NCBI RefSeq assembly: GCF_000025945.1
Contig: NC_006138.1
Location: 2,850,001-2,882,000 of the forward strand
Source: Desulfotalea psychrophila LSv54
GTDB taxonomy: Bacteria > Desulfobacterota > Desulfobulbia > Desulfobulbales > Desulfocapsaceae
Direction: 5' to 3'
DNA length: 32,000 bases
Shown: piece after piece, positions 1 to 32,000 of the stretch
Numbering within the stretch: position 1 is the stretch's first letter
Layout: the number at the start of each line of letters is the position of its first letter
The notes under the pieces: model-generated
Database searches by the model: none
The model's input: only the letters and a program-made list of their open reading frames with translations
Told to the model about the DNA's origin: nothing
Translations under genes and position numbers: made by a program

Positions 1-2
1 CC

Positions 3-890
3 ATGAAAATTCTTCTCTCTGGCTCCTCTGGCCTGGTGGGAACTGCCCTTTTAGAAAGGCTTTTCCAGGATGGCCACAGTATTACCTGTCTCAAGAGACA
101 AAAGGCCGGATCGGACAAAAAAATCTGGAACACAGACAGACTAACAGACGATACTTTTGATGCTGTCATTCATCTGGCAGGGGATAGCATTGTAGGGGGC
201 CGATGGACCAAAGGCAAAAAACAGCGCATACGTGATAGCCGTATCCTTGGCACAAGAGAACTTGTCCAATTTCTCGGTAAACTAACTACCCCACCAAAGG
301 TTTTTTGCTGTGCCTCGGCGGTTGGCTACTACGGCAGTAGAGGCGACACCGTTCTGACAGAAAGTAGCCCCAAGGGCACAGGCTTTCTAGCCGATATCTG
401 TCGCGACTGGGAGGAGGAGGCAGGTAAAATTGCAAGCCGAGGCTGTCGAGTCGTAAACCTTCGCTTTGGCATGATACTCAGCCCAAGGGGCGGTGCCCTA
501 CAGAAAATGCTACCCGCCTTTCGCTTGGGACTTGGCGGGAAAGTTGGCAATGGCCAACAGATTATCAGCTGGGTGAGCATCCGTGATATAGAGGAGATAG
601 TGCCCTTTATCCTTGCCCATAGCGAGATAGAAGGGCCTGTAAATGTCGTTTCTCCACAGTCCACGACCAATGCAGAGCTGGGCAAGAACTTGGGAAAGAT
701 ACTAAGCAAACCCACCTTTATGGTCCTGCCCAGACTTATGGCCTCAATAATTGCCGGCAGTGAAATAACCCAGGAGATGCTTCTGGCAAGCACCAAGGCT
801 AGTCCGCAAAAATTAGTGGCGGCAGGCTATGAATTCCGCGACAAAAGTCTGAACAAGACCCTCCTCTTTTGTCTGGAAAAGAACGCTTAA
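3..890 (+). CDS. TIGR01777/YfcH-like epimerase family protein (SDR fold with DUF1731-type C-terminus)
   Basis: 295-aa ORF starting at an ATG. It has an N-terminal Rossmann glycine motif (LLSGSSGLVGTAL) and the length and C-terminal region typical of YfcH-like proteins. A hairpin terminator follows. Confidence 0.85.
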   Translation: MKILLSGSSGLVGTALLERLFQDGHSITCLKRQKAGSDKKIWNTDRLTDDTFDAVIHLAGDSIVGGRWTKGKKQRIRDSRILGTRELVQFLGKLTTPPKVFCCASAVGYYGSRGDTVLTESSPKGTGFLADICRDWEEEAGKIASRGCRVVNLRFGMILSPRGGALQKMLPAFRLGLGGKVGNGQQIISWVSIRDIEEIVPFILAHSEIEGPVNVVSPQSTTNAELGKNLGKILSKPTFMVLPRLMASIIAGSEITQEMLLASTKASPQKLVAAGYEFRDKSLNKTLLFCLEKNA

Positions 891-898
891 AACAAAAA

Positions 899-937
899 AG
901 CCACCCATCCCCGACAGGGGAGAGGTGGCTTTTATTT
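899..937. terminator. Bidirectional intrinsic terminator between convergent genes
   Basis: Stem AGCCACC (899-905) pairs with GGTGGCT (924-930), with an inner TCCCC/GGGGA pairing. An A-run lies upstream and TTTATTTT downstream, so it can terminate both the + strand gene and purC. Confidence 0.55.
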
Positions 938-951
938 TACACAGACAGAAA

Positions 952-1842
952 TTACTTTCCAGTAATTCTCTCTACTGCCTCGTCATAACGAGCCTTGGTT
1001 TTGACAATAATCTCCTCTGGCAGAGGAGGTGCAGGCGGATTCTTATCCCAGTCAAGACTTGAAAGATAATCGCGCAAATACTGCTTATCAAAACTTTCCT
1101 GACTCTTACCGGGCTCATACTTATCCGCTGCCCAAAAACGAGAAGAATCAGGGGTAAGCACCTCATCGATAAGGATAATCTTACCATCTACTTCGCCAAG
1201 CTCAAATTTTGTATCGGCAATAATAACACCCTTAGTACGGGCATAATCTGCGGCACGGGTATAAAGCGCCTTACTGATCCGGGCAATTTGTTCAGCTTTT
1301 TCGACGCCGACAATTTCCTGCATACGCTCAAAAGAGATATTTTCGTCGTGATCACCAAGCTCTGCCTTAGTAGAAGGGGTAAAGATCGGCTCGGGAAATT
1401 TATCAGACTCCTGCATTCCCTCAGGAAGCTGAAAACCACAAACATTGGTATCTTGCTGATAGGCCTTCCAAAAAGAACCTGAAATATAACCACGAACAAT
1501 ACATTCGATGGGCAGAGGCTTTGTTCTTTTAACCAGAATAGAACGACCGCGCAATTGCTCCGCATAGGGGGCACAGGCCTCAGGATACTCCGTAACATCG
1601 GCAGTAATCATATGGTTATCTACTATGTCAGCAAGCAGATCAAACCAAAAAAGAGATAACTGGGTAAGAATAGCACCCTTACCTGGAATAGCGCTGAGGA
1701 TAACATCATAGGCTGAGATTCTATCGGTTGCAACCATAAGCAACTTATCATCATGCCCAGGAATTGCATACATATCACGAACCTTACCACTGTGTACAAG
1801 GTTCAACTGTGGGAAATCTGTTGTCAACATAGCTTCTGTCAT
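952..1842 (-). CDS. purC: Phosphoribosylaminoimidazole-succinocarboxamide (SAICAR) synthase
   Basis: 296-aa ORF with hallmark PurC sequence (LVHSGKVRDMY..., ATDRISAYD, IIADTKFELG, LIDEVLTPDSSRFW). AGAGGG RBS upstream of the ATG. Confidence 0.97.
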   Translation of the reverse strand: MTEAMLTTDFPQLNLVHSGKVRDMYAIPGHDDKLLMVATDRISAYDVILSAIPGKGAILTQLSLFWFDLLADIVDNHMITADVTEYPEACAPYAEQLRGRSILVKRTKPLPIECIVRGYISGSFWKAYQQDTNVCGFQLPEGMQESDKFPEPIFTPSTKAELGDHDENISFERMQEIVGVEKAEQIARISKALYTRAADYARTKGVIIADTKFELGEVDGKIILIDEVLTPDSSRFWAADKYEPGKSQESFDKQYLRDYLSSLDWDKNPPAPPLPEEIIVKTKARYDEAVERITGK

Positions 1843-1925
1843 ATTCTACCCTCTTTCGAATACATTTTGTAAGCACCAGTACAAACAAAAAAAGCCAGGC
1901 AGAGCCGGACTTTTTCAGTTACAAA

Positions 1926-3269
1926 TCAATCAACAAAAAATTTCAATTTATCTCGCCTACTCGAATGACGAAGACGATTAAGGGCCTTCTTTTCAATTTG
2001 ACGAATACGTTCACGGGAAACATTGAAACGTTTACCTATTTCTTCCAGGGTATATTCAGCTTTTTCACCAATACCAAAGCGAAGACGAATAATTTTTTCT
2101 TCCCTATCACTAAGGGTAGAGAGAATTTCAGTTACCCGCCCGGACAGCTCACGATTCTGCACTGCCTCATAGGGAGATTGAGATTCCTGATTTTCAAGAA
2201 AATCACCCAAGGTCGAGTCATCATCCCCCACCGGAGTCTCAAGAGAGATAGGTTCACGAGATGCCTCAAGAATAGATAAGATCTTATCCATGGGCAAATT
2301 GGTGGTCTTAGAGATCTCAAGCGGAGTAGGTTCACGGCCAAGCTCTTTAAACAGGGCATAAAATGCCTTAAAAAACTGGCTCCTCAGCTCAAGAAAATGA
2401 ACAGGGAGACGAATCGTTCTGGTCTTATCAAGAATCGCCCGGGTAATTGCCTGACGAATCCACCAACTTGCGTAGGTAGAAAATTTATTTCCCTTGGTAT
2501 AATCAAAGCGAAAAACTGCTCGCATCAAGCCAAGATTACCCTCTTGAATAAGGTCGGCAAGGGTAAGGCCCTGATGCATGTATCTCTTAGCAATAGAAAC
2601 CACCAAACGCAGATTCGCACGAATCATGGTATCCTTTGCCACTTCAATAGACCTGCTATACGCCTCTAACTTTGCCTGAAGCTCAAAAAGTTCCCTAATC
2701 TCCGGGTACTTCTTAGAGGCACTCGTTACACTGTAACGCATGAAGTTAAGCTGCTGTTTTTTAGGCTTAAGAGTAGGATCACGCTTTTCCCACAGATCAA
2801 TACGTTCGCAGAGAACAACCATTTCTTGAACGCCTGATCTATCTCCACGAATGGCAAATATAATCGCTTCAAAACCCTGACGAATGGTCTTGCTGTACTT
2901 TGCCTCTTCCTCGGGAGTAAGCAAATCAAAACGACCCATTTCACGTAGATAAGTGGTCGTCGTCTCCTCAGACTCATGGGACTCTTCATCGCCGGAAAGT
3001 GCAGCCCCATCTTCGATCTCCAGCTCAAGATCTACCTCACTTTTTTCCCAAATCTCACCTGACAGGGTCCGTTTCTCACCTGATTTTTCTATCGTTACAA
3101 TTTCAATACCGTGAGCGCCAAGAAAATTAAATATTTTTTCTATCGCGGTAGGATCTTTAACATCATCGGGTATTAATTTGTTTAGCGCATCAAAACTAAT
3201 ACATCCTTCTTTCTTGCCAGTTTCGAGTAACTTTTCTTTCAGTTCAGTTTGCACCAGAGACAACTCCAT
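1926..3269 (-). CDS. rpoD: RNA polymerase sigma factor, RpoD-like (sigma-70 group 1/2)
   Basis: 447-aa ORF. It has a region 1.1-like N-terminus, region 1.2 (YLREMGRFDLLTPEEE), region 2 (LRLVVSIAKRY...DLIQEGNLGLMRAV..FSTYASWWIRQAITRAI), region 3 and region 4.2 (TLEEIGKRFNVSRERIRQIEKKALNRLRH). Regions 2.4 and 4.2 resemble RpoD more than RpoS. Whether it is the primary sigma factor is not proven. Confidence 0.88.
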   Translation of the reverse strand: MELSLVQTELKEKLLETGKKEGCISFDALNKLIPDDVKDPTAIEKIFNFLGAHGIEIVTIEKSGEKRTLSGEIWEKSEVDLELEIEDGAALSGDEESHESEETTTTYLREMGRFDLLTPEEEAKYSKTIRQGFEAIIFAIRGDRSGVQEMVVLCERIDLWEKRDPTLKPKKQQLNFMRYSVTSASKKYPEIRELFELQAKLEAYSRSIEVAKDTMIRANLRLVVSIAKRYMHQGLTLADLIQEGNLGLMRAVFRFDYTKGNKFSTYASWWIRQAITRAILDKTRTIRLPVHFLELRSQFFKAFYALFKELGREPTPLEISKTTNLPMDKILSILEASREPISLETPVGDDDSTLGDFLENQESQSPYEAVQNRELSGRVTEILSTLSDREEKIIRLRFGIGEKAEYTLEEIGKRFNVSRERIRQIEKKALNRLRHSSRRDKLKFFVD

Positions 3270-3738
3270 TGAGAGATTATGAAAAACGGCTACGAGATCT
3301 TGACTCTACCGTGAATCTAAAAGTGAACTTTTCAAAATACCACAAAAATAGATTAAAAACAATGACAATCCAACACAAAAAAATCGCCATCTTAAAAAGA
3401 GATTATAAATGGGATTGACACAAAGTAGTAACTATTTGCTTAAAGACAAGCTCTACTGTTCTTTTTTCCAAAGCCACAATGCTTGTACATCTTGGAACGC
3501 CCCAAAGACAAATAAATTATTCTGCACAGGAACATAAATCAAATAGATGTAGCAGATCGGCTCCTCTCCAATCTTAACAAATCAAAAAACTCAAGAAAGG
3601 GCTCTCGGCAGACTCAATAAGAAAAGAGCAATGCAGCCTTTTCCAAGCAAAAAGACCACCACCAAAAAAAACCTATCAGTGAAACCATGTCTTTTCAAGG
3701 TCTTAGACAGGCAAGAAAGCCAAACCCTTTTTTATTTA

Positions 3739-3767
3739 TTGACATCATCATCGGAAAGGTGTATTTT
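3739..3767 (+). promoter_or_regulatory. Sigma-70-type promoter of tRNA-Glu copy 1
   Basis: TTGACA (3739-3744), 17-nt spacer, TATTTT (3762-3767), ending 12 nt before the mature tRNA 5' end. Confidence 0.55.
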
Positions 3768-3779
3768 GTGCCTGCACTT

Positions 3780-3854
3780 GGCCCCATCGTCTAGCGGTTA
3801 GGACGTTGGCCTCTCACGCCGAAAGCAGGGGTTCGATTCCCCTTGGGGTCACCA
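3780..3854 (+). tRNA. tRNA-Glu: tRNA-Glu (anticodon CTC), CCA encoded
   Basis: 75-nt cloverleaf. Acceptor GGCCCCA/TGGGGTC, anticodon stem TTGGC/GCCGA with loop CT-CTC-AC, T arm GGGGTTCGATTCCCC, and a 3' ACCA. Confidence 0.95.
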
Positions 3855-3863
3855 AGTTGAAAA

Positions 3864-3898
3864 GGGTTCTAGCAATTTAATTGCTAGAACCCTTTTTT
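3864..3898 (+). terminator. Intrinsic terminator of tRNA-Glu copy 1
   Basis: 12-13 bp perfect stem GGGTTCTAGCAA.../...TTGCTAGAACCC followed by TTTTTT. Confidence 0.8.
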
Positions 3899-3930
3899 CG
3901 TTCCTACCCGCCTATTCATTCGCCTAAATA

Positions 3931-4392
3931 TCAGTGCTTATCTTCGGGATAGTAGACAAGCAGAGCCCTTATGCTAGCACTAAGATCCCGGGCATACCTC
4001 ACATCAGCATGTTGCTTTGCCTGCATGGCGGCAACAATAACCGCATGATGCTTAACAAGTCTCTCCCTATAATCTTTCTGGCTCGCCTTTACCCGCTGGG
4101 TCAAGAAATAATCACCTATCGTTTCAATCACACGCTGAGCATGATCTTCCTTATTCATCACCCAACGCACAAGTTGATTTTGAGATTGCGCATCGGTTTT
4201 ACCGGCCAACTGAGCAATTAATACTGTTGCCTTTTCTACGGTGGCGGCATCTTCAAGCATCGCCTGCACGCGGGCATTATCGTTATAAATGCCACAGGGT
4301 AGTTGACAGTGAGCGCCACTCCACGAAGGCCCCATAAACATACCCGCCAACACAGTAAGAATTAGCAAAAAATCTTTCCCCAAATACTTCAT
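3931..4392 (-). CDS. sodN: Nickel-containing superoxide dismutase precursor with signal-peptide-like leader
   Basis: 153-aa ORF. The Ni-hook motif HCQLPCGIY (consensus His-Cys-x-x-Pro-Cys-Gly-x-Tyr) sits directly after a 26-aa leader, MKYLGKDFLLILTVLAGMFMGPSWSGA. GGAGGGG RBS. Confidence 0.92.
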   Translation of the reverse strand: MKYLGKDFLLILTVLAGMFMGPSWSGAHCQLPCGIYNDNARVQAMLEDAATVEKATVLIAQLAGKTDAQSQNQLVRWVMNKEDHAQRVIETIGDYFLTQRVKASQKDYRERLVKHHAVIVAAMQAKQHADVRYARDLSASIRALLVYYPEDKH

Positions 4393-4644
4393 ACAGTCCC
4401 CTCCATTTTATCATTATAATAATCAGCGCTTCCACCTCCGACAGGTCACCCGCCACCAGCGCTCCTACCCAAGCATAGCATAGACAGCCCCCACGTCTCA
4501 AATACCTGCCCCAAAACAGCACCACTGCCCTCCAGTCAATAATTAAGCACCCATTATTTGACATAAGCGGCCAAAAATCATTCAATCAAGAGAAGATACC
4601 AAAAAAAGGGCAGATAAGCCTCCCCACAAGAATAGGATAAAACC

Positions 4645-5373
4645 ATGATTGAAAAAATAGCAGATCTTCCTGAAGGGACCATTGGTTTTAAGATGACAGG
4701 TAAAATAACCAAAGACGACTATGAAAAGGTCGTCAATCCTGCTATTGAATGCGGGCTTATTGAAAATAACAGACTAAAGATGCTCTGCCAGATGGGGCCA
4801 GAGTTTGATGGGTACACCTCAGGTGCCGCTTGGGACGACACCCAGCTGGGTCTTAAACACTGGAAAGGATTCGAACGTCTTGCCATCGTCTCAGACGTCC
4901 CCTGGGTCAAGACACTGCTCCGGGCAATGGCCTTCACCCTACCCTGTCCCGTAAAAATTTTTGAGCTGGATGAATATCTGCAGGCCCGGCTTTGGCTCAG
5001 TGAATCCCTGGGCACCGTCCATACAAACTTCAACAATAATGGGCTGCTGACAGTAAAGCTTATAGGCCAGCTGGAGCCATCCGTCTACGAGAACTTCAGC
5101 AAGGAGCTCGACAGCTACTTTGCATCAGCGGAGCCAGTCCACCTCCTCCTCGACCTCAGGGACTTCAATGGTTGGCAGGGCCTAGCTGGAGTGATAGAAC
5201 ATCTCCACCTTGTGATTCAGCATCGACACGTACCCAAAAAAATCGCCATCGTCGGCAACAAGAAATGGCAAAAGCTAGCCGAACGTATTTTCTCCAAATT
5301 TATCTCAGCCGAGGTACAGTACTTTGAAGAGACAAGGGCCGATTCTGCCCAGACATGGATACAACCTAAATAA
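4645..5373 (+). CDS. Tandem SpoIIAA-like/STAS (DUF3478-type) domain protein
   Basis: 242-aa ORF made of two related roughly 115-aa halves. Each shows the SpoIIAA-like pattern (first half ...W.D..LGLKHWKGFERLAIVSD..W; second half ...GW.GL..VIEHLHLV..H....KKIAIVGNKKW). Confidence 0.8.
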   Translation: MIEKIADLPEGTIGFKMTGKITKDDYEKVVNPAIECGLIENNRLKMLCQMGPEFDGYTSGAAWDDTQLGLKHWKGFERLAIVSDVPWVKTLLRAMAFTLPCPVKIFELDEYLQARLWLSESLGTVHTNFNNNGLLTVKLIGQLEPSVYENFSKELDSYFASAEPVHLLLDLRDFNGWQGLAGVIEHLHLVIQHRHVPKKIAIVGNKKWQKLAERIFSKFISAEVQYFEETRADSAQTWIQPK

Positions 5374-5522
5374 CGCTGAGGCAAAGGATAAACCAGAGTA
5401 GCAACCTGCCACAAAGAAGGCGAATCCCCCCTTACCCAGAAGGGCATGGGGAATTGTTGCTTTCTGCTCATTGTGGCAGCCCAGGCAAGCGCCACAATCA
5501 CTCCCTAGGCGCACTGTGCTGC

Positions 5523-6806
5523 CTAAGTTGTAGCGCAGGCAACATCCAGGGCCTGAGAGACATCAAGAATAATATCTTCGATATTTTCTATACCCACGGA
5601 AATACGGATAAGATCGCTACTGACCCCGCTCGCCTTCATATCACTGTCGCTCAACTGCCGATGAGTGGTGGAAGCAGGATGACAGGCTAAGGACTTGGCA
5701 TCTCCAATATTGACCAAACGCAGAATCATCTTCAGGGCATCAACAAAGGCAATTCCGGCAGCAAAACCACCCACGAGACCAAAGCTAAGAATACCAGATG
5801 CCCTGCCGCCGGTAATCTTTTGACAGCTTTCATAATAGGGACTGGCGGAAAGAGCTGCATATCTCACCCAGGCAACCTCTTTATGCTCCCCAAGATAGAG
5901 GGCAAGCTTCTCCGCATTTTCGCAATGCCTCTCCATACGCAGGCCAAGAGTCTCAAGTCCCTGAAGAATTTGAAATGAATTCATTGGAGAAATTGCCGCC
6001 CCCGTATCCCGCAATAGGGCCACGCGACAACGACCTATATAGGCAGTCGCGCCAAGGGCCTCGGTATAAACCAGACCATGATATGAGGGATCGGGCTCAG
6101 TCAGAGTTGGAAATTTACCAGCCTCCTTTGCCCAACCAAACTTACCGGAATCAACAATAATCCCTCCAAGCGAGGTGCCATGCCCTCCGATATACTTTGT
6201 CAATGAATGCACCACAACATCGGCACCAAGCTCTATTGGCCGACAGAGATAGGGGGTGGCCACGGTATTATCAACAATAAGCGGAATACCATGCTCATGA
6301 GCTATTTCCGCAAGTTTTTTTATATCAGCTACATTACCCGCCGGATTAGCAATGGACTCGCAGTAAATCGCCCTGGTTTTAATGTCAATAGCCTCGGCAA
6401 TGGCCTGATAGTCATCGCACTCCGCCATACGTACTTCGATACCACGGGCAGGAAGCAGATACTTAAACAAATTGTAGGTACCACCATAGAGTTGACTAGT
6501 ACTGACAATATTATCGCCCAGCAGACAAATATTATGAATTGCGCATGTTATGGCCGCCATCCCGGAGGCTAGGGCAAGGGCGGCAAGACCACCCTCCATG
6601 GCTGCTATCCGTTTTTCCAGCACATCGGTGGTCGGATTCATAATTCGAGTGTAGATATTACCCGGAGTTTTAAGATCAAAAAGGTCGGCACCATGCTGAC
6701 TATTCTCAAAGGTATATGAGCTTGTTTGATAGATGGGAACAGTTGCGGCCCGTGTTGCCTTATCAGCCTCGTAACCATGATGCAGGGCCAAAGATTCAAG
6801 TTTCAT
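5523..6806 (-). CDS. metY: O-acetylhomoserine sulfhydrylase (PLP-dependent Cys/Met metabolism family)
   Basis: Strong MetY-like sequence (ATVPIYQTSSYTF, IYTRIMNPT, SLTKYIGGHG with the PLP lysine). I chose the ATG at 6806 (MKLESLALHHGY) with an AAGAGGA RBS. The track's 6845 start is a TTG extension. Confidence 0.93.
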   Translation of the reverse strand: MKLESLALHHGYEADKATRAATVPIYQTSSYTFENSQHGADLFDLKTPGNIYTRIMNPTTDVLEKRIAAMEGGLAALALASGMAAITCAIHNICLLGDNIVSTSQLYGGTYNLFKYLLPARGIEVRMAECDDYQAIAEAIDIKTRAIYCESIANPAGNVADIKKLAEIAHEHGIPLIVDNTVATPYLCRPIELGADVVVHSLTKYIGGHGTSLGGIIVDSGKFGWAKEAGKFPTLTEPDPSYHGLVYTEALGATAYIGRCRVALLRDTGAAISPMNSFQILQGLETLGLRMERHCENAEKLALYLGEHKEVAWVRYAALSASPYYESCQKITGGRASGILSFGLVGGFAAGIAFVDALKMILRLVNIGDAKSLACHPASTTHRQLSDSDMKASGVSSDLIRISVGIENIEDIILDVSQALDVACATT

Positions 6807-7014
6807 AAAAATATCCTCTTGTTTATTTTTTAAGATTCTTGCCAAAGAAAAAAGATCCTACTCTACAAAATATATCATTCCGGCAGAAGAAGTTACAGAA
6901 AGTGCAAGCAGCAGGAGACAACAAGACGGGATTACCACGGGAAAAAAGAGGAGAAGGTAAGGATATTTATCGAGTAGGGTGAGGTGAGCATATACAACGC
7001 TCACCTCATCCCTC

Positions 7015-8334
7015 TCACAGAACCGTACGTACGGGCCTCGTATACGGCTCCTGTTTACTTACATCCCTATCTGGGACAAGAATTCCGGTTTTCACAGCTG
7101 ATACATCAAACAGCCAAAGCTCTTTGTGTAAATAACAGCTCGGCAGTGCATAATGGGCAAGAGGACAGGCAGAGTTCGCCCATGAGTTCATCTTAATAAA
7201 TTTGAACTCTCCCTTATACCCTAGTTGGCGTAATCGCCGGTGTAACTTACCGGCCTTCTTCCAGAGCTTTAACTGGATTGCACGGAGACGTCTCCGTAAC
7301 CAACTAGACACAGCCTTTAACATGTTTTTACAATTTGCTATCCTAAAATAGAAAGCAAAACCGCGTAGAATAGGATTCAAGCCATCAATGACTGCTTCCA
7401 AATTCTTTCCACCATTTCGACGAGTCAACGCCTTCACCTTCTCCTTGAACGACCTGATTTTCGCCTTTTGGATACGAGTGTACTTAGAGTGTATTGAAAC
7501 ACCAAGGAAAGCCACTCCGCTCCGACTATGGCAAATGTGAGTCTTTTCGAGGTTTACAGTGAGTAGCAACCCTTTCTCAAGGAAACAGCTTGCCTGTAAA
7601 AGTGCGTTTTTGGCTGCGCTTTTCGAACTGCACAAAATCAGGATATCATCGGCATAGCGCACTATCCTATGACCTCGTTCTCTCATAAACTGGTCAAACT
7701 GATCAAGATAGATATTGGCAATTAGCGGACTAATCACACCGCCCTGCGGACTACCAACTTCGCTTGCCTGCCATCCTTCGTCTGTCATCACTCCACTTTT
7801 CAGAATTTTCTGAAGTAGCCCAAGTATTGATCCATCCTTGATTCGCCTCGATATAGAGGACAAGATCAAATCGTGGTCTAAGGTGTCAAAGCATTTCGAC
7901 AGATCCATGTCCACAACCCACTTCCTATCATATTTCCGTATGAACATCGTAGCTTTAGTAATCGCCTGATGGCAACTTCGCCCCGGGCGATAGCCGTAGC
8001 TTGATGGATGAAAGCCGGGATCAAATATCGGCTGTAGAATATCCAGCAGAGCCTGCTGTACTACACGGTCACGAACTGCAGGAATTCCGAGCAACCTTAC
8101 CCCGCCATTCGTTTTGGGAATTTCCACCCTACGAACAGGTTGAGGTTGGTAGCTCTTCTCACGCAGTTCCGTCAGAAGCCGGTCAAGATTGATATCAAGG
8201 GATTCAACAAAATCTTTGACGGACTGGCCATCTATACCGGCAGCTCCATTCGCAGACTTTACCTTAAAAAACGCTGAGCGCAATGCACTTCGGCTCAACA
8301 GTCTCCCATATAAACTATACCAAATCTTTACCAT
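7015..8334 (-). CDS. Group II intron reverse transcriptase/maturase (intron-encoded protein)
   Basis: 439-aa ORF with RT motifs (GIDGQS, RRVEIPKTNGGVRLLGIP, DRVVQQAL, DLSKCFDTLDH, SPQGGVISPLIANIYL, RYADDILIL) and a maturase/X region. No HNH/En motifs at the C-terminus. Confidence 0.95.
   Translation of the reverse strand: MVKIWYSLYGRLLSRSALRSAFFKVKSANGAAGIDGQSVKDFVESLDINLDRLLTELREKSYQPQPVRRVEIPKTNGGVRLLGIPAVRDRVVQQALLDILQPIFDPGFHPSSYGYRPGRSCHQAITKATMFIRKYDRKWVVDMDLSKCFDTLDHDLILSSISRRIKDGSILGLLQKILKSGVMTDEGWQASEVGSPQGGVISPLIANIYLDQFDQFMRERGHRIVRYADDILILCSSKSAAKNALLQASCFLEKGLLLTVNLEKTHICHSRSGVAFLGVSIHSKYTRIQKAKIRSFKEKVKALTRRNGGKNLEAVIDGLNPILRGFAFYFRIANCKNMLKAVSSWLRRRLRAIQLKLWKKAGKLHRRLRQLGYKGEFKFIKMNSWANSACPLAHYALPSCYLHKELWLFDVSAVKTGILVPDRDVSKQEPYTRPVRTVL
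7020..7050 (-). ncRNA. Group II intron domain V (catalytic hairpin)
   Basis: The minus strand reads GAGCCGTATACGAGGCCCGTACGTACGGTTC. This matches the conserved DV consensus (GAGCCGUAU...ACGUACGGUUC). Domain VI follows at about 6972-7016 with a bulged branch-point A. Confidence 0.85.
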
Positions 8335-9114
8335 TTCCTGCCTTGTGGCCTCTATCCCCTACAAATTCTTTCTAGGCACCGATTCTTCACATGAGCAGTA
8401 TCGCCTTCTAGCCCTTCGGCAATGTACGATTCCACATTCACGTTACTCCGATGAGCGGCCAAAATCAGCAGACTACCTGTTACAGTCAACCACCGAAAAA
8501 GTGCCCTGTTCCGTCGAACAACTTGTGCTCTGCCTAAAAAGTATTGCAAGTCTTCAAGGTCTCTTTAAATAAACTTCACCCCTTCGCAACTGATATGGCT
8601 TTTGGCACATAACAGTCCCCAACCATCAAAGGTCGGGTCATCCTGGTTTTACCCTCCACACTGTTACCAGCTTTCACAGGCCTGGACTTAATAACTACTA
8701 CGGGATCATCTGCCATCTCACAAAGCTTCGCTTCTGCTCAGGTCACCCCTTGCCATCAGCTATCCTGTAAAAAATTCTAGGAACTCTATAAGACTTCCCC
8801 GGTTAAGGCGAACTCCCTGTGAGCAATCGCATCCTCAAACACGATACGGGACTGACCAAGTATTGGGCTTTACGCTATTTTGCACGTTTACCCTCCCGCA
8901 TCGCCGAATCAGGTTCGCTTGCGCTATGTACCACTCACTTCCTATCGCTTCCTTTAGACCCTGCCGTTACCAACAACGCCCTTACGATTCGGATTGTCTT
9001 CCCCTTGGTCGGGGTGACGCCTGCTTACCGCAGGCTGGGTTTGCCCGCCATGCCGGGCAAACAAAACAGCAGCGGACAGGAGGCCTGCCCACTGCAAAAA
9101 GATTGCAAGAGGGG

Positions 9115-9534
9115 CTAATTCTTAGTTTGCACCAACTCCTTGTATGGCCAGCCACCCATGCCATTTTCAAGGATCATCATTTTTTCAGCCGGAACATTTT
9201 TTGATTCCATATAGTCATAGCAGCGCTTTGCCCCACTCTTCCCACCAGGACAGACCACAACAACCGGACTGCCGCTCTGCTCATAGAGCTTAACAGCCTG
9301 ATCAATTCTTGCCCGTTCCACATCACTTTTGACAGGATAGGCATAGGTGGCAACGGAGCCTGGCAGATGATGCCTGTTAAATTCCTTTTCCACCTGAATA
9401 TCAACAATAATCATGGCACTACCGACGGCAAGATTCTCCTTCACCTGCTTGGCTGATATGTAATTGTAATTTCCGGCAAAAGATGTTGAAGCTACACAGA
9501 GCAGACAAAATACAATGGCAATAATACGTTTCAT
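9115..9534 (-). CDS. Periplasmic single-domain rhodanese-like sulfurtransferase
   Basis: Start taken at the ATG at 9534 (MKRIIAIVFCLLCVASTSFAG, a signal peptide) with an AGGAG RBS. Rhodanese fold pattern (IIVDIQ..EF...HLPGS) and an active-site-like loop VVVVCPGGKSGAKR. Confidence 0.8.
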   Translation of the reverse strand: MKRIIAIVFCLLCVASTSFAGNYNYISAKQVKENLAVGSAMIIVDIQVEKEFNRHHLPGSVATYAYPVKSDVERARIDQAVKLYEQSGSPVVVVCPGGKSGAKRCYDYMESKNVPAEKMMILENGMGGWPYKELVQTKN

Positions 9535-9955
9535 TCTAAACACTCTCCTTTTCACTATTTTCCATAAACAACTGATACTAATACAGGATGAGCACTCTAC
9601 CCCATAGTTTCTACCAGTACCAATTGGAATAGCGGATAACAACAGCGACTCATATAGAAAAGGGCAATGCCACGAAACCCTATCCCCTGACAGACCTGGC
9701 TCCTAACTGAAATATTTGCGACAAGTGCACAACAGAATCTACTAGCCGGCCCACCCCTTAGTAAGTCAATTATTAAATGAATTTTGTCTGCATTATTGCG
9801 TAAGCCTTCTGAATATGTTCAGTCTCTCTCTATTCATACAATCGTAATCAGTATCAATAGCCCTGAATCTTGGGACTGTTAAATCGACAATGAACCCTTT
9901 GAATAGCCCGAGCAAAGTGCTCTTCTGCCACTTACACCAACCATAAGGAAAAATA

Positions 9956-10585
9956 ATGTCATTTGCTCAACAACTTTGGCAAGAGAACAGAGAGATTGCC
10001 CAGTCCTGTCGTAACCATCCCTTTGTCCGGGGAATAGAAGACGGCTCTTTAGCCAAAAAGCTCTTTTCCTACTATGTGAGTCAAGATGCGTTTTTCCTAA
10101 AGGCCTTTGCCCGGGCATATACCATAGCTGGGGCACGGGTAACCGACTGGAATGATTTCAAGACCCTGCACCACCTGACAGAAGGAGTTCTTGGAGAGCT
10201 ACAGCTTCATGAAGGCTATGCCCGAGAGTGGGGCGTGGATATCACTCAGGTAGAACCCGGCGCTGCAACCCGTCACTATACAGATTTTGTCCTAGCTATA
10301 GCCTGGGGCAAAGAGCTTGGCCAAACCCTTGCCGCCCTTGTACCCTGCATGCGTCTCTATGCTTGGCTTGGCCAAGAACTTGCCAAAACCAACGGGAAAA
10401 AGCATCTCTACAGTAACTGGATCAACACCTATAGCAGTAAAGAAATCGAAGAGCTTGCCTCAGAGCTTGAACGGCTGCTCGTCCTCTATGCAAGCCCTAA
10501 GGATAAACAGATTGCCGAAACTTATAGATATGCAATGGAATGTGAACTGAGGTTTTTCGAAGCCGCCTTGACCTGGGACCTATAG
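9956..10585 (+). CDS. tenA: TenA family protein (thiaminase II / aminopyrimidine aminohydrolase)
   Basis: 209-aa ORF with a TenA/PqqC-like pattern (HPFVRGIEDGSL....F.YYV.QD.FFL..FARAY, EWG, YTDF, VPCMRLYAWLG, Y...EC.FFE). Confidence 0.87.
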   Translation: MSFAQQLWQENREIAQSCRNHPFVRGIEDGSLAKKLFSYYVSQDAFFLKAFARAYTIAGARVTDWNDFKTLHHLTEGVLGELQLHEGYAREWGVDITQVEPGAATRHYTDFVLAIAWGKELGQTLAALVPCMRLYAWLGQELAKTNGKKHLYSNWINTYSSKEIEELASELERLLVLYASPKDKQIAETYRYAMECELRFFEAALTWDL

Positions 10586-11049
10586 CCCCTCTGTTGATTT
10601 AATGACAAGATCCAAACCTCATGACCTAACGACACCGCAGCGAGCTGCTCTCCACCCCCACAAAATGTCACTTTAAGCTGCGAAAAACATTTGGTTGTTT
10701 ACTCTAATGACCGCCAGAGTTATTATCCTAAAAGTAACTGATATCATGGCATGTAACGGGCTGAGAAGATGGCAGGAGCAAAACTTAGCGGACCTGCATG
10801 GATTGAAAATAATGTCTTTTCGGAGGAACGCTTGGCTATATAGCCAAATACAACAAAGTGTTATGCTATATTCAGGCGATAGCTATCTGGGACGCCTCAC
10901 AAGTGAAGGTGCCATAATTGCCCTCAACACCTGGATCTCTGGCGTGAGGCAACACTGTCCGCCTGCTACCAAGGCTTTAGGGAAATCTATTTACCAATAT
11001 CCGGTATTTTTCCGGGACTTTAATCAACAACAACATAGTGGAGAGGTAC

Positions 11050-11430
11050 ATGAATAATTTCAATCAAGTATTGCAGGAAATGGATTTTGACTTTCTGGGC
11101 GCAGGTAAGCACTCGATGAGTGTCGAGGCAATGCGTAAGGCACTGGGCAACGACCACTTCCTCTTTCTGGATGTGCGCACGGAGTCAGAGCGAGACTATC
11201 TCAGGCTTCCATTTGCAAGCCATATCCCCTTAAGTGAACTACCGACACGCCTAAAAGAACTGCCTCAAGAGAAATGTATTGTCCCCTTCTGCTCTTCAAT
11301 TTTTCGTGGGGCAGTGGCCTACACCTATCTTCGGGGCAATGGATTCAAAGAGGTTAAAATCCTCACGGCAAGCATGGAAGATATTGTTTCAGCCTTCAAA
11401 CCCGGACCACTGGCCAAAATGTTAGCCTAA
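11050..11430 (+). CDS. Cytoplasmic rhodanese-like domain protein
   Basis: ATG at 11050 preceded by a GGAGAGG RBS. Rhodanese pattern (LFLDVRTESERDYLRLPFASHIPLSELP) and a catalytic-type loop FCSSIFRG. Confidence 0.8.
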   Translation: MNNFNQVLQEMDFDFLGAGKHSMSVEAMRKALGNDHFLFLDVRTESERDYLRLPFASHIPLSELPTRLKELPQEKCIVPFCSSIFRGAVAYTYLRGNGFKEVKILTASMEDIVSAFKPGPLAKMLA

Positions 11431-11490
11431 AAATAGCCCCGAAAAGTTCACCTAATAATGCTGATAGTTGATAGAAAAAGGTAGGTCGTG

Positions 11491-12240
11491 ATGGATGTTA
11501 CATGCTTAATTATTGTCGTTGTTGCCTTTTCCCTGAGTTTTGTCTTTGCTCTGGGAGGAATCGGTTCTGCCCTGGCACTTATTCCCAGTTTAACCTGGCT
11601 GGGTCTTCCATTTGCCCAGGCGAGGGCAATCGGCCTCTTTGTCAATACAGTGAGTATGGCCGGGGCGACCTACTCCAATATAAGGAACAGGCGTCTTGAT
11701 TTTCGTCTGGGAATCCCCATCATTCTCCCATCGATTATCCTTGCACCGGTGGGAGCATGGACGGGACATTTTATAGAGACGCGCTACCTGCTTATGGTCT
11801 TTATCGCCTTTCTTTCTTTCTCCGGGTTGATGATGCTGCTGTTCAAGGGATCGAAATACGCAAATCAATACCGGGAAGACAGACCCATTACCGGCCCCCT
11901 GCTGACGGGGATTGCAGCAGGCTTTCTCTCGGGACTGCTGGGGGTAGGTGGGGGGGGACTCATTTCACCGCTTATGATTCTGCAGGGATTCAACCCGAAA
12001 AAAGTTGCGGCAATAACAGCCTTTGCCGTCCCCTTCTCTTCACTTTCGGCATTTATCACCTATGCCCTTATGGGCTCTGTCCCCTGGGGGATTCTCCTCT
12101 ATGCAGGGCCTGCAGCATGGCTGGGTGGTTATCTTGGCACCATGGTCATGCACCAAAAAATGCACCCTGGAACCGTCAAAAAATTTCTTGGGGTGGTTCT
12201 TCTATTGCTCGCCTTGCGCTTCATCCTTTCAATCTCTTAA
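11491..12240 (+). CDS. TauE/SafE (TSUP, DUF81) family sulfite/organosulfonate exporter
   Basis: About 249-aa polytopic membrane protein with the two-repeat TSUP pattern (GGIGSALALIP... and GLLGVGGGGLISPLMIL). The start at 11491 (ATG) or 11488 (GTG) is uncertain. Confidence 0.87.
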   Translation: MDVTCLIIVVVAFSLSFVFALGGIGSALALIPSLTWLGLPFAQARAIGLFVNTVSMAGATYSNIRNRRLDFRLGIPIILPSIILAPVGAWTGHFIETRYLLMVFIAFLSFSGLMMLLFKGSKYANQYREDRPITGPLLTGIAAGFLSGLLGVGGGGLISPLMILQGFNPKKVAAITAFAVPFSSLSAFITYALMGSVPWGILLYAGPAAWLGGYLGTMVMHQKMHPGTVKKFLGVVLLLLALRFILSIS

Positions 12241-12264
12241 AAGAGGACAAGTTCACGCCCTGAC

Positions 12265-12300
12265 AAAAAAGTGCATGCTCTAAATTCATAGAGCATGCAC
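12265..12300 (-). terminator. Intrinsic terminator of the dehydratase-like/activase operon
   Basis: Perfect 12-bp stem GTGCATGCTCTA (12271-12282) / TAGAGCATGCAC (12289-12300). A U-run follows on the minus strand (A6 at 12265-12270 on the + strand). Confidence 0.7.
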
Positions 12301-12309
12301 AGATAGCAA

Positions 12310-13062
12310 TTAGCCCAGATCAAGGGCCAAAAGGGCAGCACCAAAGGCACCTATATACTGAGGATTCTCCGGGACAAGGATGGTACGTTCTAGCTTTTCA
12401 GCGAGCAACTGAACGATACAGCTATTTTTTGCCACCCCACCGGTAAAGACAATATCGCCCTCGCGGGAGACACGGTTCACCATCCCCGCTGCTCGCCGCA
12501 CCACACTATCGTGAAGGCCACGAGCAATATCACAACGGTTCTCTCCCCTGGCAATAAGAGATGTCACCTCAGATTCGGCAAAGACCGTACACATACTGGA
12601 GACATGGACATCACTCCCGCCGCTTAGGGCCTGCGCCCCGAAATCGGCTATAGCAAAGCCCAGGGCCCTGGACATAATTTCAAGAAACTTGCCCGTACCT
12701 GCCGCACAACGGTCATTCATCTCGAATTTTTTCACCCTGCCATTTGCCAGAAGCGAAATGGCCTTGCTATCCTGACCACCTATATCGATCACTGACAGGG
12801 CCTCTGGAAAGAAATGCCTGGCCCCCCGGGCATGGGCCTTTATCTCCGTCACCGTTGCCGCATCGAAGGAAATTTCAAAAAGATTACGTCCATAGCCCGT
12901 AGCCATCATACGGTCATAAGAGACATCATGAAGCATTTTCCCGGCCTCAAGCAGAGGATCAAAGCCCGTATCCCCTTGCATACTCTGCACCAGATTACCG
13001 GCTTCATCAAGCACCACCAGCTCAATACTTCGAGAGCCTATATCAATTCCTGCAAAATGCAT
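12310..13062 (-). CDS. BcrAD/BadFG/HgdC-type ATPase (activase of 2-hydroxyacyl-CoA-dehydratase-like enzymes)
   Basis: ASKHA-fold motifs (GIDIGSRSIELVV, DIGGQDSKAI, NDRCAAGTGKFLE with the cluster-bridging Cys, FTGGVAKN). ATG at 13062 lies 16 nt after the upstream stop, with a GGGGGAA RBS. Confidence 0.9.
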   Translation of the reverse strand: MHFAGIDIGSRSIELVVLDEAGNLVQSMQGDTGFDPLLEAGKMLHDVSYDRMMATGYGRNLFEISFDAATVTEIKAHARGARHFFPEALSVIDIGGQDSKAISLLANGRVKKFEMNDRCAAGTGKFLEIMSRALGFAIADFGAQALSGGSDVHVSSMCTVFAESEVTSLIARGENRCDIARGLHDSVVRRAAGMVNRVSREGDIVFTGGVAKNSCIVQLLAEKLERTILVPENPQYIGAFGAALLALDLG

Positions 13063-13077
13063 CTGTTCCCCCAATAA

Positions 13078-14355
13078 TTAGCGAAGCTGTTCAACAAAGG
13101 CCTCAACCCGAGTTTTAAGCTGTCCCATATCTTCCATGCTGTAGTCAGTTTCAAGACGAAGGCAGGGAATCCCCACCTCCTCAAGGCTATTCTCCACCGG
13201 CACAGCCTCCATCAAATAGGGCTGACAGAACTGCAAGCCATAGTGAATAACCCCATCTGCGCCATAGGATTCAACCATCTCTCTAATATGGTCACGACGC
13301 TCACCATTGGGGGTGAAAATGGCACAGTCAACGGCAAAGTATCTATCAACAATGGCATCCATCATTTCAGCAACACTCTCCCCGGATTCATCGGTCAAAT
13401 TACGGGTTCCACGTTCACCTACACAGGATTCCTCACCGACAATAACAGCGCCAAGACCTTCAATGATCATGGGAAGTTTCCAATTTGGCACAGCCTGAGG
13501 ACAACCGGAAATCAAAATACGCGGAGTTCGCGGAGCTGAAACACCCCGTTTTTCGGCAACGCGTTTTTCCAACTCATCACAGAGAAGATGAACAGATTCG
13601 GTAAAACGCTGTGGATTATCATAGAAGAAAATCTGATTGGCCAGGAGGGAATCAAGTCCGGAGATGGGAGCGGGATCAGCCTTACGCAGGGCAAGAAGAC
13701 GATGCATTGCCGCCCGCTTTTTATTAACCAAGACGATGGCATCCCGTAAACTCTCGGCGGTAATCTTCACCCCGGTAAGTACCTCTACCGCATCTTTAAA
13801 ACGAAGATATTCCGCCTTCAAGAGTTCCCGACCCTGGGCAGATTTCACCTGGGGCAAATCCATTATATAGAGGTTGTCAACAAGACCACCAAGGGTTTCA
13901 TAGGCCTTCTTCTTACCATCACAGGTATTCTCTCCAACAACCATATCTGCACTTTCAAGATAAGGGCAGACCTTGGCCAGCTTGAAACCAAAGGATGATT
14001 TAATCAGGGCACAGGTATTTCGGGGCAAGAGCCTCTCGACCTCTTCCATGGCAAAATCGGCACCGGAGCAGAGTCCCACCAGGGTAGCATTGGCAGCAAG
14101 GGCAATTTCTTCGGGGACAAAAACACAGTAGGAGCCAATTATCTTCCGCCCCTCTCTCTTTTCATCCATCAGCTCCTTAATACGCAGACCATGCACCTCG
14201 CTCATAACAAAATCAAAATAGGCCATTGCCTCCGGACGATTTTTCTGAGCCAGATAAATGTCCCTATAGGCATCACCCAAAACAGCAAGCAGGGCATCAT
14301 GTCCCTCTAAATCCACCCCAAGATCCTGCCACATGGCCCGGTAATCTTCACTCAT
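13078..14355 (-). CDS. 2-hydroxyacyl-CoA dehydratase family protein, single-subunit (double-cubane-cluster-protein-like)
   Basis: About 425-aa ORF (ATG 14355, AGGAG RBS). HAD/BcrC-family pattern with 11 Cys, including GSYCVFVPEE, NTCALIKS, KVCPY, ENTCDGKKK, ISGCPQ, EESCVG, VDCAI and LQFCQPY. No second dehydratase subunit gene is adjacent. Confidence 0.85.
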   Translation of the reverse strand: MSEDYRAMWQDLGVDLEGHDALLAVLGDAYRDIYLAQKNRPEAMAYFDFVMSEVHGLRIKELMDEKREGRKIIGSYCVFVPEEIALAANATLVGLCSGADFAMEEVERLLPRNTCALIKSSFGFKLAKVCPYLESADMVVGENTCDGKKKAYETLGGLVDNLYIMDLPQVKSAQGRELLKAEYLRFKDAVEVLTGVKITAESLRDAIVLVNKKRAAMHRLLALRKADPAPISGLDSLLANQIFFYDNPQRFTESVHLLCDELEKRVAEKRGVSAPRTPRILISGCPQAVPNWKLPMIIEGLGAVIVGEESCVGERGTRNLTDESGESVAEMMDAIVDRYFAVDCAIFTPNGERRDHIREMVESYGADGVIHYGLQFCQPYLMEAVPVENSLEEVGIPCLRLETDYSMEDMGQLKTRVEAFVEQLR

Positions 14356-14612
14356 TACATATCTCCTATTGAAAATAATTTTCACGGATTACCCCTGAGG
14401 ATAATTACTAAAAAAAAGAAAAAGTTCACAGAGGGGAGATTTAATACGTATCGAGCCACAAATCTAACAGGAAATACCTATGGCGCACAGCCCTACTATA
14501 GGAAATACAAATTACTATAATTACTGATTTTTTTACAGAGGAGAGAAATGATGACTCTGGCTGGTCTGGTGCTGAAAAGACCAGACCAGCCAGAGGGCGA
14601 ACAAAACTGCTC

Positions 14613-14688
14613 TTAGCCTATGGGCAGAACGGTTCTTTCAAACTGCTCATTAATAATCTCTGCCATGGCAAGATAGATGGCTCTCGCT
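14613..14688 (-). pseudogene. Remnant of the C-terminal 24 codons plus stop of a second satP/yaaH-like gene
   Basis: 76 nt align at roughly 85-90% identity (by eye) with the 3' end of the intact satP gene at 19374-19449. It would encode ARAIYLAMAEIINEQFERTVLPIG*. An in-frame TGA lies upstream and there is no start codon. Confidence 0.75.
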
Positions 14689-14775
14689 AAATCGTGATTT
14701 TTTCATGTGAATCCTCCTGTCATATTTACTGGAAAATTCTACTTTTTACCGCATTGTTTTTTCGGGGGGATTACC

Positions 14776-14809
14776 AAAAAAAAGGGCCGACCTAAATATA
14801 GGTCGGCCC
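14776..14809 (-). terminator. Intrinsic terminator downstream of the permease gene
   Basis: Stem GGGCCGACC (14784-14792) / GGTCGGCCC (14801-14809), followed on the minus strand by a U8 run (A8 at 14776-14783). Confidence 0.8.
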
Positions 14810-14833
14810 TTCATACTGTTCTATGTTTATTCT

Positions 14834-16292
14834 TTATTGACCTAGAATAGCAGGTATACCTGGAAGCTGACCAACAAGAGCCAGCGATCCAACACAGATA
14901 ACAAACGCAATCCCTGGGATAATCAGTCTATCTTTGAGAGAAAGTTCACTTGCACGTTCATGGTCACCAATGAGTCCCATATTATCAAGAAGCATAGTAG
15001 TTGCCCAACCAAAAACAGGGTTAACAATGGCACAAGCAAAGATACAGATACCAGCACTAAGGGAATCTTTTTGCTTATTTACCATTTGCATACCAGCTTC
15101 AAGAAGTGGCAAGAAAACACCAACTATGAGAGCTACGCGGAGTACAGGTTCCCACATCGCAAGATCCATCGGATATCCAGTAACAGAGGCAACAACACAG
15201 AGTAGACCTGTAAGAAGTGCACCACCCGGAATAGGGCGCTTAGCAATTGCTGCAGGGATCATATAGGTTCCCCAAGACGAAGCAAGGTTACCACCACCAA
15301 GAACTGAACCAACACCTTGACGAACAGAAGCAATAGTCATGGTATCATCAACATCCATCAATACGCCTTCGGCATCTTTTTGGGTAGTTAAGTTCTTGGA
15401 AAACACGATGGCCGAGATAATCAGGAGACCACATTGCAACGGCAAGCAAAGCAAAAGGAGTTACCGCAATAAATTGGTTAAGATTAGGCCATCCAAGCTG
15501 CCAACCAGTAGTTTCGCCCCACCAGTAAAGTGGACTCATGTGTGGAAGACCTGGAGTTGTAGTAAAATGAAACTCTGCACCAAGTGCAAAAGCAACAACA
15601 CCAGCAATAATAGAACAAACAGGAATTGCAACCCAACGAAGTTTAAGCTTAGCAAGATATGCATAAATCAAAAGGGTAATTCCAATTACAGCAAATGAAA
15701 TATAACCCTGGTCTGTTGAAGCAGCCCAGGCTTCAAGTTTACCAATTTGGCCAATAAGACCAACAGCACCCAGATAAATCAAGAGCCCGCCACGAACACC
15801 AACACCAGTCAGCGTCATTAGCTTAGAGCCACCCTTCGTAAAGGCGAGTATCAGTCCAAAAAATGCCACCATTAAACCGAGAGACAAGGGGTGCCCACCT
15901 GCTGCTGCAATCAGAGGGATGAGCGGAATCATCGGCCCATGGGTCCCCGCAAGATTGGCATTCGGCATAAGAAGAGCAGAAAAGAGAATAACAAAAAGTG
16001 CCCCTATGAGAAGCTCCCAGCGTACGTTCTCGGCAACAAAAGCGGCATCTAAACCATACTCTGTTGCAAAAACAGCTACCATAGCGGTAACCATAACAAC
16101 CTTTCCGATTGTTGCCGCAAGTGCAGGAACCCAATCTTCCAGCTCCACTCCCCAATCACGGATAGGAAGGTTAAATCTCCAACGCTTAAAGCTCATGATT
16201 TTAAGTTCATGATCCAGATACTCAGATCTTTTCTCAAACTCATGGGCTTTTTTGCGCATATCTTTGTAAAACTTTTTTTCCTCTTTAGCCAT
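14834..16292 (-). pseudogene. Putative polytopic permease (NCS2/SulP-like; family uncertain), reading frame broken once
   Basis: ORFs 15348-16292 and 14834-15454 are both highly hydrophobic and overlap in different frames. Joining them at the A5 run (T5 at 15377-15381 on +) gives one roughly 485-aa protein reading ...FQELNYPK|DAEGVLMDVDD... Confidence 0.75.
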
Positions 16293-16501
16293 CTACACTC
16301 TACTCCATTTTAATAAAATTTTGAAAAATTCACTCTTTCAGTTAATGGTGCGTTTATAGGAGAGGTGAAAAACAGTTTGCAAACACTACAAGGCGATAGT
16401 AATTATTTAAGTTGCAACTATATAGACCACGCTTCCTAACGCTCTTTGTTTTTTCTAACGAACAGAGCTACAAGAATATACTCAACCTATTAGTTTAATT
16501 T

Positions 16502-19084
16502 ATGAAAATATCAGATCATGCAGACCACACAGAAAAACTTTTCGGAATTCGCGGAGAAGACATCCATAAATGGATGGATGGCTTCTTCGAACATGATGGC
16601 GTTGATCATTATTTACGTAACAATGGCAAGATAGCAGATTACAACCCATATGATCATCGAAAATTTCGCCATTGTCAAGAAGTTTTGGCAGAGGCTTATG
16701 ACGAATTTACGGGGATATACGAGAAGCGGGATATAAAAAATATTTTCGAAACTCATATCAAGGATGATTATAACGGATATATTCCGACTAGAAATGACTT
16801 TGAAAACAGTATGTTTACCGAAAAATATCATGATTCTTTGCACCAAGATAATTGGAATCCAATCCTAGATTCAGAAGAATTATCTGACTACTTCGAAGGA
16901 GTAAAAAATTATGACGAATATAAAAGGCCAAATCATTTTATAACCACTTTCGGGATGCGTATTGTTATCCCAACAGTGGTTGCTATTATCCTCTTTGTGA
17001 CATCTATCTTCTTTGTTGTGGTTCCAGTTATTGAAACCTCTATAATGAACCAAAAGCGAAAGATGATCAAAGAGTTAACCGTTTCAGCCATCTCAATTGC
17101 CGAGCAGTATATTTCCTTAAGTAAAAATGCTGTACTTTCTGAAAAAGATGCACAGAAACGCGCTGCAAAAGAGATCGAATCAATGCGCTATGGTGATCAA
17201 CATAAAGATTATTTCTTTATAACTGATATGACACCTAGGATGATTATGCATCCATACCGTCAAGAATTGATTGGCACAAATTTAAACGACTATACGGATA
17301 CAGAAAACAAGAGTGGAAAGCGTCTCTTTGTCGAGCTTGTCGACTTGGTTAAAAAAAATCACGAGGGATATCTTGAATATCAGTGGCAATGGAAAGATGA
17401 CAGTAGCACATCAGTCCCGAAACTTTCTTATGTGCGTGGAATTCCAGAGTGGGGATGGGTTGTTGGAACTGGTGTATATATAAATGATGTAAAAGAAGAG
17501 ATAGCACGCCTTAAAAGACATCTATATATCACTTTTCTGATCATTACTTTTGGACTAATTTTGGTGATGAGCTATATCATTTACCAAAGCCACAATATCG
17601 AGGCTAGAAAGAAAAAAGCTGAAATTCTTCTACATGAAGCAAAGGATCGATACAGAGCTCTCGTTGAAACTTCAAATGAGGGTTACATATTGGAAGCTGA
17701 AGGAAAGATTATATATTCCAATCAGAGGCTTATACGAATGATTGGTTATAGTGAACGAGAGCTTCATGACCATACTATTTGGAGTACCCTGTTTCCACAA
17801 AAACCTCTTAACATGCCTGTATTACAACATTTAATTAGCATATTCCATGGAGCAGCAGAACCTGCAGAGTTTGAGGCACAGTTATTGACCAAAGACGGAC
17901 AAGAGATTGATATTATTTTAAGTACTTCAAAAATATTTTTATCTGAAAAAAAGGGGCACGTTATATCTTTTCGCCCTATAACGAGAAAAATCTATAGTGG
18001 AGCTATCCCTTTTGAGAAAGATGTTACTAACTACAGGGGACTTACCAGTGAAGTTGTACGCCTGATTGAAGAAAGTGAAACAGCAGGCAGTGTTGTAGAG
18101 GCACTCAACAGAATGCCAAACTTGATTAGAACAATGATTGATGCGGGATCTAGACCAGGTAATCTACGTCGTGTAATTGGTGGTGCTTATGACGCAGCTA
18201 TCACCAAATTTATAGAGCTTTCAATAGAAGAATTAGGAAATCCACCTGTAGAATTTTCCTTTATGTCAATGGGATCAAATGCACGTCATGATATGACTCT
18301 TTTCTCTGACCAAGATAATGCAATTGTTTTTGAAGACTGCGCTGTAGGTGATCTCAAGAAAATACGACGATATTTTTTACACCTTGCCGAGCGAGTGTGT
18401 AAAAGACTGGACCAAGCAGGCTACTCATACTGTGATGGCTGGATTATGGCTACTAATCCACAATGGTGCTTGAGCATGACTGAGTGGAAGAAAAACTTTA
18501 CCCATTGGATCATAAACTCTAGTCCCGATGCCATATTAGAAGCCAATGTTTTTTTTGATGTGCGCTCCACCTATGGCACAGCAAAATTGGTTGATCAGTT
18601 ACAACAACACGTCTTTGAAACAAACAGAAAGCACGAGCAATTTTTTGTAAACTATGCCAAAAATTGCCTCTCCTACGCCCAACCACTTAATACAAAGGGA
18701 CAAATTAAGACACAGGTAAATGATGGGGTCCGCTCTGTGAACCTCAAAGAGTGCCTGAGGCCGATGGAAATTTTTTGTAGAATTTATGCTCTTAAGTATG
18801 ACATTCGCGAAGCTAATACTATTACTCGACTTAAAAAATTGGCGCAAAGGGGAGATATATCAAGAAAAGAATATCGTGAGATGGTCTATATTTTTGACCA
18901 TATCTGGAATTTGCGATTTATGAATCAAATCATAGAATACACTGATTTAAGAAGGGTTAATGACTCTCTGGACCTTGATGAGTTACCGCAAATAGAGCAA
19001 GAAAATCTTAAAAATGTGTTAGCGAGAATCTCTATTTTCCGGGACAAGGTGAGTAGGGATTTTCTTGAAGGTCCTCAAAATTAG
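16502..19084 (+). CDS. Membrane sensor protein: N-terminal His-rich domain, TM, single Cache domain, TM, PAS, DUF294 nucleotidyltransferase plus DUF294_C
   Basis: 860-aa ORF. TM segments at about aa 146-177 and 341-361 bracket a Cache-like domain (MRYGD..DYFFI.D....IMHP....IG.NL........G......L......EGYLEYQW........PKLSYV..IPEWGWVVGTGVYI). A PAS-like region covers aa ~380-495. The NTase motif is MGSNARHDMTLFSDQDN (aa 589-606). The helical C-terminal domain is typical of DUF294_C. Confidence 0.85.
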   Translation: MKISDHADHTEKLFGIRGEDIHKWMDGFFEHDGVDHYLRNNGKIADYNPYDHRKFRHCQEVLAEAYDEFTGIYEKRDIKNIFETHIKDDYNGYIPTRNDFENSMFTEKYHDSLHQDNWNPILDSEELSDYFEGVKNYDEYKRPNHFITTFGMRIVIPTVVAIILFVTSIFFVVVPVIETSIMNQKRKMIKELTVSAISIAEQYISLSKNAVLSEKDAQKRAAKEIESMRYGDQHKDYFFITDMTPRMIMHPYRQELIGTNLNDYTDTENKSGKRLFVELVDLVKKNHEGYLEYQWQWKDDSSTSVPKLSYVRGIPEWGWVVGTGVYINDVKEEIARLKRHLYITFLIITFGLILVMSYIIYQSHNIEARKKKAEILLHEAKDRYRALVETSNEGYILEAEGKIIYSNQRLIRMIGYSERELHDHTIWSTLFPQKPLNMPVLQHLISIFHGAAEPAEFEAQLLTKDGQEIDIILSTSKIFLSEKKGHVISFRPITRKIYSGAIPFEKDVTNYRGLTSEVVRLIEESETAGSVVEALNRMPNLIRTMIDAGSRPGNLRRVIGGAYDAAITKFIELSIEELGNPPVEFSFMSMGSNARHDMTLFSDQDNAIVFEDCAVGDLKKIRRYFLHLAERVCKRLDQAGYSYCDGWIMATNPQWCLSMTEWKKNFTHWIINSSPDAILEANVFFDVRSTYGTAKLVDQLQQHVFETNRKHEQFFVNYAKNCLSYAQPLNTKGQIKTQVNDGVRSVNLKECLRPMEIFCRIYALKYDIREANTITRLKKLAQRGDISRKEYREMVYIFDHIWNLRFMNQIIEYTDLRRVNDSLDLDELPQIEQENLKNVLARISIFRDKVSRDFLEGPQN

Positions 19085-19373
19085 CAAGGTGGTAGAAGAG
19101 ATCCTCCCATTCATCAACGCATTTAAAAATAGAATAGCCCTTTTTTAACTGCTGGCCCGCTGGAATTGTATCCCAGTGATCTCCTGTCTTGCAGGCAGAT
19201 AAACTTGCGGGAAATGAGACAGGGTACGCAGACAAAAAAGGGGATGCCCACAGGCACCAGGAGACACAACTCCTAGCTACAGTAAAATCCCCAGAAGGGG
19301 GAGAGAAGGAGAGAGGGGAAGCTCTGGACAGCCTGGTGCTGAAGGCACCAGGCTGCGCAAAGGGGACAACTGA

Positions 19374-19931
19374 TTAACCTATGGGCAAAACGGTTCTGCC
19401 ATACTGCTCATTAATAACCTCTGCCATGGCAAGATAAATGGCACTCGCTCCACAGACAATTCCTTCCCAACCGGCAATATGACCAAGGGCCACAGAACCG
19501 GTCCAGTTATGGGCCGCAAGCAGAAAAAAGAGTACGGTCAGGGAGAAAAATATAAATTGCAGAACACGGTTGCTCTTAAGAGAAGCAATGAACATAAAAA
19601 AGGTGAAAATACCCCAGAGAGCCAGATACCAGCCCATAAATGCATGGGGAGTACTCTCTGTAATACCAAGCTTTGGCATAATAATAAGGGCCACAAGGGT
19701 GAGCCAAAAATGACCATAGGAGATAAAGGCCGTCATGCCAAAGGTGTTGCCCTTACGGAACTCCAGGATACCGGCGATAATCTGTGCTATACCACCATAG
19801 AGCAGCCCCATGGCCAAAATCATAGCGCTTATCGGGAAAAATCCCGCGTTATGGATATTCAACAAAACCGTGGTCATACCAAAGCCCATCAGGCCAAGCG
19901 GTCCTGGATTTGCAAGCTTATATTCCGTCAT
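19374..19931 (-). CDS. satP: Succinate-acetate/proton symporter, GPR1/FUN34/YaaH family
   Basis: 185-aa, six-TM protein with the family signature (ANPGPLGL.GFG.TT..LN, EF..GNTFG.TAF.SYG.FW). Confidence 0.93.
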   Translation of the reverse strand: MTEYKLANPGPLGLMGFGMTTVLLNIHNAGFFPISAMILAMGLLYGGIAQIIAGILEFRKGNTFGMTAFISYGHFWLTLVALIIMPKLGITESTPHAFMGWYLALWGIFTFFMFIASLKSNRVLQFIFFSLTVLFFLLAAHNWTGSVALGHIAGWEGIVCGASAIYLAMAEVINEQYGRTVLPIG

Positions 19932-20248
19932 CTAACTCCCATTCCTTTAATCAATTCTTTTAATTAACTATTTTATATAACAATTCCAGCGCTCCCCGGA
20001 AGAGCAACTAAACAGATTAGTCCTTTGCCCGGGCAAAACCATCCATATCGTGTAAGACAATGATAAAAGAGAAAAAACTCAAGAGGCACTACCCTGACAG
20101 AAAACCATAGCTAAAGCCCTGCCACTGCGTGGATATAGGACCCTATGGCCAAGGACATAACAAAAATCCCCGAGCAAGCTACTCGCAATTATCGAACAAA
20201 TCAAGGAAATTAAGCTACCAATATTGCCGAGGTCACGTTTAACGTTTT

Positions 20249-21829
20249 CTACCACTCGCAGATATTTGTGGCGATTCTATTTCGGCCAAGCCTCTTGGCC
20301 CTATAAAGGGCCTTATCAGCGGCCGCGACGAGTAGACTTGAATCCATTCCACTCTTGGGAATGCAGGTGGATACACCCGCACTAATTGTTACCACATTGC
20401 TGGTTGGGGAAAAGGCATGAGCTATCTGCAGATCCTCTATCGCCCGACGACAATCTTCAGCCACCGAGGCAGCATCGGTGGTATTGAGCAGTACAAGAGA
20501 AAATTCTTCCCCGCCATACCTGGCGACAAGATCAGTTGAACGATGAGGGATCTTCCGAAGCTGCTCTGCAACTTTTTTCAAACACTCGTCTCCGGTAAGA
20601 TGACCATAATTGTCGTTATATAATTTAAAATTATCAATATCTGCCATGATAAAGGAGATGGACGATTTTTCCCGCATCGCCCGTGCCCACTCCCGGGATA
20701 GAAAATTATCCATGGTCCTTCTATTAAAAACCCCAGTCAAACCATCCGAAGACGATACCAGCTTGAGTTTTCGATTTACCTCCTGTAACTCATTTTTTTT
20801 CTCCAATAATTTTTCTTGGGTTAAAACCGATTTTTTCACAATTGCCCTAAGAACAAAAGCAACAACGCTAGTAAAAATAATACCAAAGACAAAAATAAGC
20901 TGAGAAGAAAAGCCCCTTCTCCTCTCGACATACAAAACGGTGGGGAACGCCTCCAAACACCACTGCCTCCCCAAAATTACAGGCATTTTTTTTTGATAAA
21001 AAGCACTCTGCTGGAGGACAAAAACATTTCGAGGATCGCGACTATAAAGAGTTTCAGTGCTTACAGGTGAGGTGATATCGACAAGCTTCAGCTTTATACC
21101 TGCAAGATCTTCAGTTAAATGGGAGCTGACTAAGATATCGTCTATTTGATAAACACCAACCACAAAACCAAACAGAGCCTGCCGTCGCCTGACTACCGTT
21201 GTCGGATTTCCCTTATAAACAGGCAAGAGGCTAACCACACCTCTCTGGACATTACCCTCTTGAACAAAGTCAACGGGCGCAGTTACCTGAAGAAGGTCCT
21301 CATCCATAGCTCTTCTGAGGGCTGGCATAAGAGGACTGGCGGCAAGATCAAAGCCGAGGCGATCACTGTTACCCGGTACAGGCTCAATATAAAACACAGG
21401 GAGGGCCTCCCCTCTTGCCCCTTCCGTATCTATTGCCTCACCTGTACCTGATTTCTCATTATCTGAAAAATACGCCCCCACCTCAAACAGAGACACACCA
21501 CCACGATCCCTCGCCGTACGCGGTATCCAACCAAGGGCATGAATACCCGGATAATCTACCAGCAATCGCCTCGCCTCGTTATTAAAGCGATCATAACTGG
21601 GAACTATCTCCCCATTATTATACAAGGTAAGCAAAGACTGGGACGCCTCAAAATTTTTTAAAGCCTCATGATATATTTCAATGGCAAGCCTATTTACACT
21701 CTGCTGAAATTCATTAACTATCACCTTTTCTTCAGCATCATAAAGCAACCAGGATGTCCAGCCCGACAGACAAATGCCACCTAGCAAAATAAACGCCAAA
21801 AGAAAATTTAAACTTGTGTGAGATTTCAT
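20249..21829 (-). CDS. CHASE-domain diguanylate cyclase (GGDEF)
   Basis: 526-aa ORF. Signal anchor, a periplasmic CHASE-like region (GIHALGWIPR..., FYIEPV.GN....GFDL), a second TM, a coiled coil, then GGDEF (DGLTGVFNRR, DIDNFKLYNDNYGH..GD, RYGGEEF). GGAGGAAGG RBS. Confidence 0.92.
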   Translation of the reverse strand: MKSHTSLNFLLAFILLGGICLSGWTSWLLYDAEEKVIVNEFQQSVNRLAIEIYHEALKNFEASQSLLTLYNNGEIVPSYDRFNNEARRLLVDYPGIHALGWIPRTARDRGGVSLFEVGAYFSDNEKSGTGEAIDTEGARGEALPVFYIEPVPGNSDRLGFDLAASPLMPALRRAMDEDLLQVTAPVDFVQEGNVQRGVVSLLPVYKGNPTTVVRRRQALFGFVVGVYQIDDILVSSHLTEDLAGIKLKLVDITSPVSTETLYSRDPRNVFVLQQSAFYQKKMPVILGRQWCLEAFPTVLYVERRRGFSSQLIFVFGIIFTSVVAFVLRAIVKKSVLTQEKLLEKKNELQEVNRKLKLVSSSDGLTGVFNRRTMDNFLSREWARAMREKSSISFIMADIDNFKLYNDNYGHLTGDECLKKVAEQLRKIPHRSTDLVARYGGEEFSLVLLNTTDAASVAEDCRRAIEDLQIAHAFSPTSNVVTISAGVSTCIPKSGMDSSLLVAAADKALYRAKRLGRNRIATNICEW

Positions 21830-22153
21830 GCACCTTCCTCCGCCAACATTTACAAAAAAACTCCTCCATTACAGTTCATATTCTAGCATCTCAAGAAAAA
21901 ACCTAGAAAGCCAACACCATATTTTAACAAAAGCTTATAATAAAAGCAAAATACACCCTTATTAACAAATCAAGACAACAGATAAAAAACGCCTTCGGCA
22001 AGAGCAAATCGTGAGCGTAACTGAAAGAAACTGTAAAAAGAAAAAACTAAATGTGATACCGGCAACGTCTTCAAAAAAAAATTTATAGCTAATTCTGTCC
22101 ATATATGAAATTTTCTTTGGCTCTATCCCCTCACCTTAGAAAAAGGCTCAAAC

Positions 22154-22564
22154 ATGAAACAAATTGAAGTTGTAGCTGGCATTATTATCAATCAGGATAA
22201 GATATTATGTATGAAGCGCGGCATATCTAAATTCACCTATGTCTCGCAAAAATTTGAATTCCCCGGCGGCAAGGTAGAAGACAAAGAGACATACCGCCAG
22301 GCCCTGGCAAGAGAGATAAGAGAGGAACTACGAATTGAGATAGAGATAGGAGAGAAGCTGATGGTGGTAAACCATACCTATCCTGATTTTCAGATCAGAA
22401 TGCACTGCTATCTCTGTTCCAGTGAGAACAGGAAGATCACCTTAACGGAACATATTGAGAGCAAATGGCTCTACTGCCAAGAGCTTAACCAACTCGACTG
22501 GGCCGCCGCAGATATCCCCGCGGTTAAAAGGTTAATGGAGTGTAAAAATGCACCCGCAACCTGA
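22154..22564 (+). CDS. Nudix hydrolase, MutT-like (deoxy)nucleoside triphosphate pyrophosphohydrolase
   Basis: 136-aa ORF with the Nudix box GGKVEDKETYRQALAREIREELRIEI and MutT-like N-terminal and C-terminal segments (VVAGII..., W......L..L.....D). Confidence 0.85.
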   Translation: MKQIEVVAGIIINQDKILCMKRGISKFTYVSQKFEFPGGKVEDKETYRQALAREIREELRIEIEIGEKLMVVNHTYPDFQIRMHCYLCSSENRKITLTEHIESKWLYCQELNQLDWAAADIPAVKRLMECKNAPAT

Positions 22565-22724
22565 GAATTTCAAGGCCCGACGACCGGATCTCTGCCAATG
22601 AGCCAACCTGTCTCTCTGTTTCAATAATTCTCAAAATTTATTGCATCTTAAAAATTTGCATTCATAATAAACTCTGGCTAAAGTGGCACTTAGATCCTAC
22701 CAACAACCATCATAGGTGATCATT

Positions 22725-23690
22725 ATGAAATATAACCAGATATTTGCCATTCTCCTCCTCCTTCTCTGCAGCTGTGCCAGGCAAGGCAGTGGGGAGGCCA
22801 TCGTCGACACTGTGCCCAACTACAGCCAATCATCCTCCTGGCTCTATCAACCGGGAAGAGTCAATAAACCCATTGATCTCTTTTATGTCTATCCCACCAT
22901 CTATGCTGAGAAAAACCCAGCCAATATGAATATAGGCAACAGAGAGTTACGACAACGGGCTCGCCATCTAATAGATGCCCAGGCCAGTGTCTACGGGGAA
23001 AGTGCCAATATATTTGCCCCCCTCTACCGGCAGATGTCCATGGCCAGACTTGATGGCAACTCAGATGCCTTGCAAAGCCCCTTCTTCCAAAAGGGCTATG
23101 AAGATGTTGCCCGAGCCTTTGACTTTTACCTGCAACACCTCAATGGCGGCAGACCTTTCATCCTTGCCGGCCATAGCCAGGGGTCAATGGTACTCATCCA
23201 GTTGATGCGGAAAAAATTTGCCGACAGAGCATTACAAAAAAAACTGGTGGCCGCCTACCTGATAGGGTACTCGGTAACAGCTGAAGATTTCAAAAACTAT
23301 CCATGGATGAAGCCTGCCCAAGGCGCAAGTGATACAGGCGTTATCATCTCCTATAATACTCAATCGATCACGGCTAAGGATTCACCGGTACTCCTGCCCG
23401 GTGCCTATGGCATCAATCCCCTTAACTGGAGCAGAACGGAGCCAGCAAATAAATCCATGAACCGGGGGGCCGTCTTTTTTAGAGACAATGAAATAGAGCG
23501 GGAGATCCCGCACTATGCAGGGGCCTACATCGATCCTGCAACGGGGGCACTGATTACCCAACTACCGGAAAAACTTAACACTGGCTCCTTTCCCGCGGGG
23601 GTTTACCACCGATTTGACTACGCCCTCTGGTTTCGCAACCTGGAAGAGAACGTACAAAATCGCTGTGAAACATATCTCTCCACCAAGTAA
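22725..23690 (+). CDS. DUF3089-type alpha/beta-hydrolase lipoprotein
   Basis: ATG at 22725. Lipoprotein signal MKYNQIFAILLLLLCSC. Nucleophile-elbow motif AGHSQGS, and FYVYPT / APLYRQ motifs that I associate with DUF3089. Confidence 0.72.
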   Translation: MKYNQIFAILLLLLCSCARQGSGEAIVDTVPNYSQSSSWLYQPGRVNKPIDLFYVYPTIYAEKNPANMNIGNRELRQRARHLIDAQASVYGESANIFAPLYRQMSMARLDGNSDALQSPFFQKGYEDVARAFDFYLQHLNGGRPFILAGHSQGSMVLIQLMRKKFADRALQKKLVAAYLIGYSVTAEDFKNYPWMKPAQGASDTGVIISYNTQSITAKDSPVLLPGAYGINPLNWSRTEPANKSMNRGAVFFRDNEIEREIPHYAGAYIDPATGALITQLPEKLNTGSFPAGVYHRFDYALWFRNLEENVQNRCETYLSTK

Positions 23691-23704
23691 CCCTTCTCAT
23701 CAAT

Positions 23705-24262
23705 ATGAAAAAAACAATAACAATCTACCATTTTACCGAGGTTGAGCAGACAGGCATTGTCGGCCACTTCAGTGCAGACAGAAAACACCGCGCCTATCTC
23801 CATATCCCCTTTAAGAAAAGAGAGTCAAGACCAATGCTCTGCATCGTCGGGCAAAACCCGAGTAGGGCAGATGAACTGGTAGCCGACAGAACTGTTCAGT
23901 ATTTTGAAAAATTTGTCTTCACCCATCTCCCCCAATATGGGGGGATCATTATGCTCAACCTCTACAGCCGTTTTGATACCAACAAGGAGGAGGCCAGTGA
24001 TCTGATACGGCCGGACTGCGACCGGGTACTGGCAGAGATCATCACAGGACATGAGGATTTCCTTGTTGCCTATGGAAAAATACAAAATAAGGGTGCATAC
24101 CAATTCCGCGAGCGGGCCCTCTATCTCAAGGACCTCCTTACGGGAAAAAATATTTATAAGATAGATATTGGGAGCACCTACCCGCCCCATCCGGGAAACA
24201 GTGCCCTCTGTTATCACCGCTTTCATAAAATATGCCCCTATGAATTTGCTGATATCTCCTAA
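23705..24262 (+). CDS. DUF1643 domain protein
   Basis: 185-aa ORF with a DUF1643-like pattern (..HRAYL.......MLCIVGQNPSRAD....DRTV..........YGGIIMLNLYS). Confidence 0.72.
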   Translation: MKKTITIYHFTEVEQTGIVGHFSADRKHRAYLHIPFKKRESRPMLCIVGQNPSRADELVADRTVQYFEKFVFTHLPQYGGIIMLNLYSRFDTNKEEASDLIRPDCDRVLAEIITGHEDFLVAYGKIQNKGAYQFRERALYLKDLLTGKNIYKIDIGSTYPPHPGNSALCYHRFHKICPYEFADIS

Positions 24263-24295
24263 AAAACATTCTCCCGGCGCAGGCCTCGCCCCCAA

Positions 24296-24342
24296 CCCCT
24301 CTCGCCCCACCACATCAGCGAGAGGGGGGCGACACTTTTTTT
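24296..24342 (+). terminator. Probable intrinsic terminator after the DUF1643 gene
   Basis: 10-bp stem CCCCTCTCGC (24296-24305) / GCGAGAGGGG (24318-24327). The T7 run at 24336-24342 is 8 nt from the stem, so it is not ideal. Confidence 0.5.
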
Positions 24343-24442
24343 GCAGGTCTCCTTTCTCTCATTTACCGCCCTGCCTCAAAAGCTTAGGATGTACGTCCCA
24401 CAATTGAGTACCGGTAGAAGAAAAAAAAGAATACTTTTTTTA

Positions 24443-24471
24443 TTGACACCACCTCTGCCATCAGGTATAAA
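24443..24471 (+). promoter_or_regulatory. Sigma-70-type promoter of tRNA-Glu copy 2
   Basis: TTGACA (24443-24448), 17-nt spacer, TATAAA (24466-24471), with an A/T-rich UP-like tract upstream. Confidence 0.55.
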
Positions 24472-24485
24472 CGTCCTCAGCACTT

Positions 24486-24560
24486 GGCCCCATCGTCTAG
24501 CGGTTAGGACGTTGGCCTCTCACGCCGAAAGCAGGGGTTCGATTCCCCTTGGGGTCACCA
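24486..24560 (+). tRNA. tRNA-Glu: tRNA-Glu (anticodon CTC), second identical copy
   Basis: 75 nt identical to 3780-3854. The 6 nt upstream (CACTTG) are also shared. Confidence 0.95.
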
Positions 24561-24570
24561 AGATACTAAA

Positions 24571-24606
24571 GGGACTTAGCAATTAACTTGTTAAGTCCCT
24601 TTTTTT
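24571..24606 (+). terminator. Intrinsic terminator of tRNA-Glu copy 2
   Basis: Stem GGGACTTAGCAA / TTGTTAAGTCCC (one G-U pair) followed by a T7 run. Confidence 0.8.
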
Positions 24607-24686
24607 ATATTTTCACCAAGGGATCCAGAGTAGTTGCACCTGACAAAACCCTTCCACGTAGGATCAAATTCACTCCCTAAGTAGCC

Positions 24687-26315
24687 ATGATACATTTAAC
24701 CAATATCCACAAACAGTATGGTTCGCAGGTGTTATTCCGCGGTGCCAGCCTGCAGGTTTTACCCGCAACTCGTACTGGCCTTGTCGGGGCCAATGGTGCA
24801 GGCAAGACATCTGTCTTTCGCCTTATGATGGGCGAAGAAGAGGCGGATAAGGGCGAAATTTCCTGTTCCAAAAAAACGGTGATTGGCTATTTTTCCCAGG
24901 ATGTGGGAGAGATGTCCGGTAGGTCTGTCCTTGACGAGGTGATGTCGGCCGCAGGCGAGATTGTTGCCATGGGCGCAAGAATGAGGGAGATGGAAGCCCG
25001 GATGGGCGAACCCATGAGCGACGATGAGATGGCCGCCCTCCTAGAAGAGTACGGCAACACCGTCGATGCCTTTGAGCACCGTGGTGGCTACGAGCTGGAC
25101 TCCCAAGCCAAGGAGATCCTGACCGGCCTGCGCTTTAGCAACTCCGATCTGATTCTGCCCGTCGAAAGTTTTAGTGGTGGCTGGAAGATGCGAATCGCCC
25201 TTGCTAAAATCCTTCTGATCGGCCCCGATGTACTCCTCCTCGATGAGCCCACTAACCACCTTGATATAGAGTCCATACTCTGGCTTGAATCATGGCTGAC
25301 CAATGAATTCAAGGGGGCCCTGCTTATGACCTGCCATGACCGGGAATTCATGAACAGGATTGTTTCCCGAATCATTGAGATTGGCAACGAAGGAGCCACC
25401 ACCTATGGCGGTGACTACGACTTCTACCTCAAGGAAAGGGAAATACGCCGGGAACAGCTACTGGCAAGTTATCGTCGACAGCAGGAGATGCTGTCTAAAG
25501 AAGAAGATTTTATCGCCAAATTTGCTGCTCGGGTCTCCCATGCAGCCCAGGTCCAGTCCCGGATAAAAAAGCTTGATAAGATTGAGCGCATTGTCCTGCC
25601 TCCCGAACAGAGGGTGATGAAGTTTGACTTCCCCGTCCCACCTCGAAGTGGAGACGATGTCCTTCATCTGAAGGACCTTGGTAAAGAGTGGCAGACTGCC
25701 CATGGTGAGATCAAACCTGTTTTCAGCGGCCTCACAGGCTCTATTCGCAGGTTGGAAAAAATTGCCCTGGTCGGGGTCAACGGTGCAGGTAAATCAACCC
25801 TGCTCAAGGTGATCACAGGCCAGACCGAAGCCACAAGCGGAGAGGTGCTTACCGGCGCCAGTCTCGCAACCGGCTATTTCAGTCAGCACAGTATGGATCT
25901 GCTCTATCCTGGCCAGACTGTCTTTGAGGCAGTTCAAGAAACCCTACCACTTGAAAATATAGGCACCATTCGAAATCTTCTGGCAGCTTTTTTATTCCAG
26001 GGAGACGACGTAGATAAGAAAATTTCCTCCCTTTCGGGCGGCGAAAAAAGTCGTGTGGTGCTGGCAAAAATGCTTGCCCAACCTCTCAACTTTCTGGTCC
26101 TTGATGAGCCTACCAACCACCTTGATATTCAGTCACGCGAGGTACTGCTCAAGGCACTCAAGAAGTTTGAAGGCACCCTTATTTTAGTAAGCCACGACCG
26201 GCACTTTCTACGCTCGCTCGTTAACCGTGTATTTGAGATCGACCACGGCGAAATGCGTAGCTATGAGGGAGATTATGATTATTATCTCCGTGAACACGAA
26301 AAGCATAACATTTAA
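24687..26315 (+). CDS. ABC-F family ATPase (two ABC domains, no membrane domain)
   Basis: 542-aa ORF. Two Walker A motifs (GANGAGKTS, GVNGAGKST), two signature motifs (FSGGWKMR, LSGGEKSR), two Walker B motifs (LLLDEPTNHLD, LVLDEPTNHLD) and an inter-domain linker. Confidence 0.92.
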   Translation: MIHLTNIHKQYGSQVLFRGASLQVLPATRTGLVGANGAGKTSVFRLMMGEEEADKGEISCSKKTVIGYFSQDVGEMSGRSVLDEVMSAAGEIVAMGARMREMEARMGEPMSDDEMAALLEEYGNTVDAFEHRGGYELDSQAKEILTGLRFSNSDLILPVESFSGGWKMRIALAKILLIGPDVLLLDEPTNHLDIESILWLESWLTNEFKGALLMTCHDREFMNRIVSRIIEIGNEGATTYGGDYDFYLKEREIRREQLLASYRRQQEMLSKEEDFIAKFAARVSHAAQVQSRIKKLDKIERIVLPPEQRVMKFDFPVPPRSGDDVLHLKDLGKEWQTAHGEIKPVFSGLTGSIRRLEKIALVGVNGAGKSTLLKVITGQTEATSGEVLTGASLATGYFSQHSMDLLYPGQTVFEAVQETLPLENIGTIRNLLAAFLFQGDDVDKKISSLSGGEKSRVVLAKMLAQPLNFLVLDEPTNHLDIQSREVLLKALKKFEGTLILVSHDRHFLRSLVNRVFEIDHGEMRSYEGDYDYYLREHEKHNI

Positions 26316-26330
26316 GTTTAAGGATATACC

Positions 26331-27878
26331 ATGATACATGCATCCGACATAGCCCTCTCCTACGGCAAAAGGGTTATTTTCAAAGACGTTAATATTAAAT
26401 TCACCGCTGGTAACTGCTATGGCCTTATCGGGGCTAACGGCGCAGGAAAATCTACCTTTCTCAAAATTCTCTCCGGGCAAATTGATGCCGATAAGGGCGA
26501 AGTTTTTGTTGGAGCCAGAGAAAGAATTGCCATCCTCAACCAGGATCAGTTCGCCTACGACGAAACAACTGTTGCCCACACCGTACTCATGGGGCACAAG
26601 CGCCTGCACGAGATCATGGTTGAACGCGAGACCCTCTACGCCAAAACCGATTTCACCGAAGAGGATGGTATCCGCAGTGGCGAACTTGAAGGTGAATTTG
26701 CCGAGATGAACGGCTACGAGGTGGAGTCTGAGGCTGCGGCCCTGCTCAGTGGTTTGGGCGTCGGTGAAGAGCTGCGCGAGAAGAAGATGCGCGAGTTAGA
26801 AGGTGGACAGAAGGTACGAGTACTTCTTGCCCAGGCCCTTTTCGGTAACCCTGACATCCTCCTCCTCGATGAGCCAACAAACAACCTCGACAGCAAATCT
26901 ATTAACTGGCTGGAAGGATTCCTCGAACGATTTCAGAACACCGTTATCATCGTCTCCCATGATAGACACTTTCTCAATCAGGTCTGTACTCATATGGCCG
27001 ATATTGATTATGGACATATCCAAACCTATGCGGGTAACTATGACTTCTGGCTCCAGGCAAGTGAACTTGCCCAGCACCAACGCCAAGATGCCAACCGTAA
27101 GGCGGAAACCAAGGCCAAAGATCTGAAAGATTTTATTGCCCGTTTCTCCTCCAATGCATCAAAGGCCAAACAGGCAACTTCCCGTAAAAAGCTTCTTGAT
27201 AAACTTGAAATCGGCGATCTTCCAACCTCTTCACGAAAATACCCATTCATCCACTTTAAGCCGGGTAGAAGCTGTGGGGATATTATCCTTGAGGTAAAGG
27301 ATCTCTGTAAAAACATTGACGGGGTACAGGTTCTCAATAACTTCAATCTTGTGATCAATAAGGGTGAGAAAATAGGCTTTGTAGGTCTCAACGGCCCGGC
27401 AATCGCCGCTCTCTTTCAAATTCTTGCTGGCGAAATGGAACCAGACAGCGGCTCCTGTCGTTGGGGAATCACCATGACTGCCTCATATTTTCCACGAGAG
27501 AACAGTGCCTTCTTTGCAAAGGATGTCACCCTCGTTGATTGGTTGAGCGAATATACCCCTGTGACTGAAGGCGAGAGTTATGCCCGAGGTTTCCTAGGCA
27601 AAATGCTCTTCTCCGGCGAAGAGGCCACCAAGAAGACCAGTGTCCTCTCCGGTGGCGAAAAAGTGCGCTGCATGCTCTCAAAGATGATGCTCAGCGATGC
27701 TAACGCCCTCATCCTCGATGAACCGACAAACCATCTTGATCTGGAATCAATCACGGCCCTCAATGAGGGACTGCAAAATTTTACCGAGATTATCCTCTTC
27801 TCATCCCACGATCAGACTCTGATGAATACCGTAGCCAACCGACTCATTGAGATCCTGCCCCGGTGGCGTGATCGATAA
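26331..27878 (+). CDS. ybiT: ABC-F family ATPase, YbiT-like; C-terminal frame apparently shifted
   Basis: Close resemblance to my recollection of E. coli YbiT (not aligned) (YGLIGANGAGKSTF.KIL.G, RVLLAQALF..PDILLLDEPTNNLD, SHDRHFLN.VCTHMADIDYG). The annotated frame ends ...IEILPRWRDR*. The +1 frame after the C4 run (27858-27861) reads GGVIDKMIPYDEYL*, ends at 27906, and matches the conserved YbiT tail. Confidence 0.88.
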   Translation: MIHASDIALSYGKRVIFKDVNIKFTAGNCYGLIGANGAGKSTFLKILSGQIDADKGEVFVGARERIAILNQDQFAYDETTVAHTVLMGHKRLHEIMVERETLYAKTDFTEEDGIRSGELEGEFAEMNGYEVESEAAALLSGLGVGEELREKKMRELEGGQKVRVLLAQALFGNPDILLLDEPTNNLDSKSINWLEGFLERFQNTVIIVSHDRHFLNQVCTHMADIDYGHIQTYAGNYDFWLQASELAQHQRQDANRKAETKAKDLKDFIARFSSNASKAKQATSRKKLLDKLEIGDLPTSSRKYPFIHFKPGRSCGDIILEVKDLCKNIDGVQVLNNFNLVINKGEKIGFVGLNGPAIAALFQILAGEMEPDSGSCRWGITMTASYFPRENSAFFAKDVTLVDWLSEYTPVTEGESYARGFLGKMLFSGEEATKKTSVLSGGEKVRCMLSKMMLSDANALILDEPTNHLDLESITALNEGLQNFTEIILFSSHDQTLMNTVANRLIEILPRWRDR

Positions 27879-28217
27879 AATGATTCCCTACGATGAGTAC
27901 TTGTAAATGCAGAGGTTAAAGCCTTGCAGAAGAAGTACAGCAACTAACCATCGAAAAACAGGCGTTTTTTTATAGGGTGACTGTCTGAACATTGATGTCA
28001 CCCCATGCCCCTGAGCAAGACGATAGTTAGAAAACTCTAAAGTTTTTTATACTATCGTCTTCACATTTGCAAAAAAGATGATTAAGTTGGCTTCCTGACT
28101 CCAAAACTGGAGACGGAACAACATAGACTGGCAGCAAGAGACAACGACTCTCGTTCTCTGCCTGCTATTTCAGATCAAAGATGGGTGCAAAACGCCACAG
28201 TACATTAGGAATCACAG

Positions 28218-29276
28218 ATGGCCACAAAAAAACAAGCTACTACTGCTTCACTGACTCTTCCCTCATTTGACGTTCCATCCCATCCCCTCAGGACACCCAT
28301 GACTCCTGAGGCAAAGAATGCCCTAAAGGATGAGATAAAGACCCTGCTCAAAGAGCAAAACGGGGTCTTGGTCGCTCATTACTATACCGATGGTGACATA
28401 CAGGATCTTGCCGAAGAGACAGGCGGTTGTGTTGCCGACTCACTGGAGATGGCCCGTTTTGGCACCGAACACCCTGCCGACACCCTGGTGGTTGCCGGAG
28501 TGAAGTTCATGGGTGAGACCGCAAAGATTCTCAACAATGAGAAGCGAGTCCTTATGCCTGATCTGGCTGCAACCTGCTCATTAGACGAAGGTTGCCCCAG
28601 CGATATTTTCTCTGATTTTTGCGATCAATACCCTGATCACACCGTGGTTGTTTATGCCAACACCAGTGCTGCCGTAAAAGCCCGGGCTGACTGGGTCGTT
28701 ACCTCTGGAATTGCCCTCTCCATCATTGACCATCTTGCTAAAAAGGGTGAAAAGATCCTTTGGGGCCCCGACCGTCATCTCGGTGGCTACGTTCAGCGCC
28801 TCACCGGAGCTGAGATGATCTTCTGGCCCGGTTCCTGCGTTGTCCACGAAGAGTTTAAGGCAGCAGCCCTTGAATTGCTCCGAGCCAAACATCCCGAAGC
28901 AGCGATTCTTGTTCATCCAGAATCACCTGCCTCGATTGTGGCTCAGGCCGATGTGATTGGCTCCACCACCGCCCTTATTAAAGCCGTGCAGAGTATGCCA
29001 AACAAGGAATTTATTGTAGCCACAGACATGGGTATCTTCAACAAGATGCGCCAGTTGGCTCCTGATAAGGTTCTTATTGAAGCACCCACCGCCGGCGAAG
29101 GCGCCACCTGCCACAGCTGTGCAAACTGCCCGTGGATGGGCATGAACTCTCTAGAGAAAATTGCCCATAGTCTGCGTACAGGTGCAGGAGAGATCCTCGT
29201 CTCTCCGGAGCTGGCCGTCAAGGCCGTACTCCCGATTCGCCGCATGCTAGACTTTGCCAAGACCCTGAAGAAATAG
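28218..29276 (+). CDS. nadA: Quinolinate synthase
   Basis: 352-aa ORF with NadA hallmarks ([43 protein letters not shown]). Confidence 0.96.
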
Positions 29277-29308
29277 CCCAAGGCCAGCCAACAGGTTAAG
29301 AACTCAAC

Positions 29309-29342
29309 AAAAGGGGCGATATAATGATATCGCCCCTTTTTT
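29309..29342. terminator. Bidirectional intrinsic terminator between nadA and the convergent glycosyltransferase gene
   Basis: Stem GGGGCGATAT (29313-29322) / ATATCGCCCC (29327-29336), flanked by AAAA upstream and TTTTTT downstream. Confidence 0.75.
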
Positions 29343-29379
29343 GTTCCCCCACCCTGCCCATGCCCTAAACAGGCTGAAA

Positions 29380-30474
29380 TTATTCGGCCAACAGCCACTG
29401 CCTATAAGCATCGGCCAGGCTCGTCCAACTAAAACCCTCGGTCATAGCCACCGCCTGCTGAGAACCCACCTTCCCCCCCTCATCAAGAAGAGACTGCAAC
29501 CTATTGGTCAGCTGCCCCTCATCATACAGATATTCCTCGGCAAAAAGTTCTGGATAGGAGAGGCGACGTGGCAGGAGCGGCACACAACCTGCACGCACAG
29601 CCTCAATAACGGCAACACCATAAAATTCATGGATTGCAGTGGAAACCACAATATCAGCCCTCTGTAAAAGCTGAGCATAGGCCTCATAGCTTTCTGCATA
29701 GCCAAAATGGATCATCTCCTCCCTGAAGGCAACCTCGGCCTGAGCAAAACAGGCAGGGCTATTACGAAAGGATTGGCCCAGGACAATCAGACGAAAGGCA
29801 ATACCCCGACTCTGCAGTTGAGTAAGGGCTGCAAAAAATTCTTCTGGATTTTTGTCATGCTCCCAGCGATGATTCCAGACAATAACAGGCGCTCCAGCCT
29901 CGGGTACTGGGGACAAAGAGATGGCATCGATGCTGGTAAAATCAAGACCCGGATAGAGGACACAGCTCTTCTCCTCCAGTTCGACAAGCAGCCGGGGAAG
30001 CTTCATATCAGATGCATAGCTTAAATACCGCCTGCAGCTCTCTAAAAAAGATTGGCGATTAAAAACACTGTTAAAGGCAATCCGATCACTGGCCAGGGCT
30101 GTGGTAAAATTAATTGCCGTAAATTGACGATTATCCGGGGCGGCCTCCTGATTGGGATAGACAAACTGATTCTCGTGAAAATAGGTACAAAAAAGGGTGG
30201 CAGGGTTCCAACCCTTAAGGCTTGAAACGAGGGCCCTTAAAACGGCAACATCGACAAAGGTTGAGCAGAGAACAGTATCAAAAAAACGTTCTTCAGGAAG
30301 CAGTTCGCCAAGAGATTGGACAAACCAGGGCGCAGAGAGCTGCATACGCATCTTCCATTTACGGGCAGGCAGGGTCATAAAGAGACAATCCGCTTCAACG
30401 ACGCCCTCGATTTTGTCAAGAAACTGTTTATGGGAGCCCCCATAGTATGGTTCAAGGATAAGAATTTTTTTCAT
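29380..30474 (-). CDS. DUF3524-containing GT4 glycosyltransferase (homologue of eukaryotic GTDC1/tRNA-queuosine alpha-mannosyltransferase family)
   Basis: 364-aa ORF. Its N-terminus ILILEPYYGGSHKQF...LTLPARKWKMRM...YFHENQ is characteristic of DUF3524. The C-terminal half is GT-B/GT4-like (VWNHRWEHDKNPE, EFYGVAVIEA.RAGC.PL). Confidence 0.78.
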   Translation of the reverse strand: MKKILILEPYYGGSHKQFLDKIEGVVEADCLFMTLPARKWKMRMQLSAPWFVQSLGELLPEERFFDTVLCSTFVDVAVLRALVSSLKGWNPATLFCTYFHENQFVYPNQEAAPDNRQFTAINFTTALASDRIAFNSVFNRQSFLESCRRYLSYASDMKLPRLLVELEEKSCVLYPGLDFTSIDAISLSPVPEAGAPVIVWNHRWEHDKNPEEFFAALTQLQSRGIAFRLIVLGQSFRNSPACFAQAEVAFREEMIHFGYAESYEAYAQLLQRADIVVSTAIHEFYGVAVIEAVRAGCVPLLPRRLSYPELFAEEYLYDEGQLTNRLQSLLDEGGKVGSQQAVAMTEGFSWTSLADAYRQWLLAE

Positions 30475-30482
30475 TTTATATC

Positions 30483-30971
30483 TCAGAGGCGGGAAGAGAA
30501 CTCTCCACCGGCCTGCTTTTTAATTTTTTTATCAAGAACCTGGCTGAAAGATCTCTTCTCCACAAATTGATAGTGGCAACCCGTCGGCAATTCTCCACCA
30601 CAGAGCAGGAGATCCTTATGAGGAAAGCCTCGACAGACGGCGGGACGATTAGAATAATCCCCGCAAAGACCATCCTCACTGAGATGACAACAGGTAAAGA
30701 GCAGGTAGCCCTGGCCATCCCTGCCAGTCAGGATAAAACGTTCATATTCAGGATTTGAGCGAACAAGGCCAGCGAAGGTCGTAGCTGAACGAAGCCAACC
30801 ATCCGGCCCCTCCAGACTTAGACTGCGACAACAGGCACCACATCGGCCACAATCTCCTGCTACAAACAACTCGGTTTCAGAAAGGCGAAGTTTACCCTGA
30901 AGAAGTAGCCCCCTATAAGAAAATTTTCGCAGGCTCTGCCAAAGGGCGAGCAGTCTATCCATTTTTTTCAT
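30483..30971 (-). CDS. YkgJ family (CxxCxxCC) cysteine-cluster protein
   Basis: 162-aa ORF with CGRCGACCR plus downstream Cys motifs (FTCCHL..DGLCGDY..RPAVCRGFP). Its stop lies 8 nt before the glycosyltransferase ATG. Confidence 0.8.
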   Translation of the reverse strand: MKKMDRLLALWQSLRKFSYRGLLLQGKLRLSETELFVAGDCGRCGACCRSLSLEGPDGWLRSATTFAGLVRSNPEYERFILTGRDGQGYLLFTCCHLSEDGLCGDYSNRPAVCRGFPHKDLLLCGGELPTGCHYQFVEKRSFSQVLDKKIKKQAGGEFSSRL

Positions 30972-31087
30972 TTTTACTTGCCTTGAACTTCCCTATGGTT
31001 CATTGTAAACAGTCTAGCATGGCCAGTTCTACAGCGAGTAACTACCAAAATTCCACTAAGAGTTCATCGATTCTATAACCAACAGCT

Positions 31088-31906
31088 ATGAAAAACATAA
31101 GACACATATACTATGTATCTGAAAACACAGGCCTACTGGCAAAAGACTCGGGCAAATCCCTACTCTGCCAATTTCCAGGGGTTGAATTCCAGGAAGAACT
31201 CCTACCCTTTATCCGAACTAAGGATGATGCCCAAAGAACCATCAATGCCATCAGAGAAAAATGCGGTGAAGAAAAACCTATTATTTTTTCCACCATCTTT
31301 GATCCAGAGATAAACAAAATCCTCCAGCACGAGGATGTTATCCTCCTTAATATCTGTGAACCATTCCTCACTCAACTTGAGGGAATGCTTGGAAAAAATG
31401 CCCTCCGTGCAAGTGGTCACTCTCGCAATGTCGATCAACAGATCATGAGCAACAGAGTCGATGCCATCCACTACACCATCTCCCATGACGATGGCACCGC
31501 AATCATGGACTATGAAGAGGCTGATCTTATCATTGTCGGAGTCTCAAGGTCCGGCAAGACTCCCATTTCCGTATTCCTTGCCACTCAGATGGGAATCAAG
31601 ACAGCAAACTACCCTCTGGTTGAACAAGATCTAACCTTCTGTCAACTTCCTGAAGATATTATCAAAAACAAGCACAAGGTGGTGGGACTCTCTATATCAC
31701 CGGATGTACTTCATACCTTTCGCGAACAGAGATATAAGGGCAGCCACTATGCGCAGATGTCTACCTGTAAAAGGGAAACTCTTCAATCAAAAAGAATTTT
31801 TGAAAAATACGATCTCCCCGTTGTCTTCTCCGATGCCAGATCCATTGAAGAGACGGCAACCCAGGTTGCCCAGGAGTTAAGCAAACAATGGAACCCCATC
31901 TTTTAA
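31088..31906 (+). CDS. ppsR: Pyruvate, water dikinase (PEP synthase) regulatory protein, DUF299 kinase/pyrophosphorylase
   Basis: 272-aa ORF with PpsR-like sequence (YYVSE.TG..A...G.SLL.QF, ADLIIVGVSRSGKTP.S.FLA..GIK.ANYPL). Confidence 0.92.
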   Translation: MKNIRHIYYVSENTGLLAKDSGKSLLCQFPGVEFQEELLPFIRTKDDAQRTINAIREKCGEEKPIIFSTIFDPEINKILQHEDVILLNICEPFLTQLEGMLGKNALRASGHSRNVDQQIMSNRVDAIHYTISHDDGTAIMDYEEADLIIVGVSRSGKTPISVFLATQMGIKTANYPLVEQDLTFCQLPEDIIKNKHKVVGLSISPDVLHTFREQRYKGSHYAQMSTCKRETLQSKRIFEKYDLPVVFSDARSIEETATQVAQELSKQWNPIF

Positions 31907-31937
31907 ACCTCTTTAACAATTTTAACACTAAGAAATC

Positions 31938-32000
31938 ATGATAACTACAGAGAGCACCTGCCCCTGCGGCAGCGAAGAACCTTTCGGCAAATGTTGCCTG
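31938..32000 (+). CDS. YchJ/SEC-C-motif family protein, 5' fragment (runs off the window)
   Basis: ATG at 31938. It translates to MITTESTCPCGSEEPFGKCCL, the SecA-C-terminal-like metal-binding motif CPCGS....CC typical of YchJ N-termini. Only 21 codons are visible. Confidence 0.6.
   Translation, partial: MITTESTCPCGSEEPFGKCCL

Follow-up and report, generated by a model that had tools for sequence, protein, structure and literature searches.

A long-form double-cubane cluster protein and its predicted ATP-dependent reductase in Desulfotalea psychrophila, and the selenium genes that often adjoin their orthologues

The stretch of Desulfotalea psychrophila DNA analysed here (the window, 32 kb in length) very probably contains a self-contained bicistronic operon in which a long-form double-cubane cluster protein (DCCP) is encoded together with its cognate ATP-hydrolysing reductase (DCCP-R). 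A first-pass annotation of the same DNA had recognised this pair and had described it as an orphan. The core of that proposal, a homodimer-type DCCP with an ATP-dependent reductase rather than a heteromeric enzyme, is well supported by the analysis below, the observation beneath it is confirmed, and the interpretation as a whole is partly supported. The description as an orphan is incorrect: an NCBI protein with 100% identity to the DCCP is named 'double-cubane-cluster-containing anaerobic reductase [Desulfotalea psychrophila]', and with this RefSeq/NCBI name in place the pair is already known in this organism. The features of the unit are as follows.

12271 to 12300, minus strand: intrinsic terminator that closes the two-gene unit (12-bp stem, 6-nt loop, T6 tail)
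12310 to 13062, minus strand: DCCP-R gene (ATP-dependent reductase; ASKHA 'archerase' or activase), 250 aa from its ATG, identified by PF01869, TIGR00241 and PDB matches
13063 to 13077, minus strand: 15-nt intergenic spacer (TAA-TTATTGGGGGAACAG-ATG) with GGGGGA 5' of the activase ATG, read from the sequence
13078 to 14355, minus strand: DCCP gene, long form (class I), 425 aa, identified by PF06050, NF040772 and the alignment to 6ENO/7YYL
14362 to 14367, minus strand: Shine-Dalgarno-like AGGAGA, 6 nt 5' of the DCCP ATG, read from the sequence
14781 to 14812, minus strand: terminator of the broken DUF3360 gene that lies upstream of the unit (14-bp stem and T-run)

The DCCP open reading frame encodes 11 Cys residues when started at the ATG, in agreement with the first-pass description of a roughly 425-aa, Cys-rich gene. 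An alternative, longer GTG start is present at 14385; MSEDYR, however, is the start in all orthologues and in the NCBI protein. The PF06050 profile (HGD-D two-domain fold) is covered from position 1 to 342 of 342 with an E-value of 1.2e-117. NF040772, the NCBIfam equivalog for the "double-cubane-cluster-containing anaerobic reductase", is matched over profile positions 4–372 of 372 with 464.9 bits, above its curated cut-off of 350 bits. In a search of the PDB, the DCCP of Carboxydothermus hydrogenoformans (6ENO/7YYL) was retrieved with an E-value of 1e-138, compared with 1e-22 for BzdN and MbdN. Residues 3–421 of 6ENO/7YYL align with residues 4–424 of the D. psychrophila protein at 51% identity, in an alignment of 419 columns that contains only two one-residue indels. 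This alignment takes in the N-terminal 60 residues, which assigns the protein to the long form (class I) of the long and short DCCP classes laid out in PMC7317905. The nearest orthologues are 81–82% identical.

The cluster-binding motif of this family consists of seven Cys residues: the six ligands of the [8Fe-9S] cluster and one Cys that lies beside it (Cys94 in C. hydrogenoformans). The published Cys-spacing expression, taken literally, has no match in the D. psychrophila protein and, by our own count, fails on the C. hydrogenoformans sequence too; the motif was therefore judged by alignment. All seven residues are kept (Cys77, 96, 115, 145, 311, 344 and 377, matching chain positions 76, 95, 114, 144, 309, 341 and 374 in C. 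hydrogenoformans), so that the ligands whose absence would have spoken against a DCCP are in place. Among long-form homologues the seven are invariant in 240–241 of 241 sequences. Cys130 and Cys259 are also conserved in this set, which brings the number of invariant or nearly invariant Cys to nine; Cys285 and Cys398 are lineage-specific. Based on the analogy to C. hydrogenoformans, Cys77, 115, 145, 311, 344 and 377 are the predicted [8Fe-9S] ligands, and Cys96 would sit beside the cluster.

An HgdC-type activase gene directly follows the DCCP gene, as the first-pass annotation had stated, with a gap of 15 nt in place of the 16 nt given there. The 250-aa product matches PF01869 (E = 2e-53, 182 bits) and, at 220.1 bits, exceeds the 125.4-bit cut-off of TIGR00241, the BcrAD_BadFG activase model. 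Its matches in the PDB are HadI (7.5e-52), MbdQ (2.3e-51), HgdC (6e-46) and DCCP-R (7YYL_E, 3.6e-45); since HadI and MbdQ score slightly above DCCP-R, the assignment as DCCP-R rests on adjacency to the DCCP gene and not on sequence specificity. Cys119 (NDRCAAGTG) and Cys158 (SSMCTVFAESE) align with Cys115 and Cys152 of the C. hydrogenoformans DCCP-R, which are named as [4Fe-4S] ligands in PMC9351452, and are predicted to coordinate a [4Fe-4S] cluster shared between the two subunits of the dimer. Co-transcription of the two genes is probable. Across 80 orthologous Desulfobacterota loci, for which neighbours within 10 kb were compared, a same-strand activase gene is found directly downstream of the DCCP gene in 74, at a distance of 50 nt or less in 52 of these. 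The activase gene also lies 3' of the DCCP gene, on the same strand, in three Firmicutes loci (Carboxydothermus islandicus, Desulfosporosinus youngiae and Thermincola potens). The first-pass claim that the pair has its own terminator holds: the hairpin at 12300–12271 has a folding energy of −21.3 kcal/mol and a z-score of −6.1, a stability matched by 0 of 200 shuffled sequences. On the 5' side the unit is insulated by the terminator of the broken DUF3360 gene. No sigma-70-like promoter was found 5' of the operon between 14356 and 14615, and an Rfam scan of the region upstream of the operon found no riboswitch or leader.

The closest characterised system is the DCCP/DCCP-R pair of C. hydrogenoformans (CHY_0487/CHY_0488; Jeoung & Dobbek 2018, 2022), in which the order of the two genes is the same. 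The two DCCPs are similar in length (421 aa in C. hydrogenoformans), belong to the same NF040772 family and have the seven motif Cys in common, and both [4Fe-4S] Cys of DCCP-R recur in the D. psychrophila reductase. The differences lie in the host, a thermophilic Firmicute in one case and a psychrophilic, sulfate-reducing member of the Desulfobacterota in the other; in the extra Cys of the D. psychrophila DCCP, two conserved and two lineage-specific; and in the D. psychrophila reductase, whose similarity to DCCP-R does not exceed that to HadI or MbdQ. By analogy to this 51%-identical homologue, the D. psychrophila DCCP is expected to be a homodimer, to carry the same type of cluster and to be coupled to ATP hydrolysis. 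In a mechanism drawn from the C. hydrogenoformans system (PMC7317905, PMC9351452), DCCP-R would form a homodimer with one [4Fe-4S] cluster bridging both subunits, and this cluster would be reduced by ferredoxin or flavodoxin. The reductase would then dock on the DCCP homodimer at its two-fold axis, after which ATP hydrolysis and product release would power the uphill transfer of an electron to the [8Fe-9S] cluster. Once super-reduced, this double cubane could in turn reduce a small substrate that arrives through a narrow channel.

It is very unlikely that the 425-aa protein is instead a subunit of a heteromeric enzyme of the 2-hydroxyacyl-CoA dehydratase or benzoyl-CoA reductase type. The PF06050 fold is common to this protein, HadB/C, HgdA/B and BzdN/O, and BzdN likewise binds an [8Fe-9S] cluster, so that the cluster type alone is no proof of a homodimer. 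In addition, a second, short-form PF06050 gene is found near the DCCP gene in 13 orthologous loci. The protein that passes the DCCP cut-off, however, misses those of the equivalog models for HadC (NF052456, 103 bits against 700), BzdN (83.7 against 453.8) and BcrC (53.8 against 421), and its E-values for heteromeric enzymes in the PDB are 1e-22 or worse. The ATPase similarly misses the benzoyl-CoA reductase models BcrA (132 against 578), BzdQ (115 against 380) and BcrD (112 against 313). Only two genes are present at the locus, compared with the four-subunit gene set of a benzoyl-CoA reductase. As the first-pass annotation had noted, no second subunit or CoA-metabolism gene is nearby: a tblastn search across all frames of the 32-kb window gave no further copy of the PF06050 or activase gene, and no CoA-transferase or ligase domain was found among its large open reading frames. 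The combination of two different PF06050 subunits with a CoA-transferase, which marks a heteromeric dehydratase, is thus absent from the window. Moreover, the activase gene is the only conserved neighbour across the 80 orthologous loci, and the second PF06050 genes at other loci themselves show the DCCP Cys spacing, like YjiM of Escherichia coli.

YjiM/YjiL, candidates for short-form or 'class II' DCCPs, share NF040772 membership and the pairing with an activase with the D. psychrophila genes. YjiM has 388 aa and is without the channel-closing helices (PMC7317905), whereas the D. psychrophila DCCP aligns over the whole long form; the short-form paralogues that accompany the long form at the 13 loci are YjiM-like and are absent from the D. 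psychrophila window. BzdN/BzdO and MbdN/MbdO, the catalytic module of class I benzoyl-CoA reductases, have the PF06050 fold in common with DCCP, and in BzdN the double cubane is charged by ASKHA ATPases as well. Unlike DCCP, these proteins form heterodimers in which the [4Fe-4S]-OH2 active site has a subunit of its own; they act on a CoA ester, use two different ATPase subunits and are distant from the D. psychrophila protein in both the PDB search and the equivalog models. HadBC/HadI, HgdAB/HgdC and FldBC/FldI belong to the same superfamilies as the DCCP pair in both components, and HadI is the best match of the activase. The three dehydratases, however, form heterodimers in which each subunit carries a single [4Fe-4S] or [4Fe-5S] cluster, undergo catalytic rather than stoichiometric activation and are encoded in loci with CoA-transferase genes; none of these traits was seen at the D. 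psychrophila locus.

The first-pass annotation had also taken a substrate hint from the genes around the pair, all of which are present in the window.

11038 to 11430, plus strand: rhodanese gene, from the domain search of open reading frames
11488 to 12240, plus strand: TauE gene, from the domain search of open reading frames
14616 to 14687: C-terminal satP remnant of 24 aa, 83% identical to the intact satP
14834 to 15454 and 15348 to 16292: DUF3360 permease gene, split by a frameshift into two overlapping open reading frames
19374 to 19931: intact satP of the same window

A group II intron is also present in the region. The proposal that rhodanese-TauE, satP and DUF3360 act together with the DCCP pair, on a substrate that contains sulfur or a carboxylate, is unlikely to be correct. 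In its favour, only 70 nt separate the end of the TauE gene from the activase stop codon, and the DCCP pair adjoins genes for a secreted rhodanese and for a non-homologous membrane protein, MauE, at 8 of the orthologous loci, which means that a theme of rhodanese plus membrane protein recurs. In contrast, the rhodanese-TauE genes and the DCCP unit are transcribed convergently with a strong terminator between them, and neither satP, as a 24-aa remnant, nor the frameshifted DUF3360 is functional. At none of the 80 orthologous Desulfobacterota loci did a search within 10 kb find a homologue of the rhodanese, TauE, DUF3360 or TenA encoded in the window; the secreted rhodanese at 9115–9642 of the window has one match among them. 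The reductions of S(0), thiosulfate and sulfite are not known to need potentials beyond those of ferredoxin. The substrate hint is accordingly not upheld, and the neighbours in the window are unusable for inferring what DCCP reduces. That the DCCP pair is itself a decaying, pseudogenised relic, like the satP remnant, the split DUF3360 and the group II intron nearby, is extremely improbable: both open reading frames are full length with all invariant Cys, the DCCP has retained its high identity to the nearest orthologues, and the ribosome-binding site and terminator of the unit are intact.

The orthologous loci, rather than the window, provide the best lead to a substrate. A chalcogen theme does emerge from a comparison of neighbourhoods across Desulfobacterota, as the first-pass annotation had proposed to make, although it takes the form of selenium-utilisation genes and not of the genes found in the window. 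The closest Desulfobacterota orthologues directly adjoin selB, selD, yedE, yedF, TusA and DUF3343 genes, with selD directly 3' of the DCCP pair in several loci. At 30 of the 80 loci, selB, selD, yedE or yedF lies within 10 kb and is often directly adjacent; the remaining 50 show no such linkage within this distance. The families were confirmed by TIGR03527, TIGR04112, TIGR00476, TIGR00475, NF038090 and PF11823. Selenium genes reach a density of 8.9 per 100 kb immediately beside the pair, which drops to about 0–1 per 100 kb at 8–10 kb, and the linked loci are spread across 26 of 67 groups formed at 90% identity. Selenium genes were sought and not found in the 32-kb window and near the DCCPs of the three Firmicutes named above, which are related to the characterised enzyme. 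Selenocysteine-containing DCCPs (in-frame TGA) were suspected at three loci for which gene calling had given no DCCP open reading frame; translation showed the frames to be intact, and the gap to be an artefact of gene calling. The linkage among orthologues supports the connection between DCCP and selenium previously reported from phylogenetic profiling, in which 955 of 970 DCCPs occurred in SelD-containing genomes (Haft 2022). Shared anaerobic lifestyles alone could account for that co-occurrence.

Based on the gene linkage in orthologues, the lead points to a selenium species such as Se(0), in elemental form or bound to protein, which would be reduced to selenide for SelD. A specific reading, which is tentative and on balance doubtful, is that DCCP/DCCP-R serves selenium assimilation as a reductase of very low potential, driven by ATP, that converts Se(0), either elemental or carrier-bound as a perselenide or selenotrisulfide, to selenide for SelD. 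In D. psychrophila, the pair would since have been separated from the sel/yed genes, with the rhodanese and TauE maybe substituting as carrier and transporter. Se(0) is the form of selenium expected in sulfidic habitats. With a potential near −0.7 V, the Se(0)/HSe− couple is too low for ferredoxin, and this would account for the ATP requirement if the assimilatory reading is true. A structural rather than catalytic role, in which SelD supplies Se for a Se-bridged double cubane [{Fe4S4}2(mu-Se)], is listed by Haft as a formal possibility and is very improbable. The almost universal co-occurrence of DCCP and SelD and the selD genes directly downstream would fit such a role; the C. hydrogenoformans DCCP made in E. 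coli, however, is active and has a sulfide bridge in its structural model, and the yedE, yedF, TusA and DUF3343 neighbours resemble a route of Se uptake and trafficking that feeds SelD, not cofactor maturation.

The D. psychrophila locus itself adds only one more, already annotated, member to the DCCP family, and the genomic association of this family with selenium is already published, whereas a defined reaction is not. Through the gene linkage in orthologues, the published correlation with SelD at the level of genomes becomes a concrete, testable hypothesis at the level of operons, namely that a selenium species may be what is reduced by DCCPs, whose cofactor is among the few complex iron-sulfur cofactors other than those of nitrogenase.

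The genes for the double-cubane cluster protein (DCCP) and its ATP-driven reductase partner (activase, DCCP-R) were located as a coupled pair on the minus strand of the window, as proposed in the first-pass annotation, with the following features.

13078-14385, minus strand: DCCP open reading frame (PF06050); read from the used ATG at 14355, it encodes 425 aa (13078-14355)
12310-13062, minus strand: activase open reading frame, 250 aa, starting 15 nt past the DCCP TAA
12300-12271, minus strand: terminator 3' of the activase stop, a hairpin with a 12-bp stem followed by T6
14812-14781, minus strand: second terminator, that of the gene upstream of the pair

The ATG at 14355 is preferred as the DCCP start, with AGGAGA 6 nt upstream and the same start in all orthologues and in the NCBI protein. 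The resulting protein contains 11 Cys residues, in agreement with the earlier count; the intergenic gap, previously given as 16 nt, measures 15 nt. The pair does have its own terminator, the hairpin at 12300-12271 (−21.3 kcal/mol, z = −6.1 relative to shuffled sequences), and because a second terminator closes the upstream gene, the pair is an insulated two-gene unit. Consistent with the proposed lack of a nearby second subunit or CoA-metabolism gene, tblastn with both proteins returned only self-matches in the window, and Pfam scans of its other large open reading frames detected no PF06050, CoA-transferase or CoA-ligase domain.

The large protein aligns with PF06050 over the full profile (E = 1e-117), and at 464.9 bits it clears the cut-off of 350 set for "double-cubane-cluster-containing anaerobic reductase", the NCBIfam equivalog NF040772. 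Its best solved-structure matches are the DCCP of Carboxydothermus hydrogenoformans (7YYL and 6ENO, E = 1e-138), with residues 4-424 aligned to 3-421 at 51% identity and two single-residue indels, followed by BzdN, MbdN and HadC (1e-22 to 1e-15). The models for HadC (103 bits, cut-off 700), BzdN (84 bits, cut-off 454) and BcrC (54 bits, cut-off 421) all failed. The DCCP-type identity suggested earlier therefore stands: of the two findings that would have overturned it, placement in a heteromeric clade and loss of the DCCP cysteines, neither was made. The DCCP motif, in which six Cys residues ligate the cluster and a seventh, 'Cys94', lies beside it (PMC7317905), is complete: Cys77, Cys96, Cys115, Cys145, Cys311, Cys344 and Cys377 all align with their C. 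hydrogenoformans counterparts. In 241 aligned long-form homologues, drawn from Desulfobacterota and Firmicutes, these seven residues show no or almost no variation, and the same holds for Cys130 and Cys259. Since the alignment with the C. hydrogenoformans protein is full-length, the large protein belongs to the long 'class I' form and not to the shorter YjiM-like form. The small protein belongs to the BcrAD/BadFG ASKHA ATPases (TIGR00241, 220 bits, cut-off 125), with PDB matches to HadI, MbdQ, HgdC and DCCP-R (1e-52 to 1e-45). Its Cys119 and Cys158 align with Cys115 and Cys152 of DCCP-R, which ligate the [4Fe-4S] cluster that bridges the dimer (PMC9351452).

The DCCP is 100% identical to an NCBI protein already named double-cubane-cluster-containing anaerobic reductase [Desulfotalea psychrophila]; the gene is thus correctly annotated and encodes an ordinary member of a characterised family. 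Orthologues are very common in Desulfobacterota (72-82% identity, at least 588 confirmed among 600 candidate stretches). In C. hydrogenoformans, DCCP and DCCP-R are each homodimeric, and DCCP-R is seated on the two-fold axis of DCCP (PMC7317905, PMC9351452). Dithionite reduces the [4Fe-4S] cluster of DCCP-R but not the double cubane; electron transfer onto the [8Fe-9S] cluster requires ATP hydrolysis, and the reduced double cubane reduces acetylene, hydrazine and azide (PMC7317905, PMC9351452). By homology, the D. psychrophila pair would share this mechanism, including homodimer state, cluster type and ATP coupling, and nothing in the sequence of the window speaks against it. The physiological substrate of DCCP is described as unknown in the literature, including a 2025 paper.

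The neighbours named in the first-pass annotation (a rhodanese, TauE, a satP remnant and a broken permease) are all real.

11038-11430, convergent to the pair: rhodanese (domain match)
11488-12240, convergent to the pair: TauE (domain match)
14613-14688, minus strand: satP 3'-end remnant of 76 nt (24 aa, 14616-14687) in the DCCP 5' intergenic region, 89% nucleotide and 83% amino acid identity to intact satP
19374-19931, minus strand: intact satP paralogue, 4.8 kb from the remnant
14834-16292, minus strand: DUF3360 membrane protein in two overlapping open reading frames (profile positions 4-328 and 319-503), probably reflecting pseudogenisation by frameshift or a sequencing error

A large sensor protein combining Cache, PAS and DUF294 nucleotidyltransferase domains is encoded at 16502-19084 (plus strand), flanked by the broken DUF3360 gene and satP. 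A group II intron occupies 7015-8976 (minus strand); it has an open reading frame for a reverse transcriptase/maturase (RVT_1 and GIIM) at 7015-8334, and Rfam places a group-II D1-D4 RNA domain at 8808-8976. Two tRNA-Glu(CTC) genes (3780-3854 and 24486-24560, plus strand) sit inside 125-nt direct repeats (3774-3898 and 24480-24604) that are 20.7 kb apart and flank the whole region in which the DCCP pair lies; the stretch between them showed no integrase.

Conservation of the neighbourhood was assessed in 80 orthologous Desulfobacterota loci (designated by L numbers), taken from genomes representing their species together with as much as 10 kb of sequence to either side. Among the neighbours, conservation across these loci is confined to the activase, which follows DCCP on the same strand in 74 of 80 loci and within 50 nt in 52. 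In contrast, homologues of the window's rhodanese, TauE, DUF3360 and TenA occur in none of the 80, and the 'sulfur-transfer and transport neighbourhood' is specific to D. psychrophila. Being specific to this species, separated from the pair by a terminator and partly decayed, these neighbours are of no use for substrate inference. The earlier interpretation is thus retained for the identity of DCCP and its reductase, and its hint at a sulfur- or carboxylate-containing substrate is withdrawn.

Several other genes recur near the pair. A second, short-form PF06050 gene (about 380 aa, YjiM-like, same Cys spacing) is found near the long form in L002, L005, L032, L037, L041-L043, L046, L050, L051, L058, L059 and L069; its position between DCCP and activase in L032 and L069 suggests that two DCCP classes share one reductase. 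A 168-aa family without a Pfam or NCBIfam match adjoins the pair in 26 of 80 loci, often just upstream of DCCP (e.g. L005 4892-5509, L006 7681-8241, L054 9390-9887), and a 72-aa Cys-rich protein separates the activase from yedF or selD in 12 (e.g. L020 12122-12340). A MauE/DoxX-type membrane protein and a signal-peptide rhodanese adjoin the pair in eight loci (L016, L031, L036, L045, L049, L061, L074, L075); the window's own secreted rhodanese (9115-9642, minus strand, 2.7 kb from the pair) is weakly similar to these rhodaneses (E about 1e-5). In Thermincola potens (L083), the pair has a divergently oriented neighbour gene at 9213-9761 with weak PF04463 (2-thiouracil desulfurase-like) matches; enzymes of the TudS type are distantly related within the same Fe-S superfamily (PMC11971306).

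At least one of the selenium-utilisation genes selB, selD, yedE and yedF lies within 10 kb of the pair in 30 of 80 loci (18 of 44 with full flanks), or 37 of 80 when the IscA/HesB 'Se' subfamily is included. Family calls were checked with curated models, as follows.

Orthologue loci: YedF, TIGR03527, 215 bits
Orthologue loci: YedE, TIGR04112, 480 bits
Orthologue loci: SelD, TIGR00476, 361 bits
Orthologue loci: SelB, TIGR00475, 292 bits
Orthologue loci: IscA_HesB_Se, NF038090
Orthologue loci: TusA, PF01206
Orthologue loci: DUF3343 / Se_S_carrier, PF11823

The selB gene may end about 150 nt or less ahead of DCCP, and DCCP and activase may be followed by the 72-aa Cys-rich frame and yedF, by selD and yedF, or by yedE, TusA, DUF3343 and then a YjeF_C-like gene. 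The pair is often set among such genes, selB immediately upstream and yedF, selD or yedE-TusA-DUF3343 immediately downstream, with cases in L004, L008, L009, L016, L020, L026, L029, L037-L040, L043, L045, L056, L068, L073, L076, L079, L080 and others. Within 1 kb of the pair the four genes reach 8.9 per 100 kb, a density that drops to about 0-1 per 100 kb at distances of 8-10 kb; by our own rough estimate (four single-copy genes, 5-Mb genome), about 0.08 per 100 kb would be expected by chance. Grouping the DCCPs at 90% identity gave 67 groups, and the linked loci are spread across 26 of these. No selenium genes were found in the window, nor near three Firmicutes relatives of the characterised DCCP, though the pair is conserved there.

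The pair might conceivably supply SelD with selenide by reducing Se(0) or perselenide at the expense of ATP, a reading that is attractive because this couple lies near −0.7 V and that we nonetheless consider unlikely. The link between DCCP and selenium is itself already published. The Haft 2022 preprint, in which NF040772 was built, placed 955 of 970 high-scoring DCCPs in SelD-containing genomes and discussed whether DCCP might process selenium compounds or carry a Se-bridged cofactor. In a 2023 preprint, the genes for DCCP and DCCPR are depicted under 'putative selenium metabolism'. What this analysis adds is that, in Desulfobacterota, the adjacency holds at the operon level and fades with distance; this corroborates the published link rather than discovering it.

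Follow-up and report, generated by a model that had tools for sequence, protein, structure and literature searches.

Nucleotidyltransferases of the DUF294 family are widespread and have been predicted to be signalling enzymes since 1999; to our knowledge, none has a known substrate. The closest described systems are the soluble COG2905 proteins (Pflu5625 of P. fluorescens, the Sama_1525 and Psest_0349 clusters), which combine a cNMP-binding domain and a CBS pair with DUF294 and DUF294_C. One COG2905 gene shows cofitness with a DUF4212 plus SSS symporter for lactate and D-alanine, under the wording "COG2905 (RNAse T domain protein)", which is ambiguous as to the cluster gene meant, and it has been speculated that COG2905 is needed for expression of the symporter (Price et al., 10.1101/072470). 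The CrbS/R acetate regulon likewise includes a soluble DUF294 gene (PMC5715377). Related folds are found in GlnE, in GlnD, which joins its nucleotidyltransferase (NTase) to a metal-dependent removing domain, and in Legionella DrrA/SidM. On the input side, sCache_2 sensors are represented by PscD, McpP, Adeh_3718 and the MctS kinase, whose outputs are an MCP signalling domain or a histidine kinase. Finally, in MNT-HEPN toxin-antitoxin systems a minimal NTase AMPylates its small helical partner.

DP2518 is a gene of Desulfotalea psychrophila LSv54 located in the 32,000-nucleotide stretch analysed here (contig NC_006138.1, positions 2,850,001 to 2,882,000; hereafter the window), the relevant features of which are collected in Table 1. 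The protein runs from an N-terminal domain through TM1, a periplasmic sCache_2 domain, TM2 and PAS to DUF294 and DUF294_C. The last four domain assignments (sCache_2, PAS, DUF294, DUF294_C) score far above their Pfam cut-offs, and hydropathy brackets the sCache_2 domain with two hydrophobic segments. The Cache-PAS-DUF294 layout over 860 residues and the two transmembrane helices around the Cache domain, both proposed in a preliminary description of this DNA, are thereby confirmed, as is a topology in which the N-terminal domain, PAS and NTase are cytoplasmic and the Cache domain periplasmic.

Table 1. Features of the DP2518 locus, in nucleotide positions of the window (aa, residues of DP2518).
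Feature	Position	Strand	Details
Repeat copy A	14539..14688	-	satP 3'-end remnant (last 24 codons, ARAIYLAMAEIINEQFERTVLPIG*) and downstream region; far side of DUF3360
DUF3360 membrane protein gene	14834..16292	-	two ORFs, Pfam E 4e-148 and 6e-99; conserved divergent partner of DP2518
Divergent intergenic region	16293..16501	.	209 nt, between DUF3360 and DP2518
DP2518	16502..19084	+	860-aa transmembrane sensor nucleotidyltransferase; CAG37247.1 / WP_011189759.1 / Q6AK79; ORF, exact-sequence look-up and domain matches
N-terminal cytoplasmic DUF6915-type domain	16502..16837	+	aa 1-112; predicted all-helical
TM1	16958..17032	+	aa ~153-177; hydropathy window; basic residues upstream of segment
Periplasmic sCache_2	17045..17509	+	aa 182-336; Pfam E 9e-38, 130 bits against a cut-off of 25
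TM2	17519..17587	+	aa ~340-362; hydropathy; RKKK directly after
Cytoplasmic PAS	17636..17989	+	aa 379-496; TIGR00229 E 4.7e-14; PAS_9 at 393-494, E 6e-8
DUF294 NTase core	18110..18526	+	aa 537-675; Pfam PF03445 E 3.5e-45; Foldseek DrrA, GlnE
Catalytic G591-S592...D603-x-D605	18272-18316	+	
Invariant D686	18557-18559	+	just downstream of the Pfam DUF294 match
DUF294_C helical "substrate-binding" domain	18638..19063	+	aa 713-854; Pfam PF10335 E 1.9e-31
Repeat copy B	19307..19449	-	intact satP 3' end and downstream region
satP, acetate/succinate uptake channel	19374..19931	-	NF007941 E 1e-91 and Pfam PF01184; convergent with DP2518

With the soluble COG2905 proteins DP2518 has in common the output module, the catalytic motif and, at the level of its family, a tie to monocarboxylate uptake (SSS and DUF4212 symporters and the CrbS/R acetate regulon on the COG2905 side), and the two are equally uncharacterised biochemically. 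They differ in how they sense: COG2905 uses cytoplasmic cNMP-binding and CBS domains, whereas DP2518 uses an extracytoplasmic sCache_2 domain held by two transmembrane segments and then PAS. Pfam finds no cNMP-binding or CBS domain in DP2518; in relatives of the protein a CBS pair is kept between PAS and DUF294. DP2518 also differs from COG2905 in an obligatory DUF6915-type domain and in having DUF3360 as its commonest neighbour.

The architecture is widespread and annotated, and has not been functionally described. A homolog search returned 1189 matches, the best 120 of which are all full-length and cover the N-terminus, and full-length homologs of the DP2518 type number in the hundreds across about 10 phyla; RefSeq already names the protein as a DUF294 protein. 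The preliminary description had called for a survey of Cache-DUF294 fusions and had spoken of an uncharacterised signalling logic. This stands insofar as the literature search found no functional study on DP2518, on a Cache domain combined with a nucleotidyltransferase, or on DUF294 (most apparent mentions of which were of DUF2946), DUF6915 or DUF3360, but the architecture itself has turned out to be common and already annotated.

The sensor domain belongs to the same family as those of PscD, McpP, Adeh_3718 and MctS and occupies the same periplasmic place between two transmembrane helices, while feeding a nucleotidyltransferase in place of the MCP or histidine-kinase outputs of those proteins. 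Its nearest PDB entries, 4K08 (E 1e-24), 5G4Y (E 1e-23), 2QHK and 4EXO, are all chemoreceptor sensors crystallised with acetate, propionate or pyruvate, and among NCBIfam equivalogs the protein most resembles MctS, a sensor kinase for monocarboxylate transport (E 9e-25). The ligands of PscD are acetate, glycolate, propionate and pyruvate, contacted by Y90, W92, H103, F126, Y143, W145 and K156 (PMC5062169). The pocket of DP2518, formed by Y237, F239, H250, F276, Y293, W295 and K307, matches such C2/C3-carboxylate sensors (PscD, Adeh_3718) at six of the seven contact residues: PscD Y90/H103/F126/Y143/W145/K156 correspond to identical residues Y237/H250/F276/Y293/W295/K307, which are 100% conserved in 121 homologs, and W92 is replaced conservatively by F239, with W present in 48 of the 121. 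This lends direct support to the earlier guess of a small-acid ligand, and from pocket identity with known sensors we infer that the ligand would be a C2/C3 monocarboxylate.

At the other end of the protein, the DUF294 match covers profile positions 2-137 of 138 (153.7 bits, cut-off 21) and the DUF294_C match positions 2-145 of 145 (109.3 bits, cut-off 22.5), so that aa 520-860, for which a profile check had been suggested, fall squarely in DUF294/DUF294_C. The NTase motif MGSNARHDMTLFSDQDN is present, and G591, S592, D603, D605 and D686 are conserved in 121/121 homologs, completing the Pol-beta NTase signature, with the catalytic Asp residues aligned and invariant. An AF2 model of the output module including DUF294_C (pLDDT 87, pTM 0.85) significantly matches the fold of protein AMPylases, namely DrrA in complex with Rab8a (6yx5, Foldseek E 6e-9), GlnE AT-C (3k7d, E 4e-7) and GlnE AT-N (1v4a, E 5e-7, TM 0.70); matches to DrrA and GlnE have a Foldseek probability of 1.00, E from 6e-9 to 1e-6 and TMq of 0.63-0.70, and beyond these two proteins nothing falls below E 1e-3. 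Sequence searches of the PDB with the output module, by single sequence and by profile, gave no significant match, nor did the GlnE/GlnD sequence-family models in DP2518 (NF010707, E 0.069); PF08335 appears weakly in relatives and not in DP2518 itself.

GlnE, GlnD and DrrA/SidM thus have in common with DP2518 the fold of NTase plus helical domain (Foldseek TM-score 0.63-0.70) and a G-S/G...S-D-x-D motif, at a sequence identity of only 11-14%. DP2518 differs from them in being without ACT or HD domains, in its membrane embedding and in its extracellular sensor, and may share with them the logic of sensor-controlled, reversible NMP transfer. Protein nucleotidylylation is thus a putative activity of DP2518, suggested by the modelled fold. 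The proposal of ligand-controlled nucleotidyl transfer of the GlnD/GlnE kind is strengthened by the restriction of significant fold matches to protein AMPylases, taken together with the carboxylate pocket.

The N-terminal domain had been described as unassignable over its first ~145 residues. It is correct that aa 1-150 contain nothing above threshold in Pfam or NCBIfam; the domain is nevertheless probably a divergent DUF6915, judging by a sub-threshold match to PF21866 (21.6-22.9 bits, cut-off 27; E 1e-4 to 2.4e-4) that spans profile positions 3-99 of 102. Several full-length DP2518 homologs carry PF21866, a profile of the DP2518 domain retrieves stand-alone DUF6915 proteins (P0155, P0164 and P0166 pass the cut-off), and 20 of the 24 aligned members of the domain set match DUF6915 in Pfam. 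An invariant core of H6, H22-x3-D26, R53-x3-H57 and H85-x3-D89 is kept in these 24 diverse members and in 121 receptor homologs, a conservation pattern from which it is proposed that the domain probably binds metal. Its H/HxxxD pattern had suggested an HD-like or hemerythrin-like domain, a candidate dropped for want of support from profile or structure searches: the AF2 model (pLDDT 74) had no Foldseek match below E 1 in the PDB or BFVD, PDB sequence searches with the single sequence and a broader profile gave no significant match, and no second family recurred in a permissive Pfam scan of the 24 members.

Genomic context links this domain to DUF294. In 5/6 informative cases a close stand-alone DUF6915 gene directly follows a DUF294 gene; P0142, P0146, P0148 and P0152 each come 0-30 nt after a (PAS)-CBS-DUF294 gene, and P0153 is placed likewise behind an sCache_2-PAS-CBS-DUF294 gene, so that DUF6915 and DUF294 form a fused-or-split module. 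A comparable order, with a small all-helical partner gene immediately downstream of an NTase gene, is seen in MNT-HEPN systems, and DUF294_C has been grouped among the HEPN-related C-terminal domains of NTases (PMC3710099). By Foldseek, PDB and Pfam, no HEPN similarity of DUF6915 was detected; the NTase of DP2518, unlike that of MNT-HEPN, is a large sensor protein, and its context is transport rather than toxin-antitoxin.

The transport context was surveyed across loci. The sensor gene has DUF3360 beside it in 41 loci and, in 20, an SSF symporter accompanied by DUF485 or DUF4212. SatP is nearby in 4 loci; besides the window, it is close to the cassette in L010, L040 and L045. None of these transporters was seen nearby in about 17/78 loci, many of them on short contigs. 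No conserved third gene that might serve as a PII-like target was present in 80 loci. The preliminary description placed DP2518 between two carboxylate/solute transporter genes. Its satP is confirmed, but the broken permease is DUF3360, which is no proven carboxylate transporter; a PDB search found no relative of it, and its members are too alike for a profile to add sensitivity.

Taken together, these observations are best read, at a probability of about 0.55, as a one-component transmembrane receptor for extracellular small carboxylates, governing a protein nucleotidylylation linked to their uptake. The periplasmic sCache_2 pocket would bind acetate, propionate, glycolate, pyruvate or lactate, and the signal would then pass via TM2 and the cytoplasmic PAS domain to switch an NTase of the GlnE/GlnD/DrrA type (DUF294 and DUF294_C, with intact catalytic motif), which would add NMP to a protein or take it off. 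NTase and DUF6915 would act as a module, fused N-terminally here and encoded by a separate downstream gene elsewhere, in which DUF6915 might, in analogy to the HD domain of GlnD, remove the NMP or assist the enzyme, or might itself be the acceptor. The output would be control of small-carboxylate uptake or use via DUF3360, SatP and SSF symporters that have DUF485 or DUF4212 as a subunit. A broader formulation can be offered only tentatively: that DP2518-type proteins are the prototype of a receptor class converting an extracellular metabolite into protein nucleotidylylation, with DUF6915 as metal-dependent NMP remover or PII-like acceptor and post-translational gating of DUF3360, ActP-like SSS symporters and SatP.

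Proteins of the DP2518 type are unusually tractable because they come with a predicted ligand class (the pocket being that of known acetate, propionate and pyruvate sensors), a predicted partner in DUF6915 and a predicted target area in the adjacent DUF3360, ActP-like symporters and SatP. Solving one would probably show what three domains of unknown function do; if the reading is true, DUF294, DUF6915 and DUF3360 would gain their first functions, and a transmembrane signalling currency would be added to phosphorylation, methylation and cyclic nucleotides. Desulfotalea, which the cassette seems to have reached by lateral transfer, excretes and consumes fermentation acids, and DP2518 could reveal post-translational tuning of their uptake in marine and anaerobic bacteria.

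An alternative assigns the NTase to nucleic acid, as an RNA-tailing or similar enzyme, or to the making of a small nucleotide messenger, with DUF6915 as metal-dependent degrader of the product. The Pol-beta superfamily to which DUF294 belongs includes RNA-tailing and messenger-forming enzymes, and the invariant His/Asp core of DUF6915 would suit a hydrolase. Distant Foldseek matches do include kanamycin NTase and TUTase, but these TUTase and ANT matches have E above 0.02 and TM-scores of 0.21-0.33, while the significant ones are to protein AMPylases only; the C-terminal helical domain is likewise of the GlnE/GlnD "substrate-binding" type (Pfam; PMC3710099). The "RNAse T" label of Price et al. 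hints that the soluble systems work with an exonuclease, yet no exonuclease gene recurs in 80 loci. In Vibrionaceae a new structured leader RNA lies ahead of DUF3360; it is absent from the window (a covariance-model search of the 209-nt intergenic region with filters off reached 7.3 bits at best), from Fibrobacterales and from Desulfobacter, though the gene pair is kept in all of them. On this balance the alternative is regarded as unlikely.

It seems improbable that DP2518 is instead a membrane-tethered transcription regulator of the ToxR/CadC type, whose DUF6915 domain would bind the DUF3360 promoter while Cache, PAS and NTase merely modulate it. The order of cytoplasmic N-terminal domain, transmembrane helix and periplasmic sensor fits, the N-terminal domain has a basic HRKFRH motif, and the speculation on symporter expression cited above points the same way. 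DUF3360 and the sensor gene are strictly divergent and adjacent in at least 36 loci; the pair is nevertheless co-directional in Desulfobacter, and the transporter neighbour differs in other phyla. Pfam scans found no helix-turn-helix or other DNA-binding family, and no operator-like motif is common to the intergenic region of the window and those of other taxa. The five invariant His and two invariant Asp residues point to a metal site rather than a DNA-reading surface, and where DUF6915 stands alone its gene is coupled to a soluble DUF294 gene rather than to a transporter promoter. A strongly conserved intergenic word of other loci, considered as an operator, proved to be the leader RNA that the window lacks; promoter and terminator scans gave counts not above shuffled expectation.

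The origin of the locus bears on a further possibility. The gene is AT-rich, as had been noticed earlier (G+C 0.376 against 0.468 in the rest of the window); its G+C lies 0.092 below its flanks, compared with a median of -0.009 elsewhere, and this deficit is specific to the D. psychrophila genome. Repeat copies A and B bracket the DUF3360-DP2518 pair and agree over 76 nt at 89% (repeat search), over 150 nt at 76.7% (blastn, E 7e-27) and, in their coding part, at 83% over 24 aa (tblastn). The 150-nt satP 3'-end repeat looks like an insertion scar and the pair like a laterally acquired cassette, so that the suggestion of foreign origin gains ground from both the genome-specific deficit and the satP duplication. 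Together with a DUF3360 gene that one frameshift, within an A5 run (15377-15381), has broken in two, the low G+C and the repeat could also mean that the cassette arrived recently and is now decaying, without current function, and that in it the sensor gene is an AT-rich passenger; the frameshift implies that the system may not be fully functional in D. psychrophila, unless it is a sequencing error. Such decay is held to be improbable as well: DP2518 is a full-length open frame with every family-invariant residue kept, and a 92%-identical intact homolog (P0001) occurs in another sample. The DUF3360 defect amounts to one homopolymer base, which may reflect faulty sequencing or have arisen very recently, in coding sequence otherwise conserved at 79-84% identity to an intact ortholog (tblastn, one frame change).

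Lastly, the older label "related to methyl-accepting chemotaxis protein A" (COG0840), carried in the UniProt and eggNOG names and matched by the chemoreceptor sensor domains that are the nearest Cache relatives, can be dismissed, given that the similarity is confined to the sensor domain, that a Pfam scan found no MCPsignal domain and that everything C-terminal of TM2 is PAS, DUF294 and DUF294_C.

The ORF at 16502-19084 (+) is DP2518 of Desulfotalea psychrophila LSv54 (CAG37247.1 / WP_011189759.1 / Q6AK79), whose product is named in RefSeq merely 'DUF294 nucleotidyltransferase-like domain-containing protein', and in older sources 'related to methyl-accepting chemotaxis protein A'. Profile searches bear out the sCache_2, PAS, DUF294 and DUF294_C domains proposed in the preliminary description, and the two hydrophobic segments, with basic residues on their cytoplasmic flanks, place the Cache domain outside the cell. 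A Pfam scan detects no MCP signalling domain, which invalidates the chemoreceptor label and refutes a chemoreceptor reading of the protein. A homolog search returned 1189 matches, of which the best 120 are all ~850-930 aa in length, cover 99-100% of the query and carry the same domain set. These come from Vibrio, Aliivibrio, Agarivorans, Corallincola, Fibrobacterales and Desulfobacter, as well as from Kiritimatiellia/Pontiella, Verrucomicrobiota, Planctomycetota, Cloacimonadota, Spirochaetales and others; given this number and taxonomic range, the Cache-PAS-DUF294 architecture is not rare. Some lineages retain a CBS pair between PAS and DUF294, and Desulfobacter possesses further Cache-PAS-CBS-DUF294 paralogs devoid of the N-terminal domain. 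Literature searches found no functional study of this architecture or of any DUF294 protein.

Coordinates of features in DP2518 (aa), in the window (nt) and at reference-genome loci of DP2518 relatives (locus nt)
Feature	Location	Strand	Remarks
Hydrophobic segments, DP2518	aa ~153-177 and 340-362		basic residues on cytoplasmic sides
sCache_2, DP2518	aa 182-336		Pfam E 9e-38
PAS, DP2518	aa 383-496		profile search
DUF294, DP2518	aa 537-675		Pfam E 3.5e-45
DUF294_C, DP2518	aa 713-854		Pfam E 1.9e-31
Direct repeat copy A	14539-14688	-	with copy B brackets DUF3360 + DP2518 pair; SatP C-terminus remnant
Direct repeat copy B	19307-19449	-	3' end of intact satP and downstream region
DUF3360 frameshift	15377-15381	-	A5 run within 14834-16292; splits gene into two ORFs
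CHASE-GGDEF gene	20249-21829	-	GGDEF E 1.6e-48, CHASE E 2.5e-33
tRNA-Glu(CTC) repeats	3774-3898 and 24480-24604		125-nt direct repeat
Group II intron ORF	7015-8334	-	RVT_1 E 3e-40, GIIM E 3e-21
Intron D1-D4 RNA	8808-8976	-	RF02001, 69 bits
Leader RNA, L016	7681-7774	-
Leader RNA, L002	7610-7708	-
Leader RNA, L017	7670-7772	-

None of the nucleotidyltransferase's catalytic residues, G591-S592...D603-x-D605 and D686, varies among 121 homologs, so the domain is not a dead enzyme. PDB sequence searches with the output module gave no match. The AlphaFold model of aa 516-860 is confident (pLDDT 87, pTM 0.85) and has significant matches to four chains only (E 6e-9 to 1e-6, TM-score 0.63-0.70), namely one of DrrA/SidM in complex with Rab8a and three of GlnE, two from its adenylylating and one from its deadenylylating half. 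DrrA/SidM and the GlnE halves add AMP to, or take it off, a protein tyrosine, and the predicted fold of the output module is common to both systems. Judged by fold alone, these AMPylase matches favour protein nucleotidylylation as the chemistry of DP2518, which would make the protein a sensor-coupled version of the GlnD/GlnE-like nucleotidyltransferases. RNA- or antibiotic-directed nucleotidyltransferases resemble the model far more poorly (E > 0.02, TM-score 0.21-0.33), and an output directed at nucleic acids or at a second messenger is considered unlikely.

The solved structures nearest to the Cache domain are the sensor domains of chemoreceptors (4K08, 5G4Y/5G4Z, 2QHK and 4EXO). The ligands of PscD (5G4Y/Z) include acetate, glycolate, propionate and pyruvate, and seven contact residues have been named in it; crystals of Adeh_3718 (4K08) contained acetate and those of a Vibrio parahaemolyticus domain pyruvate (Brewster et al., PMC5062169). 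Transferred through a HMMER alignment, the seven contacts correspond to Y237, F239, H250, F276, Y293, W295 and K307 of DP2518. Six match PscD exactly and show 100% conservation across 121 family members; position seven (F239) is F or W throughout. A C2/C3 carboxylate is most likely the ligand on the evidence of these residues. This is the strongest single inference on DP2518 and remains a prediction, since identical pockets may differ in affinity, as Brewster et al. warn (PMC5062169).

The best conserved part of the protein is its first ~112 residues, which lie within the ~145 aa that the preliminary description could not assign. They align over nearly the full length of Pfam DUF6915, at 21.6-22.9 bits (below the threshold of 27), and several full-length homologs carry the DUF6915 assignment, so that the domain appears to be a divergent member of this family. 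An exhaustive profile search gathered 90 representative proteins, including stand-alone DUF6915 proteins of ~90-120 aa as well as a small number of other fusions. Across this broad family the invariant core consists of H6, H22-x3-D26, R53-x3-H57 and H85-x3-D89, with C, H or D following H57; the four main helices in an AF2 model (pLDDT 74) bear one element apiece, and the pattern suggests a metal site. Sequence and structure searches showed no kinship to HD, hemerythrin or any solved or viral fold. That the N-terminal domain is instead a ToxR-like DNA binder is given a low probability.

Several stand-alone DUF6915 genes are found at the stops of DUF294 genes. P0142, P0146 and P0152 each either overlap the stop of a gene for a soluble PAS-CBS-DUF294-DUF294_C protein of ~700 aa or follow it by 4 nt, and P0148 follows an ORF ending in DUF294_C. 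P0153, in turn, overlaps the stop of a sCache_2-PAS-CBS-DUF294 gene, its locus being the DP2518 architecture with DUF6915 split off. P0150 is not linked to a DUF294 gene, the contig of P0143 is too short to judge, and more distant members lie in unrelated contexts. DUF6915 and DUF294 therefore make up a two-part module, either fused or split. The former may act as nucleotide remover, nucleotide acceptor or metal/redox sensor; since its His and Asp residues are broadly conserved also away from DUF294, a metal-dependent activity of its own is favoured over a passive acceptor role. In the Desulfobacter loci L035, L038, L040 and L045, three Cache-DUF294 receptor genes surround one DUF3360 gene, one receptor carrying DUF6915 and two (sCache_2-PAS-CBS-DUF294) lacking it, pointing to an ability of DUF6915 to act in trans for paralogs; L035 also holds a soluble CBS-DUF294 gene.

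Clustering of ORFs from 80 reference-genome loci links the sensor gene to transporters. It adjoins a DUF3360 membrane-protein gene in 41 loci, divergently in every pair-bearing Vibrionaceae, Corallincola, Alginatibacterium and Fibrobacterales locus and co-directionally in Desulfobacter. In 20 loci (Verrucomicrobiota, Kiritimatiellia, Victivallales, Cloacimonadota and others) it stands next to an SSF symporter gene, accompanied by a DUF485 (YjcH-like) or DUF4212 small subunit and at times by an OprD-type porin, and SatP is present at four loci. This linkage agrees with two published hints on soluble DUF294 proteins. A COG2905 gene was cofit with a DUF4212 and SSS symporter required for lactate or D-alanine use, and the authors speculated that it is required for symporter expression, in wording that is ambiguous as to the cluster gene meant (10.1101/072470); the CrbS/R acetate regulon includes, besides acs and actP, a cAMP-binding/CBS/NTase gene (PMC5715377). 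No conserved third gene was seen in the 80 loci as a candidate soluble target.

Taken jointly, we put at roughly 55% the explanation that a C2/C3 carboxylate binds DP2518 outside the cell, the signal passing through TM2 and PAS to switch the GlnE/DrrA-like nucleotidyltransferase, which together with DUF6915 would modify a protein tied to carboxylate uptake. Such a system makes the long-standing unknown DUF294 family approachable by experiment. The gene and its family are already in databases and no new sequence is described; we believe to be new the AMPylase-fold and carboxylate-pocket matches, the fused-or-split DUF6915-DUF294 module, the cross-phylum transporter linkage and the insertion scar at DUF3360-DP2518.

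This scar concerns the foreign origin proposed in the preliminary description, which a bracketing repeat supports much more strongly than base composition alone. The G+C content of DP2518 is 0.376 against 0.468 elsewhere in the window; across 57 other genomes the median difference between sensor gene and flanks is only -0.009, so the family as a whole is not AT-rich relative to its surroundings. DP2518 resembles the versions from Fibrobacterales (66-68%) and Gammaproteobacteria (57-64%) more than those of Desulfobacter (about 50%), and its DUF3360 partner follows the same trend. Copies A and B of the repeat match over 150 nt (76.7% identity, E 7e-27), with 89% identity in a 76-nt core, and bracket exactly and only these two genes. 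Copy A translates as a 24-codon SatP C-terminus with 20/24 residues identical, and the order satP(-), DUF3360(-), sensor(+) that it gives recurs in Vibrio locus L010. We read the repeat as the scar of a recombination that imported a satP-linked cassette. The single frameshift in DUF3360 arose by very recent mutation or else reflects a sequencing error in the homopolymer; with four A in place of five (A4) the gene would read through, and the rest of it is 79-84% identical to intact orthologs. DUF3360 is likewise in two ORFs in L026 (Vibrio variabilis). That the locus is a decaying passenger cassette in this genome is thought improbable.

Just past satP lies a CHASE-GGDEF diguanylate cyclase gene, and in three Vibrio loci the sensor gene has a related EAL/GGDEF protein (cluster c21) as neighbour. 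Two tRNA-Glu(CTC) genes with equal Rfam scores, in repeats of 84% identity 20.7 kb apart, bracket a group II intron, HGD-type dehydratase genes and the DUF3360-DP2518-satP-GGDEF cluster; they may be island borders or simply a tRNA duplication. The intron ORF has reverse-transcriptase and maturase domains, with the intron RNA match upstream of it.

In several Vibrionaceae (e.g. L017, L019, L006) a conserved word like TGGCGCACACTTT(T)TG, absent from the window, stands ~60-90 nt before the sensor start and might be a sigma-54-type promoter. A structured RNA of ~94 nt lies in the DUF3360 5' leader, ~95-100 nt upstream of the start codon; 33 loci of Vibrionaceae, Corallincola and Alginatibacterium have a single copy each, whereas the window, Fibrobacterales and Desulfobacter lack it, and it has no match among Rfam 15 families. 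Its parts are an invariant core (GGUAGCGUCUGGGAUGUCGUCUCGUA), a hairpin of 9 bp with GAA in the loop, another hairpin and a stem that closes the structure. Of the aligned cells 98.3% are paired and 17/27 pairs have compensatory changes, a level attained by 0/500 shuffles, while slid controls give 35-49%. The pyrimidine-rich 5' strand of the upstream hairpin looks complementary to the ribosome-binding region, a pairing resembling a translational switch, and the element is a candidate new riboswitch or leader.
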